From sequence record OU343167.1: a stretch of 64,000 nucleotides of DNA; one strand, given 5' to 3'. Below are positions 1 to 64,000 of the stretch, one piece after another. The notes under the pieces were generated by a model. That model searched no databases, was not told where the DNA came from, and was given only the letters and a program-made list of their open reading frames with translations. The first letter of the stretch is position 1. Every line of letters begins with the position of its first letter. The position numbers and the translations under genes were made by a program.

Positions 1-196
1 CTCTATTTTTCCAGTTGTTTATTGCGTAAAACGTAAGTTGATGAATTCTAACATAACTAAAACCACGCAAGTATTTTTACGATCATTTAGTTTTAAATAA
101 GTTAAAATCTTCTAACAGCATACCATACAACACCTAAAAAGAAGAACTACTCAGATGGAAAAGGATATGCTATTTATTTCAATCTGGAGAATACAA

Positions 197-550
197 ATGC
201 CTTATTATCAAGCTATTCTACCACTCGTAGAAGCTCACCAATGGTTTAAAAATGGCGACCATCCCATGGACCGCACCGTTAATGGAATTAACGAAGGGGC
301 TATCGTTGGACGGCATATTAGCCATGGTAGTGTACAAGGTGGAATGATCTGTCCTGACTGTAACTGTAAGATGGCCCTTCATGGGATCCTTAAAGTTCGA
401 ACTGATGATAGTCCCGCTGTTGTTTGTCCAGGTGACTATATTGAGTTTATTCGGGATGACAAGAAACGTATTCTGAGTTACAGGCTTCATCATAAAAAAG
501 AATTTGAAGCGATCTTTGAAAAAGTTGTTACCAATGGAGTTAAGAAATGA
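197..550 (+). CDS. Hypothetical phage protein with putative Zn-binding CxxC..H (117 aa)
   Basis: ORF 155..550. The ATG at 197 is preferred because GGAGA lies at 186-190. Motifs EAHQWFKNGDHP, CPDC..LHG and VCPGDYI. The stop overlaps the next ATG (ATGA). Confidence 0.7.
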   Translation: MPYYQAILPLVEAHQWFKNGDHPMDRTVNGINEGAIVGRHISHGSVQGGMICPDCNCKMALHGILKVRTDDSPAVVCPGDYIEFIRDDKKRILSYRLHHKKEFEAIFEKVVTNGVKK

Positions 551-1128
551 CCGCTGTTAATTACCCGTTTGTAGATACCATGGATAAATTTGATAAGATC
601 ACAAAAGGTCTTATTTTTGAACATCAAGCCGAGGGTGAGAGCGAAACGATGATTTCGCATGAACTCTCTATTCTTGATAATGACGGTGTTGTTCATTCAC
701 TTCATTTCAGTCAAATCACTAGCCTCATTGATACCATCACTGGTAAGCATCCTTCACTCGAACTCCCGCCACAACTATTCCTTATCACGCAATATCTGCT
801 AGAGGATCTTAAGGAAGTTGGAGAGAAAGGATTTGTAATTACCGAATATTTTATCGATGTCCTTCCCACTGGTAATAAAGCTATTTTCCGTGGTACGCTG
901 GCACATAAATCGACAGTTGATGGACATCCTGACTTTGATCCGTCTTCCACGATTAGTAAAAAAGAGTTTGAGTTCTCTCTTAATCAATTCAGTATTCTAC
1001 AACAGATTGCTTTGAGTCATTGCATCGCTAATCTACACGAGGAGTGTGCTGGGTTCCGTGGCACTTTCGATGTGGAATATACTTTCCATTGGACGCCCTT
1101 TGCCTTTAACGTTAAATTCTCCGAGTAA
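547..1128 (+). CDS. chmB: Chimallin-interacting phage nucleus protein ChmB (gp2-like)
   Basis: 193 aa starting MTAVNYPFVDTMDKF, recalled as PA1C gp2/ChmB. It is the second ORF, as chmB is in related phages. Not verified by search. Confidence 0.7.
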   Translation: MTAVNYPFVDTMDKFDKITKGLIFEHQAEGESETMISHELSILDNDGVVHSLHFSQITSLIDTITGKHPSLELPPQLFLITQYLLEDLKEVGEKGFVITEYFIDVLPTGNKAIFRGTLAHKSTVDGHPDFDPSSTISKKEFEFSLNQFSILQQIALSHCIANLHEECAGFRGTFDVEYTFHWTPFAFNVKFSE

Positions 1129-1139
1129 GTGAGTTAATC

Positions 1140-1664
1140 ATGCCCACCCTAGCAATGATCTTTGCTGTATCCACGAATGGCATTATTGGAATCAATGGGA
1201 GTATTCCATGGCATATTCCTGAAGACTTTAAATGGTTTAAAGAAAAGACTTTAGGGCATGCTGTTGTAATGGGGCGGAAGACTTGGGAATCGTTAGGAAA
1301 TAAACCTCTTCCAGGTCGGACTAACTATGTCCTTTCTTCAGATAGTGATAACTTGAAGGGAGAGGGATATATCCATGTTAAGTCTTTAGACGAAGTACTA
1401 GAATTATCCCAAAATGAAAAGAAGGTTTTTATCATTGGTGGTGAAAGACTATTTAAAGATGGTATCATTCGTTGTAGTGAGTTCTATCGCACGATTGTTG
1501 ATATGGACATTGATTGTTCTTCCGATGACGTAACTGACGTTGCTAAGTTCGAGGAATATATTGATCCGATCAAATGGCGATTCATTTCCTGTCAGAAAGG
1601 TGTAACTAACGCTCCCCGTAATCCAGGTCTTGGATATAGTTTGCAATACTGGGCAAGACGTTAA
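1140..1664 (+). CDS. folA: Dihydrofolate reductase
   Basis: Canonical DHFR motifs: IFAVSTNGIIGINGSIPWHIPEDFKWFK, VVMGRKTWESL, PLPGRTNYVLS, FIIGG. Confidence 0.97.
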   Translation: MPTLAMIFAVSTNGIIGINGSIPWHIPEDFKWFKEKTLGHAVVMGRKTWESLGNKPLPGRTNYVLSSDSDNLKGEGYIHVKSLDEVLELSQNEKKVFIIGGERLFKDGIIRCSEFYRTIVDMDIDCSSDDVTDVAKFEEYIDPIKWRFISCQKGVTNAPRNPGLGYSLQYWARR

Positions 1665-1695
1665 CCCAATCCTCTGTGGTTAACGGAGATTGTAA

Positions 1696-2190
1696 ATGAG
1701 TAGCTATACTAAGTTTAATGCCAAGATGTCTATCCAGTATGACGATGATGCATCTGTTATTCTGGGTGATGACTACTGGCGGATTATGGAGACCTTTCAA
1801 TACGACATTGGAAGTGAAGGCTCTGGTAAATACGCAGTTGTTAATAAATGTTTCCTAACAGATGGTGCATCTATTCCACGGCCAGTACGTTGGTTGATCC
1901 CTCGATTAGGTAAGCATGGTCAGGCAGCAGCGTTGCATGATAAGCTTTGTGAGACATACACTATCTTCCAGATGGTAGATGGGAAAGAGACAGAAGTTAA
2001 GGTAACTCGAAAAGAGATAGACCATATTTTCTATGAGGCGCTAAAAGTATCTAAGGTTAATCCAATTATCAGCGGTTTGATTCGTGCAGGTGTGGATAGT
2101 TACCGAATTGTTACACGTCCCTCTAAACCGAATGTTAAGAAAGAGAAACGTCGACTTGAACAACAATGTTCTTTAGGTCAAAGAGCTTAA
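1696..2190 (+). CDS. DUF1353 family protein
   Basis: Signature F.TDGASIPR...W.....GK...AA.LHD.L. Confidence 0.85.
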   Translation: MSSYTKFNAKMSIQYDDDASVILGDDYWRIMETFQYDIGSEGSGKYAVVNKCFLTDGASIPRPVRWLIPRLGKHGQAAALHDKLCETYTIFQMVDGKETEVKVTRKEIDHIFYEALKVSKVNPIISGLIRAGVDSYRIVTRPSKPNVKKEKRRLEQQCSLGQRA

Positions 2191-2229
2191 CGGCATAAAG
2201 CCTTCCCCAACGGGAAGGCTTTTATGTTG
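2191..2229. terminator. Bidirectional terminator hairpin between convergent genes
   Basis: CGGCATAAAGCCTTCCC-caac-GGGAAGGCTTTTATGTTG, with the stem extending into the flanks. Confidence 0.85.
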
Positions 2230-2233
2230 TCAC

Positions 2234-4420
2234 TTACCGTCCATAGAATCCAAGTGAATTGAAACTACGTTCTTGTTGGAAACGAGAAGTACGGACACGT
2301 CTAACACGATCATCACGTACTTGTTTCAACATGGCATCGATACCAACACCGGTTGTTTCTTCCATGTTAATACTCTTCGAAAGATTACGAAGACGCATCT
2401 CAAGCTTGGTAATTACGAATGGATTTGTCTCACCTTTTAGCTGAGCAATCAAGTCCTCGAACTCACCTTTGTTTTGCTTCTCTTTATCTTCACGATATTT
2501 TTCCAGAGCAGTTAACTCTACGTCACGAGTAACAGCACGGGAGAAAATTGTTGCTGGATTAATACCGTAATAAGAAAGGTTCTGTCCACGAATACATACC
2601 CAGTGCGCCAACAGCATGGAAATTACCATGTCGTCGTGATTATCACGAGTGTGGTCAATTCGCCCATTCTTAATTGTCAAAGCAAGTAGTTCTGTAATCA
2701 GCGTCTTATCCGCCATTCTCCGGCTACCGTAATCCATTGAACTCGGTAATGCTTCAAGGAACAGGCTGTTACGAGAATACCGACCGGAACCTGAGGTGTT
2801 GAAACCAAAGTAACGTTTGAATCGATCATAGAACGAAGCAGGTCGTTGAGACAACGGAGTCTGAATATCACGGAACTCAGATTCTAGTACCGTGTGTTCA
2901 TCTACGATTCTATTAAAGATTCGGCGGAACGGATCTATCCCAGCTTTATGCAGTTGCATTACAACGAAGTCAATGAGAGCAGTGCCCATCGATTTACGTT
3001 CAGGTACCCATGTAATCGTCGGATAACGAATTAATAGATTACCGACGAATGCAGCAATAACAGGAACAGAGGTTTCATTATAACAACCAGCTGCTACTAC
3101 TTCGTGTGTCTCCACATCGAATATAACCATACCAGTGGCGTCATTACCTGATCCTAGAAGTTCACTTGGGTCCATGCCCATCATAAAGCGACCTTCAGCC
3201 ATTCTCTGGTCAACTTCATGTTTAGGGATATACCAGCGAATGGTGTAACCGTCTGGGGTGATCTCGGTCCAAATTGGTTCACGTTCAGATGATTTTAGTT
3301 GCTTCTTATGTTCGGGTGATAATGGAGAACCTTCACCACCAACAGTCCAGATATTGAAGAAGTCTCGGTCAGCGATCTCGCCAAAAGAACTAGACTCTTT
3401 AAGTTCCTGGAACAACCATTCATCTGTACGACCTAACTGCCTATGGTTAAAAGCTCCGTAGATGATAGGTTTCTGATCAGCCTTGGATCCTTTCTCCATT
3501 ACCAACACTGCCATACGTTGGTTCACTAGATCGAACATTGTTTCAGACCAGGTATGTCCACCTGTCATGAACTTGTAAGCAAATGCTCCATCGCGAGTGG
3601 TAATGTTGCCAGCAGTTGTTGTAAAGATGTTTCCGTATGGTTGACCTTGACGCTTGGCTTCGGCACGGGCGGCTGAACCAGAGGCAAGGGCTACAGGAAG
3701 AGAGATCTCAATCAAGTTAATATACGCAAATTCGTCGAACTGCATGATAGGTACTGTAAGACCACGACCAAGTTTGTCGGCAGCAATCTTATCGTTACGA
3801 CCAACTGCGGTCTTATAACGGTTACCTAAACGAATACACGTCATCAGCTCGTTATTGTCCACGTCATTTGGATTAGCCCAGTGAATGTAATCAGGTAATA
3901 GATCTCGCATTACCTTTAGACGTTCAATGTTCGCTGTTCGAAGTTTATTATCTTTAGTGATCAGGTTGATCGTGGTGTTCTCACCCCAGATATACATCAT
4001 ACCCGTCATCAAGATGTCAGTTGAAACCGATTTACCAGTCTGTCGTGGTTGTAACAGACCAAAGTCTAAGTGGTTAAAGAAGCACCAGAAAAGTGCAATG
4101 TTACCACGGTTAGCGCGGAAAGGGTTTGGGACGTTACCAGATGTCGCTGGGACACGGGCAACTTCACGGAAGTAATACCATGGATTGTATTTACACTCCA
4201 AGGCAATCTTCATTTTTGTAGCATCGTCTAGATCTGGATCATAGGGATCTACTCCCTGAAGATCAGGCTGGAGTAATGCTAAAATGAATTTCCAGTTTGC
4301 TATTTTAAGCTCATCTCTATAAAGAGCTGCTAATTTTAAGAATGTTTTATTTGACGTTTTTGTATCCACTATTGCTGTTGGGAACTTCTCCCAATCATCG
4401 CGGAATAAAATAAGTTCCAT
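2234..4420 (-). CDS. terL: Terminase large subunit (phiKZ gp25-like)
   Basis: 728 aa. Walker A PRQTGKS, Walker B IMQFDEFA, nuclease motifs GMDPS and HDDMV. Confidence 0.93.
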   Translation of the reverse strand: MELILFRDDWEKFPTAIVDTKTSNKTFLKLAALYRDELKIANWKFILALLQPDLQGVDPYDPDLDDATKMKIALECKYNPWYYFREVARVPATSGNVPNPFRANRGNIALFWCFFNHLDFGLLQPRQTGKSVSTDILMTGMMYIWGENTTINLITKDNKLRTANIERLKVMRDLLPDYIHWANPNDVDNNELMTCIRLGNRYKTAVGRNDKIAADKLGRGLTVPIMQFDEFAYINLIEISLPVALASGSAARAEAKRQGQPYGNIFTTTAGNITTRDGAFAYKFMTGGHTWSETMFDLVNQRMAVLVMEKGSKADQKPIIYGAFNHRQLGRTDEWLFQELKESSSFGEIADRDFFNIWTVGGEGSPLSPEHKKQLKSSEREPIWTEITPDGYTIRWYIPKHEVDQRMAEGRFMMGMDPSELLGSGNDATGMVIFDVETHEVVAAGCYNETSVPVIAAFVGNLLIRYPTITWVPERKSMGTALIDFVVMQLHKAGIDPFRRIFNRIVDEHTVLESEFRDIQTPLSQRPASFYDRFKRYFGFNTSGSGRYSRNSLFLEALPSSMDYGSRRMADKTLITELLALTIKNGRIDHTRDNHDDMVISMLLAHWVCIRGQNLSYYGINPATIFSRAVTRDVELTALEKYREDKEKQNKGEFEDLIAQLKGETNPFVITKLEMRLRNLSKSINMEETTGVGIDAMLKQVRDDRVRRVRTSRFQQERSFNSLGFYGR

Positions 4421-4469
4421 GACCGTTTCCTTAAAGAAACAAAAGGTTCATACCTTTAGGGTTAATTTA

Positions 4470-4506
4470 CGACATAAAGCTTCCCCCGAAGGGAAAGCTT
4501 CTGTAT
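4470..4506 (-). terminator. Intrinsic terminator
   Basis: CGACATAAAGCTTCCCC-cgaa-GGGAAAGCTT directly 3' of the minus-strand gene 4507..5157. Confidence 0.75.
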
Positions 4507-5157
4507 CTAGATTAACTCTAGTACTGGGCGCCAACCATAACCTACGTTAGGTTGAGATGGTGCGTTCTGCCCCCACCCTGTTACGCCATTAGGTCCACCA
4601 CGTAAGACTTTGAACCTAGGAGACCCAGTGTTACCATTAGTGGGTGTCCATGTCCAAATACCGAGGTTACTTGGATGTACAAATCCAAGATCCTCATTAC
4701 TTAAATTTTCCCAGAATGTTCCAGTTGGATCATTCGCGGATACACGGTACATCAGCTGACCCCACTCCGAGTTGGCTGGGGAACCACTTGCACCGCCTGA
4801 CAGATAAGATATCTTACAATCAATATCTTTTACTTTAGTTGAATTAGTATTGAAGTTATTAATGGCCAAAACTAATTGATCAAAGGACATTGAATGACGG
4901 ATAGTCTTTGTAGAGACTAAGAGTCGTCTGTCATTTAAAGAGAACATTAACCAATCTACATCTGTTTGATCTGGCATTCGCGTTCCATACGGATTACCAG
5001 AAAAACCGTGTACATCGTTCATTTGTTCAGCGCCAATGAAATCGGCAGCTGTAACTGTACCAAAATAACCTAGTGTCGAATCACCGGCTATCAGTTCAGT
5101 AGGTAAAACACTTGGTTTAGCTCTTTTAGAGTTGACCGATAGTAAAATTTCAATCAT
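4507..5157 (-). CDS. Putative virion structural protein (phiKZ-type paralog family)
   Basis: 216 aa. The LIAGDSTLGYFG.V and GWRPVLELI motifs are typical of phiKZ-like virion paralogs. Lies in the late block. Confidence 0.6.
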   Translation of the reverse strand: MIEILLSVNSKRAKPSVLPTELIAGDSTLGYFGTVTAADFIGAEQMNDVHGFSGNPYGTRMPDQTDVDWLMFSLNDRRLLVSTKTIRHSMSFDQLVLAINNFNTNSTKVKDIDCKISYLSGGASGSPANSEWGQLMYRVSANDPTGTFWENLSNEDLGFVHPSNLGIWTWTPTNGNTGSPRFKVLRGGPNGVTGWGQNAPSQPNVGYGWRPVLELI

Positions 5158-5187
5158 GGTCCAGCTCCTATTTGTTACATACTAAAA

Positions 5188-5224
5188 CGACATAAAGCCG
5201 TCTCTAATGAGACGGCACTATGCC
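5188..5224 (-). terminator. Intrinsic terminator
   Basis: CGACATAAAGCCGTCTC-taat-GAGACGGCACTATGCC. Confidence 0.8.
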
Positions 5225-6889
5225 TTAAGCGCGTTTCAGTACTGGAATACCGGTCATCGCCAATTGAAGATCAGTGTCGTATTCACGACGAATCCATTGG
5301 ATGTAGAGAAGCTCTCCATCGGCAAGATCGTTATTAACACGCAACTTATCTTTCCATTGTTCAACACTGAACTCGTATTTGTTATGCAAGAAATGCAATA
5401 CAAAGTGAGTCGGTGTAGGCGCCACAATCTCAGAGTCCGGATTTACAAGAGGCTCGGCTGCTTCATACATCTTCCGCAACCATGCTTCTTTGGTATTAGC
5501 TCCGTTCTGGAGACGTAGATCCCAAGCGTTGGTTTGGATGTATTCCAGATCGGCTTTCAGACCACGTCCATAAGCTGCGTCTACATCAGGACGAGTGTAG
5601 ATTTCCCAGTTAGCATCGCGGTTTTCACCAGATGTCAGGAGTGCAACTTGGAATGTAGTAACGAATCGATGTGGTGCGAAACGACCATCGACCTTGTTCA
5701 GGTTAACAGCGTAGGTAAGCGTTTGTAGATTACCATAACCCTTCGGATTGAATGGTGCTGAGTTAACACCAAGTTCAACCAAAGAAGTAACGTTGTAGAA
5801 ACGTTGGCGATCCAAGTTGTAAAGCCAGAATTCCAGACGGTAGCCAGCAGTAACGTTTTGCCATACTGGATAAACGAATAGACGACATTCGTAAGCTCCA
5901 TCGGCAGCAGTTGTACGGGCAATGTAGTTTTCTGTAATCCGACGATTTGCTGTTGGTGTCAACGCATAGGAAATTTCATCTTCTGCTAACTGGTAAGCAA
6001 GAGTAAGCGGGAACTCCTGTCCAATCTCAGTAGCGATATAGTTTTCCATGCCAAACAAGAACATTGTCGAGTTATCGATACCGCGACGTACTTTAGAACC
6101 ACCACGATAGTTAATCATACCAACCATCGGAAGAGATTCAACGTTTACGTTCAGCGGGAATTCAATAACCTTAGGATCAGCAGCAGACAGGAACGGACTC
6201 TCGATCTCGATACCGGCAATGTACTTCTTCGAATTATCAGACTGTCGAATTGCTTTCGTGTTTTGTACGAGCAACTGTGCTATCGACACAACCCCGCCAA
6301 GGTCATCGTAGGCCACCAAGGTGCAACGCTCACCGTCATCCATCTCCTCGGCTGTAAAACCAACCATAGGGGCCTTAATGACGTTCTGAGAGCCATTACC
6401 GACGGTTACTGTCTCAACTGGAATAAGTGGACCCGTGTAATCACCAGAGGGAGTGAAGAAAGCAGAGATGATCTTACCAAATTCTTCAGAGATATCACTA
6501 CCCTTAAAGACTTTGTAACTAGCAACCATCGAGCCATAAAAATGCAGACGTTTATCGGGTGCGAGAGTATGGGGAATAACGCTGGTATCAAGGAACAGAC
6601 GGTAGCTTTCGGAGCTATAGCCTGGACCTACGCCCACCAGTACGTTTTCTTCGCCATCGGGGTCAACTTTGGTTGGAGGATACCATTCTTTAAGAGTAGC
6701 TACGTGAGTACCCTCTTCGACATCCTCAACTGTGAACCAGCCATTCTCGCGGTCCCAAACGAGGTCCCCAATATTGGGGACCCACTTATTTACTTGTCCA
6801 GCTTGCTGGACGATATCTTTGCGGTTCCAAACCCACCAACCCCTATTAGGGTCCATGTAGTCGGAATTCCCGTATGGTACAGGAAGCAT
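5225..6889 (-). CDS. Virion structural protein (phiKZ gp26-like)
   Basis: 554-aa ORF, syntenic between terminase and tail sheath. Confidence 0.7.
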
Positions 6890-6890
6890 G

Positions 6891-9587
6891 TTAAGTCCTC
6901 GTTAGGTATACGAATGGCGCGATGTCCATAGGGCGCTGTAAATACAACTTCAGTACACGAATGTAGAAGTCATACTGATCAGTATCTAACCCAATAGGAT
7001 CACTATGCCAATGTGGATAAACTACCACATGGTTGGTGTTGTAATCTGTGTTTAGGATATCAAACGGAACCAACCACTCGTAGGATGCCATAACCCGAGC
7101 AATATCCATCTCGTTGTAACGACCATTAACCAGCGGTGGCTTCAGCGTACCCTTAACAATGTCATGGAGAACTTTGTTAGAGAATGCCGAATATACCACA
7201 TAACGACGTGTAACCGAGTCAACTTGATCGCGTGTTCTCTTAGGGAAATACGCTGTCATGTAATCGGAAACTTGTTTATCACGTTCGTCATCTGCGATAC
7301 GTGCTTGCTGATCAGTATCGTAAACATCACGGAAAGTGGATTGCGGTGTTTGGATTTGGAAGGGTGCTCCATTTCGTTCATCGGTAATCAGAAGAGAATT
7401 ATTATCCTCCTCAAACACCAAATCTTCACGGGCGCGGTAATGTCCATCTACAATGATCCTTTGCATTTTGTGCGTATGGATATCGTAAATACCATTATTG
7501 GAAAGAACATTATACTCTACCCAACCAACTTCACCAGGTTTATAACGCTGAAGATCAGGAGTACAGTAACCGGTACCTCGTACAAGAACGGTATTAATAC
7601 CATCAACCAAATACTCATGGTTATTCAGTACAGTCATAATACCTTTATCAAAGTAATCGAGACCATTTATGATCGGTCGATTATTTAAGAAGATATCTAG
7701 TTGTCCGAATGGGATCTCCATGAGCTTGTTGATTAGTTCACCGTTATGCTCTTCCCAGTTATCGATTCCAAATCGAATAATACCCTGGTCTTTAGTAAAC
7801 CGCATTTCCTTCAGGTAGAAGTAGTTATCCATACGGACATAACCGTACCATTCATTTGGTAAAGCGGTCCATGTCCATTTAGGATGTTCAATATCAGTTG
7901 TATCATGGAAACCCCAATCATTTCGATTAGGTAGGTCAGTGATATCAATCCATTCGTTGGTTGGTACACCAGCCCAGACTTTACAGACGTAAAGACGGAA
8001 GTTATAACCTTCCGAAAGATCGACTGTTCCATTACCAAATACACCATGAAGATTGGTGTCACCTTTACCAGTAATACATTCTACCATCTTACATTCGGTT
8101 TGATTTACCACGCGGTATCGGCGCCCTGCGACATGATGGTAATAACCCAACAAAATCCCTTTCGAATCATATTCGAAAACAGTAGCATTCTCCCAATAGT
8201 TGTATGGAAGACTTGCATATACTGTACCTTGGTCAACATGGACCTTGGTTGGATTATGTGCCTGAATATCTGCGGCTTTATGGTAACCGAATACATCACC
8301 GGCAAAATTCTGGGCATCGATCTTACCCTGAGATATCTCATCAGGATCTTGGAAAGCGATAGGGTAGATTACATCTGGATCAGCGGACATGAATTGAACG
8401 TAAGCCGATTGTTCAAGATTCTCTGCTCTCCATAATGGGCAAGTAGCATCTGCTCCAGTCATGGCCCTAAGGATATTATCCGAGGATAAACGATAGAGTT
8501 CTTGAATGCGGCCAACATCGGCTACCAGAGGTCGTTCGTATCCAGAATGACGAATGTAAAGGCGAAGGAACTTATCTTCAATACCTGTCCATTTGTCAGA
8601 AGGCCAACGCGATGGATCATTTGCATGGCGTGGGTCTTCAGGGTGACTTGTGATGAAAGACTGAATTCGATCAACAGGAGCCGAATAGTCTTTATGCGTC
8701 AACATTCGAAGCCAATTACCTTCATTGTGGTGATACATCACACCACTGAACCGACCAGGCAATGAACCCCTTTTGCAAAGATAAACATCTAGATCGTCGA
8801 AGTACTCAATCGTGTTGACATTCTTATCGTCGTAGTGAAGGATATATTTCCTTTCTTTATCGAGCGTAGAATTGAATGTTTTAAGATCACGTAGATCTAA
8901 ATCGACTACACGTTTAATACTTGGATCAAGGATGAATTCACAGTAATCACCCGGACCAGCTGTTACTAACGATATCTCTTGTACGAACCTACCGTTAACG
9001 AAGTACTGGGGGTAACCGCCTTTAGTTTCAATCAAGTCCATAATTTGAATTTGGAATTGACGAAGCTCTTCGTTAGAGTTAGGTGTCAAAGTCATCACAT
9101 CGATATAACGGGCTGCTGCTATATCGCTACGATCAGAGTTGAAATACGCGTTGTGATAAACATGGAGATATGGATTATTCTCGGCTTCGTCCAAATCAGG
9201 GAAGCGATCATTTCGTCGAATAGCTACAAGCAAGTTTTGCGTTTGGGTTACCAGGATATATGTTTCAGAACGTGGGAACTGAATTCCATTACTGACATAA
9301 ACTTCCGCGAGAGTATGTACCTCTTTACCCAGTTGCTCAAGGCTGATCCAGTTATTCAACAGCTTTGGAATACCAAGATGGCGAGGAATAACCTGACCGA
9401 TTTGGTAGATATGCCAGAAGTCACGAGTAGAGATTTGTGGAAGTTTATAACGTTCGTGCTCCACCACGTAACTACCCCGTACACCATAGCGGGGAGTTAA
9501 TTGACGGAGCTTATATACGAACTGTCGATCCTGAGTAGGGTTACACCAAACGTTCTCAATTGCGTAGCGCAATAGATAGTCGTTCAT
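6891..9587 (-). CDS. Large virion structural protein (phiKZ gp27-like)
   Basis: 898-aa ORF starting [17 protein letters not shown], at the conserved position. Confidence 0.7.
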
Positions 9588-9597
9588 TAATCACCCA

Positions 9598-10533
9598 TTA
9601 CTGATGCAGACGTGTGAATTGCTCGGAAACCGCTTTGAAAACGAGGTCAGTAAAGACTTTAAGCTCGTTTCCACGAGCTAACGATTCTACTCGTTGAGTA
9701 ATTACTGTTTTACGGTATGAGCGTTCTGCAATTGCCATGTAAAGCAATGCAATGAAAGTCGGTAAATGTTCGAGGGCTACACCCACGTTTTCACGGGAGT
9801 TTACACCGAACCAAGAAGTCGAGATCAATGCAAAAAGATCCCCAAACTTCAATTCACCGGTACGCTGTTGACGGGAGTTAACTGACATCTCATGAATGAG
9901 GTCAGAGGCATTCTCCAGCTTACCCATAGTTGCGGCAACATCGAGTACAAATTCTGGCGGCACCGAAGTGCAGCGAGAAATAATCGGTGCAAATTTTTCA
10001 CGCTCTTCACCCGGTTGACGAAGTTCAGGGGTGGACATGGCGTAATAGTAATAAGCCGTAATGACAAAGAGTGCCATCTGCGATTCGATCGGTAGATTGT
10101 AGCGTGTAACCAATACACCGCTAACCCAACGATGGAATACTTTTGCAGGTAGGTCCGATAAGCGATTAAAGAAAGCTTCGTCGCCAGAAAGCAGGCGATT
10201 GTTCAAAGCTAGACGAACGCATTGGAACTGCCAGTCGTTTTGAGCGATCAAAGAATACTTCTGAGATCGAGCGTCAAACTTCATGTATTGGCGGCTATCA
10301 ATAAGAAGCCGTGGTTTATTGGGTTCGCCCACATTGATAATCTGAGTGAAGTTCGGAATTGCTTCGTGTTCTTCACGAGGTGTTACGAACGCAGAGTTCA
10401 TTAACTGATTTCCACCGGGTGTTTCTACCAGGGGGAATGGCAAATCAATTTCTGCCCGACGGGCTGCTGCGATCACCTGTTGATATTTAGGATAGATCCC
10501 ACAGACTGTTGTTTGATACGGTAGCGAAAACAT
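9598..10533 (-). CDS. Virion structural protein (phiKZ gp28-like)
   Basis: 311 aa, GGAG Shine-Dalgarno upstream, divergent from the sheath gene. Confidence 0.65.
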   Translation of the reverse strand: MFSLPYQTTVCGIYPKYQQVIAAARRAEIDLPFPLVETPGGNQLMNSAFVTPREEHEAIPNFTQIINVGEPNKPRLLIDSRQYMKFDARSQKYSLIAQNDWQFQCVRLALNNRLLSGDEAFFNRLSDLPAKVFHRWVSGVLVTRYNLPIESQMALFVITAYYYYAMSTPELRQPGEEREKFAPIISRCTSVPPEFVLDVAATMGKLENASDLIHEMSVNSRQQRTGELKFGDLFALISTSWFGVNSRENVGVALEHLPTFIALLYMAIAERSYRKTVITQRVESLARGNELKVFTDLVFKAVSEQFTRLHQ

Positions 10534-10664
10534 TACCGTTTTACTCCTTTCATGGGTAGGGAAAAATAACTATCACAGCCAACTATGAACAATATTTATG
10601 ATTGACTGTTAGTTAACACTCATAACATCGAGTTTAAAGCTCCACATCTGGGAGAAACATAAAG

Positions 10665-12758
10665 ATGTCCACGTACTACAACGCTGTTCCTAAGGTTGTG
10701 TTTAACGGGATTCGAGATCGTAGCCGTCGGGCGTTCATTCGTCCCGAGATTACTTTCGCCCAACACACTCCTCTGCTTCGTCTCTTCACTGAGACTGGCC
10801 CAACTGAAACCACTTATGTAGGTGATTCCGAAGATGGCTTCGCGTCTATCTTTGGTCAAAGCTCTCTTGATCCACGCAGCAAGTATTTTAACCAGCAATC
10901 GCTGCTGGCGCTGAACCTGCTTGGTCAAGGTAACGGTTTCTATGTTAAACGCCTGAAACCCGAAGACGCTGGTAACCCAGCTCGAATCACTGTGGCCTTG
11001 GAAATGGTCCAAGACATGATTCCTGCTTCGGTAACTCGTCTCAGTGGCTTTAACTATCCTGATGCTGTAACTGATACTGGTAATGGTCCGATTGCTTCTG
11101 GTACCGATACCGTTGAAGGTTATCGTGCACGCATCGTTCTGATTGCCGACAACCAATCTGAAGTAGGTACTCAACGTCGCCTGCCGGGTACAATGGTTTC
11201 CGGTATGGATGGTAGTCAGTCTACTGTATATCCGCTGTTCGAACTACCCGCTTCGTTCTTCGGTCAGCCCGGTAATAACCTGGGCATGCGTATCTGGGCA
11301 CCGACTCAGCTCGATCCGGATGGCTACGATGAATTCACTGGTCAGCGCTTCAAGACTCGTCTGTATCGTGTTCAATTCGTTGAACTCATGGACGGGACAA
11401 GCACTCCGATCATCATCAAGACCAAGACCGATGAAGACTACGTCAACGTATCGTTCGACGAAGGTGTTTGGTCGGAACAGTATGATCGTGATCTAACCAT
11501 CGATGAAGTTCTTATCGATCAGTATAACGACGACGGTATTGAGTCGGGTATGTCCCCGCTTTATAGCCCGTTCTCGCAGTGCTATGTATATCGTGACAAC
11601 GTAGAACTCGTTCGCGAGATTATCTACGATGCAGAGACCCGTGTAAACCCGGCAATCAATGCACATATCGATGCACCTGGTCAGATTGACTTCCTCACTA
11701 TGCTTGGTGAAGATGGTGACCCGTATCAATCCATCAAACTGGAAGGTCCGATTGAAGGTGGTGTGCTTCTAGGTAAGAACGCTACTGTCTACGCCCAAGG
11801 CGGTAAAGACGGTACCACTACCCTGGATGAATACGTCAAGCTTGTTGACATCGAGAATACCAACTTTGGTAAGCTTGGTGATCAGTACGAAAACGTTGCG
11901 CTCTATCAATTCGGTATCCTGTACGACACCGGTCTGCCGATGGCCTCGAAATATAAGGCAATGCAAGTATTGTCTGCTCGTCGTGACGTACAGTACTTCT
12001 TCACTACCTTTGTTGAAGGTGAGACCCGTCTTCCGACGGCATCTGAAGAAGTATCCCGTGTACAGGCTCTGATGACTCGTCTGAAGGCTTTCCCGGAAGC
12101 TACCCTGTATGGTACCCCTGTGTGCCGTGCGATGATTGTAATGCAATCTGGTAAGCTTGTTGGCGGCGGTTACAATAAGTTTGTTCCGCAGTTGCTCGAC
12201 GTTGCCATGATGTGGTCGCGTTATGCTGGTGCTGGCACCGGTATCCTACGTGCAGGCGCTGAAATGGACGTTGATCCGAATAACCGTGTAACCATGGTTA
12301 AGAAGCTTAACGTACCGTTCTTCAATGCTCGTACATCGGCTAACCTCTGGGCCAATGGTGCAACTTACTCTACTTCGTACGACCATCGTTCGAATTACTA
12401 CCCGTGTCTGCGTTCGGTATATCTGGACGACACATCGGTACTGCTTAGCCCGATCACTGTGAATATCTGCTGCGTAATCATGCGGTTGATCCACAAGATC
12501 CACGCTAAGTTCTCGGGTAACGCTTTCCTGACTAAAGAACAGCTTGTTGAACGTTGCGACCAAGAGATCCTTGATCGTACTCGTGATCTGTTTGGTGGTC
12601 GTGTAGACGTGATCCCGCGTACCGAGATCACCGGTATTGATGAGAACAATGGCACCAGCTGGACTTGCACTGTGACTGTTGCGGCTAATAACCCGCGCAC
12701 CACTCTGAACTTCCAACTGGAAACCGTTCGCCGCGAGAACGTTACCGAGCAGCAATAA
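10665..12758 (+). CDS. Tail sheath protein (phiKZ gp29-like)
   Basis: 697 aa. YDTG.P and RA(M)IV.QSG motifs; biased high-expression codons; followed by a tube-sized ORF. Confidence 0.9.
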
Positions 12759-12790
12759 GCTCGGTAACTACTCATTTTTGAGGAATCGAA

Positions 12791-13666
12791 ATGAAACGTT
12801 ATAATGACCCGATGGCTCCTCAGTCCGGCTACGGTGCAGGTGGTTCCAAGAACACCATCAACCTGGCTCAGGCTGGTACGGATGTCTTTCGTCCTGATCT
12901 GGCTAACCTTGCGAGTAACACTCCTTACGTTAGCCGGAACCTCGTCCCGTTCCTTCTGGAAGCTCCACGCTTCTTCCAATACGCTAGCAATAGCCGGCAA
13001 CTAGTTCGTTCGCTTAAAGCCCTGGTAGAGAACCATGTTCGTACTATCGATGGTCTACAGCAGACTGTAACTGTTGATACCGCAGAAGCTCCTTGGGGTG
13101 GTTCTGGTGAAGCCATCCAGGCTGCCACCAACGTTACCCGTGCTCGTTCGACTCCGTCGTTGGGTTGCTGGGAACTGCAAGGTCGTGCTATCCAGCGTTA
13201 CCTGAAGTGGTGGATCACCTACGGTATCGGTGACGAGAATACCAAGATCCCGCGTATCGTTGCAGAAGGTAACGTTCCGCCGGAGAAATACGATGCTACC
13301 TTCTATGGTGCCACGATTCTATTCGTTGAACCAGATCCGACTTTCCAAGACGTTGTTAGCGCATATCTCTGCACCAACATGTTCCCGCTGTCGACTGGTC
13401 AATGGGAGAGCCGTAAAGACGCCGCTCAGATCGGCCAGAACCTTGACCTCAGTATTGAGTTCTCGGCGATGACTGACGTATCTGAAGGTGTTACCATGTA
13501 TGCTCGTCAACTGTTCCGTACACTGAACATTAAAGGGATGAACCCGAACGAACAACGTGGTTGGATTGAATCCATCTCTGCTGACGTACGTGCTGCCAAC
13601 ATTGGTCTGCGTGATCAGCTGGAGAAATCCGCTACTAACCGTGTAACCTACGATGGTGCTGACTAA
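12791..13666 (+). CDS. Tail tube protein (phiKZ gp30-like)
   Basis: 291 aa immediately after the sheath, GAGGA SD, LCTNMFP motif. Confidence 0.85.
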
Positions 13667-13878
13667 TGGCTAATCCCCTTAAGCTAGATGATGCTTCGAC
13701 GCAAACTCCCGCTCAAGGGGGTTCCGTTGAAAGGTACAACGATTTGATCTCTGCTGATGTCGCTGCTGAAGATAATGGTCTTTGGCACCGTATTAATCGA
13801 GTAGCTGCTTCTGTAGCTACCGATGCAGATAACATCGCTCGTGGTTTACCCGTAGAAGCAAACGCACAGTACGCTTGA
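13666..13878 (+). CDS. Small hypothetical protein co-transcribed with the tail tube
   Basis: 70 aa. TAATG overlap with the tube stop; terminator follows. Confidence 0.65.
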   Translation: MANPLKLDDASTQTPAQGGSVERYNDLISADVAAEDNGLWHRINRVAASVATDADNIARGLPVEANAQYA

Positions 13879-13884
13879 TATATG

Positions 13885-13911
13885 GCCCAGCTTCGGCTGG
13901 GCTTTATGTCG
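13885..13911 (+). terminator. Intrinsic terminator
   Basis: GCCCAGC-ttcg-GCTGGGC-TTTATGTCG. Confidence 0.85.
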
Positions 13912-13936
13912 GCTTGTATTTAAATATATTAAAAAC

Positions 13937-13954
13937 CTATATTACAAATGTGAA
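13937..13954 (+). promoter_or_regulatory. phiKZ-type early promoter (CTATATTAC-N5-TGAA)
   Basis: Matches the phiKZ early consensus TATATTAC, with an A-rich upstream region; precedes an operon start. Confidence 0.75.
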
Positions 13955-13980
13955 TTCAATACTACAATAGGGATCTACAA

Positions 13981-14340
13981 ATGCACCTCAATAAAGAACT
14001 TCTCAAAGAACTGTTCACTGTTATCGAAGACAATATGCGCACCAAAGGTGAGTACTTCGATAAACAAGTCCGTGACAGTACTTTCGGTGAACTGGAGATT
14101 CGTACCTTCGCCGGAACATTCATCTTCTACAAAGCTGGTACCTCTGAACAGTATGCCATGTTCAGCGTGGAGTTCGATGCTACTGGCAAGATCATTCGTT
14201 TCATTGCACCAGCGCTGCTGCGTGCCACTATCTACTGGGATATGGTAGAAGACGAGAACTCAGAACCAGAATACCGTAAGGTCGATATCGAAGAGATGTT
14301 GATCAACGCTGTAACCAACCATTTCAAAACCGCTTTGTAA
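13981..14340 (+). CDS. Hypothetical early protein (119 aa)
   Basis: ORF with SD, directly downstream of the promoter motif. Confidence 0.8.
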   Translation: MHLNKELLKELFTVIEDNMRTKGEYFDKQVRDSTFGELEIRTFAGTFIFYKAGTSEQYAMFSVEFDATGKIIRFIAPALLRATIYWDMVEDENSEPEYRKVDIEEMLINAVTNHFKTAL

Positions 14341-14351
14341 GGAACATCGAA

Positions 14352-14717
14352 ATGCGTAAACTGTTCATCGCTGTGGTATCCACTATTGCATTGCAAGTCG
14401 CTGTCGCTGATCCGTTCAATCCGGTGAAATACGATTCCCAACTCTACGCTGAAATGGTAGATAGTTCTGATCTGATTTACTGTAACAAAGGTATCTGTAA
14501 TTATGTCGATAATGGTGACTTGTTCACCGAGTTTGACATGCCGCCACCTGATGGTTACACAATCGCTTTTCCTAAAGGCAAATACAGTGAACATGAAATC
14601 GACAAATATCGACCACTGTTAACTGAGTTTTATCAAACCCTGGTAGCACTGAAGACTGGTGACTGCACTGGTCCTCTGAGTGAACAGACTAAACGTACCC
14701 TTAAATGCATACGGTGA
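14352..14717 (+). CDS. Hypothetical exported protein with Sec-type signal peptide
   Basis: MRKLFIAVVSTIALQVAVA-DP: basic N-terminus, hydrophobic core, AxA cleavage site. Confidence 0.7.
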   Translation: MRKLFIAVVSTIALQVAVADPFNPVKYDSQLYAEMVDSSDLIYCNKGICNYVDNGDLFTEFDMPPPDGYTIAFPKGKYSEHEIDKYRPLLTEFYQTLVALKTGDCTGPLSEQTKRTLKCIR

Positions 14718-14720
14718 GTT

Positions 14721-14924
14721 ATGGCCATAACAATTCCCTACACCCGACTGGCTTCCTTTAAGAACCTCGATAAGAATCTACGTTGGGGTCAAGCTTTCCA
14801 TAGTCACATGGAACTTCACAAAATCACCAATCCGGAAGATAAGGAGTGGTGTGATAAACTATGGAATGCTGATGATCGGGATGCCGCTGATCTTCTCGCA
14901 TCTGTAGTTGATTACAATAACTAA
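14721..14924 (+). CDS. Hypothetical protein (67 aa)
   Basis: Tightly packed ORF in the operon, with an LRWGQAF motif. Confidence 0.7.
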   Translation: MAITIPYTRLASFKNLDKNLRWGQAFHSHMELHKITNPEDKEWCDKLWNADDRDAADLLASVVDYNN

Positions 14925-15139
14925 TGATCGCTTTCGGTTTGGCTAGTCTGTTCTTTATTGCAATGATTTTAAATATCGGATATCTCTATTCGACAAAGCA
15001 ATATGAACATGAAAAGCTAGCTGGGTGTGACTCAGTTACATTGAAACGATCTAAGTGGTGGATACGCGTATTCAAAGGCGGGAGAAATACATTACTCGCT
15101 TTGTTCGTTGTAATCCTGGCAGACCACTTATTCAAGTAA
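14924..15139 (+). CDS. Small membrane protein (71 aa)
   Basis: Hydrophobic N- and C-terminal segments; TAATG overlap with the previous gene. Confidence 0.65.
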   Translation: MIAFGLASLFFIAMILNIGYLYSTKQYEHEKLAGCDSVTLKRSKWWIRVFKGGRNTLLALFVVILADHLFK

Positions 15140-15141
15140 CA

Positions 15142-15190
15142 CGACATAAGCCCTCTCCTTCGGGAGAGGGCATTTATGTTTTTTTTTTCT
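15142..15190. terminator. Bidirectional terminator
   Basis: CGACATAAGCCCTCTCC-ttcg-GGAGAGGGCATTTATG-T run, between convergent genes. Confidence 0.85.
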
Positions 15191-16435
15191 TTACCTGGAA
15201 TAATAATTCCTGGTCATAGCTCGAAGAATAATGTAAAGCATGATCCCAGTACGGGTAGCTGCAATAACAGCCGGGTTCTTAATCTTCGTTGCTTCTTTCA
15301 CCATTGCTTCACCGGTGTCCCGCATAAAGAGTACACGTGGATCTTCTGAACGCGAAGCCATCAGCTTAGCACGGATCTTCACGATAATACCGTTTAGGTC
15401 GGTATTACGCTGTACAGAGGTTTTAATCGACTGCATGTAGTCAAACGCGTAGAGCAGACATTCATCAACTAGTTTCTCTAGATGACCCATTCTCGGTTGA
15501 CCATAATTTCGCGACATGTACTGTAGCGATTCCACTAGAAGCTTTGGAGGCATAGCTGCCATTGAGTTCTCAATCACACCCAACAGCTCAGGTCTAATAA
15601 AGTTCTGTTCGTTGTTAACAACACCATGCATGTAGCGAAGATAACCCGAATAACCGTTAACTTTATCTCTTAGTATTTGATCTCCATCGGTATTGACACC
15701 AATATCAGAGGTCATAACCAATCTAGAACCAGATTGTAAAGTACGGATATAAACTTCGTAGTATTTATTGATCAATTCACGAATACGTGACTGCGTGTCA
15801 GTTACAACGCGTTTCGACATATAGCCGTCTTTATCCTCGATCTTATCATGAAGATACGAGTAATAAATATTCGAAGTGTCGTTCGAAGAAATCCCCTCGG
15901 AACGTTCACGAATTAATTTTCCCCAACTACCAATAGCTTTAATATCAAACTTGTAGTTAAGGGCAGCAAATGTCGCTTCGGCCACTTCACGCCTAGCCGG
16001 ATATTTAAATCGTCTAACCAATAGAGATGTTAGATATTTAAAATGTAGCACCATGAAAGCGCATGTAATTGCTTCTTGTTTGATATTCAACGGAATGTCA
16101 TTACGTTTATTCAGTTGGATCGTAAGATAACCTGGAATATGGTTGAATGGATCAGATGCCACAATGTGTGTAGGATCGATACCTTCAGCTTTAACGAAAT
16201 CGTGACGGAGTAGATCGTCATCTACACGTAGCACGTCATCAAACCAAATCTCACGGTCAGTATCATAGAAGCGAACTTCTTGAACACCTAGAAGAACTCC
16301 ACCAAAAAATGCAGAGTGATCTTCATTACGGTTCATGTAACGGACGGTGTAGTCGATGATTCGTTTGCAAAGGTCTCGGTCAAACTTGACATCTTCGAAA
16401 TGCTTGTCAAGAACTTGACGAATAGTGAGAGCCAT
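15191..16435 (-). CDS. Conserved phiKZ-like protein, probably virion-associated (gp32-like)
   Basis: 414-aa ORF with GAGG SD; isolated minus-strand gene at the conserved position. Confidence 0.65.
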   Translation of the reverse strand: MALTIRQVLDKHFEDVKFDRDLCKRIIDYTVRYMNRNEDHSAFFGGVLLGVQEVRFYDTDREIWFDDVLRVDDDLLRHDFVKAEGIDPTHIVASDPFNHIPGYLTIQLNKRNDIPLNIKQEAITCAFMVLHFKYLTSLLVRRFKYPARREVAEATFAALNYKFDIKAIGSWGKLIRERSEGISSNDTSNIYYSYLHDKIEDKDGYMSKRVVTDTQSRIRELINKYYEVYIRTLQSGSRLVMTSDIGVNTDGDQILRDKVNGYSGYLRYMHGVVNNEQNFIRPELLGVIENSMAAMPPKLLVESLQYMSRNYGQPRMGHLEKLVDECLLYAFDYMQSIKTSVQRNTDLNGIIVKIRAKLMASRSEDPRVLFMRDTGEAMVKEATKIKNPAVIAATRTGIMLYIILRAMTRNYYSR

Positions 16436-16486
16436 GGTTATACCTCTTTGATTAATCAGATCATTGCGCTAAAAAATATCTTAGAT

Positions 16487-16495
16487 CTATATTAC
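16487..16495 (+). promoter_or_regulatory. Early promoter motif CTATATTAC
   Basis: Exact motif preceded by an A-tract, 40 nt upstream of ATG 16535. Confidence 0.7.
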
Positions 16496-16534
16496 ATGCA
16501 AGCTAAACATTCCGTTAAAAAGAGGTTTTGCAAT

Positions 16535-17539
16535 ATGTCCAATGTTGTTGTAAAAGAAGAAGCTGTAAAACACGAAGAACCCAAATTCACCTGGGAAAAC
16601 TGGTCAGCTAAATATGTTGGTCTTGATCTGATCGAACCTGGTGTTCATGGTAATCTACTAGTCAGCGATTGGTATAACGCTGGTTATGAACAATCCCAAG
16701 TTTCTGTAAATCAATGCCCGAAGCTGAGCCAGTACATCTTCGATCTCAATACCCGTAAGATGATTGGCACTATTGGAATCGTACGTAAATACGATGGTGG
16801 TTTCTATGGCTTTGGTGAAGAGGGTGGTTACCACGACCCTTACCGTAATTACAGTGACACCATTGTTCTACGTGATGTCGATTTCACGAAAGTATCTGTG
16901 AGTAAAGAGCTGTCAATGCTTTATGGCGAGTATGCCGAAAAGAGTCCAGCTGGTAGTGAACTACTGACACTGCTGGCTAAAGTATCGGGTGAACTAACTG
17001 GTAAAGGCTACGCTCTGAATTACCTACACTCCGAGCAACAAGCAGACCGCTGTATTGATGCGAAGCCTTACGCTCGTGTGCGGATAGATTATACCGGTGA
17101 CGATGTAATGGTACAACTCGATTCCACCATTGGTGAAGCCGCAAATGGTTTCGTTGATAAGTTGGCTCCCCTGTACCCTGATAATCTGTATGTTCTTGAA
17201 AACTACAGTTATTCGCATCGGCGTGTGGATGTCGTTAGTCAGGTTGGTGGCATTCTTAAACGTAAGTACACAATTTGCCATTTTGGTCATTACCCTGCAA
17301 TCGACCAGCAAACGGCATTCGTTGAACCTCTTACTCAGGAGCGTATTGAACAACTGATAGTTAGTTACGGAAATCAGTCTCCTAGTGTTAATGCCAAAGA
17401 AATCATGGATACTCTCCATGCCCTCGGTGCCACTAAACTGGTATCTGTTTCTAAGTCCATTCGTCATTACGAGACTGTCATTAGTCTCCGTGCCTTTGAC
17501 GATAACAAAGACGAAATAACCATCACCATTGATTTCTAA
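16535..17539 (+). CDS. Hypothetical protein (334 aa)
   Basis: The track ORF starts at 16316, but ATG 16535 has a GAGG SD and follows the promoter. Confidence 0.75.
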   Translation: MSNVVVKEEAVKHEEPKFTWENWSAKYVGLDLIEPGVHGNLLVSDWYNAGYEQSQVSVNQCPKLSQYIFDLNTRKMIGTIGIVRKYDGGFYGFGEEGGYHDPYRNYSDTIVLRDVDFTKVSVSKELSMLYGEYAEKSPAGSELLTLLAKVSGELTGKGYALNYLHSEQQADRCIDAKPYARVRIDYTGDDVMVQLDSTIGEAANGFVDKLAPLYPDNLYVLENYSYSHRRVDVVSQVGGILKRKYTICHFGHYPAIDQQTAFVEPLTQERIEQLIVSYGNQSPSVNAKEIMDTLHALGATKLVSVSKSIRHYETVISLRAFDDNKDEITITIDF

Positions 17540-17548
17540 GGAGTTATC

Positions 17549-18175
17549 ATGTCTCAACCAACCCTGCGTAATGAAGATGTAACTTTCAAATCCCCAAGTA
17601 AGTCTGACGTTGTCGCACTGTATCTGGATGGAATGATGCGCAATGTTGGTTCCCGCTGGAAGTATGAGCAAGATGGGAACGTATTCCGTTTCTTGATTAA
17701 TGGTGAGTATGCCAGTGACTGCATTGAAGTTTACGATAGTTCGACTATCGAAATTCCCATGTCCGCTGTTGATCTAACTCCCACGGAAATTCATCGCCTT
17801 TGGTTAGGCTCTGGTAGCATGTCTACCTTTGCATTGTCTAAAGCGATGGCTGTCATCACGGATATCGAGATCACCGCAAATAGTCTTCACCAGAAGACTG
17901 CTGTTCGAGCTCGATTCAGTTATGATGAACTCTCTGAAACTCATTACATCCAATGCCAGAACGTTCTGTTCGTTGTAAAGGTATATGTGGATGAGACATA
18001 CATGATTCCGAACGAGGCTGTGTTTGCTTACATGTCAAATGTAGCTGAACGTGAGATGGACGAGACTGATATCATCCGTCTGAAGCTGGATAAAGGTCTT
18101 CTTGTCATTGAACTTAATGGGGTTGATTTCAAAACCATGCTCTGGCCAGAAGCATTCGTTAAAGTGTTTGGATAG
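17549..18175 (+). CDS. Hypothetical protein (208 aa)
   Basis: AGGAG SD; in operon. Confidence 0.8.
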   Translation: MSQPTLRNEDVTFKSPSKSDVVALYLDGMMRNVGSRWKYEQDGNVFRFLINGEYASDCIEVYDSSTIEIPMSAVDLTPTEIHRLWLGSGSMSTFALSKAMAVITDIEITANSLHQKTAVRARFSYDELSETHYIQCQNVLFVVKVYVDETYMIPNEAVFAYMSNVAEREMDETDIIRLKLDKGLLVIELNGVDFKTMLWPEAFVKVFG

Positions 18176-18178
18176 TTC

Positions 18179-18565
18179 ATGTTAGAGATTGGTGAAATTC
18201 GACATGAAGTAATTGGTGAGTTCATAAAGGTCGAGAGGACACATGTTGTCCTCCCTGATTATCTTGAATCTCTTCTCGATTACGAGGGTAATATACGAAC
18301 GTTGTTAACCAGTAAAGCTTTCGCTTGCACTAGGAAAGCCTATGGTATTTGGTTTGATGGTGATTTGCGTGGTTATGCTATTCTCTATACACCGGAGATG
18401 CATTTGGACTGTCTGTATATAGCAGAGTCAGCCCAAGGTATGGGGTATGGTGAACAGCTAGTACGATACATTCAAGCCAAGAAAGTTTTTGTACACAAAA
18501 AGAATGAAGCAGCTATAGCGCTTTATAAGAAAATTGGTTTAGTCATTGAGTTTGATGACGAATAA
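18179..18565 (+). CDS. GNAT-family N-acetyltransferase
   Basis: LDCLYIAESAQGMGYGEQL (acetyl-CoA motif A, QxxGxG) and NEAAIALYKKIG (motif B). Confidence 0.85.
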   Translation: MLEIGEIRHEVIGEFIKVERTHVVLPDYLESLLDYEGNIRTLLTSKAFACTRKAYGIWFDGDLRGYAILYTPEMHLDCLYIAESAQGMGYGEQLVRYIQAKKVFVHKKNEAAIALYKKIGLVIEFDDE

Positions 18566-18673
18566 ATACTGAGATCCAGTATTTAATACAGGTTAGATTT
18601 CCCTGTTGTCTATTTTGCATGAACGTTGCAAACGTTTTTTTGCATTCCGCAAAGACAACATAAAGGTGAAATC

Positions 18674-19021
18674 ATGTACTTCGGTATTTTTGAAAATGAG
18701 CAAGATGTAATTTCTGAGTTCGGTCTGACTAATGGTGAACTTGATAATGCTACCATTCTTTTTGCGTGGTATGAATACGAGGATTACTCGGGTAGTGCTT
18801 TCGTGCTCTTTGAGCGCGATGGTAAATACTACGAGGTCCACGGTTCACATTGCAGCTGCTATGGGCTCAGTCCGGGCAGTGGTGGCGATAATCAATGGGA
18901 TCCTGAAGAATGTACCGTAGAGTCCCTGAAAAAGACTACTCAGAATAGCTACTACCTCCATGGGGTTCGCCCCGCTTGGGAGAAGTTTCTTGCTTCCCTG
19001 GATGAACAGGTGAAATCTTAA
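18674..19021 (+). CDS. Hypothetical phage protein with GSHCSCYG motif (115 aa)
   Basis: ATG 18674 with AAGGTG SD. Motif YEDYSGSAFVLF..DGKYYEVHGSHCSCYG..QW.PEE. Confidence 0.8.
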   Translation: MYFGIFENEQDVISEFGLTNGELDNATILFAWYEYEDYSGSAFVLFERDGKYYEVHGSHCSCYGLSPGSGGDNQWDPEECTVESLKKTTQNSYYLHGVRPAWEKFLASLDEQVKS

Positions 19022-19024
19022 CCT

Positions 19025-19060
19025 GGCATTGGCCTCTCCTTCGGGAGAGGCTATATGTCG
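19025..19060 (+). terminator. Intrinsic terminator
   Basis: GCCTCTCC-ttcg-GGAGAGGC-TATATGTCG. Confidence 0.8.
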
Positions 19061-19108
19061 CCTTTTTCTTTTATCATGTGAACGCCAAATATAATTGAAG
19101 AGGTGCGT

Positions 19109-19870
19109 ATGAGTTGTTGTGCTCAGAGAGAAATCCCGGATACATCGATTGACCTGGATGGACTAGGTAGCGATTGTGATGTTTGGGCCCATCTCAAAGA
19201 CATGTTTGATTATCTCAAAGAAGAACGAGCTGGTGCCATTCCATGTGATATGACCCGGTATAGCGTTCAACATTCTTTGGTTGATGCCATGACGTACTTA
19301 TTCGTTATCACCGATCATCTGACTGGTGAAACGATTGAATACACCGTTGTAAAAGAATTTACAAAAGAAGGCCCGCAGGAAGCGTTTGAACGCGATTATC
19401 GTGAAAGAGAGCTACGGTATAACCGTGGTATCGTTCGCGCACTAGAGGATCATTTAGAGGCCCTACAAGAAGCACATCCAGATGATGGATATAAGCTTCG
19501 GAGGACCAAAGATGGTTATCGTATTTTCCGACCAATCCAAAAAGATTTGGGTGTTGTTGTATTCAAGGTAGATTATGAAGTTGAAGATGGTCCTGTGATC
19601 ATGCCTAGAATTGCATCAGCAACAGAATTTCCGGATGTCCCCGGTGAGCTTGGTAGATCTATTGAACTACTGATTAAACGTTTTAGTAAACTCGGGGTCG
19701 TGTTCGAGGAAGAAGTGAAAGACGAACACGTAAATGATTACCGTGAAGTATCGTTAACTGGACGCGCATTCCGATCTCCATGGAACCACATGAAGATTAC
19801 GATCAGTTATCAAGAGATCGCGTTGGATGATGACAAACTTCGCCGTTATCACGAATATTACACAATCTAA
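19109..19870 (+). CDS. Hypothetical protein (~253 aa)
   Basis: ORF with GAGG SD. Confidence 0.75.
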   Translation: MSCCAQREIPDTSIDLDGLGSDCDVWAHLKDMFDYLKEERAGAIPCDMTRYSVQHSLVDAMTYLFVITDHLTGETIEYTVVKEFTKEGPQEAFERDYRERELRYNRGIVRALEDHLEALQEAHPDDGYKLRRTKDGYRIFRPIQKDLGVVVFKVDYEVEDGPVIMPRIASATEFPDVPGELGRSIELLIKRFSKLGVVFEEEVKDEHVNDYREVSLTGRAFRSPWNHMKITISYQEIALDDDKLRRYHEYYTI

Positions 19871-19879
19871 GGATTTAAC

Positions 19880-20185
19880 ATGACAACACAATTTGAAGTT
19901 ACCTTGGAAGAAATAAAAGCCGAACTAGGTACCCCTCTAGAAATCGTTCCAATGGTCCTACATAAGCTTTTTCAACTTCCCTATGACTTACCCTATCCAA
20001 GTAAGATTCTCTTCGAAGAACAACGTCTGGAGAGCAATAAACCACGTCTACTGATCCGTAATAAAGATAGTATCGTAATTGGTATTGCTTTAGAACCTAC
20101 AGTTGACAAAGCCTCTATCTTAACTTACATTAAGAAGGCTGCTCCCACAGTAATGGATCTTCGCCCATGGGTTGAACGCGAGTAA
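19880..20185 (+). CDS. Hypothetical protein (101 aa)
   Basis: AAGGA SD; terminator follows. Confidence 0.75.
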   Translation: MTTQFEVTLEEIKAELGTPLEIVPMVLHKLFQLPYDLPYPSKILFEEQRLESNKPRLLIRNKDSIVIGIALEPTVDKASILTYIKKAAPTVMDLRPWVERE

Positions 20186-20220
20186 TATAAACGCCTCCCT
20201 TCGGGGAGGCTTTATGTTGT
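20186..20220 (+). terminator. Intrinsic terminator
   Basis: GCCTCCC-ttcg-GGGAGGC-TTTATGTTG. Confidence 0.8.
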
Positions 20221-20234
20221 ATTTGTTTTTAAAT

Positions 20235-20252
20235 CTATATTACTAAAATGAT
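20235..20252 (+). promoter_or_regulatory. Early promoter CTATATTAC-N5-TGAT
   Basis: Exact motif 15 nt after a terminator and upstream of ORF 20278. Confidence 0.75.
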
Positions 20253-20277
20253 ATTCAATCACTAAATAGGAGTTACG

Positions 20278-21063
20278 ATGAGCAATATTGATTTTAGTTT
20301 TAACGCAAAAGAATTAGGGCTCACCAAAAACCATCTAGACACCATCTGGTTCGATATTACAGGTAATGGCGCCTTGGATGCGTACAACATCCGTGTACAG
20401 GTGGAAAGCCACAGTGGTTGGAGTAAACCAACTGTCACGTTCGAAGGACGAGATCGTTCTTACTTGAACGTACGTGGATTGAATTCTTCTTTCAATGAGG
20501 AATCGTACGTTGCCCATGTTAAGTCTTTGTTGCGTGACGTTTACATTGAAAAATGTGGGTGGATCGAACAACGTATTCAACGTGCGTATCGTGATGTAGT
20601 AGATGAGTTCTCTGACCGTGGCTTCTTGTCTAATACTACTGGTGTGTACCAGGTGATTACAGACGCCTCTGATAAACCGGTTAATTTCCAGATCATGGGT
20701 TTGGTATCGTCCTATGTATTTGGTGATCTCGATGAAGAGATTGATTCTATTCGTAAACTGGAAAACAATAATGTCTTACATTATCCGCAATGGGTTCGTC
20801 CAGAGGTTCTGCGTTTTGCGGAGGTAGCTAAACGACGGCTTGAATGGTTGACTGGTAGCAAGGGTGTCAAATCGTTCGTACACGTAATGAAAAACTATGC
20901 GAATGAATACACCCGTTCTGTTGTTATCGCAGTTGATGATGTCGAAAGTATCTATCATGGAGTTGCAGTTGGATTCATGATGCATCCTATCCGTTACTTT
21001 GATATGGATAGGCTGGCTTGGGATCCTAAGTTTGTCTCCATGATCAAGCTTAGTAATCGTTAA
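20278..21063 (+). CDS. Hypothetical protein (261 aa)
   Basis: AGGAG SD; has its own promoter and terminator. Confidence 0.8.
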   Translation: MSNIDFSFNAKELGLTKNHLDTIWFDITGNGALDAYNIRVQVESHSGWSKPTVTFEGRDRSYLNVRGLNSSFNEESYVAHVKSLLRDVYIEKCGWIEQRIQRAYRDVVDEFSDRGFLSNTTGVYQVITDASDKPVNFQIMGLVSSYVFGDLDEEIDSIRKLENNNVLHYPQWVRPEVLRFAEVAKRRLEWLTGSKGVKSFVHVMKNYANEYTRSVVIAVDDVESIYHGVAVGFMMHPIRYFDMDRLAWDPKFVSMIKLSNR

Positions 21064-21093
21064 GGCATAAAGCCCTCTCCTTCGGGAGAGGGT
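21064..21093 (+). terminator. Intrinsic terminator
   Basis: GGCATAAAGCCCTCTCC-ttcg-GGAGAGGGTT. Confidence 0.8.
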
Positions 21094-21094
21094 T

Positions 21095-21385
21095 ATTCCA
21101 CTTTATTTTTTTTTCGCGGGGCCGGCCGTGCATAAGTAACTTGTTGTTAAAGAATAGATATCTTTAATAAAGAGTATTTTCCTTATTAAATGCTTTTTCT
21201 TTAAAAGAAATTTTATATAAATAGTAATTATATGTGGGGGGGACCCTTTGGGGGGGTCCCATATATAATTTCCTTATTCTTTAGTACGGGGGTAGGGAAA
21301 CAAAAACGACTATGTCGCAAAACTTGGAAGAGGGTGTCGTGGGGCTACAAAGCCCCATCCACCCAGTAGTAAAAATTATTTCAAA
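21095..21385. other. Non-coding AT-rich, palindrome-rich region
   Basis: 21141-21230 has only 14 G/C in 90 nt. Inverted repeat 21226-21238/21258-21270 around two G7 runs. Confidence 0.6.
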
Positions 21386-21386
21386 T

Positions 21387-21404
21387 CTATATTACCTAGT
21401 TGAA
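21387..21404 (+). promoter_or_regulatory. Early promoter CTATATTAC-N5-TGAA
   Basis: Exact motif upstream of ORF 21436. Confidence 0.75.
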
Positions 21405-21435
21405 TATTAACTCGTAAAACTGGAAAAAACCGAAA

Positions 21436-21657
21436 ATGAAAACATTGATCCCTGATTCTTTGTTCTTGGTTAACAACGACGAAGATGTCCATGAGTTGAT
21501 CAAACAGATGTACATTAAGTTCAAAGTCGACATGGTCTCCCCTAAGACGATTCTCTGTTCTTATCCGTCAGTGATAATGGCAACGGTTAGTAAAGAGTAT
21601 CAATCTCCAACGACCCTGATTATTCGTGTGGTACCCATTTCTGAAATTCTAACCTGA
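21436..21657 (+). CDS. Hypothetical protein (73 aa)
   Basis: First ORF after the promoter. Confidence 0.65.
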   Translation: MKTLIPDSLFLVNNDEDVHELIKQMYIKFKVDMVSPKTILCSYPSVIMATVSKEYQSPTTLIIRVVPISEILT

Positions 21658-21667
21658 GGAAGTACAA

Positions 21668-21796
21668 ATGAGCGCTATCAATTACAACCGCCTGATGCAA
21701 CATGCTATCGACAACGGTGGCAAATTGGAACTGGTTATCCATGCAAGTGGTAACGGGTTTACTTTCTTGGTCCTTCCTAAAGAGGAATCGAAATGA
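21668..21796 (+). CDS. Small hypothetical protein (42 aa; not in ORF track)
   Basis: GAGGA SD, MSAINYNRLMQHAIDNGG...; ATGA overlap with the next gene. Confidence 0.6.
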   Translation: MSAINYNRLMQHAIDNGGKLELVIHASGNGFTFLVLPKEESK

Positions 21797-22557
21797 AATC
21801 TATTGGCGAAGCACTTCCAGCCATCAAAGATATCTTCAAGAACTTCCTGGTTATTGAAAACGTAGATGAAATCACCTTTGGTGCAGTTCATCCAGTTACC
21901 AGCGATATCTTTCTGAAAGTATCGGAATGGAACGTAACACAGGAAGACTTCGAACTGACCTACAAACCTAGTGAGACAAATATTGAAATCACCAAACAGA
22001 ACCTAGGTTCGTTCTTCAGTGCAATTGGTCAACGTAATACAGTTCATCGATTGGGAGAACATTATCAGAAGCTTATTGAACTGATGATTGCCGAAGGATA
22101 TAAATTCTTTGACGTCCAAAGTTCTTGGAGCTTCGATACCGCCGTTCATTCGGTTAGTTATTATAAACCCAGTGAGTGGATCAAACAGGAAATCGGTCGT
22201 ATTACTTTCTACAGTAATGATCGAGTATATCAGCCTCTAGTTCCTGAGAATACGTCATCTGCGATTAAACATGTCGAAGTTGATGAATACTGTCGTCCAA
22301 AGACAATCACGTTCTTGGATCTGAATACACTGAAGGTTAGTGAAAGACACGAGTTTGACTTCGAGTCAATTCCGAAGATTTATCGGATAACGCCGACAAT
22401 CAGGAATTTTGCTAATCTGGACAATGTATCCATTGTTAACACCATGGTTCACGATAACTGTACGGTAACCTTGATGGTAGGTTACTATCTTGGAGTCGAT
22501 GTTCAGGTTAAAGTCTATCTCAATTCGTTCAAAGACCAAGAGCTAGTTCTTAGCTAA
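21793..22557 (+). CDS. Hypothetical protein (254 aa)
   Basis: GAGGA SD; in operon. Confidence 0.8.
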   Translation: MKSIGEALPAIKDIFKNFLVIENVDEITFGAVHPVTSDIFLKVSEWNVTQEDFELTYKPSETNIEITKQNLGSFFSAIGQRNTVHRLGEHYQKLIELMIAEGYKFFDVQSSWSFDTAVHSVSYYKPSEWIKQEIGRITFYSNDRVYQPLVPENTSSAIKHVEVDEYCRPKTITFLDLNTLKVSERHEFDFESIPKIYRITPTIRNFANLDNVSIVNTMVHDNCTVTLMVGYYLGVDVQVKVYLNSFKDQELVLS

Positions 22558-22703
22558 CAAATACCGGAGTTACGGTTAATATGTGTGACAATGGAGCGTT
22601 TGGTAGTATTCATTTTGGGATGAACAGCAAGACTGTGCTCAATGAACAAGAACGCGACACGCTAGTTACAATTCAAGAAGGTTAATCAAGAGGAAACGTG
22701 GAA

Positions 22704-23651
22704 ATGACTAAAGTAAAAACTCGTGTATACTGCTGTGGTGGTGCTGGTCTGAATATTGGTGTAAACCTTCAATGGCATCCGGATCTGGTATACATTGACA
22801 CCTGCGATAAGAACGTAAGTTCTAGTCATGATATCGATCGTGTCTTTTTGACCGAGGGTACTCGTGGGGCAGGTAAGAACCGTGCATTCATCATGCCTAA
22901 GGTTCGCCATCAGATTGCACCTTTCCTTGAACGATATCCAGCTGGCGATTTCAATATCGTCCTGTTTTCTATGGGCGGTGGTTCTGGTTCTGTTCTTGGT
23001 CCGCTGATTGTATCGGCTCTGGCTAAAGCTGGTGAAACTGTAATTCCAGTCGTTGTCAGTGGTATTGAATCCACTGAGGTTCTGCAAAACGATATCGATA
23101 CCATGAAGACTCTGGAAGGTATCGCTGCTGCAACCAACACCCCGATCAACATCTGTCCGATCGAAAACGTGAACGGCGTTCCGTATTCCGAAATCGACAA
23201 AGATGCGGTATTTGCTGTCCATGCTCTGATTTACCTGTCTAATCAGAAACATGAACGTCTCGATGTACTGGATCTGGATCACTGGGCACGTTTCACTAGT
23301 AAGCATAGTTACATTCAACCGCAACTGTGTGAACTGCATATCCATACTTCTCGTCAAGAAGCAGCTTCTGTCCCTGAGATGATTTCTGTCGCATCCCTGT
23401 ACACAGATGCTTCCAAAGAAGTAGCTTATGGTAATCCGTTTGTTCGGACTGTGGGTATCGCATCCCCTGACGACGAAGACGCTCTGTCTGAGCAACTGCA
23501 CTTCGTTATCAACTCGGTTGGTATCCAAGAGCGGATTAAGTCTCTCCTGGATCAAAAACAGGAACATCATCGTCAGCAAGTTCGTTACACCCAACGAGCT
23601 GCGATCGTTGATATCGATGACAACCGTTCTGATGATGGTTTCGTCCTCTAA
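22704..23651 (+). CDS. phuZ: Phage tubulin PhuZ
   Basis: CCGGAGLNIG nucleotide loop, tubulin signature SMGGGSGS, acidic C-terminal knuckle IDDNRSDDGFVL as in 201phi2-1 PhuZ. ATG 22704 is 9 nt after GAGGA. Confidence 0.95.
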   Translation: MTKVKTRVYCCGGAGLNIGVNLQWHPDLVYIDTCDKNVSSSHDIDRVFLTEGTRGAGKNRAFIMPKVRHQIAPFLERYPAGDFNIVLFSMGGGSGSVLGPLIVSALAKAGETVIPVVVSGIESTEVLQNDIDTMKTLEGIAAATNTPINICPIENVNGVPYSEIDKDAVFAVHALIYLSNQKHERLDVLDLDHWARFTSKHSYIQPQLCELHIHTSRQEAASVPEMISVASLYTDASKEVAYGNPFVRTVGIASPDDEDALSEQLHFVINSVGIQERIKSLLDQKQEHHRQQVRYTQRAAIVDIDDNRSDDGFVL

Positions 23652-23682
23652 ATAAAAGGGGAGCTTCGGCTCCCCTTTTATT
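23652..23682 (+). terminator. Intrinsic terminator
   Basis: ATAAAAGGGGAGC-ttcg-GCTCCCCTTTTAT perfect hairpin. Confidence 0.85.
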
Positions 23683-23697
23683 CCGTCTGGAGGTTTC

Positions 23698-23940
23698 ATG
23701 AGTTGGATCTTAGCTACCATTGTCTCTACAGGAGCTATTGGCGAATTACCTGTAGTTAAAGAAGAAGAAGTTTCTGTGTCTTCCATTGAGGTGTGTAGAG
23801 CCATCATCGATCAACACAGTTCTTTGTATATCCGGAATAATTGGAATATCAGTTACCACCGTGGCGATAACAGTGAACTCCATGTCATCAATACAAATCG
23901 AACAACGAAGATTATCTTTGTTTGTAAGGAGAAGAAATGA
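23698..23940 (+). CDS. Hypothetical protein (80 aa)
   Basis: GGAGG SD. Confidence 0.7.
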   Translation: MSWILATIVSTGAIGELPVVKEEEVSVSSIEVCRAIIDQHSSLYIRNNWNISYHRGDNSELHVINTNRTTKIIFVCKEKK

Positions 23941-24359
23941 TAAAGCTTACACCTGAACGTCTTATCAAACTGGCCGTTGATTGCACTGAAGTATTGATGC
24001 GAACTGTGGCACAGAATGACCGTATTACCATTGGTGAACTCGCTATTAACTGCGACGTCTGTAATAACACAATGCGCAGTGCATTGAAAGCTTTGCTCTC
24101 TGACTCCGAGACAAGGGCTGCACTCCAAGTACTGTTTTATTATATCCAAGCAGAGGATACTTTCTACAAACAGGAAGATCTACCGGACGATGAGTTTATT
24201 CAAGCTCTGAGTGGAACTGACCTTTATCAAAGGGATATAATGGACAGTGCCCGCATTTGGGCTACGTATGCCAGGCGCGATGCTGTTGAAATGCATGAAC
24301 ATCGTAAAGCCGTAGGTGAACGAGCTATAGAACGTTATCAAGGTTATATGAAGCCTTAA
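23937..24359 (+). CDS. Hypothetical protein (140 aa)
   Basis: ATGA overlap with the previous gene; AGGAG SD. Confidence 0.75.
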   Translation: MIKLTPERLIKLAVDCTEVLMRTVAQNDRITIGELAINCDVCNNTMRSALKALLSDSETRAALQVLFYYIQAEDTFYKQEDLPDDEFIQALSGTDLYQRDIMDSARIWATYARRDAVEMHEHRKAVGERAIERYQGYMKP

Positions 24360-24435
24360 TAACCGTCCAATCTTTTGTATCAATTAACAACAGTAAGGAA
24401 TCAATAATGAAACCTGATTAAACCTCTAAGGAGGA

Positions 24436-24933
24436 ATGATGGCTAAGACAGCAGCGAAAAAGCTCGATGAGCTAATGGCAGCTGAGCTTAACCTCGAACT
24501 CTCCAATTACACAGCGATGTTACACCATGCCGTCACCTTAGTCGGCGTTCTTGAAGGCTTTGTGTTTGTATATGACAAGAATGGAGTCACATGTTACGAC
24601 AAAGTTGATGCGTGGTCTGAAGTCAATGGAATGCGTTTGAGGATAGCTCGGTTCCAGTCTAATCCAATGGTCGAGGATAGGCTTGCTAAAAGGATTTACA
24701 AACGTTGGTATGTTCATGGGGGTGGAATGTTAATTCCATTGAACATTACTAAAGTAGATGACCTAAAAGAAAATTTCTATTTCAAGATTGATGACAACCC
24801 CGGTCATTGTACATTCACCGTTTTTACAGAGGATGCTCCGTTTATACGTAGTAAGCCATTGTTATTTAACAGAAAGAGTCATCCCGGATGGGGTGTAACA
24901 TTAACCGAAACATGTAAAGAAAAAGTGGCATAA
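24436..24933 (+). CDS. Hypothetical protein (165 aa)
   Basis: AAGGAGG SD. Confidence 0.75.
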   Translation: MMAKTAAKKLDELMAAELNLELSNYTAMLHHAVTLVGVLEGFVFVYDKNGVTCYDKVDAWSEVNGMRLRIARFQSNPMVEDRLAKRIYKRWYVHGGGMLIPLNITKVDDLKENFYFKIDDNPGHCTFTVFTEDAPFIRSKPLLFNRKSHPGWGVTLTETCKEKVA

Positions 24934-24966
24934 ATGCTCTCCCTTAGATGGGAGAGCTTATGTCCA
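24927..24966 (+). terminator. Intrinsic terminator
   Basis: GGCATAAATGCTCTCCC-ttagat-GGGAGAGCTTATGTCC. Confidence 0.75.
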
Positions 24967-24985
24967 TTGTCCATGGGAGATAGAA

Positions 24986-25552
24986 ATGTTTAACGATATA
25001 GCTACCCTGATCCAGATCTGGAGACTTCTCGGCCGTCAGCGTTCTGCATGTATCGACCCTAATACCAAACGCCATGTTCAATTGTGGTATGCGCCAAATA
25101 AAAATTCTATCCTGATGCAAGGGACGGATCCAAATAAGCGGTTGTGTCCCGATGCTGTATTTGAACTTGATCCTCTCTCGAAACGGCTTGATCGTATCAA
25201 CTGTCTTTGGGCTGAAGATCAGGATAGTGCCCATGAGTTAATTTATAACACTCTCCAATTTATCGTTCATCGATCGTTTGAAAAGACAGTCGTAGATCGG
25301 GTGTCTAAACTTCCACGTCAAGCGTGGAATGATAGCGTGCATAATAACCTAGAGTTCTACAGTTCTCCTATCGACAAAGATATACTGTGGATCCGTCACA
25401 CTGCCGCCAGATGGCGTCAATGGCCCGTAGAGGTCAATCTTTCAGAAAAGACCGTGACGTTTGATTACTCTACTGAAGAACCTATCCCTACCCGTGCTGG
25501 TATCATGCTAGCAATTGAAGCGATGGAGAAAGTTAATGCAAAGTCCAAATGA
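24986..25552 (+). CDS. Hypothetical protein (188 aa)
   Basis: GGAG SD. Confidence 0.75.
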   Translation: MFNDIATLIQIWRLLGRQRSACIDPNTKRHVQLWYAPNKNSILMQGTDPNKRLCPDAVFELDPLSKRLDRINCLWAEDQDSAHELIYNTLQFIVHRSFEKTVVDRVSKLPRQAWNDSVHNNLEFYSSPIDKDILWIRHTAARWRQWPVEVNLSEKTVTFDYSTEEPIPTRAGIMLAIEAMEKVNAKSK

Positions 25553-25814
25553 GCAACTCAAAGAAATGATCCGAGAATGGATCGAACTTGAACTCGATGA
25601 AACCTGCGTAGCTGGTGATAGTTATACTCGTCTTGCTGTCAAAAAGAAGGGTAATGTAATTACCTTTTCTAGTCGTAGTCGCGGACATACAAAGGAATAT
25701 CTCACTGCCACTTTGACGGGTGATGAAATTGAACTCTCGTCCACGCAAGGTGAAGTCCGCCAGTGGATCAGTACGGCACAGTTTTGTATTGGAAAGACAC
25801 TCCAAAACTACTGA
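25536..25814 (+). CDS. Hypothetical protein (92 aa)
   Basis: ATG 25536 with GGAG SD. Confidence 0.7.
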   Translation: MQSPNEQLKEMIREWIELELDETCVAGDSYTRLAVKKKGNVITFSSRSRGHTKEYLTATLTGDEIELSSTQGEVRQWISTAQFCIGKTLQNY

Positions 25815-25840
25815 TATGTAATCACTATAGAGTACTTAGC

Positions 25841-26269
25841 ATGACGCAACGTGAACACATCATCGAGATCATGAAAACTTGGGCTACTACCAATAAGTGC
25901 CCACCTGAAGAAATGGCCCTAGGTCATCTCAGTGCAATGGTTATTTACAATCTGCGTAAAGAAGTGAATACCATTGATATCTTTCTGACACCTGCTCAAT
26001 ACAATCGCTGGATTGAAGCTGGTAACGAAGAGACAGAAGACGATCAAGGTAAGTTCATTGTCTTCTATGATTTCACCCGTTTGCGCAAAATGACAAAGGA
26101 GCAACAAGGACAACTTGTTAATAGTTACGAGGTCCAAGTTCTCCATCCCCTTCACCTGAAAGAAACGTTTGAAGCCCTTGAGAAGATAGAATCGAGAGAC
26201 CCTAAAGTACGGGCTAAGGATCATCGTGCTGTACAAGATCTCGATGTATTCCTTAGACGTTATTGGTGA
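25841..26269 (+). CDS. Hypothetical protein (142 aa)
   Basis: Start moved to ATG 25841 to avoid an overlap. Confidence 0.7.
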   Translation: MTQREHIIEIMKTWATTNKCPPEEMALGHLSAMVIYNLRKEVNTIDIFLTPAQYNRWIEAGNEETEDDQGKFIVFYDFTRLRKMTKEQQGQLVNSYEVQVLHPLHLKETFEALEKIESRDPKVRAKDHRAVQDLDVFLRRYW

Positions 26270-26275
26270 GATAAA

Positions 26276-26683
26276 ATGATAAGTCTGTTTGCGATATTTT
26301 TGTCTTTCTTCATCGGTCTTGGTATTTCCTTTACTATCATTGCGATAGATAAAAAGAAATATAGAGACGATAACAATAACCGTCATCCTGAACTGGAGCT
26401 ACGTGTTAATCAGTTAGCTAATTGGTTGATAACCACGGTTGTTGTATTCATGGCAAGCGTGACGGTTGGCTTCCTTAATAAGAATGTTGATAGCATGTGG
26501 ATTGGTGCGGGTATTGTTACGCTTGTAGCGATAATTGCTATTATAGGTAAACTATATTCGATACATGTATTCAACTTAATGGAAGATGTAAAACAGAAAT
26601 ATAAGCCTGCTGCTGTTGAAGCATACTTATTTTCTTTCTGGGTTATCTTGCTGTTGGATAAAGCTCTTTTAGTAAACATTTAG
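26276..26683 (+). CDS. Membrane protein (135 aa, ~4 TM)
   Basis: Four long hydrophobic segments. Confidence 0.75.
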   Translation: MISLFAIFLSFFIGLGISFTIIAIDKKKYRDDNNNRHPELELRVNQLANWLITTVVVFMASVTVGFLNKNVDSMWIGAGIVTLVAIIAIIGKLYSIHVFNLMEDVKQKYKPAAVEAYLFSFWVILLLDKALLVNI

Positions 26684-26689
26684 ATACAG

Positions 26690-26712
26690 GCCCACCCTTC
26701 GGGGTGGGTTTA
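26690..26712 (+). terminator. Intrinsic terminator
   Basis: GCCCACCC-ttcg-GGGTGGGT-TTATTTT. Confidence 0.8.
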
Positions 26713-26750
26713 TTTTGTTTTTCTTTTTTACATTCAAACCAATTTAAAGG

Positions 26751-26768
26751 CTATATTACAAACGTGAT
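26751..26768 (+). promoter_or_regulatory. Early promoter CTATATTAC-N5-TGAT
   Basis: Exact motif after a terminator, upstream of 26793. Confidence 0.75.
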
Positions 26769-26792
26769 AATAAACCTTAGAGGTATCACGAC

Positions 26793-27017
26793 ATGAATAG
26801 CCATGCGTACAAAACCGTAAAGGTTCTCGGTCGTGATTACCGAGTAACCAGCAATAGTAAATTTGTAACCATTCTTGATGCACGTGGTAACATGTGCTTT
26901 AACTTGAATGTAGTTGAACGTAAAGCTACACAGCCATGCGAATCTTTCCGTCGTTATTGTGCCGGTGTTGGCGTTACTCCGAAAGCAATGATCCTGTCTA
27001 TTCTTAATAACGTGTAA
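26793..27017 (+). CDS. Hypothetical protein (74 aa)
   Basis: GAGG SD, after the promoter. Confidence 0.75.
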   Translation: MNSHAYKTVKVLGRDYRVTSNSKFVTILDARGNMCFNLNVVERKATQPCESFRRYCAGVGVTPKAMILSILNNV

Positions 27018-27028
27018 AGAGATTGATT

Positions 27029-27259
27029 ATGCAAGCTTTCTTTGATAAGATCCAAGCTGAAGCCAAACGTGTTGTCGAAACTAATCCTCAGGGCCGTTGG
27101 ACTTATGGGGATTGGGATGTCTTCGTTCAGGAAGATAAGGTCATCATTAATGATAGTAATCTAGAGCTTGTTGCTGAAGCATCGGCATCGAAACCTGATT
27201 TGGTTTGCATGAAATGTGATCCTGATGACGTTCTGGAATGCTTGGAGCGTTTGTCATAA
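27029..27259 (+). CDS. Hypothetical protein (76 aa)
   Basis: ATG 27029; terminator follows. Confidence 0.7.
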   Translation: MQAFFDKIQAEAKRVVETNPQGRWTYGDWDVFVQEDKVIINDSNLELVAEASASKPDLVCMKCDPDDVLECLERLS

Positions 27260-27260
27260 T

Positions 27261-27305
27261 GGCATAAAGCCCCTACCTTCGGGTAGGGGCTATGCTTATT
27301 TTTTT
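27261..27305. terminator. Bidirectional terminator
   Basis: GGCATAAAGCCCCTACC-ttcg-GGTAGGGGCTATGC-T run, between convergent genes. Confidence 0.85.
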
Positions 27306-28223
27306 TTATTTTAGATAATACATGGCATTACTAGCAGCGTTGACTGAACTGTTACCAGAACCACCGAAACAATACAACCGTTTTCCATCGGATACAATAC
27401 TCGAATTGAATACGATATTAGCTATATTCTTGAACAATACCCATTTATTTTCATCGGGTAAATATTCGTAGATATTTTTATTCGCGTTGTTATTGATTAA
27501 GGGTGCATCAGGCATCAGGAATATCCGACCATCCATGGTGAAGCCACTACCAACCCAAGTAGTAATTGGGAAATTACTTAGCTGTACCCACGTATTTGTG
27601 GATAAAGTATATTCCCAGAAATCATTACGATTGCTAACGCCACCGATTAAATAGAATTTACCATTTAGATAAACACTAGCAGACGATGTTCTAGCTGGCG
27701 GGCGAAGTGTTGGTTGGGTTACAGTTTCCCAAGTGTCGGTAGCGATATTATATTTCATTAACACGTCGTTTGACGGCGTGCCACCGTAAGTATAAATAAA
27801 GCCCGACTCATAGAACATGTGGAAATCGTAACGAGCCACAGGTGGGGATTTCAAAACCAGTTTTTCTTTTGTTAATGGATCAATCCTAACAAAAGTGCTA
27901 TTAACAGCATTACCTGGAAATGTAGCGCCGCCGAGGTGGTACAGATATGTTCCATCGTTAACGATACCAGAGAAATATACAGACGACGGAACAGTACTGA
28001 AGTTTTGATCATACACACCAGTGGCAAGATCATACGTCATTAACGTCGAAGTGGATACACCATTTGTTCCACCTTGCGTGCCGCCACCAGCAATATATAC
28101 TTTACCATTGAGTAGGGTTGCAGGTGCACCTACCCTAGTAACAGGCATGTTAGGACCCTGTACAGGGATTCCTTGCCATCCAAGATTAGTTCTGACTAAT
28201 GTAGCGAGTAAAGACTCGAACAT
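27306..28223 (-). CDS. Kelch-repeat beta-propeller protein, probably virion-associated (305 aa)
   Basis: Six kelch-like blades (YIAGGG, YHLGGA, YTYGGT, YLIGGV, FLMPDA, YCFGGS, with downstream Y..W). Start MFESLL at 28223 with AGGTG SD. Confidence 0.85.
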   Translation of the reverse strand: MFESLLATLVRTNLGWQGIPVQGPNMPVTRVGAPATLLNGKVYIAGGGTQGGTNGVSTSTLMTYDLATGVYDQNFSTVPSSVYFSGIVNDGTYLYHLGGATFPGNAVNSTFVRIDPLTKEKLVLKSPPVARYDFHMFYESGFIYTYGGTPSNDVLMKYNIATDTWETVTQPTLRPPARTSSASVYLNGKFYLIGGVSNRNDFWEYTLSTNTWVQLSNFPITTWVGSGFTMDGRIFLMPDAPLINNNANKNIYEYLPDENKWVLFKNIANIVFNSSIVSDGKRLYCFGGSGNSSVNAASNAMYYLK

Positions 28224-28239
28224 ATAAACACCTACGCCC

Positions 28240-29052
28240 TTACGGCGCCGCCATGATAGTACGGATATGGTGTCGGTTACCTTCAGGGTCATTGAAGTTC
28301 CGGGATACCTTCCGCCACTTCTTCAGTTGCTCATCATAGAGATCGTTCGCTTCAGACCATTCGTAAACTTTGTCACGGAATACACCAAGCTCTTGACCGC
28401 CGGATAACTGAGCTTCACCCATATTGATGTAAAGTTCATTATAGCAGTAGGCTTTAACAGCATATTCAACTAGTTTAGAGAATACAGGGATAGCCTGAGG
28501 ACGAATATTAAGTAACTCGTCATCATTACCCAAGCGACACGATAAATACGCGGTATGTGAAGGCAAGTAAATAAATCTAACCATTACAGTGTTATGGTTA
28601 ATCAAGTTAATGTATGCAGTCTGTGCAACAGGTAGTCTTCGCGCAGAGTCTAATACTTTACGTGATTCAGCACCAATAGTCGATTCATTATAGTGCATTG
28701 CATATCCAGAGTTCTGATAACCTAGGATACCGAAGTGAATACTAAATACCTGGACGATGGGACGCTGTTGGGTGTATTCATCCGGGATATAGTAAATAAC
28801 AGTGTACGGATCGACATATTCAGACTTAACAGGAAAGTCCAGTGGAATATAAGTTTTAGTTCCACCGATCAAGTTCATGTCTGCAAAGACACGTGGTTCT
28901 AATACCGCCTCTCGAATTCTAGTTTCAAGAGAAATGACTTCACCGCAAATAGCTGCATTAGATGCAGCTTCTTGTCCAATGAAAACAGACTCTAGAATCT
29001 GACGGGGAATTCGGAAAGGTAAATCTCGAAGTGCATATTGAATAGCATTCAT
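28240..29052 (-). CDS. Conserved phiKZ-like protein (270 aa)
   Basis: ORF with AGGGG SD, upstream of the kelch gene. Confidence 0.7.
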
Positions 29053-29163
29053 GTTTAAACGCCCCTAGGAAGCTCGCCAGCGAACGAACACCCATGGAGA
29101 TAATACCCAGGTGGGGTATCATATACAACGGGGGTTCTGTGACGATTTTAAAAGATTTCAAAT

Positions 29164-29181
29164 CTATATCATAGCTCTGAG
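29164..29181 (+). promoter_or_regulatory. Promoter variant CTATATCAT-N5-TGAG
   Basis: Variant of the repeated motif at the head of the 29.2-33.8 kb operon. Confidence 0.55.
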
Positions 29182-29201
29182 TGATTTCCGGAATACTAAC
29201 T

Positions 29202-29594
29202 ATGATTCCTCAAAGACAAGTTCAACTTCATGCCTTCGAGTTGGCTGGAGTCATAAAGGCCATTACTCAACCACCCTTCATGGCTTTAGTTAAATCTAAA
29301 GCAATTGAATCGGTTGACATGGATACTACTGACTTCTCAGGACTCCTGGTAAAAGCTAAGGAACAGTTAATAGATGATTTCATCCAGAACGCAATAAATT
29401 CGTTTCAATGTTGTTTTGTAATGGGTTACGCACCATATCGTAACACGCAGGCCGAACTGGAATGGATGGCATTTCATAATGAGGCGCGTTCATTACTTTA
29501 CGACACTCTCAATCTTCCAGTGGAAGCTTCCGGGATGCATGTTGGTTACAGACGTATTGGTTCTGTTATCTACTTAGCAATACCTATCAATTAA
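29202..29594 (+). CDS. Hypothetical protein (130 aa)
   Basis: ATG 29202 preferred over GTG 29181. Confidence 0.7.
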   Translation: MIPQRQVQLHAFELAGVIKAITQPPFMALVKSKAIESVDMDTTDFSGLLVKAKEQLIDDFIQNAINSFQCCFVMGYAPYRNTQAELEWMAFHNEARSLLYDTLNLPVEASGMHVGYRRIGSVIYLAIPIN

Positions 29595-29610
29595 TAAATG
29601 GAGCAATGCA

Positions 29611-30630
29611 ATGTCGTCCAAACGGTTTGTAGTGCTTGAGATTAACCCACAGGTAGATGTCCTGTATACATATCTCGAACACTTTACCAAAAGCAATCCG
29701 CATCTGGGTCTACCGCGCCCGACTCGTAACACCGCGATTCAACTGGTGTTCCTTACAGTCAAAGAAATCTTGACTAGTCGAAGTGCATTCGAAACAGAGA
29801 TTGACTACGAGGTACATAAAGCAGGTGCCCTATTTAATTCACCTCCAGGCACATTAGATGAAAAACAACTGGAGGTTTATAAGATCTTTGCTAGTGATGT
29901 TATCTGGGAAGGCGTTACGATTGAAATCGATAATCAATTGGAACACCACATTGATCGACGCACCTATACCGAATGGAAACCAGTCTGCATTGGTAACCTT
30001 ATTGGGCTTGCTGAAGGTGAAGATCATAGAATCCAAGAATACTATCGCCTGACCGATCAGCATAATGATGACAGCCATGCCGAGATTGCATTGAACTGCA
30101 CTTCTCTAGTGTCGTATCTACATGGTGAATTCATGCGTACATTTGGAGCCGTAATGCGAGATCCAAATACGTTGACCCGTGCAATTGCAATGATGGGTAA
30201 ACATCGTACACCTGAACGAGTTCAGAAAGTAATTGATTTCCTGAATAATCCCAACAGGGCCATGGCAGCAGTGTTCTTGGATACACTGACAACTATGTAT
30301 CCAATGATAACCCTTGATCCCATTTGTCCTCAAGTGAACGATGATTTGTTCGCACTTGTTGGTATTGCTAACATGGAGGAATTCAAACAAAATTACGTGC
30401 GTAAAGTTATCACGGCTTTCGGCCTGAGTTACTTCTCGTCGTATGTTAAACGGGATAAGAAATACACGCTTGAATACAGTTCTAGTCACATTCTCGCCAT
30501 ATACGAAATGAAAGGGATCAGTCGTACGGAGAAAGAAATGATGGAGCTTGTTGCATCGTTCCTTCGTAACGATTATCTTCCCCCAGAACAACGGGCTATT
30601 GCAGAACGTTGGTATTTGGAAAATAACTAA
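29611..30630 (+). CDS. Hypothetical protein (339 aa)
   Basis: GGAG SD; long ORF. Confidence 0.8.
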   Translation: MSSKRFVVLEINPQVDVLYTYLEHFTKSNPHLGLPRPTRNTAIQLVFLTVKEILTSRSAFETEIDYEVHKAGALFNSPPGTLDEKQLEVYKIFASDVIWEGVTIEIDNQLEHHIDRRTYTEWKPVCIGNLIGLAEGEDHRIQEYYRLTDQHNDDSHAEIALNCTSLVSYLHGEFMRTFGAVMRDPNTLTRAIAMMGKHRTPERVQKVIDFLNNPNRAMAAVFLDTLTTMYPMITLDPICPQVNDDLFALVGIANMEEFKQNYVRKVITAFGLSYFSSYVKRDKKYTLEYSSSHILAIYEMKGISRTEKEMMELVASFLRNDYLPPEQRAIAERWYLENN

Positions 30631-30661
30631 CATAGGGCCTCCGAAAGGAGGCTTTATGCCG
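30631..30661 (+). terminator. Intrinsic terminator
   Basis: CATAGGGCCTCC-gaaa-GGAGGCTTTATGCCG. Confidence 0.8.
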
Positions 30662-30672
30662 GAGAGATAAAT

Positions 30673-31065
30673 GTGAGAGAACAGTTATTGATAACATTCA
30701 AGGCGTCGGATTTCATCGGCATGGTCGATGATAAATATTACGATGTAATGCGTAATATCGGACGAGAAGGTCTTGTCGATCTAATTGCCACATCTATTTG
30801 CTGGCAGCTTGACTTTGATAATGAAGAACATATTGAGCTCTTTGAGAAATCAGTTCTTTTAATCTGCGGATACAAGAAAGAGTCAAATAAATCTAAACCC
30901 AAAGACACTCATGACAAGATACTCATTGAGTTCGTCATGAATAGGGTTAAGGCACTGGGATATCTTATCCCAGATTGTATCCATCTTGACTACGCAAATA
31001 GAAAAGTTTACTTAGACGAGAAATCAGATACAGTCTACTTAATCGTGGGGTATTACGTTGCGTGA
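30673..31065 (+). CDS. Hypothetical protein (130 aa)
   Basis: GTG start 8 nt after GGAG. Confidence 0.7.
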   Translation: MREQLLITFKASDFIGMVDDKYYDVMRNIGREGLVDLIATSICWQLDFDNEEHIELFEKSVLLICGYKKESNKSKPKDTHDKILIEFVMNRVKALGYLIPDCIHLDYANRKVYLDEKSDTVYLIVGYYVA

Positions 31066-31432
31066 GACGATATTCGTGAGGCTATCCATGGATGTTCTTT
31101 ATGGACCTCGTAGTCGGCAAATAGAAGCATGGGCAGATTTGGTTGGCTTCACGGTATCCGATATCAACTCATTAGCTATATTGATGGCTGAGGCTGATAT
31201 AGGTCACGGAACTGATCTCGATGACGATGCAATTATCACTGAAGTTTTTATGGATTCAGATATTGGTAAATGTATCGTTAGGACAATCCGACGACAAATA
31301 AAAGAGATAATATCATACCTTCCAACCGATACCATTGAACTTCGTTACTTAAGAACTTATGGAGATGCAGTGTATGTTATCGCCACCCGCGTCCCTAGTC
31401 TTCTCAATGGACCTGGGAATATTCTTCCCTAA
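31058..31432 (+). CDS. Hypothetical protein (124 aa)
   Basis: Overlapping operon gene with a GGGG SD-like element. Confidence 0.65.
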   Translation: MRETIFVRLSMDVLYGPRSRQIEAWADLVGFTVSDINSLAILMAEADIGHGTDLDDDAIITEVFMDSDIGKCIVRTIRRQIKEIISYLPTDTIELRYLRTYGDAVYVIATRVPSLLNGPGNILP

Positions 31433-31844
31433 TTACAACGAGCTTGAAAGATTACATCGAGTGATCTACAAGAAGAAAGAGTTCAAGGGCTACGGTCCAG
31501 GAGGAGTATGGGATGACGTTATAACTTGGGTACTTAGTGTATCTAAGGCGTTAAATGAAAATCCAGAGGTAATACCAAAGGATGTTACCATACCAAATTT
31601 TAGTTATAATGGTAAACTAGCGGAACGATATCAGGAGTTGTTTCTAGAGCACGCGATCATATTTCTGAAAGCATTACCACGAGGAATTGTTAGTATATTC
31701 CCGATAATGTTTAAAGGAACAGCTGCTAGATTTCTGCTAGAGTACTATGGGAGTAAGTGGCAACAGCATGCGATCGTTACTGGTTTTCGAATCGAAGACT
31801 TTAACCGACCAGTTGGTAAAGGAAGAAAACGCGCTTCTAGTTAA
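31407..31844 (+). CDS. Hypothetical protein (~145 aa)
   Basis: Operon gene; start uncertain. Confidence 0.6.
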   Translation: MDLGIFFPNYNELERLHRVIYKKKEFKGYGPGGVWDDVITWVLSVSKALNENPEVIPKDVTIPNFSYNGKLAERYQELFLEHAIIFLKALPRGIVSIFPIMFKGTAARFLLEYYGSKWQQHAIVTGFRIEDFNRPVGKGRKRASS

Positions 31845-32199
31845 GCGTGTGCTGGCTTACTTTGCCGACTGTGTTCGGCAGTACGTCGGGCACTTAAACC
31901 TACCGAGCTGGGATGGCTATTATGAGCTCTATCTGGAGGATTCTTATTTATCTCTTATTAGTGAAGATTTTGATGGTCAGGACATCATAAAGACAATTAA
32001 CGACGATGGTGAAGCTGTCGATTGGCGCCTCCGTTTTCGAGAATTGATGGATGTCTGTGTAAATGCCTATAAGGACGATATGGTATCTACCCTACGTTCG
32101 TTCCAGTCAAAATCAGAGATAATTTCTACTGTGAACATAGTAGGTTATGACAAATACAAACTCTCAATAATGGTGATCTCCATGGAGGCCCCTAAATGA
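31747..32199 (+). CDS. Hypothetical protein (<=150 aa)
   Basis: Operon gene; start uncertain. Confidence 0.6.
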   Translation: MGVSGNSMRSLLVFESKTLTDQLVKEENALLVKRVLAYFADCVRQYVGHLNLPSWDGYYELYLEDSYLSLISEDFDGQDIIKTINDDGEAVDWRLRFRELMDVCVNAYKDDMVSTLRSFQSKSEIISTVNIVGYDKYKLSIMVISMEAPK

Positions 32200-32990
32200 A
32201 TGTCCAAGAAATGCATCGAGCGATACCCGACATCTTCAATCCGGATGGCACTGTCGATATTATGGCAGTAGCTAATCGCACCCAGTACATCACCCCAACA
32301 CATATCCAAGAATCTGCTGGTCCCCGTACTTGCGGGATCATGATCAACTCTAAAGTGATTGATCGTCAGATTGTTCAGATGACAGATGTTGTCCGGAACA
32401 AGATGTTACAGACACATGTACCAAAAAACGAAGACGATCATGTAGCAGAAGAAGATTCTGTTATTGCACTCATGCAAGACTGTGTTAACAAACACGTCGA
32501 ATATATCCTAACTGCCCCAGCTAAGGAAAACGTAGGTTTTGTACACTACGTAGAAGAATATTTCCCGAGCATTAAGAATGATCTTATTAATGACTCTACA
32601 ACTATGCTTTATCTTGAAGCTAAGTTTGCAGAGACAACGGGAATGCTCGGAGAATGTCTTCAACCAGCGATCGCTGATTTGGAAAATAATGGTTGTTTAA
32701 TCGATAAGATAGAGAACTTTGCTGTTGGTCAGTACGACAGCTATTATGTTCTGGTCGGTGACAATCCTGACGCTCCATACACAGATGATCCGGCCGATGG
32801 TCCACATGTACGTGAACCTTACAATTCTAATGACAATCCGTATCGCGAACAAGCTCGTCTTGAACGTGAACAGGAGCTACAGCTTGCAATGCTGCCGCCA
32901 GAGGATCGTGAGTCATATTTGCGTACAATTAATTCACCCCTTAGCGTAACTAAAGAACAAATCGGGTTGGGATTGAACGATGATACATGA
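32196..32990 (+). CDS. Hypothetical protein (264 aa)
   Basis: GGAGG SD; ATGA overlap. Confidence 0.8.
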   Translation: MNVQEMHRAIPDIFNPDGTVDIMAVANRTQYITPTHIQESAGPRTCGIMINSKVIDRQIVQMTDVVRNKMLQTHVPKNEDDHVAEEDSVIALMQDCVNKHVEYILTAPAKENVGFVHYVEEYFPSIKNDLINDSTTMLYLEAKFAETTGMLGECLQPAIADLENNGCLIDKIENFAVGQYDSYYVLVGDNPDAPYTDDPADGPHVREPYNSNDNPYREQARLEREQELQLAMLPPEDRESYLRTINSPLSVTKEQIGLGLNDDT

Positions 32991-33405
32991 TCTTGTCATA
33001 GCTGGTACAATTGCAGGAGCTCAGTATGCAGAGAGATTCGGATTGCGGTTCTATCAGGATCGTTGGATGGATGAGCGGGATAAAAAGGAAGTAGATGATT
33101 CCCTGGAAGACGAATTAGCTGCAACTGTAGGTAAAGATATTAAGTTGCCGGTTGATCAAATCCGTAAGCGCGTCCTGTTCTATTTTCAACGAGAAGTAAT
33201 GAACAATTTCGGGATACATATTCTCGAATCAGCCGGCGCTACGGACGATCTGTTAGACGACGATGATATCAACGTGGTTGAGATGTATAAAGTCTTTAAA
33301 GAGTTTACACTGAATAACCCGTTATTAGACGTTCTGTCAATGTGGCCGATTGATATGAATGGATCGTTTGCATTCGTGGTTTCGCGCAAACCTATGAGTG
33401 CTTAA
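32980..33405 (+). CDS. Hypothetical protein (141 aa)
   Basis: Overlapping operon gene. Confidence 0.7.
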   Translation: MIHDLVIAGTIAGAQYAERFGLRFYQDRWMDERDKKEVDDSLEDELAATVGKDIKLPVDQIRKRVLFYFQREVMNNFGIHILESAGATDDLLDDDDINVVEMYKVFKEFTLNNPLLDVLSMWPIDMNGSFAFVVSRKPMSA

Positions 33406-33428
33406 CAATCAGTTCAACGGAGTCAATC

Positions 33429-33836
33429 ATGCCATCCATTCGTGACGTAGCAATTGGCCAGAAAATCAGTTTTGAAGTTTATCCGTCTGCACAATACGGA
33501 AACAACTTTAAGAATGTAACACTGGCCGCATTCCTAGACGCAAATCTTGTACGTATCCTGGGTTTCGATTTAATCGCCGCTCACCAAAACGTGTATCCGA
33601 CTCTCCCAGCGGGTACACCAAACGATCCATCGCAGTACAGTTATGTACGCGTTGAATTTGAAGGTGGGCAGCACCAGTATATTGGTATTCCATGGATTCG
33701 TGAAGGAAGTGTGGTCGTCAACAACGGTCAGAAAGCTACCTTAGTATTCCAGAATATCGATCAACGACGTTTGGAACGAATCATCGAAGCTTGCAAGATG
33801 AATAACGAAGTTCCAGATTCAGTTGTCTTGGAATAA
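33429..33836 (+). CDS. Conserved phiKZ-like hypothetical protein (135 aa)
   Basis: GGAG SD; GIPWI motif; terminator follows. Confidence 0.75.
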   Translation: MPSIRDVAIGQKISFEVYPSAQYGNNFKNVTLAAFLDANLVRILGFDLIAAHQNVYPTLPAGTPNDPSQYSYVRVEFEGGQHQYIGIPWIREGSVVVNNGQKATLVFQNIDQRRLERIIEACKMNNEVPDSVVLE

Positions 33837-33837
33837 A

Positions 33838-33871
33838 CATAGTGCCCTCCACTCGGAGGGCATATATGTCG
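33838..33871 (+). terminator. Intrinsic terminator
   Basis: CATAGTGCCCTCC-actc-GGAGGGCATATATGTCG. Confidence 0.8.
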
Positions 33872-34017
33872 TTGCGAACTTTTACCTTATGGCACATCAA
33901 TATGTGAAAGTAATTTGATGTGCTACCGCTCAATCTTTGGACATCCATTGGGTGTCCTAATTTTTTTCCGTTTTAGCGTAGCCATCTCTTGAAAGATCAA
34001 ATTTTAAGAGAGGAAAT

Positions 34018-36168
34018 ATGAACCAGTGCAGTATGCCTAACCCGTTCATTCTCCCGGTCGATGAATATGCCCGTGACTTGAACATCATTGAAGGATACCT
34101 CAATGATCAGGCTCTTTATATCTCGGCAATGACGGGAGATGATTTTGAAACCTGTCTGGAGTTTGTAAAAGAACAATCTCGTCCTCAAGGTCAATTTGCC
34201 TTGAATAATCCAAAAACCTTGGTGGTTGATAAAAACCCCCATGGTGACCGTAGTCTTAAAGAAACCACTTTTATGGGTTTTCTTGGACGCGTAGAAAAAC
34301 AGAATCTTTTGCTGTCGCCGAGTATGACTGTGTATCTCCCAGAATCACAGCGACAGTCTACACACTCGCAGTATATTGCTGAAGGTGTTGCTAACCGTAA
34401 ACGTGTAAAGAAAGAACAAATGCGACTGGAGGGTGAAGGTACTCCTGAAGCAGCAGAACTTGCCCAGGTTCGTAAAGGCGAACAAGAGAACTTCAAAATT
34501 AACAATAACTCCTATAGTGGAGCAACCGTATCAGCTGCAACAATTCTGTATTACAAGTCGACTCACTCCAGTTTGACATCGACCTGCCGTACAGCAACCT
34601 CGTATGCTAACGCTAACAACGAGAAGTTCATCACCGGTAACCGTCACTATTATAGTCCGGAAATCACCAAGGCTAATCTTCTGTCGATTGCTAACAACAC
34701 CGACATGAAGAAGTTGAAAGATTGCATCGAACATTTCAACATGCACTATCCGACTCCGGAAGAAGTGGTTGAGATGGTTCTGTATTCGACGGCGCACTAT
34801 TGGCAGAACCGTGACTACACCGAACAGATTCGGATGTTGGTTACTGGCTTCACACCACTACAACGTGCTGCTGTTATGTACGTAGGTGATCTGTATCATA
34901 CTTACAAACATAACAAAACTTTGATTCGCGGTTTCCTGACTGAGCTTGCTAAAGTAGGTACCGATGAACAAAAGGTTACCAAAGAAGTTTACAACACTTA
35001 CGATGGTGACCTCCAACTGTTGGCTAACTTCATCTGCTTTGACTTGGTTAAAGGTCGTAACTACGACAAGCTGAGTAAAGAGTCTCCTGAAGTATTCGAC
35101 AAGATCTATGCAACAGGTAAGAACATCTCTGATACGCTGTGGAAATACAAGCGTCTTATTGATGCACTATTGCTGACCAAGAACGTTCCTTCCAGCATTC
35201 ATGCTTTCCCAACTGCTTATCGTCGTGCAGCTGTTATTTCCGATACAGACTCGACCATGTTCACGATGCAGTATTGGGTAGAAGAGTTCTTTGGTAAGAT
35301 CACTTTCACTGACGAAGCCAAGCGTCTAGTGTTTGCGTTGGTATTCTTGGTGTCGTGTGTTGTAGCACACATTCTAGCGATTCAATCGGCTAATATGGGC
35401 GTATCGAAAGAGAAGCTCCGCCTGCTCGCTATGAAGAACGAATATTACTTCGCGGTACTTTCCCTGACCACACGTTCAAAACACTACTACGCGTCTCAAG
35501 ATGCACAAGAGGGTGTTATGTTTGCTAAAGCACGTATGGAAGTTAAAGGTGTCGGCCTTCGAGATTCTAAAGTTCCACCGAAGATTAACAAGACCGCTAA
35601 GCGAATGATGGATGATATTATTAAATCCATTAAAGCTGAAACACCTTTAGATCTACCAGCAATGTTGAAAGAAGTAGCAGATCTGGAAAGAGACATTATC
35701 GCATCTGTACGTTCTGGTAAAGCTGAATATCTTACCACTGGTAAGTGTAAGAAAATAGATGCATACAAATCTGAAGATAATGCCACTTATGCCAAACATA
35801 CTTTCTGGAAAGAAGTATGCAGTCCATCCTTTGGTGAGATTGAAGAACCACCTTATAGTTTCGTAAAGATTTCTGTAACGGTGGACAACAGAACCCGTTT
35901 TAACGAATGGGTTGAATCCATCGAAGATAAAGGCTTGGCCATGCGTCTAAAACGCTGGGCTATGGAAAATAAGAAGACTGGTATTACCAACTTCCATGTT
36001 CCAATGTCTGTTGTAGAAAACCGTGGTATCCCAGATGAGATCACACGTGTAGCGGATGTTCGTACGATCATCTCCAACACGATGGGTGTCTTCTATCTGA
36101 TCTTTGAATCTTTGGGTATCTTCCTGATCGATAAAGGTAACACTCGTTTGATTTCCGATTTCTATTAA
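34018..36168 (+). CDS. B-family DNA polymerase, catalytic/C-terminal subunit of the split phiKZ-type polymerase (gp50-like)
   Basis: KINNNSYSG (motif B-like), ISDTDS (motif C), VKGVG. No exonuclease domain is visible, consistent with the known two-gene PolB of phiKZ-like phages. Confidence 0.85.
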   Translation: MNQCSMPNPFILPVDEYARDLNIIEGYLNDQALYISAMTGDDFETCLEFVKEQSRPQGQFALNNPKTLVVDKNPHGDRSLKETTFMGFLGRVEKQNLLLSPSMTVYLPESQRQSTHSQYIAEGVANRKRVKKEQMRLEGEGTPEAAELAQVRKGEQENFKINNNSYSGATVSAATILYYKSTHSSLTSTCRTATSYANANNEKFITGNRHYYSPEITKANLLSIANNTDMKKLKDCIEHFNMHYPTPEEVVEMVLYSTAHYWQNRDYTEQIRMLVTGFTPLQRAAVMYVGDLYHTYKHNKTLIRGFLTELAKVGTDEQKVTKEVYNTYDGDLQLLANFICFDLVKGRNYDKLSKESPEVFDKIYATGKNISDTLWKYKRLIDALLLTKNVPSSIHAFPTAYRRAAVISDTDSTMFTMQYWVEEFFGKITFTDEAKRLVFALVFLVSCVVAHILAIQSANMGVSKEKLRLLAMKNEYYFAVLSLTTRSKHYYASQDAQEGVMFAKARMEVKGVGLRDSKVPPKINKTAKRMMDDIIKSIKAETPLDLPAMLKEVADLERDIIASVRSGKAEYLTTGKCKKIDAYKSEDNATYAKHTFWKEVCSPSFGEIEEPPYSFVKISVTVDNRTRFNEWVESIEDKGLAMRLKRWAMENKKTGITNFHVPMSVVENRGIPDEITRVADVRTIISNTMGVFYLIFESLGIFLIDKGNTRLISDFY

Positions 36169-36178
36169 GAGGTGAATA

Positions 36179-36343
36179 ATGAGCGATCCTGAATTGAAAA
36201 TGATCTATGAACGTATGCGTAAATTCACGTTTAATAAAGATGTGGTTATCGTTACAGCCAAGCAACCATGTAACGACCGCATAGTCCGTAGTGGTATTGA
36301 GTTCAAGGGACCGATCATTATTGATTACATCGGAAAACTTTAA
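36179..36343 (+). CDS. Small hypothetical protein (54 aa; not in ORF track)
   Basis: GAGGTG SD, MSDPELKMIYERMRK...; terminator directly after. Confidence 0.6.
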   Translation: MSDPELKMIYERMRKFTFNKDVVIVTAKQPCNDRIVRSGIEFKGPIIIDYIGKL

Positions 36344-36348
36344 ACCAG

Positions 36349-36376
36349 AGGAGTCCTTCGGGACTCCTTTATGTCG
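36349..36376 (+). terminator. Intrinsic terminator
   Basis: GAGGAGTCC-ttcg-GGACTCCTTTATGTCG. Confidence 0.8.
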
Positions 36377-36397
36377 TAAATCCACAGATGAGAAAAT

Positions 36398-37567
36398 ATG
36401 ATGTATAATTCCAATCCAACGCAAAATAAAGAAGTTGTATCTTTTCCTTTCGGTACTTACAATGTACTGGATGGTAATCTATGTGGTGAGATTGCTCAAC
36501 CTGGAGCTAGCCGTTTCGCAAAGATCTGTACACTTGGCTTAGACTACCCCTATATGGAACAAGCATTACTGTTGGATTACAACATGTACTGCCATTTTGA
36601 TGTTGCTCTACGTCAGGCATTCGCTCCGGAAGGCAAACTGATTACAGATTCTTACTCGGGTTATACACTTGCAGGATATCTACCGGATGAACTCCAAGAA
36701 TTAGATGATCTTATCGCTAACTTCATGAAAGAACATGAAGAACTCTCTAAGGATCAACTAGAAACTCTTTGGGCTGGCATGACCCTGGTTCGTCGTAGCT
36801 GGGTATTGCATGGTACAAGATCGACAACTTCGCAAAGCCAAAGACTATGGACCCAGTACAATAACCTGATCAGCAAAAACGGTGAACTACCTGGTACACG
36901 ACATGAGGCACTTATGAAAAAGATACCCACCTACGATACCGAATGTAATGAAATGCCAAAGTTCGATGGTATCGTTACTCCTCCTGAATGGTTGAGTATA
37001 AACAACGTTTTCACCAAGGGCTTCAAACCGGGCGAACTCCAAATCATTTCCTCTCCTGTATTGGACGACATTCCCAAAACGAATAGCCGTCTCTACATGT
37101 ACAATAAACTTCGTGAACTAGGACATAACAACATCATGTTGGAATCTACTGATACTGAATCTGCAATGTCTACTGACCTTCTGGAACAACACCTGAGCAA
37201 AATGGAAACTGTTGAAGCTGAGCCGACCGAAATCGATTCGATCGAATCCCGCATGCGCACCCGCCGTAAGAAAAAGAAAGGTGCCAAGCGTTCCAAGCAT
37301 ATCACCAACTGTAAGTCCGGTATGGTGAAAGCTTTGATGGGTGGATCTATTTTGGCTAAGCTGAGTCAGATTCAAACTCAGACCCAAGATGGTATTAAAC
37401 GTGAGATCCTCAAGAACCATACCTTGAGTTCTTTCGTTGAAACTGTTTCCGGCGAGGCTATCCCTGAGTATCAGAAACGTCTCCTGGATAAGTTCCAAGA
37501 GCGTGCTGATAGTAAACCCCTGAAACCTGTTGAGGAAGTCTCTGTACAGGACGGTGAACAGGTTTAA
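36398..37567 (+). CDS. Hypothetical protein (389 aa)
   Basis: Long ORF with a polybasic RTRRKKKKGAKRSK stretch. Confidence 0.75.
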   Translation: MMYNSNPTQNKEVVSFPFGTYNVLDGNLCGEIAQPGASRFAKICTLGLDYPYMEQALLLDYNMYCHFDVALRQAFAPEGKLITDSYSGYTLAGYLPDELQELDDLIANFMKEHEELSKDQLETLWAGMTLVRRSWVLHGTRSTTSQSQRLWTQYNNLISKNGELPGTRHEALMKKIPTYDTECNEMPKFDGIVTPPEWLSINNVFTKGFKPGELQIISSPVLDDIPKTNSRLYMYNKLRELGHNNIMLESTDTESAMSTDLLEQHLSKMETVEAEPTEIDSIESRMRTRRKKKKGAKRSKHITNCKSGMVKALMGGSILAKLSQIQTQTQDGIKREILKNHTLSSFVETVSGEAIPEYQKRLLDKFQERADSKPLKPVEEVSVQDGEQV

Positions 37568-37574
37568 CTTAAAC

Positions 37575-37601
37575 GCCCAGCTTAAGCTGGGCTTTATGTC
37601 G
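37575..37601 (+). terminator. Intrinsic terminator
   Basis: GCCCAGC-ttaa-GCTGGGC-TTTATGTCG, near-identical to 13885. Confidence 0.8.
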
Positions 37602-37609
37602 AGGTTAAT

Positions 37610-38032
37610 ATGATCCATAACCCAAAGGTTCATGGTCCACTACTCAGGGTTAAGAGTCATTACAATTTATCTTCTAATGACTTCGTTGTGACTGGTATGG
37701 CTGCACTAGCTGTATCAGTTAGACGGCAGATCGACCCACAACACATCTCTATTTCGATAAAGAAAGATGTATGGGATAAGCTGATCGCTAAGTACCCTAA
37801 CCTAAAAGCCGAAACTGTAAAGAACAGTATTCGTAATCAGTGTTACATTCGTTTGTTGTCGGATGTATATGCTGAGTGTGAAGACGTTCCATCTAAAGAT
37901 ATCAATTGGTATTCTGGTTATCAGTTCCTCAAGGCTAAAGTACTGAAGAAAGAACTGGTCGGTCTTCGCGCTGAGGCGACTAAGAAGAAGAATCAAGAGT
38001 TCTACGATAAACTCTTGGAACAATTCAAATAA
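37610..38032 (+). CDS. Hypothetical protein, possibly a degenerate nucleotidyltransferase fold (140 aa)
   Basis: GAGG SD. FVVTGMAALAV resembles the NTase helix motif. Confidence 0.6.
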   Translation: MIHNPKVHGPLLRVKSHYNLSSNDFVVTGMAALAVSVRRQIDPQHISISIKKDVWDKLIAKYPNLKAETVKNSIRNQCYIRLLSDVYAECEDVPSKDINWYSGYQFLKAKVLKKELVGLRAEATKKKNQEFYDKLLEQFK

Positions 38033-38063
38033 CGACATAAAGCCCCTACCTTCGGGTAGGGGC
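38033..38063. terminator. Bidirectional terminator
   Basis: CGACATAAAGCCCCTACC-ttcg-GGTAGGGGCT; core identical to 27261. Confidence 0.85.
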
Positions 38064-38069
38064 TGTTTA

Positions 38070-39155
38070 TTATGTTTTTTTCATTTCTTCAATTAGGATA
38101 GCTACATCACGACGTAGCGCTTTAACCATTTCGGTATTACCAGCGGTTTTGAAGACTTGGTCGTTGGTAGCGTCAATCAGATCGATTAATACTTCATTCA
38201 TCTGGGAACGGTCGTAACCTGGGTTCTTCTTAAGCATGGTTACTAGATACTTAATGTACGGTAGACGTGCTAAAGTGTAAGCCCATTCGTTTTGATACGT
38301 GATAGGTTCCCGAGGAATCTCCATAACTTCGAAAAGATTAGTCTTAACAATAGCAGGAGTAATCCAAGCTAGACCTTCCAGCTCTATGCCTTTAATAGAG
38401 TTCTCAAAGTTTACATTCTCTACGAGCTTATCAACCCGTGGAGTCATATCGGTTAGATAGAAAGGATGAGATACGGGGAAATTCAAACATTTGATACCCT
38501 GTGCTTGTCGAGATAACCTATTGAAGTAAGCAACATCTAAATAGCTCTCTACCATGTTGGGGAGGACGATACTCCCAACGAAGCGATAGGCATTCTCTAG
38601 TTGTTCTACACCACGTTGTTGTTGCCAACGTAACCAATAGCGATATTGAACTAACAGCATTGGAATGTTAACTGTGATAACACCGTAACCTTTACCAGCT
38701 GTAGTATTATTCATCATTGGAAGATTCACGTCTGTCCGGGTATGATAAAGATATTTAACTGGAGTCAGATCTCTCCAGCGCTTTCCGAGACCCTCCTTCT
38801 CGAACTTATCATAACTGGCAATAGCGACTTCTTCACAGTTGGGACCTAGTGTAATCCCCTTCTCATGAATCTTCCCTCTATTAATAGCTGAGGTAAGACC
38901 AAATACGCGTGATAAACCTTTAGCCTGATCTTCAACCTTCTTTGCCCAAGCGGCATCATCAATCTTCCAGTCGATGATAAAATGTTGAATCATGTTGGCG
39001 AAAATATTAGCCGAGCCAACCGCTTTGGGGGCTCGACGGTAATACGTTTTTACATCATTGATCAGTTCCCGATACGTCCTACGGAGATAGACGATCTTTG
39101 GGTCAACTGCTTGCCCTAAGCGCCGCGCTGGGGCGTCCCGGAATAGCATGTACAT
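38070..39155 (-). CDS. Conserved phiKZ-like protein (gp52-like, 361 aa)
   Basis: Minus-strand ORF at the conserved position upstream of the chimallin block. Confidence 0.65.
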   Translation of the reverse strand: MYMLFRDAPARRLGQAVDPKIVYLRRTYRELINDVKTYYRRAPKAVGSANIFANMIQHFIIDWKIDDAAWAKKVEDQAKGLSRVFGLTSAINRGKIHEKGITLGPNCEEVAIASYDKFEKEGLGKRWRDLTPVKYLYHTRTDVNLPMMNNTTAGKGYGVITVNIPMLLVQYRYWLRWQQQRGVEQLENAYRFVGSIVLPNMVESYLDVAYFNRLSRQAQGIKCLNFPVSHPFYLTDMTPRVDKLVENVNFENSIKGIELEGLAWITPAIVKTNLFEVMEIPREPITYQNEWAYTLARLPYIKYLVTMLKKNPGYDRSQMNEVLIDLIDATNDQVFKTAGNTEMVKALRRDVAILIEEMKKT

Positions 39156-39185
39156 GGTTTTCGTCCATTAGAAATTATTTCAAAT

Positions 39186-39203
39186 CTATATCATAGTTTT
39201 GAT
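39186..39203 (+). promoter_or_regulatory. Promoter variant CTATATCAT-N5-TGAT
   Basis: Same spacing as the other copies; upstream of 39237. Confidence 0.6.
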
Positions 39204-39236
39204 ATATTCACCCTAATCAAAGAAAAGGAAATTGTA

Positions 39237-40862
39237 ATGATAAATAAAGCATTGAACAGCACGTCTTCTTATAAACTTGCTGTTGTCAATAATTCGCTCA
39301 GACGTTTCTTCGAGGAAACGATGGGTCGAATTAACACGGATCTTTTCGTGATACATAACCCGAAATTTGTTAAAGCCATGTTCGATGAGATTTTGAAAAC
39401 CCTTCCGGATTTTCATGCACCCACGGACGTTATTAATAATCACATCCGTATTCAGTTCCTTAATACTGTTTCTGATCGCGTTAAAGCGATGTCTGAAAAT
39501 TTCAGTATATTTAAAGAAACATATCAGAAAAGTAATACTGGTATTCTTTTTGAAGACTGGTATTACGAGAGACAACGCGAAGGTATCATGTTGGCTCAGT
39601 CCGGTAAATACGACGAACTTATTGACAAAGTGGAGAATAGTGAGATGCAATCCAAAGACAAGAATATTGACATTAATCTTGCCGAAGCCATTACTGACTT
39701 CATCGCCAGCGTTATACCTACAGAATATCGCATGGATTTCATTGGGTACAACGGCAAGTTCGTTAAAGAACTGGCAGTTAAAGTAGCTATTGATCTGGAT
39801 ATTCGAAACCTGCCTTCGAACAAGATCCCAACTGTTGGGGAAGTACTGAACTTCCTTAATTCCAATTATAGCAAAGCTCTCGATGAACGAGCTATCGTTT
39901 ATGGGAAATATATTAACTTCTATAAACGTTGCTGTGAAGCCGGCCAGATGAATGGGATGCTGTTTGAAGATTGGTTGATCTCTACTGGTCGAATGGAGAA
40001 AAAGGAAATCAAACACGATAACCCGTACATCGTTGGTCAGTATACTTCGAAAGGTCCGATTAGTTACGCGCCCTCCCAGAAAACGAACCAACTCGGCGAT
40101 GATTTCATTGCTGAAACTCGCCTTCGTTCCGTGCCTTCTATTTTCCGTGGTGGTAATCGGATCAATACTGGGTTCGAACATGAAACAGTGAAAAGTTCGT
40201 CATACCTGCAAAACCCAGGTCTCACTGATCTCTACTATGCAGAGAGTGATAATAACAATAATGACAAACATGTAGAAGAGAATACGCATACACTTGATCG
40301 GATCTCTACTGCTTTCACGAGTGGTAAACTTTCCCCAGAGGAAGAAGCGCGTGCTGCTATCCATCGTGAATTCTCTGGTCCTTCTATTGCACAACTTCTT
40401 GTTGAAGAGGCTCAGCGTATTAGTGAAACCGCAAATAAAATTAATAAGGAAGGAGGCAATGTAAAATCGATGAAGATTGCGGCACTTTCGGCAGATAGTA
40501 TTCGCCGGGGTGAGTATTTCCGTTCTCCGCTGACTATTGTTTTCTCTTCTATCAAAGATAAGAAGGAACGAGACTGGGTATTTTCTATCGTCAAGGCGCA
40601 TGTTCGGGATTGTGTTAAAAACAACACCATCGATCCAGTGACGGCCATTCAAGGTCTTCGCAATTTGCATTCTTCCTTTATTGAAGATGACAATCGTTTT
40701 GATGACACGATGCTCACTCACATGAAAGAGTATTCTTCGGCGATTGCGCAATATGCTGATCAACTCAGTAAAGTTGTGAACATTAAGAGTGCGAAGGAAA
40801 TCTACAGTAAGTTGAAAGACTACTTGGATGATCTTGAAGACCTCCTGTCTGACGAGAAATAA
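39237..40862 (+). CDS. Hypothetical protein (541 aa; gene preceding chimallin)
   Basis: Long ORF, AAGGA SD. Confidence 0.75.
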   Translation: MINKALNSTSSYKLAVVNNSLRRFFEETMGRINTDLFVIHNPKFVKAMFDEILKTLPDFHAPTDVINNHIRIQFLNTVSDRVKAMSENFSIFKETYQKSNTGILFEDWYYERQREGIMLAQSGKYDELIDKVENSEMQSKDKNIDINLAEAITDFIASVIPTEYRMDFIGYNGKFVKELAVKVAIDLDIRNLPSNKIPTVGEVLNFLNSNYSKALDERAIVYGKYINFYKRCCEAGQMNGMLFEDWLISTGRMEKKEIKHDNPYIVGQYTSKGPISYAPSQKTNQLGDDFIAETRLRSVPSIFRGGNRINTGFEHETVKSSSYLQNPGLTDLYYAESDNNNNDKHVEENTHTLDRISTAFTSGKLSPEEEARAAIHREFSGPSIAQLLVEEAQRISETANKINKEGGNVKSMKIAALSADSIRRGEYFRSPLTIVFSSIKDKKERDWVFSIVKAHVRDCVKNNTIDPVTAIQGLRNLHSSFIEDDNRFDDTMLTHMKEYSSAIAQYADQLSKVVNIKSAKEIYSKLKDYLDDLEDLLSDEK

Positions 40863-41074
40863 GAAAAGAAATACTGGGGCTAGTTATTTAATACAGGAAA
40901 TGACCGTGAGGTCCTGACCTGCTATTTGAGCTATGCCCCAGATCACTGCATACTGAAGTTTGAATCTTAAGGAAACAAATATGTAATACAGTATGTGAAG
41001 ACTGAATGTCCTCAAATGACCTTGCTTTTATAGCGGGTCCTCCGGTCTATATTGCATTAAAAAAAATCTGAGAT

Positions 41075-41092
41075 CTATATAACAGTTTTGAA
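41075..41092 (+). promoter_or_regulatory. Chimallin promoter CTATATAAC-N5-TGAA
   Basis: Motif variant after an A9 tract, ~70 nt upstream of chmA. A second CTATATTGC lies at 41046. Confidence 0.65.
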
Positions 41093-41152
41093 TCCAATAC
41101 ACTGTTGGATCTCATTCTTGATCAAGAAACGTTACAAACATAGGAACAAATC

Positions 41153-43018
41153 ATGATTCGTGATACCGAAACTCAAAACACTCAAGCTCAAGCCAACAAC
41201 GCTCCGGCTCAAGCTACTCCGCGCGCACAACAGGAAGCTCCTCGTATGCAACAAGCTGCACCTCAAGCTCTGCAAGGCGGTATTTCCGGCCTGCCGAACA
41301 TGTTCAAACGTTCCGGTCGTACTGATGGCGGCGACGCCCGTGCGAGCGAAGCGCTGCAAGTAATGACCCGCGTTGGCAAAGATGCCATCGACCATCAAGA
41401 CCTGGAAAACGATTTCCAGATTCTGCGTTTCGACCGTGATGCCAACCGTGTTGGCTACTCCGCGCTGCTGATCGTCAAGCACGCTGCTGGTGGTAACGGT
41501 ATCATCGTAGTTCGTCCGCTGATCATGCCGAACCCGGCAATCACCCTGCCTCCGCGTCAGGTTACCATTCAGAACGGCATGAGCCACGATCGCTTCGATG
41601 TAGACGTCGAAGTACAAGACGTATTCACCGTTCAGTACTGGAACCGCATCTGCGAATTCGTTCGTCAGACCACCGGTCGTCCGAAGGCTGAAGTACACCC
41701 GGCTGGCCCGCTGCCGATCCCGGCTGAATTCGATCTGAAAGACGAAGTCCTGCTGAAAGACATTCTGATCCGTTCCGTCAACCTGTGTGACGACGTTCTG
41801 GCTAAGAAAGCTGGCGAGACTCCGTTCCAGATCGCAATGCTGCGCGGCCAAGATGAAACCCTGGCTGCCAAGATGGACTTCTCCGGTCGTCCGGTAATGG
41901 ACAGCGTCGGTAACCCGATCAAGTCCGATATCGTGATCAGCCTGAACCGTACCAAGAAACAAGGTCAGCAAGAGAACGAGTTCTACGAAGCAGACACCAT
42001 GCTGAACCAGGTGTCGGTACAAGTAACCCTGGAGTACACCCCCACTCCGCAAGCCCAGATGTTCGGTCAACAGACCCAACCGCTGCCGCCGTTCTCCCCG
42101 GCGATCCTGGTAACCGACATTCGTCAGGCCAACTGGATCAAGGCAAACACTCTGGAACTGTACCTCTTCGCTCTGTCGAACGCCTTCCGCGTAACCGCTG
42201 GCCAGGCTTGGGCTCGTAAGTTCCTGCCTCAAGTTGGTAAAGTTAAAGACCTGGGTGACATCGGTGCTCTGGGTTGGCTGTCCAACCTGGGTAAGAAGAT
42301 CGATACCAAGTCCGATACCTTCACCGATCAGAACTTCGCTGATCTGATGCTGAGCATGGTTCGTCCGAACCCGTCCTTCCTGATCGATCTGGATCGCATG
42401 GGCGACAACGCAGCACTGGACGTAATCTTCCTGGATGCCATGGGTGGCCCGAACCAACAGAAAGCTACTGCCGCGATCATTCGCGCTGTACAGAACCTGG
42501 TTGGTGGTGGCTTCGAGCGCTTCTTCGACTTCAACACTCAGCCGATCATTGCATCGACTGGCACTGAAGTGAACAAGGGCTACTACTGGGATGGCGACGA
42601 GAAACGTGACCGTCGTGACCTGGATGCACTGGGTGCACTGAACGCTGCTGAGGGCAACCAACAAGAGTGGATGTCCTGGTACGGTACTCAATGCAACCCG
42701 AACATCCATCCGGAACTGCGTAACAAGCAATCCAAGAATTACGACCGTGCGTTCCTGGGTGCTGTAACCTACACCACTCGTGCACATCGTGGTATCTTCA
42801 ACCCGAAGTTCATCGAGGGTCTGGATAAGGCGATTGCTGCTGCTGGTCTGACTGTAGCAATGGACAACGTTGCACAGGTCTTCGGTGCTCAGCGCTTCGT
42901 TGGCAACACCATGATCCAAGACTTCGCTGTCGGTTCTACCGCACAGGTTGTCAACGGCATGGGCGTTGGTGGCGGCTACCAGATGAACATGGTAGGTTCG
43001 GTTGGTACTCTGTACTAA
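41153..43018 (+). CDS. chmA: Chimallin, major phage nucleus shell protein
   Basis: 621 aa. MIRDT start, GGDARASEAL, ILRFDRD, QQENEFYE, GGGFERFFD, DEKRDRRDLD and C-terminal ...LY match 201phi2-1 gp105 as recalled. Confidence 0.96.
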   Translation: MIRDTETQNTQAQANNAPAQATPRAQQEAPRMQQAAPQALQGGISGLPNMFKRSGRTDGGDARASEALQVMTRVGKDAIDHQDLENDFQILRFDRDANRVGYSALLIVKHAAGGNGIIVVRPLIMPNPAITLPPRQVTIQNGMSHDRFDVDVEVQDVFTVQYWNRICEFVRQTTGRPKAEVHPAGPLPIPAEFDLKDEVLLKDILIRSVNLCDDVLAKKAGETPFQIAMLRGQDETLAAKMDFSGRPVMDSVGNPIKSDIVISLNRTKKQGQQENEFYEADTMLNQVSVQVTLEYTPTPQAQMFGQQTQPLPPFSPAILVTDIRQANWIKANTLELYLFALSNAFRVTAGQAWARKFLPQVGKVKDLGDIGALGWLSNLGKKIDTKSDTFTDQNFADLMLSMVRPNPSFLIDLDRMGDNAALDVIFLDAMGGPNQQKATAAIIRAVQNLVGGGFERFFDFNTQPIIASTGTEVNKGYYWDGDEKRDRRDLDALGALNAAEGNQQEWMSWYGTQCNPNIHPELRNKQSKNYDRAFLGAVTYTTRAHRGIFNPKFIEGLDKAIAAAGLTVAMDNVAQVFGAQRFVGNTMIQDFAVGSTAQVVNGMGVGGGYQMNMVGSVGTLY

Positions 43019-43340
43019 GAAACAACTCCCCCGGTTGATAGGGGTGTCAGAAGGCTGGCATCCCGATTCAAATACTGCGACCCTGGTTCACTTCGGTGAT
43101 AACGGTTAGGAGTAGGTTCCGCGAAGTAATCGACTAGTGGGCGTAAAGTCTAGGTCGACCTCTCGCTACACGGGTCGTGAGTGATCACTTAACCGAAAGG
43201 AGTTACTCTTGGGTAACGTGTGATCAAACAACGATGGATGGTAAAAGGTCCTAGTGCCAGAGTGCTACAGAGAAGAGCGGAGGTTAAGCTTTGTAGACGA
43301 CGCTAGGATCGTGCCAGGCTCCGTTGGTGGTCCATCGATA
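43019..43340 (+). ncRNA. Putative structured non-coding RNA / 3' element downstream of chmA
   Basis: At least 8 helices with G-U pairs, UUCG and GAAA tetraloops, and nested long-range pairings. No credible ORF. Bounded by the chmA stop and a strong terminator. Confidence 0.7.
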
Positions 43341-43341
43341 G

Positions 43342-43386
43342 TAGATAAGGCGGCTCCTTCGGGAGCCGCTTCTATCTCCTTTTTTT
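43342..43386 (+). terminator. Strong intrinsic terminator
   Basis: AGATAAGGCGGCTCC-ttcg-GGAGCCGCTTCTATCT followed by a T-tract. Confidence 0.85.
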
Positions 43387-43410
43387 GTCGAGACATAATA
43401 GGAAGTAGGT

Positions 43411-44670
43411 ATGGGTCTATATGCTCAGGTTGTCAATCATGACGAGATGCTCGCTAACCAAAGAGGTAAAGTAGTATTCGCTAACGACTTTAATACCAGC
43501 AATGCTGAACAAAAGGAGGAATTCCAACGTTATCTGTTCTCCCATTATCAGGATGCAGATGCGATCGAGAACTCAGCTTCGTGTGACTGTGAGCATATCA
43601 CAGAAGCATACAAGCTTGGGGTAATCTGCGATAACTGCGGTACACCAGTAGTAAGCACGAGCAACCGACCCATCGTCCCATCGATGTGGATTCGGGCACC
43701 GGAAGGGGTGGATCGTCTGGTGAGTCCCGAGTTGTGGATTATGCTTTCAGGTTATATGTCGATGAAAGAATTCGACTTCCTGGAGTATCTGACCAACACC
43801 CAGTATCAGTACGATTACGATACGATCAGTTCGAAGGAAACAAAACGGAAACTTGACAAGTTACTGGCTCGCCAGTTCCCGCGTGGACTGAACAACTTCG
43901 TTCAGAACTTCGATACGATCTTCCAGTTCTTGCTCGATAGCAGTATCATCAATACCAACAAAGGTGAGATGGCTGCATTCGTTAACCAGAATAAAGAACA
44001 TCTGTTCCCGAAGAACATTCCGATCCCAACTAAACTCTGCTTCGTTGTAGAGTCTACGACCTCGGGTGTTTACATCGATAAGCCGATCGGCGCAGCAATC
44101 GATGCGGTACTGACTATTAGTAGTATCGGTAGTTCGGCAATTCCGCTGAAACCAATCACTGTACAAAACCGTGTAGCTCGTGCACTGAAGCTTCTAGCTA
44201 TCTTCCACGAGAACTACGACAAACAACGAATTGCACAGAAACCCGGTTTGGTTCGTCGACATGTACTAGGTGGTCGTCTTAACCTGACTGCACGTGCAGT
44301 AATTACTTCTATCAGTGATCCGCATGATTACGATGAACTTCACATTCCGTGGGGTGTCGGTTGTCAGCTGTTGAAGTATCATCTGATCAACAAGCTCAAA
44401 CGCAAATTCCGTATGACGACTCGCCAAGCGAACTCGTTCATTTACGAGAACGTTCTGAAGTACAACGAAGTCATCGATCAACTGTTCAAAGAGATCATCG
44501 CGGAATCGAAGTATAAGGGTCTTCCTTGTGTATTCCACCGCAACCCGACTCTGCAACGTGGTTCGACTCAACAGTTCTTCATCACCGTTATCAAGAATGA
44601 CATTCGCGATAACTCGATCAGCATGTCGGTCCTCTGTCTTAAAGCTCCTAATGCGGATTTCGACGGAGAT
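43411..44670 (+). CDS. Non-virion RNA polymerase beta' N-terminal subunit, exon 1 (phiKZ gp55-like)
   Basis: Zn-binding CDC..CDNC, GGRLNLTARAVI, HRNPTL and catalytic NADFDGD ending at 44670 (420 codons). Confidence 0.93.
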
Positions 44671-45032
44671 TTTAATTGGTCTCCTAACCTTCTTAATTGC
44701 TGGAACCTCCTTAGAGCCTAACTACCAAAGCGGGGTCCGAAAGGACGAACGTAACGGTTTGAAAAGTGTTAGGATTGGACAATCAGCAGCGAAGCTTCTA
44801 CATATTACCGTGAGGTAAGATATGAAGAACGTTCAACGACTATCGAAACCGCTGCGAAAGCAGATAAGGGAGTAGAGTAGGATCAAGTGATCCGAAATAG
44901 AAGGCTTCCCCATAGGGAAGAAGATATAGTCTCACCATCTAGTGAAAGCTAGAGCAGTTACTTAATGTCGAGAGATATTAAGTGGACGGTACAGCTGCGA
45001 CATGTCGCTAACGAAGCTGTACGAAGAATGTG
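44671..45032 (+). mobile_element. Group I intron (subgroup IA2-like), 362 nt, no homing endonuclease
   Basis: P1: exon GGAGAU pairs with intron GUCUCC, with U-G at the splice site. P AATTGCTGGAA 44695, Q AATCAGCAG 44781, R GTTCAACGACTA 44831, S AAGATATAGTCT 44921. P3 CCTTCT/AGAAGG, P7.1/P7.2, P8, P9-P9.2, terminal omega-G at 45032. Confidence 0.93.
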
Positions 45033-45239
45033 CAACTTAACTTAACGTTGATGCCCGATAACTATCTGGCTGATGCAACTGAACGAATCGCTCCGCATAC
45101 TTGGGTACTGAGTCCTGATGATCCGCACGAGATCTCGGGTAACTTGGAACTACAAGGTCCGGTAGTAGAGACCATCATCAACTATGCTCACGAGGACTAT
45201 CTTCCGTCCTTGGAAGAATGGTTGGCGAAAGCAGCTTAA
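45033..45239 (+). CDS. nvRNAP beta' N-terminal subunit, exon 2 (phiKZ gp56.1-like)
   Basis: Splicing restores in-frame NADFDGD|QLNLTLM; spliced product is 488 aa. Confidence 0.9.
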   Translation, partial: QLNLTLMPDNYLADATERIAPHTWVLSPDDPHEISGNLELQGPVVETIINYAHEDYLPSLEEWLAKAA

Positions 45240-45259
45240 CGATCCAAGAGGAGTAATCC

Positions 45260-45874
45260 ATGTTACAACAGGCATACGGCGTCGATCTGATGGACATCGT
45301 CGCTGGTGGCCATCTGGATCAAAATACCACGAACTGGTTGGGTGAACGTTCTCAGACACTTCGTAGTAACCTGAGTTCGATGGCAACTTCGTTCTTCGAT
45401 CAAGCACAAAATCTTTACCAGATGATCAGTACCAGCACAGCGGTACAGGCGATGCGGAACATTGTTGCTAAAACGGATAACAGTTGGATGTCTAACAACA
45501 TTCACGGACTGTACACGTTAGAGCAATTGCAAACCGCAAATCCGATCATGCAACGATACATCATGGCACAAGAACGCCTGCGTGGTATGTATCTGAACAA
45601 CATGGTTGAAGGTTATGCTGATTCGTATGTAAACCATCATGGTGATCGTGTTGGCGAACGCCATTACGATTATCGTCGTGTGATGGACGAAGTACTGGTT
45701 GTCAATGATGACCACACCGTAGTCAAGCAGTTCTACGAAGAAATCCCAGAAGGTGATAAAGAGCTTTCTCTCTACGAGAAGGTTGATATTCTCCGTTCAT
45801 GGAATCTTGTGAATGTTGCTCTAGATGAAAACGAAATGGATCCAACCAGTCCTGTAGGGAACTTGTTGGGTTAA
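45260..45874 (+). CDS. Conserved Chimalliviridae core hypothetical protein (204 aa)
   Basis: GAGGAG SD; C-terminal DPTSP motif; syntenic after beta'-N. Confidence 0.75.
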   Translation: MLQQAYGVDLMDIVAGGHLDQNTTNWLGERSQTLRSNLSSMATSFFDQAQNLYQMISTSTAVQAMRNIVAKTDNSWMSNNIHGLYTLEQLQTANPIMQRYIMAQERLRGMYLNNMVEGYADSYVNHHGDRVGERHYDYRRVMDEVLVVNDDHTVVKQFYEEIPEGDKELSLYEKVDILRSWNLVNVALDENEMDPTSPVGNLLG

Positions 45875-45877
45875 CAA

Positions 45878-45909
45878 CATAAACGGAGTCCCTTAGGGGA
45901 CTCCTTTAT
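45878..45909 (+). terminator. Intrinsic terminator
   Basis: CATAAACGGAGTCCC-ttag-GGGACTCCTTTAT. Confidence 0.75.
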
Positions 45910-45932
45910 AACGAGGATATAAGGAATTTAGT

Positions 45933-46355
45933 ATGATCGAACCGGTGTCGTTTAAGGCCGATCCTAATAAAGCACGTCGCCCTATTCTCGATAGTTACGC
46001 TCAAAAAATACAAGCTCAAAAAGGGCGTATGAATGTAGTAACTTACTGTGCCAATAACCCCGATAAGATGGTTAAGATACATCGCGACGGTAATAAATGG
46101 TATTGTTGTATTGAACGTGATGGCGTCGAAGTAATTGACAAAAATGAAATAATTGTCATGGGTCCCCCTGGATTCCCAGATACGATTCAACTACAGATTT
46201 CCAATGACCCTAATGATAAAGTACATTTCGTGGAAATTCATGATGGTCGTATTTGGGAAGCAATCAACGCTATCGGTGGCGGCTATACCCGAAAAAGGAT
46301 TGAGTTGCCATTCGGACATCCTTTCTTAGACTTCCTTTTCGTGGAGTCCGATTGA
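45933..46355 (+). CDS. Hypothetical protein (140 aa)
   Basis: AAGGA SD. Confidence 0.7.
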   Translation: MIEPVSFKADPNKARRPILDSYAQKIQAQKGRMNVVTYCANNPDKMVKIHRDGNKWYCCIERDGVEVIDKNEIIVMGPPGFPDTIQLQISNDPNDKVHFVEIHDGRIWEAINAIGGGYTRKRIELPFGHPFLDFLFVESD

Positions 46356-46372
46356 GTCCAATGATGTAGTTA

Positions 46373-46392
46373 GCGGAGTCTTAGGACTCCGC
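46373..46392 (+). terminator. Hairpin, possible terminator
   Basis: GCGGAGTC-ttag-GACTCCGC; weak U-tract. Confidence 0.5.
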
Positions 46393-46422
46393 ATACTTTC
46401 CTATTATTTTTTTGGAGTTGCC

Positions 46423-46827
46423 ATGACAGTCTCTCTCCCAACACTAGGTACTGATGGTTGGATTACCTCAATGGAATCCAAAGCAGACTACATCATCTCT
46501 ACTTTCCTTACAACAAATAGGTCCATGTCAACGTTACATAGGACACAAAATACTTCGCTTCAATATCTACTGAAGGAATATGCTAACGATATCCTTAATC
46601 TGGAAATTCAGCTTCGTGATGTACTAACAAATAAACTACGAACCGTGTTTGGTGAATCAGCTCAGGCTTTGGTTAGTATTGTTCCAGCGAGTCCAGATAA
46701 TCCGGATGCATTCTCCATTCAGTTTACAGGTATAGTCACTGATGGTACTAAAGAGTATACAGTGGGTAAACTGGTTCAATTCCAAAATTCACACATTGTG
46801 AATATTGCTAATATCAACAACGGGTAA
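46423..46827 (+). CDS. Conserved hypothetical protein (134 aa)
   Basis: GGAG SD; starts PTLGTDGWI. Confidence 0.75.
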   Translation: MTVSLPTLGTDGWITSMESKADYIISTFLTTNRSMSTLHRTQNTSLQYLLKEYANDILNLEIQLRDVLTNKLRTVFGESAQALVSIVPASPDNPDAFSIQFTGIVTDGTKEYTVGKLVQFQNSHIVNIANINNG

Positions 46828-46831
46828 ATAT

Positions 46832-47422
46832 ATGTCGAATCTTGATTCTCAAATGGAAGAAGCACAGGTACTGGTCGATGGGGAATCAGATGTTAAATCT
46901 GCTCCTGACCTTAATGAAACAGATGCACTCATTCAACGAGTGGAACATCTTAATCGCACGGTAGAACGGCTGAGCGAAAGGCTTCATGTTTCTGAAAAGG
47001 CTATTAAACAAATTTTGGAAGCACTGACCCAATCGGAAGATCTACATGAACTTCGTGTCATTAAGATTCTCTCTAGTTTCTTTGGTGGGTTGAATAATAG
47101 CCTTCGTGAAAGTCTTGAGCATATGACTCAAGAAGTATCCACACGTCGTTATGGTTTTACTATTGAAGTTGTTGATGGTGTTAACGTAACGGCACACGAG
47201 AATAGTGTAATTGCAACCAAACGAGAAGATGGTGGTATTGATTTCGCATCTATTAATACCCCCGATCAAATCCAAAACCATGGAACCGAACCATTCGTTC
47301 AATACCTGAAGCAACATGATGAACTGTTTGAAGGTCAGAATGCAATCGTCATTAATATCCTTGCTTCTAAAGATGCACTTGAAAAAGTACAAGGAGAATT
47401 GAATGAGCCAGTATCAAACTGA
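46832..47422 (+). CDS. Hypothetical protein with N-terminal coiled coil (196 aa)
   Basis: ATG 46832 just after the previous stop. Confidence 0.7.
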   Translation: MSNLDSQMEEAQVLVDGESDVKSAPDLNETDALIQRVEHLNRTVERLSERLHVSEKAIKQILEALTQSEDLHELRVIKILSSFFGGLNNSLRESLEHMTQEVSTRRYGFTIEVVDGVNVTAHENSVIATKREDGGIDFASINTPDQIQNHGTEPFVQYLKQHDELFEGQNAIVINILASKDALEKVQGELNEPVSN

Positions 47423-48014
47423 TACAGCTGAAGAAATCCGCGCACGTCATGTAACGCGTGGAATCGATGATTGTCTGAATACAATCATCGCAAACGACGA
47501 GATGCAGTTGCCCATTATCCTGGAAGACAGGTTTGTGAAAGAGGTCTTACCCCTACTAGTAAGACCATGGGATACTGATAACTTAACCCGTTATCGGAAA
47601 TACGTACTAGAATTGACAAATCCTCTGCGTGTAGCTTCTAATGAAGCAGAGCCGAAGATTCTTTTTACTGTACCAGCTTTGTATCCCAGGCCAGCTACCT
47701 CATGGGCAGCCGATGCTACAACTGCATCTATTTCACATGTAGTAGATTACATTGCTATTGAACGTGAACGGTCTCTGCAAGATCTTGAACCGTATATCAC
47801 GGAGTTCTTAAGTAGTGTATCTATTACTACAACCGTGGACAAAAGTGTTCTCATTCCTTTAGCTAACATCCTGGCGATGTACAACCGCACTTTCGAAGAT
47901 GAAAGTGGGAATCCATTGTACACCCTCGCCGGGGGTGTTCCCGTTAAAGGGTCTAATGGTAGTGTACGTCAACAGGCTGATACAAGCTCATTTGACGACG
48001 ATTATGAAGACTGA
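47403..48014 (+). CDS. Conserved hypothetical protein (203 aa)
   Basis: GGAG SD; acidic C-terminus. Confidence 0.75.
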   Translation: MSQYQTDTAEEIRARHVTRGIDDCLNTIIANDEMQLPIILEDRFVKEVLPLLVRPWDTDNLTRYRKYVLELTNPLRVASNEAEPKILFTVPALYPRPATSWAADATTASISHVVDYIAIERERSLQDLEPYITEFLSSVSITTTVDKSVLIPLANILAMYNRTFEDESGNPLYTLAGGVPVKGSNGSVRQQADTSSFDDDYED

Positions 48015-49149
48015 TAAAACAAAGTTCCCCGGTACATTTCGATATATAAGCCTAGGTGATATTCACCTAGGTCATCGGACAACTCCTACCTCTCATATTC
48101 TGTTAAACTTAGATAAAGTTATTACAGATAAGATGTTAAAGGAACTCGATATGGTCATTATTACTGGTGACCTATTCGACCGACAGCTTAACTACGGTGA
48201 TGAATCTGTACACCAGATAAACCGTTGGGCAACAACGTTCATGATGCGCTGCGCTGCAAATAACGTGATGCTCAGAATAGTTGAAGGTACACCTAGCCAT
48301 GATAGGGAACAAACCCAGTTCTTTGTAGAGCAAAAAGTAAACGTAAATATTCCAGTCGATCTCCATTACTCTAAGACACTGTCAATTGAGTATATTGAGA
48401 AGCTCGATGCACATTTTCTTTATGTCCCAGATAAATGGCATCCATCAACAGCTGTTACTTTATCGCAGGTAAAAGAACAGATGGCTTCACTGGGCATAGA
48501 GAAGGTTGACTTTGCTATTATGCATGGTGCATTTAGTTATCAGCTACCTTCCATTGTAGAAGAACCAACTCACGATGAAGAAGAATACTTAGCTTTAGTA
48601 AAACATCAGATCTTGATTGGTCATGTCCACAACATGACTATTAATGATAGAATTTACGCAGCTGGTTCTTTCGATCGAATCTGTCATGGCGATGAGATCG
48701 ATAAAGGGTTGTTTCATTTTATCGTTCGTGAGGATGGTAATTTCACGGCGACATTTATAAAGAACAAAAATGCTAAGAAGTATGTTACTTTAGAAGTTCA
48801 CGGTTATGATACTAAACAACTTCTTAATAAAGTAAAAGAAACCTTAGCAGAACTACCCAAGTATTCTGCTATACGACTGCGTTGTGACCCAATGGACGTA
48901 GCTAACGGCGATATCGAAACATTTCGAGTTGAGTATCCTAACTACGAATGGTCTGTCTTGGTGGAAAAAGCTACTAAGAAAAAGAATAGTGTAGCGACAA
49001 GTCTAAAAGAATTTGACATGTCTAAGTTTATCGCTATTACACCAGAGACAATTAGTGATCTTCTTAAAGAAGAGATTTCAAAAGTCACTGATGATCAGAC
49101 CATACAAGTCCGTTGTCTTGAAAGGTTGGCACAGTTCGTTAGGAATTAA
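48004..49149 (+). CDS. sbcD: SbcD/Mre11-family metallophosphoesterase nuclease
   Basis: GDIHLG, ITGDLFD, GTPSHD, MHG, GHVH, YAAGS motifs. Confidence 0.9.
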   Translation: MKTDKTKFPGTFRYISLGDIHLGHRTTPTSHILLNLDKVITDKMLKELDMVIITGDLFDRQLNYGDESVHQINRWATTFMMRCAANNVMLRIVEGTPSHDREQTQFFVEQKVNVNIPVDLHYSKTLSIEYIEKLDAHFLYVPDKWHPSTAVTLSQVKEQMASLGIEKVDFAIMHGAFSYQLPSIVEEPTHDEEEYLALVKHQILIGHVHNMTINDRIYAAGSFDRICHGDEIDKGLFHFIVREDGNFTATFIKNKNAKKYVTLEVHGYDTKQLLNKVKETLAELPKYSAIRLRCDPMDVANGDIETFRVEYPNYEWSVLVEKATKKKNSVATSLKEFDMSKFIAITPETISDLLKEEISKVTDDQTIQVRCLERLAQFVRN

Positions 49150-49151
49150 AT

Positions 49152-49979
49152 ATGGAACTCATTGAAAGAGATGTCGGACAGCTTCCAGTTAGTATCGGTA
49201 CTTCTCTTGCCTTTGAGGGATTCTTAGGAATTCACCCGAATCAACCTAAGCATCCGATTGACGTTAAATCGGTAAAAGAGATATGGGTCAATCTTCGAAC
49301 ATTGGCCCGTAATCTTAATTCAGCTGTAGCTACGGATAAAGTCCATGGCATTAATCCAGCTGATGCTGTTACAATCCTAATGCAGGAAATACAGACAATT
49401 CCGGTTGCACTGGGGCAACATGGATCGAAAGTCAAGGTGCGTTGGTATATCGCATCTAAAGACGCGGTCAAGTGGGAATACCCCAAGGCTATTTATAAAG
49501 AAGCCAAAACGCCAAAACAAATGGCATATGAAGTATACGAACGTTACGCGGCAATTGAACTTCTGCATCAAATGAAAGATGCAGGAATAGAAGTGATGGA
49601 GATCGATAAAGCTCCAGTAAGGACCCAAGGTACGATCGCTTTGGTTACCCATTTTCCACATGAGCTATTGTGGAAACAATATTTCGATCGTCTTCTTTTG
49701 TTGGAATCCCACACAGGGAAAATAAAACCGTACAACTTGTGGTACACCAAGCTTAACGGCATAAAAGAGGATACGCCCATCCCATTCACTAAATTCACTC
49801 TACAAGTGTTTGGCGATAGCGTTGTTTTCGATGCACAACCAAAAGCTATTAAGGCCCAACTGAAACAGTTAGCTGCTTCGAGACGTTGGTCGCCTGTAAC
49901 TACACAAGACAAAATCTATCATGACATTACAACTCATGGCAGTAAAGAACTTAAAGAATGTTACGCGCTATTACGCTGA
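49152..49979 (+). CDS. Conserved core hypothetical protein (275 aa)
   Basis: Syntenic between SbcD and ChmC; PVSIGTSLA and LLESHTG motifs. Confidence 0.75.
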   Translation: MELIERDVGQLPVSIGTSLAFEGFLGIHPNQPKHPIDVKSVKEIWVNLRTLARNLNSAVATDKVHGINPADAVTILMQEIQTIPVALGQHGSKVKVRWYIASKDAVKWEYPKAIYKEAKTPKQMAYEVYERYAAIELLHQMKDAGIEVMEIDKAPVRTQGTIALVTHFPHELLWKQYFDRLLLLESHTGKIKPYNLWYTKLNGIKEDTPIPFTKFTLQVFGDSVVFDAQPKAIKAQLKQLAASRRWSPVTTQDKIYHDITTHGSKELKECYALLR

Positions 49980-50063
49980 TTAGAAAGAATACTCTTCATC
50001 GATATAGTACGTAGAAACACTTTCGCGAAGTGTAAAAATTAATCCAATTGGAGCTAACACATC

Positions 50064-50810
50064 ATGTCTCAACAATCCCAAGGCCCTGCCCTCTCTCCGT
50101 TCTCTGTAATGTCCACTTGGCTACATGCTGATCCGGTAGAAGGTTCTCAGAAACGTCCTAACCTGCGTTTCGGTGTCTTTGGTAACGTACCTCGCCTGAC
50201 CGTACGTACTAACGTTCAAGGTGATCTGAATAACGGTAAGATTGAATTCAAAACTGACCTGGCTACTTTTGCAGCTGCAATGAAGTATGCACGGGATCTT
50301 GTCGATGGTAAAGATGTTCCTCAAGAACGTAAGTTTGTTCACCAAGATGACTTTGTTGGCGGTAAAAAGATCGATAAGATCATTCCGATCACCACACTGG
50401 TAATCGGCCGCGAACAGAACTCTGGTCGTATTTACATTGCTCTTATCTCTTCTCAGCAACAGCGCCCGCGTATTCGGTTCTTCTTCGGTCCGTCGAAATA
50501 TCACACCATTCTGAATGGTGATGGTTCTCCCATCTCTCCGAAAGAGATGTCCGAAGCTTACGCTACCGGTTTCCTGGAACCGGCCACTGCAATCATTTAC
50601 CAGATGATGGTAAGCAGTTTTGACCAGAACGCTAAGAACGTAGCCAACCCAGCTAACTTTGGTAACGGTGGCGGCGGTGGTCAACGTCAAGGTGGCTATA
50701 ATGGCGGCAACCGTGGTGGTAATAGCGGTGGTGCTCCTCAAGGTTACAATCGTCCGTCCTCCGGTGGTTTCCAGGACAATGGCTTTGACGATTCCATTCC
50801 TGACTTCTAA
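50064..50810 (+). CDS. chmC: Phage nucleus RNA-binding protein ChmC (phiKZ gp67/PhiPA3 gp61-like)
   Basis: 248 aa; folded N-terminal domain plus a G/N/Q/R-rich disordered tail. Immediately upstream of the sigma-like nvRNAP subunit, as in characterised phages. Confidence 0.75.
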   Translation: MSQQSQGPALSPFSVMSTWLHADPVEGSQKRPNLRFGVFGNVPRLTVRTNVQGDLNNGKIEFKTDLATFAAAMKYARDLVDGKDVPQERKFVHQDDFVGGKKIDKIIPITTLVIGREQNSGRIYIALISSQQQRPRIRFFFGPSKYHTILNGDGSPISPKEMSEAYATGFLEPATAIIYQMMVSSFDQNAKNVANPANFGNGGGGGQRQGGYNGGNRGGNSGGAPQGYNRPSSGGFQDNGFDDSIPDF

Positions 50811-50817
50811 ATAAATC

Positions 50818-50854
50818 TACAGCATCTCTTTGGTAAACACCGAGAGATGCTGTA
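50818..50854 (+). terminator. Hairpin terminator
   Basis: TACAGCATCTCT ... AGAGATGCTGTA, 12-bp stem. Confidence 0.65.
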
Positions 50855-50891
50855 TGCCCTCTATTTCCTGACATTAAAAAATATCTCAGAT

Positions 50892-50909
50892 CTATATTAC
50901 AACTGTGCA
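50892..50909 (+). promoter_or_regulatory. Early promoter CTATATTAC-N5-TGCA
   Basis: Exact motif upstream of 50933. Confidence 0.75.
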
Positions 50910-50932
50910 TCACCAGAACTAAAGAGGTATAA

Positions 50933-52510
50933 ATGCGCATCGACGTTACTGGGGTACAAGGCAACGGCTTTGTGGAAGTAACCACTAGCCATAAAGGAAA
51001 CGAAATCAAGTGGAGTACAAGGGCTTATAGCAAAGTAAAACTCAATGATCCAACTCGTGTTTTCAAGGAATTTAATGATTACCTAGAAAGCTGCGATGAG
51101 GCTGATCAAGATCGTATCTGGAACAGCTATGTCAAAATCAACGATCTGTTCAAGATGGACTTCGAACCGGCGCACATCTCCAGTACGCTGATCCATTACA
51201 TCCATGAACTGTACTCAGCTCTGCCAATGAACAAACTCCGTCGTTGGCTGTTGACTATTGGTAATCTGCATATTCCACCAGAGATCCAGAAAACGATCAC
51301 TGATGAATCGCGCTACACCAAGCGTGAGCAAACTTATCTTCAACATGACTACATCAACCTCGCTACTGTGGCACTTGGTCTTCGACCGATGGTTCCGATT
51401 TGGGGAGAATACATTGATTCTGGTACGGATCAAGAACTCCACAAAGAAAACGAAGTTGTTGGTTTGATTAGCCGTTGTGAAATTGCTAACTGGCCGCTAC
51501 TTGAAAAAGATGAAGTGGGTGAAGATGTAGATGCGGCATTTGACAAACTGGAAGGGTACGTCAAATTCTGCGTTGAAGATGAACCGACTACTTTGGGTAG
51601 CCTTTGGCGTGGTATGAGTTCAGTTGAAATTCCAGTACATCTTCGTTCGAAGGTTCTGGTTCGCCGACTGACAATCGTTCCTCTGAACGATCCAATGTCC
51701 CACTCTATCGTAGCTAACACGTTCCGTTACGTACGTAGCAATCTCAATCCTGCCGAGCGTAGTCCAACTGATCGCGTTAATGAAAAGCGTCCAGAAGGCG
51801 GCGGTGGTGACGACGAAGATAAAACTTCGTTTATTGAGGCACACAAGACGAAAGGTCGAGTTAGCCCAGGTGACATTGAGGCATACAACATCGATGCGAT
51901 GGATTATGAGCTACTGGCACAAACGGTAGATCCTACTATCGACATGGAGAAACTGAGAAAATGTATTAGTTGCGTGAGTCAGGTCGCGAACTTTGAGATC
52001 CGTCCTCACCAAGTACTACTGGCACAATGGGTAATGGCAAAAGCTTTCCCGGCGCGTGCTTTCTATCATATCTCCAAACTGCCAGTCAATACACTGTTGG
52101 CAACTACCCAGGCTCTACTGTGGCATTGGGGTTACCTTGATGTAGCTGTGTTCCTACAAGTCGAACCTGTTTATCACGGTGAACATGGATCGACTAATCA
52201 GCTTAGTAATACCCGAAGTGGTTCGAGAATTGCTCAGAAGTATAAGGCACAGCTCGATGAACTCTATCCGCATATGAAACTCGCTAAGGTCCCCCAATCG
52301 GGAGAGATTCCTAAGCCAGATAACATGGCGGGTATTGCAGTGAATAACTGTAACCAGTCCATCCGCTCCTCTACTTGGATCTATCATGGTCCACCTGAGC
52401 TGTTCAAGCTTTCTGGTCAGATTGCTCAGAACAACATTCTGATTCCACCTCCAAATATCAAGCACACGATCACCGAAGTGGTTCTACACCTCGCTCAGAT
52501 CAACCAGTAA
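50933..52510 (+). CDS. nvRNAP sigma-like promoter-specificity subunit (phiKZ gp68-like)
   Basis: 525 aa; QTYL..DY..L and LRPMVPIWGEY motifs; synteny and size. Confidence 0.75.
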   Translation: MRIDVTGVQGNGFVEVTTSHKGNEIKWSTRAYSKVKLNDPTRVFKEFNDYLESCDEADQDRIWNSYVKINDLFKMDFEPAHISSTLIHYIHELYSALPMNKLRRWLLTIGNLHIPPEIQKTITDESRYTKREQTYLQHDYINLATVALGLRPMVPIWGEYIDSGTDQELHKENEVVGLISRCEIANWPLLEKDEVGEDVDAAFDKLEGYVKFCVEDEPTTLGSLWRGMSSVEIPVHLRSKVLVRRLTIVPLNDPMSHSIVANTFRYVRSNLNPAERSPTDRVNEKRPEGGGGDDEDKTSFIEAHKTKGRVSPGDIEAYNIDAMDYELLAQTVDPTIDMEKLRKCISCVSQVANFEIRPHQVLLAQWVMAKAFPARAFYHISKLPVNTLLATTQALLWHWGYLDVAVFLQVEPVYHGEHGSTNQLSNTRSGSRIAQKYKAQLDELYPHMKLAKVPQSGEIPKPDNMAGIAVNNCNQSIRSSTWIYHGPPELFKLSGQIAQNNILIPPPNIKHTITEVVLHLAQINQ

Positions 52511-52529
52511 AATTCAAGAGGTAAATTAC

Positions 52530-54164
52530 ATGCACGGAATCAACATGGGCATTTCCGCTGGTGCAGCTGTCAACTCGAAGCTGTCCGTACAGAACTTTGT
52601 TCTGGTGGAAACCGGCACCTATCAAGAACAGCACATTCGACCTTTCTCGATTAATGCTAACCAAGAAGTAGCTCGTCAACTGGAACAAGCTACAAATGGT
52701 GGCATGAACCTTCGGGTAAGTGCTGTACAAGAAGTAGCTTCTTCGGTTATCACTCCCCAAGCATCGGTAGAAGGTAGTGTCGGTATTGCACATGGCTGGC
52801 GTTCTCGCCGGTTCCGCTTCTTGATGAAAGTGAATGAGCAACATCCATTCATTGCGGGAACGCTGACTCAACGTATCTTCTTTGGCTATAGTGACCACGC
52901 TGACGCATCTCAGAATTATCTGCCGGATGACATGCGTATCTACTTCAACTCCGAAACTATCATTGCTCAAGCTATTCAACAAACCATTCATGGTCCCCAA
53001 CACGTTGCGTCGATCGTAGGTTCCAACCAGATCGTTTCTCCTGTTGACATGATGGGTGGAATGAATGGAATGTTCTCTCGTGCAACTGCTCACCTGATCC
53101 GTCCTGAAGATATCTTTAGTATTGGTCAAACAGCGCATGTGGCACAGAAACTGCAAAGCTCTGGTTTGTTTGACGGAATGATCAATCGGTCCATCGACCA
53201 TCGCACGATGGTTGGTGAAGGAGGAGCATACAAGTATAGCCAACGTCGAGATACCTCTCCAACTCGTTATCTGTCGAATACTCTTGGCGCATACCAACAT
53301 GCTGTCAAAGAGAATGCAATGGAGAACCAAGGGGATGATCTGTTCGGGGCTCCTGATAAAGATGTAATGTTTGGTGAAGCTGCTGCCCAGTGCAGGAACC
53401 AGCAGATCCATACTAACACCTTCTTGGCTGTTCTTAAAGATCATGCCGGGTATATGGAGAATGGCTATATCACTTTCCGTGATCTCAAGCGGCTCTTCCC
53501 TGAATGCGGCACCCAACAGGTTACTCAGTTCTCCATGAACGATGGCCGTTCAATCCGTCGTATTTCTCAGGCAGAAGACTCCGAAGTTTGGAGCGGTGCA
53601 GACTATACCTCCATTGGTGCAAGTCTGTTGGCACAGACCATTCCGTCGATCATGATGGATACCTTCCTCCGCACTTGCTCGTTTGCTGTAACTAATGGTA
53701 CTGGTCCGAATAACTATTCGTTCGAGTTCCATCCGCAGAACTCTAAGGCTATCATTGATAACCTGGACATGCGTCAATACATTCTGGAATTCGAACGCCG
53801 CCTGGCTATCGATATCCTGAACAACATCACCCGTGGTAACCAGCTGCCGTTCCGTATCTCGATGCATTCGGACTTGGCTGGTGACTCGATCATCGATATT
53901 GCCATCGGTGGTCAGTCGCTGACTCGTTTCATTGCACCGACCTTTACGGATAGTCTGTTCTCCCCGATGATTACCCGTAACGAGCAACACCCGACTAACC
54001 TGTCTGGTGATATGCTGTGGCTGGTACAAGAAGTAATTCCCAATCCGACTCAACATCAGGCTCTTCAGTCTGTCGGTTACCAACATCCGGTAGCTGCACC
54101 CATCATGATGCCTAACGCTATTAACCAAGGAGCAAGCAATGTCGTTGATCTTGGACTCGTATAA
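52530..54164 (+). CDS. picA: Phage nucleus protein importer PicA/Imp1 (phiKZ gp69-like)
   Basis: 544 aa, directly after the sigma-like subunit; ETGTY, GW..RRFRF and RP.DIF motifs. Assignment is by synteny and size. Confidence 0.75.
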   Translation: MHGINMGISAGAAVNSKLSVQNFVLVETGTYQEQHIRPFSINANQEVARQLEQATNGGMNLRVSAVQEVASSVITPQASVEGSVGIAHGWRSRRFRFLMKVNEQHPFIAGTLTQRIFFGYSDHADASQNYLPDDMRIYFNSETIIAQAIQQTIHGPQHVASIVGSNQIVSPVDMMGGMNGMFSRATAHLIRPEDIFSIGQTAHVAQKLQSSGLFDGMINRSIDHRTMVGEGGAYKYSQRRDTSPTRYLSNTLGAYQHAVKENAMENQGDDLFGAPDKDVMFGEAAAQCRNQQIHTNTFLAVLKDHAGYMENGYITFRDLKRLFPECGTQQVTQFSMNDGRSIRRISQAEDSEVWSGADYTSIGASLLAQTIPSIMMDTFLRTCSFAVTNGTGPNNYSFEFHPQNSKAIIDNLDMRQYILEFERRLAIDILNNITRGNQLPFRISMHSDLAGDSIIDIAIGGQSLTRFIAPTFTDSLFSPMITRNEQHPTNLSGDMLWLVQEVIPNPTQHQALQSVGYQHPVAAPIMMPNAINQGASNVVDLGLV

Positions 54165-55458
54165 GTCTGTACTCCCCTCGTTCGCCTGCGAGTTCGATGA
54201 AGAAGGTTATATCAGCCTCCGTAATCCGGTAGGTACTGCTTCTCCTTCGACCGTAGACGGTAAACGTCTTGTAATCCCAACCGATAAGTTCCTTCGCAAG
54301 GGATTCGGTGAAGACTTCCAGCCGTTCCACCCGCTGAGTGAAGCATTGAGTCGCCGGGGTACTTCCCCGGTGATTCAGTATCTGCAACGCGCAGCAAAAG
54401 CACACATTAGTTTCGTCGTCCACAAAATGGCCGAACAACTTCTGACCATCGCAGCGGACAAGTCGTCCCACAAGGACCTGCCGCCGGATGCAACTGACTT
54501 CCTGAAGAAACTGGCAGATGCGGATAAAGCAACTGTCAGTCTGTTCGAGAAACTGATGCCTGCTGCTACTAAGAAGAACCGACTGGTTGCAGTTTACTTG
54601 AAGAATGGCGGTACTTTCGATGGTAAGAAAGTAAATCGCATGGCGATCATTCGTTTCCCCATCCTGGAAGATCTTCAGGCTGAAACCGATGACGTTCTTG
54701 GCATCAAGATGGCGAAGAAGCAACGTAAGGTTCTTACTGCGCTGTTCAAACTGATCGTTCCGTTCGGCGATAACCCGGAAGAGTACGCTTTTGGTACTAC
54801 CAGCCGTGTTGCACCGTACTATACCAGTCTTCTGACTGCGTATCACAAAGTAATCGTGATGCTCAATCAGCTGATTAACCGGTACGCGATTCCACTGCAA
54901 ATCCCCGTCAATCTTATTCCTGTGTTTGATCTGGATCTGATCGACGAGTTCCCGAAGATCTATAACCTTATCCCTCCGCTGAATGGCAACCTCGGTGGTC
55001 GTGATGAGGATACTCCGGAAACTGCCGAAGCTGTACAAACCCAGCAACAAGCACCGAGCGTTACTGCTCCACAAGCCAGTACTCCTCAGCTGACTCGTCC
55101 CGCCGCAGTTGTTAGCAAACCTGTAGAAAAAGATACTGTCTCCATGAGCGAATTCATGGCTGCACAGAATCCCCAACCGCAGATGATGCAGCAGCAAATG
55201 GGAATGATGATGCCGATGAATAACGGCATGATGATGCCAGGCAATGGCATGATGCAGATGAATGGCATGGGTGGGATGATGCAACCTATGCAAATGGGTA
55301 ACATGCAGCCCCAGGGTATCCAAGCGAACGCGCCCATTCCCGCGTGGATGGGTGGCCAACAACAGGGCATGATGATGATGGGTAACGGTCAACCGGCCAA
55401 CCCGTACATGCAGGCTGTGGCTGGCATGCGTCAAACCAATGGTCTTGGATTGGTGTAA
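54139..55458 (+). CDS. Conserved nucleus-block protein (phiKZ gp70-like) with Met/Gln/Gly low-complexity tail
   Basis: 439 aa; FHPLSE motif; 28 Met in the last 104 residues. Confidence 0.8.
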   Translation: MSLILDSYKSVLPSFACEFDEEGYISLRNPVGTASPSTVDGKRLVIPTDKFLRKGFGEDFQPFHPLSEALSRRGTSPVIQYLQRAAKAHISFVVHKMAEQLLTIAADKSSHKDLPPDATDFLKKLADADKATVSLFEKLMPAATKKNRLVAVYLKNGGTFDGKKVNRMAIIRFPILEDLQAETDDVLGIKMAKKQRKVLTALFKLIVPFGDNPEEYAFGTTSRVAPYYTSLLTAYHKVIVMLNQLINRYAIPLQIPVNLIPVFDLDLIDEFPKIYNLIPPLNGNLGGRDEDTPETAEAVQTQQQAPSVTAPQASTPQLTRPAAVVSKPVEKDTVSMSEFMAAQNPQPQMMQQQMGMMMPMNNGMMMPGNGMMQMNGMGGMMQPMQMGNMQPQGIQANAPIPAWMGGQQQGMMMMGNGQPANPYMQAVAGMRQTNGLGLV

Positions 55459-55460
55459 GA

Positions 55461-55498
55461 CGGCATAAAGCAGGGGGCCTTAGGGTCCCCTGCTATTG
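55461..55498. terminator. Bidirectional terminator
   Basis: CGGCATAAAGCAGGGGGCC-ttag-GGTCCCCTGCTATTG. Confidence 0.8.
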
Positions 55499-55500
55499 CT

Positions 55501-55863
55501 TTAAAATTTTCGACTAGTGTAGAACTGTTGTAATGCACCGATCTCGTTGTTAGATGGCTTGATCAAGATATTGTTGTACACTTTGTCTAAAGGGTTACGG
55601 ACATCTGCTGCAAACTGGTTTGGATTTTCCATGCCATTAACACGCAAATAAATCCAATGGAGTTCAGGCTCAATACCGATCTCTGTTAAATACCCATAAA
55701 AGTTTCCTTCGTATTGCCAGTACAACCCATTCGGAATCTCTACTCTAACCGAGTTGATATTACGGAGAATGTTGATATGTGTTTCGACAATTAAACGGAA
55801 AGCTGGATCATAAAACATTGATGCTCCACCGTCACCGGTTTGTTCCATAATTGTAAATGCCAT
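55501..55863 (-). CDS. Conserved hypothetical protein (120 aa)
   Basis: Minus-strand ORF with YEGNFYGYL and WIYLRVNG motifs. Confidence 0.7.
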   Translation of the reverse strand: MAFTIMEQTGDGGASMFYDPAFRLIVETHINILRNINSVRVEIPNGLYWQYEGNFYGYLTEIGIEPELHWIYLRVNGMENPNQFAADVRNPLDKVYNNILIKPSNNEIGALQQFYTSRKF

Positions 55864-55895
55864 AGAGGAATCCTACAAAAAAATAATTTTCACAT

Positions 55896-55913
55896 CTATA
55901 TAATCATTCTGCA
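55896..55913 (+). promoter_or_regulatory. Promoter variant CTATATAAT-N5-TGCA
   Basis: Same architecture as the other copies; upstream of the RNAP beta-C gene. Confidence 0.6.
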
Positions 55914-55936
55914 CCAACGATCAACAGGAGTTATAG

Positions 55937-58048
55937 ATGCAAAGTCTACCAAATGCCATCCGTGAAATTAACCTGCGTTTGCTCGGTCACGCGGCAATTG
56001 ATCCATATTACGGAACAACCTCCGCGGCACGCGGTGCCATGTTGCTGTCACATATTGGACAATCGCCAGTAGTGGAAGGGAACGAGCCACGTCGGGTAAT
56101 GGCGGGTATCGAAATGCGTTATGCTGAACATACCTTCGATATTCGTTTCCCAACGGATTGCGTTGTTCTGAATATTATCCGTAAGTATCCCACTGGTGTG
56201 GGTCGTGGATCTATTCGACATAACCCCGTAACTACGATCGTGTATGAGGAGTATTACGACGAGTTTAAACGAATCGGTGTTATCCATGTACCAGAGTACC
56301 TAAGCTTTCACCAGGACTTTGGATTCAAACTTGAGAAGCAGAAAGATGTATGGAATAACCTTGCCGTTGGTGAGATGTTTGCCAAAGATACGGTTATTGC
56401 ACAATCCACAACTGTAAAAGAAAATGGTCTTCTGGGCATGGGCGTTAACGCCACCGTGATGTTCGGTTCTATGCCTGGTACTATTGAGGACGGTTTCGTA
56501 TTCTGCGATGAGTTCCTTCGGGAGAAGATGGCTCCTCGTACTTATACAACCGCTACTGGCGGAGCTGGTAAGAAAGCATTCTTCCTCAATATGTACGGTG
56601 ACGATAAAAACATCAAGCTCTTCCCTGATATCGGTGAACGTATTCGTGATGATGGTGTTATCTTCGCTGTTCGAGACCTTGACGACGATCTCTCGCCAGC
56701 TGAAATGACTCCACGTGCATTGCGCACTCTCGATCGTACGTTTGACCGTGCCGTAATTGGTGATCCGGGCGCAATCATTAAAGACATCAAAGTGTATTGG
56801 GATGATCGTCAAAATCCATCTTATACTCCGAGTGGTATGGATGGACAACTGCGGAAGTACTATGACGCACTGGCGTCGTATTACCGTGAGATCATCAAGG
56901 TATATAAAGGTCTGTCTGCCCGCCGTAAAGATCGCCTCCATATGACCGAGGAGTTTCGTCAACTTGTAGTAGAAGCGATGATCTATCTGCCTCAAGCCGA
57001 AGGTCAACGTAAGCTGACCCGTATGTATCGTCTGGATCAACTTGATGAATGGCGTGTTGAAATCACCTATGAATCGATTAAAGAACCGGGCGGTGCATAT
57101 AAAGCCACTGATTTCCATGGCGGCAAAGGTGTCGTTTGTAAGATCATGAAGCGAGCAGATATGCCTCGTGACGTGAATGGTAACGTTGCAGATGTTGTTA
57201 TCTTTGGCGGCTCGACTATGCGTCGTTCTAACTATGGTCGTATCTATGAACATGGTTTCGGTGCAGCATCTCGCGATCTGGCTCAACGTCTCCGAGTTGA
57301 ATGTGGGCTAGAGCGTCATGGTTCCTATGAACTTGACGACGTTGTAAACCATATCAGAAACAATCCTGACTTTGTCAAGTATGCCTTTAATGAGCTGCTT
57401 GATTTCTATGCAATCGTTACTCCGACAATGCATGGAATGGTTAAGGATCACCCGAATCCGATTCAACATGTATCGCATGTATTGAGAGATGGTTTTGCGT
57501 ACTTGTATTCCCCGGTTGATGACCCCGTACATTTGCCGACAGCAAGTAACCAAATCCTTAATTCTCGCTTCTGTCCAACATATGCACCGGTGACATATCG
57601 AGATCAAACAGGTAAAGAAGTAACGACAAAAGACCCAATGTTGCTTGGCCCGCTATACATGATGCTGCTCGAAAAGATCGGTGAAGACTGGTCGGCCGTA
57701 GCATCGGTGAAGACTCAACAGTTTGGTCTACCATCGAAACTGAATAACTCCGATCGGTCCAGTACACCTGGTCGAGAAAGCGCTATTCGTTCGTTTGGTG
57801 AATCTGAGACTCGATCTTACAACTGTACGGTCGGTGCACTACCCACGGTAGAACTGTTGGATCAAACCAATAACCCCGAAGCACACATTGCTGTGATCAA
57901 CTCTATCCTCACTGCGGATAAACCGTCCAACATTGAGAAAGCAGTTGATCGTTCCAAAATCCCATTCGGTAACTCCCGACCAGTTGGACTTCTGTCGCAC
58001 TTGTTGGAATGCCGTGGATTGCAGTTCAAGTACGCGCCCGGTGTTTAA
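55937..58048 (+). CDS. nvRNAP beta subunit, C-terminal half (phiKZ gp71-73-like), uninterrupted
   Basis: SAARGAM, EDGF, DFHGGKG, GRIYE, GPLYMMLLEK and RSFGESE beta motifs. Confidence 0.92.
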   Translation: MQSLPNAIREINLRLLGHAAIDPYYGTTSAARGAMLLSHIGQSPVVEGNEPRRVMAGIEMRYAEHTFDIRFPTDCVVLNIIRKYPTGVGRGSIRHNPVTTIVYEEYYDEFKRIGVIHVPEYLSFHQDFGFKLEKQKDVWNNLAVGEMFAKDTVIAQSTTVKENGLLGMGVNATVMFGSMPGTIEDGFVFCDEFLREKMAPRTYTTATGGAGKKAFFLNMYGDDKNIKLFPDIGERIRDDGVIFAVRDLDDDLSPAEMTPRALRTLDRTFDRAVIGDPGAIIKDIKVYWDDRQNPSYTPSGMDGQLRKYYDALASYYREIIKVYKGLSARRKDRLHMTEEFRQLVVEAMIYLPQAEGQRKLTRMYRLDQLDEWRVEITYESIKEPGGAYKATDFHGGKGVVCKIMKRADMPRDVNGNVADVVIFGGSTMRRSNYGRIYEHGFGAASRDLAQRLRVECGLERHGSYELDDVVNHIRNNPDFVKYAFNELLDFYAIVTPTMHGMVKDHPNPIQHVSHVLRDGFAYLYSPVDDPVHLPTASNQILNSRFCPTYAPVTYRDQTGKEVTTKDPMLLGPLYMMLLEKIGEDWSAVASVKTQQFGLPSKLNNSDRSSTPGRESAIRSFGESETRSYNCTVGALPTVELLDQTNNPEAHIAVINSILTADKPSNIEKAVDRSKIPFGNSRPVGLLSHLLECRGLQFKYAPGV

Positions 58049-58074
58049 CCGGGCTGCACGCCAAGAGGTAAATA

Positions 58075-60048
58075 ATGAATCAGTATAAAGCACGTGATCT
58101 TCTCAATATGAGTTACGATGAACTCTGGGCGATTCCAAGTGAATGGCATGAGATCATCTTTGATGACGGGGAGAAACTCTATGCAAAAGATCGGATCACC
58201 AAGCTGTCGGTTCTGCTCTGGTATCCACTGAAAGCTTTCCCTGATGCCCCGGTTCTGAAAGATTACCATCTGGCATCTACTCGGGTTACCTCTAAATCTC
58301 TTGTGAAATACCTGAACAAAGTTATTTGGGGTATTCATGCATGGAGTGGTGAACAGATCGATCCAGAGGTTTTGGCTAAACTGGCTATTGAAGGAAAGAA
58401 TTGGCTTTATAATGAAACCACTACTCGACTGAGTGCTTACATTGCAACCCTGTCGATCTTTGACATTATGGAAGTGTACAATCACCCGGCAGTTAGAAAG
58501 GCTAACCAAGATGTACAGCCTACTACGTACGGGATTGAAAACATTTCTTACGGGATGATCAAAGAAGCATTCAACGACGAAACACAGTTCCGTGGTAACA
58601 GCATCATTGAGGGCCTGCGCTCGGGTACGCAGAAAATGGAGCAATTGCTTCAGGCATACGGACCACGTGGTTTCCCGACAGACATTAACTCTGATATTTT
58701 CAGTGAACCGTGTACCACTGGTTACATTGATGGTATTTGGGGTTTGTATGAAAACATGATCGAATCCCGATCGGGTACCAAAGCTCTGTTGTATAACAAA
58801 GAGCTACTGCGTGTAACCGAGTATTTCAACCGGAAGTCTCAGTTGATTGCTCAGTATGTACAGAACCTACACACTGGTGATTGTAATGGTCACTTGATCG
58901 ACTTCCCTGTAATGCAGGGTACGTTGAAAGCTCTTCGTGGCAAGTACTATCTGAACGAACAGACAGGTCAACTGGACTGGCTGAAAGGGGATGAGAAACA
59001 TCTTATCGGTAAAAAGATTAAGATGCGTTCTATTTTGGGATGTGTGCATCCGGATCCTCAGGGTGTATGTTCGCGGTGTTATGGGCGACTAAGTTTCTCT
59101 ATTCCAAAAGGAACTGTCATTGGTCAGGTATCGGCTGTATCCATGGGTGACAAAATCACTTCTGCGGTATTGTCGACAAAACACACTGATGCAACCTCGG
59201 CTGTAGAACAGTATCAGATTGGTGGCGTCGAAGCTAAGTACCTGCGAACTGGATCTGCGGCTGAAACTCTTTATCTGAAGAAAGAACTCTCGGGTAAAGG
59301 TTTCCGCTTGATGATCGGTCGTAACGAAGCCCAGAACCTGGCTGATATTCTGATGATCGATGACCTTAGTGCATATCCAGCACCGAGTGCTTCTGAACTG
59401 ACCCGTATTGGTTTGGTACGGACGGTTGATGGAGTAGACGAAGGCGATGTATTGACGGTGTCGCTGTATAACCGTCGAGCTAGTCTATCGACTGAAATGC
59501 TGCAACATATCAAACGTGTACGTTGGGAACTTGACGCTCGTGATAATATCGTGATCGATATGGCCGGGTTTGACTTTGCCCTGCCGTTCCTGACGTTGCC
59601 TAATAAGCACGTAAACATGTACGAAGTGATGAAGCGTATTCAGTCATTCCTGCACTCTGGTAGTGATACTGAAGGGTCTAAACTGAGCTCAGATAAGGTA
59701 GGTTTTACTAGCAAGACTTATCTTAAGAACTACAAAGACCCAGTTGATGCTCTGGCAGCCACTGTGTCGCTGTTGAATGAGAAGTTCTCTTTGAATGCCG
59801 TTCACTGTGAGGTTCTGGTTTATGCTATGATGGTGCGCTCTATCGCTGAACGCGATTATCGTCTGCCTAAGCCGGGTATTACGGGTCAGTTTGAAAAATA
59901 CAACAAACTGATGATGTCCCGTTCTCTTGCTGGTGCGATGTCGTTTGAGAAGCAACATGAGCCGTTGAACAATCCTGGCAGTTTCCTCTACACACTGAGG
60001 AATGACCATCCCTACGATCTTGCGGTCATGGGAGGTAAGCTGCTCTAA
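58075..60048 (+). CDS. nvRNAP beta' subunit, C-terminal half (phiKZ gp74-like)
   Basis: GPRGF, SRSGTKAL, Zn site GC.HP....C..CYG, IGQVSA...ITS..LSTKH. Confidence 0.92.
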   Translation: MNQYKARDLLNMSYDELWAIPSEWHEIIFDDGEKLYAKDRITKLSVLLWYPLKAFPDAPVLKDYHLASTRVTSKSLVKYLNKVIWGIHAWSGEQIDPEVLAKLAIEGKNWLYNETTTRLSAYIATLSIFDIMEVYNHPAVRKANQDVQPTTYGIENISYGMIKEAFNDETQFRGNSIIEGLRSGTQKMEQLLQAYGPRGFPTDINSDIFSEPCTTGYIDGIWGLYENMIESRSGTKALLYNKELLRVTEYFNRKSQLIAQYVQNLHTGDCNGHLIDFPVMQGTLKALRGKYYLNEQTGQLDWLKGDEKHLIGKKIKMRSILGCVHPDPQGVCSRCYGRLSFSIPKGTVIGQVSAVSMGDKITSAVLSTKHTDATSAVEQYQIGGVEAKYLRTGSAAETLYLKKELSGKGFRLMIGRNEAQNLADILMIDDLSAYPAPSASELTRIGLVRTVDGVDEGDVLTVSLYNRRASLSTEMLQHIKRVRWELDARDNIVIDMAGFDFALPFLTLPNKHVNMYEVMKRIQSFLHSGSDTEGSKLSSDKVGFTSKTYLKNYKDPVDALAATVSLLNEKFSLNAVHCEVLVYAMMVRSIAERDYRLPKPGITGQFEKYNKLMMSRSLAGAMSFEKQHEPLNNPGSFLYTLRNDHPYDLAVMGGKLL

Positions 60049-60063
60049 GATGGAGGTCGAGGT

Positions 60064-60085
60064 AGGGAGGGCTTTGGCTCTCCCT
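60064..60085 (+). terminator. Hairpin, possible terminator
   Basis: AGGGAGGGC-tttg-GCTCTCCCT followed by a pyrimidine tract. Confidence 0.5.
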
Positions 60086-60104
60086 TTCCCCTCGTTAATT
60101 TTTT

Positions 60105-61639
60105 ATGCTACCGATACTCAAGGCTGAGCGCTATACGCATGGTGTCCGACTATCTGGGTATACTCGGGAAACGTTCGCTAAGATGCAGGGGTTTCTTGAA
60201 GGGCTTTCTTTGAAAGAACCTAAGAAGATCCCTGGTAATCGAATCATCATGGAACTCAAGAAAAAGTACTATGGTTGTTTCGAAGATCTATCAGAGACTT
60301 ATATCCACCGAAATTCACTAGAAGACCTGATCGGTTATCTGGAGAACAAAGGTATCCCAAGAGAACGAGTCGAGATTGAGGATATCCCTGTCCCTAAAGC
60401 AGCAACTGCTGTTTACGAAATGTACGAGAAATACGTACTCCGGGATTATCAGGAAATCATCCGTGAAGATATTTTGCGTGATTGGTTACATTCTGCACGG
60501 GTAGACTTGCAAACGGGAAAGGGAAAACCCTCACGAGCCTAGCGTCCTTGGCTTCGATGGGGGTAAGATGTGTTGTGATGGTTCCTCCCAAGTATTTTGG
60601 TATTTGGATTGAAGCTCTTCAGAACACTTACAAGGACATTGCCCAGAGATACATTACCATCTCGGGTTCCGCAGAACTCCAAAAACTAATAGATCGCGGC
60701 GTCGAAAACGATCTTGAAGGGATTGACGTTATTGTAATCTCTTCTACTACCTACCGGGCATATCTAGATAACTTTGAGAAGTATGGTAACCGACTCCATG
60801 AGCTCGGATACAATGTACCTCCACCCCGGTTCCACGAAGCAATACAAGCAGGACTGCAAATTAACGACGAGATTCAAGAAGATCCAGGACTAACCTTCCG
60901 TATCGATATTTACTCTAACATTAATAAGCAGATCTATTTGTCGGCTACTCCCTACACAGGGAACGCCTACGTGACGAAGATGATTGACAAGATGTTGCCA
61001 GCAGAGACCATGTGTCGCCTGCCCAACTACGATGTCTACATCAACTGCATGGGGCTACTCTACACTGAACCAAAGATCAAACCGAAGGATTATCTTACAC
61101 CGTTTAAGAATACGTATAACCATGCGCGTTACGAAACGGTAATGATGAAAGATCCTAAACGGATGGATGACTATTTCAGGATGGTCGGTCGTATTGCTGA
61201 GGGCGTGTATGTGAAAGATCGGTTACCTGGTCAGAAACTACTCCTCCTTTGTGCAACGGTCGCCTTTATTGAAAAACTGGTTAAATATCTGAAGACTAAG
61301 TTCCCTGACCTTGTGGTTAACGGACATGTCTCAGGTTGCAGTTATGAACAGTTACTTAAGAACGACATTACGGTGTCCACTATTAAGTCATCTGGTACAG
61401 GTGTAGACATCCCTAATCTTCGTGAGGTAGTATTGTTACAAGCTACCGATTCCAAGAAAGATAACATTCAAATTCTGGGTCGTCTCCGTAAACTGAAAGA
61501 CTTCCAAGATGTGGTACCTAGGTTGACCTACCTAGTGTGTGAAAACATACCGCACCACGTGAGATATGCTCGGAATAAAAGTGAGCATTTCGCCGGTAAA
61601 ACTCTTTCAATGGTACTCAGACGGATAGCCATGCACTAA
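60105..61639 (+). CDS. SF2 helicase (phiKZ gp75-like), split by a -1 frameshift at Walker A
   Basis: ORF 60105..60542 ends LQTGKGK-PSRA*, and the -1 frame continues GKGKTLTSL...INDEIQE...LSATP...SSGTGVDIP...QILGRLR. The joined product is ~511 aa. Confidence 0.85.
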
Positions 61640-61644
61640 TAACA

Positions 61645-61671
61645 GCCCACCTTCGGGTGGGCTTTATACCG
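61645..61671 (+). terminator. Intrinsic terminator
   Basis: GCCCACC-ttcg-GGTGGGC-TTTATACCG. Confidence 0.8.
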
Positions 61672-61959
61672 TTAAGAGGAATAGAAATGTCACCTGTGAT
61701 CCTACTTATTGTTTCACCGATATTAACCGTCGTGATGTATGTATTGGAACTGAAGCTCCGTGAGGAGTACAGAACGGCGCACTATAAACACTTGTTACGT
61801 TTAGCCGGACAGAACATCAAACCGAAGTTAATAAAGCAGTCTATAGAGTATTCTGAGATTGCATTGACCCGATTGATCCATACGTTCGTAAAGAAATGTT
61901 ATTTGGTATTAGCTTACTTTACGCTGACCATGTTCGTAATCGCTGCATCCCACATCTAA
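61657..61959 (+). CDS. Small membrane protein (true start probably MSPVILL)
   Basis: Two hydrophobic segments; GAGGA SD precedes the internal ATG. Confidence 0.65.
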   Translation: MGFIPLRGIEMSPVILLIVSPILTVVMYVLELKLREEYRTAHYKHLLRLAGQNIKPKLIKQSIEYSEIALTRLIHTFVKKCYLVLAYFTLTMFVIAASHI

Positions 61960-61969
61960 GGAATTACAA

Positions 61970-62272
61970 ATGAATACATCTCCCGCTGCTCTCCCTTTCC
62001 CCAACCTAATGTTCCTCCTTCTGGTAATTGTTATAGCAATTCCCGTTGTGGCATACATCTATCTACCTTATGCTGCACTGGCTATTTCAACAGGTGTACT
62101 AGCTGCATGTACCTGTGTTTTAGGTATCGGTAATGCACTAGTTGATCCAAATGCCTGCGATACACCTAAACACTGGAGAGAGTATCGTTATTATCTAATC
62201 GCTGGATTTGGGTTCTTCACTGTTGCTATGTTCGCAGCAGCTAATCTCAAATATGCATTTAAGTTCATTTAA
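61970..62272 (+). CDS. Small membrane protein (100 aa, 3 TM)
   Basis: AAGGA SD; three hydrophobic segments. Confidence 0.75.
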   Translation: MNTSPAALPFPNLMFLLLVIVIAIPVVAYIYLPYAALAISTGVLAACTCVLGIGNALVDPNACDTPKHWREYRYYLIAGFGFFTVAMFAAANLKYAFKFI

Positions 62273-62275
62273 AGC

Positions 62276-62293
62276 CTATATTACAACTGTGAA
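62276..62293 (+). promoter_or_regulatory. Early promoter CTATATTAC-N5-TGAA
   Basis: Exact motif inside the membrane-protein cluster. Confidence 0.75.
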
Positions 62294-62319
62294 TATACAC
62301 CCACATAAAGGACAATGTA

Positions 62320-62529
62320 ATGGCTATTATCACCAATGTATTTGCTTTCGCTATCATCACTCTGTTCATCGTCTTTTTCCTGAAACAGGGACTTGCGGTC
62401 ATGGGTGTCAAAACGAACCACCTGCCGATTAAACTGGCTAAAGCTTTCAATGCATCTGGTCCTTTGGCAGCAATCCTTCTTGCCGTATACTTGATCATGG
62501 CAACCTTTTATAACATCTTTCTGAGTTGA
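62320..62529 (+). CDS. Small membrane protein (69 aa, 2 TM)
   Basis: AAGGA SD; hydrophobic. Confidence 0.7.
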   Translation: MAIITNVFAFAIITLFIVFFLKQGLAVMGVKTNHLPIKLAKAFNASGPLAAILLAVYLIMATFYNIFLS

Positions 62530-62533
62530 TACC

Positions 62534-62722
62534 ATGGGATGGATTGTACTGATACTCACCTTCTTCGCTTCTCTTACGGTTGGAGGTGTAATGACTTTCT
62601 ATGGCTTGGTAGCTAGCAGTAAAACCTTTTCAGATAGAATCTCTATGGTTCTATTTGGCGTAGTTATTATTGCTATCACCGGCTATAGTGGATATCATTT
62701 ATTCGACATGCTTCCAAAATAG
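62534..62722 (+). CDS. Small membrane protein (62 aa, 2 TM)
   Basis: Hydrophobic; packed in operon. Confidence 0.7.
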   Translation: MGWIVLILTFFASLTVGGVMTFYGLVASSKTFSDRISMVLFGVVIIAITGYSGYHLFDMLPK

Positions 62723-62730
62723 GAGTTAAC

Positions 62731-62991
62731 ATGGATTTGATGTTTACTAACCCAATAGCGTTTATTTACGGGACACTTAGCTTTCCTGGACTACTGTTCA
62801 TGACTGGCTATGCTGTATCGTGGTTGTTCGTAATGGGTGTATGCAAGTGGCTTCCTAATTGGAAGTACCTCTGCATGTTCCTCTGCGTCAGTTGGGCAAT
62901 TAGCTTTGCGATTTATCTAGTAATGATCATTACGGCCCTGGTTAGCGTGTATACCCCTCTCCAGTTACCGCCGTGGACGCTCATGAACTAA
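62731..62991 (+). CDS. Small membrane protein (86 aa, 2-3 TM)
   Basis: AGGAG SD; hydrophobic. Confidence 0.7.
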   Translation: MDLMFTNPIAFIYGTLSFPGLLFMTGYAVSWLFVMGVCKWLPNWKYLCMFLCVSWAISFAIYLVMIITALVSVYTPLQLPPWTLMN

Positions 62992-63004
62992 CAAGGAGTT
63001 AATC

Positions 63005-63244
63005 ATGGAAACCATCATGCTGATCTGGTGGATCTCTATTTCGATTATCGCTGGGTCCCTGTTCGTAGCAAAACTGGTAAAAGATAACGATGATGTTCGT
63101 CGAACTCGTTTACCAAAGAAAGATATCATCATGCTCGACCGCATTAATATGATTTGCACTGCTCTCATATGGGGAGCTGCTATCGTAGCGCTGATCACTC
63201 TCTTCTTGGGTGGTCTTTTCATGATGATTGAAGCACAAGTGTAA
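63005..63244 (+). CDS. Small membrane protein (79 aa, 2 TM)
   Basis: AAGGAG SD; hydrophobic ends with a basic loop. Confidence 0.7.
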   Translation: METIMLIWWISISIIAGSLFVAKLVKDNDDVRRTRLPKKDIIMLDRINMICTALIWGAAIVALITLFLGGLFMMIEAQV

Positions 63245-63246
63245 GA

Positions 63247-63294
63247 CGGCATAAAGCTCCTACCTTCGGGTAGGAGCTATGCTTTATTTTTTTT
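63247..63294. terminator. Bidirectional terminator
   Basis: CGGCATAAAGCTCCTACC-ttcg-GGTAGGAGCTATGC-T run. Confidence 0.85.
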
Positions 63295-63717
63295 TTATTT
63301 TAATCCAAGATCTTTCTCGATTTGTCTAGCTTGCGATGTACTTTGAATAGCCTTCGACTCTGCAAGTTCAATCATGAACAAACAATCATTAAAGGGTAGT
63401 TCAAAGAACTCTAGTAAAGATAAACCATAAATGTCATTGATCTTGTAATTGACAAACTTCCGTATCCAAGTTCTTTCAGGTCCACCTTCTACGACGTTTT
63501 CCTTAGGATGCATTCTAACCAGATCTAAAGGATCAGCCTCTGGTGAATCATGATCGAAAATACCGTAGTCTTTATGGTAGGCCTTCCTGGTCAACATTTC
63601 GGCAATAGCTGGCCTTACGGCATCTAGCGTTCGCACGAGTTCATCGAATGCACTCTTACCATTAACAGTCTTGCGACCGAAAGAGTTCATTGTAACGTGC
63701 CCGTTGTCGTCCTCCAA
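63295..63717 (-). CDS. Conserved hypothetical protein (start uncertain)
   Basis: ORF with a YGLSLLEFFELP motif. No good SD at the TTG start; the frame stays open upstream to 63864. Confidence 0.6.
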   Translation of the reverse strand: MEDDNGHVTMNSFGRKTVNGKSAFDELVRTLDAVRPAIAEMLTRKAYHKDYGIFDHDSPEADPLDLVRMHPKENVVEGGPERTWIRKFVNYKINDIYGLSLLEFFELPFNDCLFMIELAESKAIQSTSQARQIEKDLGLK

Positions 63718-63755
63718 ATTAATTGTTAGACGACTATGCCGGGGGTCCTCGTTGA

Positions 63756-64000
63756 TTACTCCAGGTGCTTGGCTTTCTGGCCCGCCAACGTGAAAAATAT
63801 TGCCATCATGTCTAGCGGTACAAGGTGCGGGAAACGTTCGTTGAATGCTTGGCCCTGAGGACCTTTACATTCTTTGCAGTTATGCGATGGAAGAGCTACC
63901 ACAGCCAGTACACAAGAGTTAGTATACTCATGTACGGTATCAAAGAACTGTTCCGCGTACTGCGGATCACTCAGAGTGTTCGCCAGATAATCACTAATGA
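63756..64000 (-). CDS. C-terminal part of a conserved protein running off the window
   Basis: Hand translation: ...ISDYLANTLSDPQYAEQFFDTVHEYTNSCVLAVVALPSHNCKECKGPQGQAFNERFPHLVPLDMMAIFFTLAGQKAKHLE*, with a CxxC and TAA at 63758-63756. Confidence 0.7.
   Translation of the reverse strand, partial: ISDYLANTLSDPQYAEQFFDTVHEYTNSCVLAVVALPSHNCKECKGPQGQAFNERFPHLVPLDMMAIFFTLAGQKAKHLE

Follow-up and report, generated by a model that had tools for sequence, protein, structure and literature searches.

The chmA-polymerase locus

The 64-kb stretch of DNA analyzed here (hereinafter the window) is identical in sequence to Pseudomonas phage vB_PaeM_phiLBG22 and shows 99-100% identity to phages PA1C, PS119XW, BRkr and HHBS36_1, all members of the genus Pawinskivirus with ~302-kb genomes. 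The chmA gene (positions 41153-43018, + strand) encodes chimallin, the nuclear shell protein, a polypeptide of 621 amino acids that is 100% identical to the nuclear shell protein of PS119XW and matches the Pfam family PF25677 (Chimallin_Phikzvirus) over its full length with a score of 1101 bits; the open reading frame is thus complete without splicing. Downstream of chmA, an open reading frame at 43411-44721 corresponds to the N-terminal beta' subunit of the non-virion RNA polymerase (nvRNAP), as indicated by the Pfam match (RNA_pol_Rpb1_2), and its product shows 67% identity to phiKZ gp55 and 85% identity to PhiPA3 gp054. The first exon of this gene (from 43411 to an estimated end at ~44670, + strand) lies outside the RNA element described below. 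An unannotated group I intron at 44649-44954 (RF00028, 75.7 bits), located 1.3 kb downstream of the RNA element, splits the polymerase gene, and the exons join in frame. Homing endonuclease genes are present at the chmA-polymerase locus in phiKZ and Goslar. The same order of the two genes, chmA followed by the polymerase, is found in phiKZ, PhiPA3, 201phi2-1, Phabio, Psa21, D6, Noxifer, RAY, Goslar, LucasX and RSL2.

The two genes are separated by 391 nt, the greatest length among 67 gaps in 50 kb of the PS119XW annotation (median 42 nt), in agreement with the first-pass annotation, in which the non-coding gap after chmA had been singled out as unusually long. This gap consists of a short variable linker that leads from the chmA stop codon to the first helix (43019-43029, + strand) and in the alignment is diverged between the window group and the phiKZ group; a structured element that begins ~12 nt past the stop codon; and a predicted intrinsic terminator, at which the element ends. 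The terminator (43344-43386, + strand) comprises a GAUA/UAUC extension, a 9-bp G+C-rich stem (43349-57/43362-70), a UUCG loop, UCC and a run of seven U residues; it is kept in all relatives, with only wobble changes seen in the alignments. A strict consensus scan misses this terminator because its stem contains an internal loop and the U-run begins 3 nt past the extended stem.

In a simple scan of the + strand, neither a promoter-like nor a terminator-like site was detected between the chmA stop codon and position 43340, and co-transcription with chmA, as had been claimed at the outset, is therefore the simplest reading. Judging from these site scans, we infer that the RNA is made as the 3′ untranslated region (UTR) of the chmA mRNA, from the chmA promoters. 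Likewise, no promoter-like site was found by the scan between the terminator and the ribosome-binding site of the polymerase gene, which therefore probably depends on read-through. In phiKZ, dRNA-seq has located early and middle start sites upstream of PHIKZ054, genes 054-059 have been described as a single operon, and PHIKZ054 is present in many transcription units.

Architecture of the RNA element

The predicted free energy of the + strand fold of 43019-43340 is -116.5 kcal/mol (z = -2.9; of 100 dinucleotide shuffles, one folds as well), compared to z = -0.5 for the - strand. This asymmetry stems from the many G-U pairs in the structural model, and together the G-U pairs and the strand asymmetry favor an element that acts as RNA over one that acts as DNA. 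Good folding is also seen in four more long gaps in the same genome (z values between -3 and -5), and the argument is therefore carried by the comparative evidence and not by stability alone. The large + strand RNA structure originally proposed for this region is upheld on both counts, that is, by the folding asymmetry and by covariation in relatives (see below). When the phiKZ homologue is folded alone, the minimum-energy structure contains the same junctions as the comparative model.

The element is a multi-domain + strand RNA of ~320 nt in which a four-way and a three-way junction are followed by a nested domain that possibly contains a pseudoknot. Domain 1, the four-way junction (43030-43174, + strand), has 99.4% of its alignment cells paired and includes four pairs that changed on both sides. 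According to the comparative data, it is composed of a closing helix of 4-5 bp (43030-33/43171-74) and three arms of 13-17 bp: arm 1 (43035-38/43068-71 and 43041-49/43056-64), arm 2 (43073-82/43104-14, capped by the UCAC-UUCG-GUGA hairpin at 43088-99) and arm 3 (43121-26/43160-66, 43130-35/43153-58 and 43138-42/43148-52), all on the + strand. The joining strands GGUUCC (43115-20) and UACA (43167-70) of this domain are invariant.

Domain 2 (M3; 43183-43225, + strand), a three-way junction, shows covariation and is respelled in other phages. Its outer helix GAUCAC/GUGAUC (43183-88/43220-25) is invariant and fully paired in 10 of 10 sequences; inside it, the sequence contains the joining strand UUAA, a CC-GAAA-GG mini-hairpin (43193-200) and the hairpin GUUACU/GGUAAC (43202-07/43212-17), in which an A-U pair is replaced by G-C in phage HPP-Temi. 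Domain 3 (M4; 43232-43337, + strand) is a stack of nested helices (43232-38/43331-37, 43239-42/43313-16, 43247-49/43308-10 with 43251-56/43301-06, and 43263-72/43289-99), in which every cell is paired in 10 sequences, and its apical loop AAGAGCGGAGGUUAAG is invariant. The GCGGAG segment at 43277-82 could pair with CUCCGU at 43319-24 to form an H-type pseudoknot (43277-43324, + strand); all six pairs form and all are invariant. The candidate long-range contacts of the UUAACC segment also involve solely invariant bases in the near relatives, and the partner sequences of both the pseudoknot and the UUAACC contacts are missing in PhiPA3. In addition, a competing nested fold of the 3′ half (43232-38/43320-26 with 43183-88/43327-32) is 100% compatible with the sequences and mutually exclusive with the fold described above.

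Most of the helices listed in the first-pass annotation reappear in this model. Those at 43041-49/43056-64, 43088-91/43096-99, 43130-35/43153-58 with 43138-42/43148-52, 43202-07/43212-17, 43232-38/43331-37, 43247-56/43301-10 and 43265-72/43289-96 are fully paired in 9-10 relatives, and several contain two-sided changes. The helix proposed at 43182-88/43220-26 is invariant in phiKZ and Pawinskivirus, and the support for it comes solely from respelled equivalents in PhiPA3, Phabio and 201phi2-1. In contrast, the long-range helix proposed at 43077-83/43172-78 is paired in 68% of the cells and is broken across the whole phiKZ group; it was rejected in favor of 43030-33/43171-74 as the closing helix and 43073-82/43104-14 as a local arm.

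Compensating substitutions and rates of change

For the comparative analysis, 9-10 distinct sequences were aligned in two halves and base pairs were counted, with controls in which the pairing partners were slid by 1-3 columns. In the whole model, 99-100% of the cells are paired compared to 29-47% in the slid controls; for the 5′ half, the values are 99.4% and 29-44%, respectively, with at most one two-sided pair in the slid versions. Seven base pairs show changes on both sides in the comparison with the phiKZ group, and 16 of the 18 varying pairs are kept in every sequence, both exceptions being confined to single sequences. The search for conserved structure and covariation in relatives that had been suggested as a check on the original claim thus gave a positive result. 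The four two-sided pairs of the 5′ half are distributed over the closing helix (43031/43173), the two helices of arm 1 (43036/43070 and 43048/43057) and the base of arm 3 (43122/43165), one in each; the change is U-A to A-U at 43036/43070 and C-G to U-A at the other three. In the 3′ half, the two-sided changes are G-C to A-U at 43233/43336, A-U to G-C at 43205/43214 and U-A to G-C at 43249/43308, and there are seven additional changes of the wobble type. None of the shuffles attains the observed pairing score, in a control that ignores the kinship of the sequences. The comparison amounts to about two to three lineages (two clades and PhiPA3), and each compensating change represents a single event.

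The rates of change in the paired and unpaired parts of the element agree with this pattern of compensation: 13% of the paired columns are variable compared to 35% of the unpaired ones. The hairpin loops, the 5′ linker and the spacer preceding the terminator are strongly diverged between the two groups whereas the stems and certain joining strands are not. Because loops and spacers have diverged so strongly, the invariant parts reflect constraint and not recent origin alone. Compensating substitutions in excess of the controls across two to three lineages are what is generally expected of a conserved structured RNA, and purifying selection evidently acts on the + strand RNA fold.

Homologues and the shared three-way junction

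A blastn search detects the element in 57 Pseudomonas phage records, with 95-100% identity within Pawinskivirus and 86-88% identity over 307 of 327 nt in the whole phiKZ group. In phiKZ itself, the element occupies the unannotated gap between PHIKZ054 and PHIKZ055 (NC_004629, 47529-47922). The relationships of the gap and of the flanking genes are discordant. In the comparison of the window with phiKZ, the gap is 84% identical but the last 600 nt of chmA only 56% and the first 600 nt of the polymerase gene 61% (48% and 67% for the ChmA and polymerase proteins, respectively), whereas in the comparison with PhiPA3, the gap is 61% identical but the same portions of chmA and the polymerase gene are 71% and 74% identical, respectively (66% and 85% for the proteins). 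Thus, the flanks are nearest to PhiPA3 and the element is nearest to phiKZ, a conflict of histories that implies horizontal exchange.

The gap in PhiPA3 is longer (515 nt) and is matched by R2, the covariance model of the 5′ half, at 47 bits (E = 7e-12). There, arm 1 is respelled (GGGGUGUACG/CGUACAUCCC vs GGGGUGUCAG/CUGGCAUCCC in the window); arm 2 has a different sequence with the same topology and a CUC-GAAA-GAG tip; arm 3 has the base GUGGUAG/CUAUCAC and is enlarged by ~150 nt; and the joining strands UAGGUUCCG and CUACACG are retained. The three-way junction of PhiPA3 is respelled as well (GAACCAC/GUGGUUC), with the UUAA strand retained and the outer helix and one hairpin recovered. The 3′ domain is different and shares with the window only GAUGGUAAAA.

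The three-way junction, made up of an outer helix, two hairpins and a strand that reads UUAA or UUUAU, is also the minimum-energy fold after chmA, with other spellings, in phiKZ, HPP-Temi, Phabio and 201phi2-1. The outer helix is GAUCGC/GUGGUC in Phabio and ACCGC/GUGGU in 201phi2-1, where the two hairpins are CUCGA/UCGAG and AGUGUCAU/GUGACACU. This junction is the most widely shared piece of the element, represented in five genera of phages with three Pseudomonas host species.

Outside this set, the searches yielded little. Beyond the near relatives, the covariance models R1 and R2 gave only the strong match in PhiPA3 and a weak one in Phabio, and they detected no second copy in the 64-kb window. 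Among viral contigs, two 14-base patterns gave only chance matches, longer patterns (searched in IMG/VR) retrieved only the already known isolates PA7, PhiPA3 and Psa21, and a search with the chimallin protein added solely PhiPA3, 201phi2-1 and one uncultured relative. A scan of a metagenome collection produced one chance match, within a sulfate adenylyltransferase gene, and a scan of 185,579 bacterial and archaeal genomes revealed no homologue and no host or prophage copy.

Patchy and mosaic distribution

In several phages with the same gene order, the chmA-polymerase gap is the size of a terminator and lacks the element: 87 nt in D6, 84 nt in Noxifer, 105 nt in RAY, 92 nt in Goslar and 93 nt in RSL2. 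In LucasX, termination occurs ~25-70 nt after chmA. The absence of the element from many nucleus-forming phages speaks against its being indispensable for shell assembly or for an mRNA export step common to all such phages, and a universal role in building the phage nucleus is accordingly unlikely. The element is, instead, a lineage-restricted accessory part, distinct from the core machinery of the phage nucleus.

Two comparisons illustrate how the RNA is gained, lost or replaced. Psa21 and D6 have flanks that are 82-86% identical, yet ~350 nt of structured RNA separate the stop codon from the terminator in Psa21 and are absent from D6. Phage phiHQ is a Pawinskivirus with flanks 99% identical to those of the window, in which ~300 nt with homology to the Psa21 insert take the place of the 5′ half of the element, with domains 2 and 3 left intact. 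The core of this alternative module, which shows helix-level compensating changes and a possible loop-to-downstream pseudoknot, is also found in the Ralstonia phage RP13, directly 5′ of a tRNA-Leu gene; RP13 is absent from the chimallin matches. The location of the RP13 copy beside a tRNA suggests that the module might be a free-standing RNA. Taken together with the discordant identities of the element and its flanks, these replacements indicate that the element has been horizontally exchanged between phages.

Comparison with known RNAs

The original failure to match the element to tRNA, tmRNA, RNase P, SRP or group I/II cores agrees with the database comparisons. A permissive scan of 42800-43600 against Rfam 15 (4227 models) gave only chance-level matches, the best at E = 0.35, with any overlap with the element confined to its terminator end; the terminator itself (43344-43386) aligns weakly with the terminator parts of unrelated sRNA models. 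At gathering thresholds, the group I intron at 44649-44954 is the only Rfam hit in the whole window; the homologous gaps of seven relatives show nothing at E up to 1; ARAGORN predicts no tRNA or tmRNA in the window; and no riboswitch model of Rfam matches the element. The comparative and database results together indicate that the element represents a real, previously uncatalogued structured RNA family that is present in phiKZ.

Several more specific identities were considered and rejected. The element is not a group I intron: there is no RF00028 match within it at E up to 10, chmA is full length, and the true intron downstream is readily detected at 75.7 bits. Small open reading frames can be dismissed inasmuch as the open frames are not shared with phiKZ and indels of 1-3 nt separate the groups. 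Stop-codon read-through or recoding was rejected given that the phiKZ chmA ends with the tandem stops UAA UAG, and a role as an RsmA sponge given that five GGA motifs in 320 nt equal the chance expectation and only one is in a loop.

Likeness to known systems is partial in each case. Protective 3′ stem-loops include terminator hairpins, intercistronic stabilizers of the REP type and the RNase III-processed 3′ hairpins of T7 early mRNAs. Like these, the element is G+C-rich and stable and is located at the 3′ end of an abundant early mRNA, upstream of a gene with lower expression; however, protective stem-loops are single hairpins with little sequence constraint whereas the element has multi-helix junctions, invariant loops and a possible pseudoknot. 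The large RNAs GOLLD and ROOL are, similarly to the element, multi-domain, phage-carried and patchy in distribution, and they often adjoin tRNAs, as the related module does in RP13; the element, in contrast, is smaller, is contained within an mRNA 3′ UTR and matches no Rfam model. Group I introns (RF00028) resemble the element in that they are structured, 300-400 nt long and ORF-less, and occur in a jumbo phage at a locus with homing elements, but the element has no matching core, interrupts no gene and has another topology. In the RNA viruses of eukaryotes, 3′ UTR domains, such as tRNA-like structures with upstream pseudoknots and exonuclease-resistant RNAs, block 5′-to-3′ decay or mimic tRNA. 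These domains, too, combine junctions and pseudoknots within a viral 3′ UTR, where they serve in stability, translation and protein recruitment, but they show no homology to the element, in which ARAGORN finds no tRNA-like gene.

The closest parallels come from 3′ UTR-derived non-coding RNAs reported in Pseudomonas phages, namely 3′UTR_PHIKZ298 of phiKZ and ncRNA1 and ncRNA2 of PAK_P3 (PMC8545117, PMC10914365). Like the element, these RNAs are phage-encoded, structured, located downstream of a coding gene and terminator-ended; they lack separate start sites, and processing is proposed to release them (PMC8545117, PMC10914365). They differ from the element in being 90-210 nt long, with two stem-loops, and in having been found experimentally, whereas the element spans ~320 nt, comprises three junction domains and is supported by covariation. 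An RNA downstream of PHIKZ054 is unmentioned in the phiKZ dRNA-seq, Grad-seq and ONT-cappable-seq papers, supplementary tables aside. Neither is the element mentioned in the ONT-cappable-seq transcriptome of 201phi2-1, the antisense-oligomer and transposon-mutagenesis papers, the 2026 jumbo phage review or the catalogue of viral structured RNAs, and the ChmC eCLIP study, which reports peaks near start codons, is silent on the chmA 3′ region.

Possible functions

The function that we tentatively favor is that of a cis-acting 3′-end module which stabilizes or insulates the chmA mRNA and offers its junctions as a protein-docking site. Under this scenario, the element and the terminator hairpin would together form a compact 3′-end structure, protecting the chmA message against 3′-to-5′ decay and insulating it from the polymerase gene downstream, to which transcription probably extends by read-through. 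A specific phage or host RNA-binding protein would dock on the invariant loops and joining strands, chiefly on the UUAA three-way junction found in five genera, and the docked protein might tune the stability, translation or placement of the chmA mRNA. Such a cis role is favored by the confinement of the fold to the + strand, the covariation, the low variability of the stems and the elevated identity of the gap (84% vs 56-61% in the flanks), as well as by the recurrence of the three-way junction after chmA, the absence of a promoter, the terminator that directly follows, the start sites located upstream, the lack of conserved open frames and the lack of a second copy in the 64-kb window. What weakens it is, first, that a plain stabilizer would require neither at least 15 helices nor invariant loops and, second, that chmA expression as such can proceed without the element, given that D6, RAY, Goslar and RSL2 lack it. 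Further points on the same side are the core of the related module beside a tRNA in RP13, which hints at a free-standing RNA, the restriction of the comparison to only about three lineages, and the other long gaps that fold at z of -3 to -5.

The main alternative, though a somewhat unlikely one, is that the element is processed into a stable, trans-acting RNA, an RNA "moron" carried on the strongest early transcript, which would bind or titrate a host factor early in infection, for example, an RNase, an RNA chaperone, the ribosome or a defense sensor. Several aspects of the distribution fit such a role: the accessory presence or absence (Psa21 vs D6, and the short gaps in RAY, Goslar, RSL2 and Noxifer), the module swapping in phiHQ, where a Psa21-like 5′ module sits inside flanks 99% identical to the window, the affinity of the element to phiKZ when both flanking genes are nearest to PhiPA3, and the confinement of the full window-type element to P. 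aeruginosa phages in the blastn search. Furthermore, the core of the swapped-in module directly precedes tRNA-Leu in RP13, a position from which RNase P would free it, the invariant unpaired loops suggest specific recognition, and stable 3′ UTR-derived RNAs have already been reported for phiKZ and PAK_P3. However, no target or partner can be named, a discrete species from this locus is unmentioned in the phiKZ Grad-seq, dRNA-seq and ONT-cappable-seq papers (supplementary tables aside), and the three-way junction always follows chmA, in phages of three Pseudomonas host species, which fits a chmA-linked cis role.

A broader scenario can also be envisaged, which we consider speculative and unlikely as a whole. 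The element would then be a modular RNA cassette in the chmA 3′ UTR, traded by jumbo phages of the same host and expressed within the first minutes of infection as part of the most abundant early transcript. Its role would be that of a decoy or inhibitor directed at a host RNA factor or, alternatively, that of an address label of the chmA mRNA. The target of the decoy would be an RNase or an RNA-sensing defense system; the label would bring the chmA mRNA to a conserved phage protein such that the shell protein is made at the site of nucleus assembly. Recognition would center on the UUAA three-way junction as the common core, with the flanking domains as host-specific additions.

It is quite improbable that the element is, instead, a regulatory leader of the nvRNAP beta' gene, that is, a factor-sensing fold that alters the efficiency of the terminator at 43344-43386 and so sets the ratio of ChmA to polymerase. 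The probable dependence of the polymerase gene on read-through, with no promoter-like site before its ribosome-binding site, is compatible with this possibility, as are the single 054-059 operon of phiKZ with PHIKZ054 in many transcription units, the two mutually exclusive folds of the 3′ half, both compatible with all sequences, and the potential of GGCUCC (43317-22), noted from the sequence, to pair with the 3′ arm of the terminator. Yet the only candidate anti-terminator has 6 bp, against a 9-bp G+C-rich terminator stem, and has no counterpart in PhiPA3, although that phage shares the terminator; D6, Noxifer, RAY and Goslar have the arrangement of chmA, terminator and polymerase but lack the element; and no riboswitch family is matched.

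The presence or absence of the element and the module swapping, along with the true group I intron 1.3 kb downstream and the homing endonuclease genes at the locus in phiKZ and Goslar, would also be expected if the insert were selfish or decaying and without benefit to the phage, for instance, what is left of an intron or homing-endonuclease cassette that recombination had spread during co-infection. This origin is highly improbable because selection on the fold is shown by the compensating changes and by stems that change at a threefold lower rate, the element gives no group I or II intron signal at E up to 10 when the true intron is found at 75.7 bits, and chmA is complete without splicing. 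Least probable is a function at the DNA level (an origin, a packaging site or a protein-binding site) or the coding of small proteins (ORFs of 35 and 62 amino acids): the automated annotations of HPP-Temi and HHBS36_1 call two small ORFs, but these frames are not open in phiKZ, are offset by indels of 1-3 nt between the groups and in one case traverse the terminator, and the many G-U pairs and the z of -0.5 for the - strand point to a + strand RNA.

Implications

Among nucleus-forming phages, phiKZ serves as the model, and none of its essential transcripts is earlier or more abundant than that of chmA. A complex, uncatalogued RNA that is clearly under structural selection on this transcript provides a lead into the poorly known RNA biology of jumbo phages, be it in mRNA stability, mRNA sorting or host manipulation. 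With a copy present in phiKZ (NC_004629, 47529-47922), the existing dRNA-seq, long-read and gradient-sedimentation data and the antisense-oligomer toolkit are applicable to it. The patchy, mosaic distribution of the element shows that co-infecting jumbo phages trade non-coding RNA modules with one another as they do accessory genes.

RNA structures downstream of chmA in related phages

Besides the element, the structured + strand RNA that lies between the chimallin (chmA) stop codon and its terminator (43019-43340), another uncatalogued structured RNA module was found which, in the Pseudomonas phage phiHQ (locus L009, 720-1040), takes the place of the element's 5′ half. The same second module occupies the chmA 3′ UTR of Psa21 (L014, 3295-3640), and its core is also present in Ralstonia phage RP13, immediately 5′ of a tRNA-Leu (L258, 2501-2588). 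Several of its helices show compensating changes (AGGUC/GACCU vs UAGUC/GACUA; CCCAG/CUGGG, CUCGA/UCGAG and CCAGA/UCUGG), and the loop CUUACGGUGA is complementary to AAACCGUAU further downstream, so that the two could pair. Searches of Rfam and of bacterial genomes with this module yielded no match. Comparison of the chmA 3′ regions of two P. syringae phages, Psa21 (L014, 3295-3729) and D6 (L015, 3274-3360), the flanks of which are 82-86% identical, reveals a clean presence/absence difference: an RNA of ~350 nt separates the chmA stop codon from the terminator in Psa21 and is missing in D6, whereas the terminators themselves are nearly identical.

A hairpin 3′ of chmA is common to 201phi2-1 (L003, 2503-2700), Viktualia (L013, 3286-3520) and one uncultured relative (L012, about 4400-4560). 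The stem of this hairpin covaries (GUGGACACC/GGUGUUCAC; ACGUAGGUACC/GGUACUUACGU; CCACAUCU/AGAUGUGG) and its loop, CCUAAAUACUGGNUAAA, is retained in all three and is similar to UCAAAUACUGCG at 43067-78 of the window. The element itself contains three possibly fortuitous Shine-Dalgarno-like motifs, AGGAG (43109-13), AGGAG (43198-202) and GGAGG (43280-84), the last of which is located in the invariant apical loop, a candidate pseudoknot partner.

Other long gaps in the window

Two further long gaps fold far better than shuffled sequences, namely 31433-31767 (z = -3.3, on the + strand only), the conservation of which is limited to Pawinskivirus, and 40863-41152 (z = -4.7 and -3.3 on the two strands). 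The gap at 21073-21443 (core about 21140-21290) follows the gene positionally equivalent to phiKZ PHIKZ037. It contains a terminator and, after this, an A+T-rich segment together with the hairpin AUAUGUGGGGGGGACCC-UUU-GGGGGGGUCCCAUAUAU. Both phiKZ (31131-31248, in the gap separating PHIKZ037 from 038) and Psa21 carry a sequence that is 81% identical to about 120-160 nt of this gap, which resembles a conserved promoter accompanied by a 5′ hairpin more than it does an RNA of the chmA-element type.

A group I intron in the polymerase gene

The gene for the N-terminal part of the nvRNAP beta′ subunit, which starts downstream of the element at 43411, is interrupted by an unannotated, ORF-free group I intron (about 44671-45034; RF00028 match at 44649-44954, 75.7 bits with the gathering threshold at 50) inserted directly 3′ of the sequence for the catalytic NADFDGD motif. 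The product of exon 2 (about 45035-45238), QLNLTLMPDNYLADATERIAP..., matches the C-terminus of the uninterrupted PhiPA3 gp054 (488 aa). In PS119XW, the two exons are annotated as distinct genes, gp055 (436 aa) and gp056. In the annotations of HPP-Temi, HHBS36_1 and phiHQ, the polymerase gene is 1467 nt long (488 aa), the same length as in PhiPA3, an indication that these phages are free of the intron.
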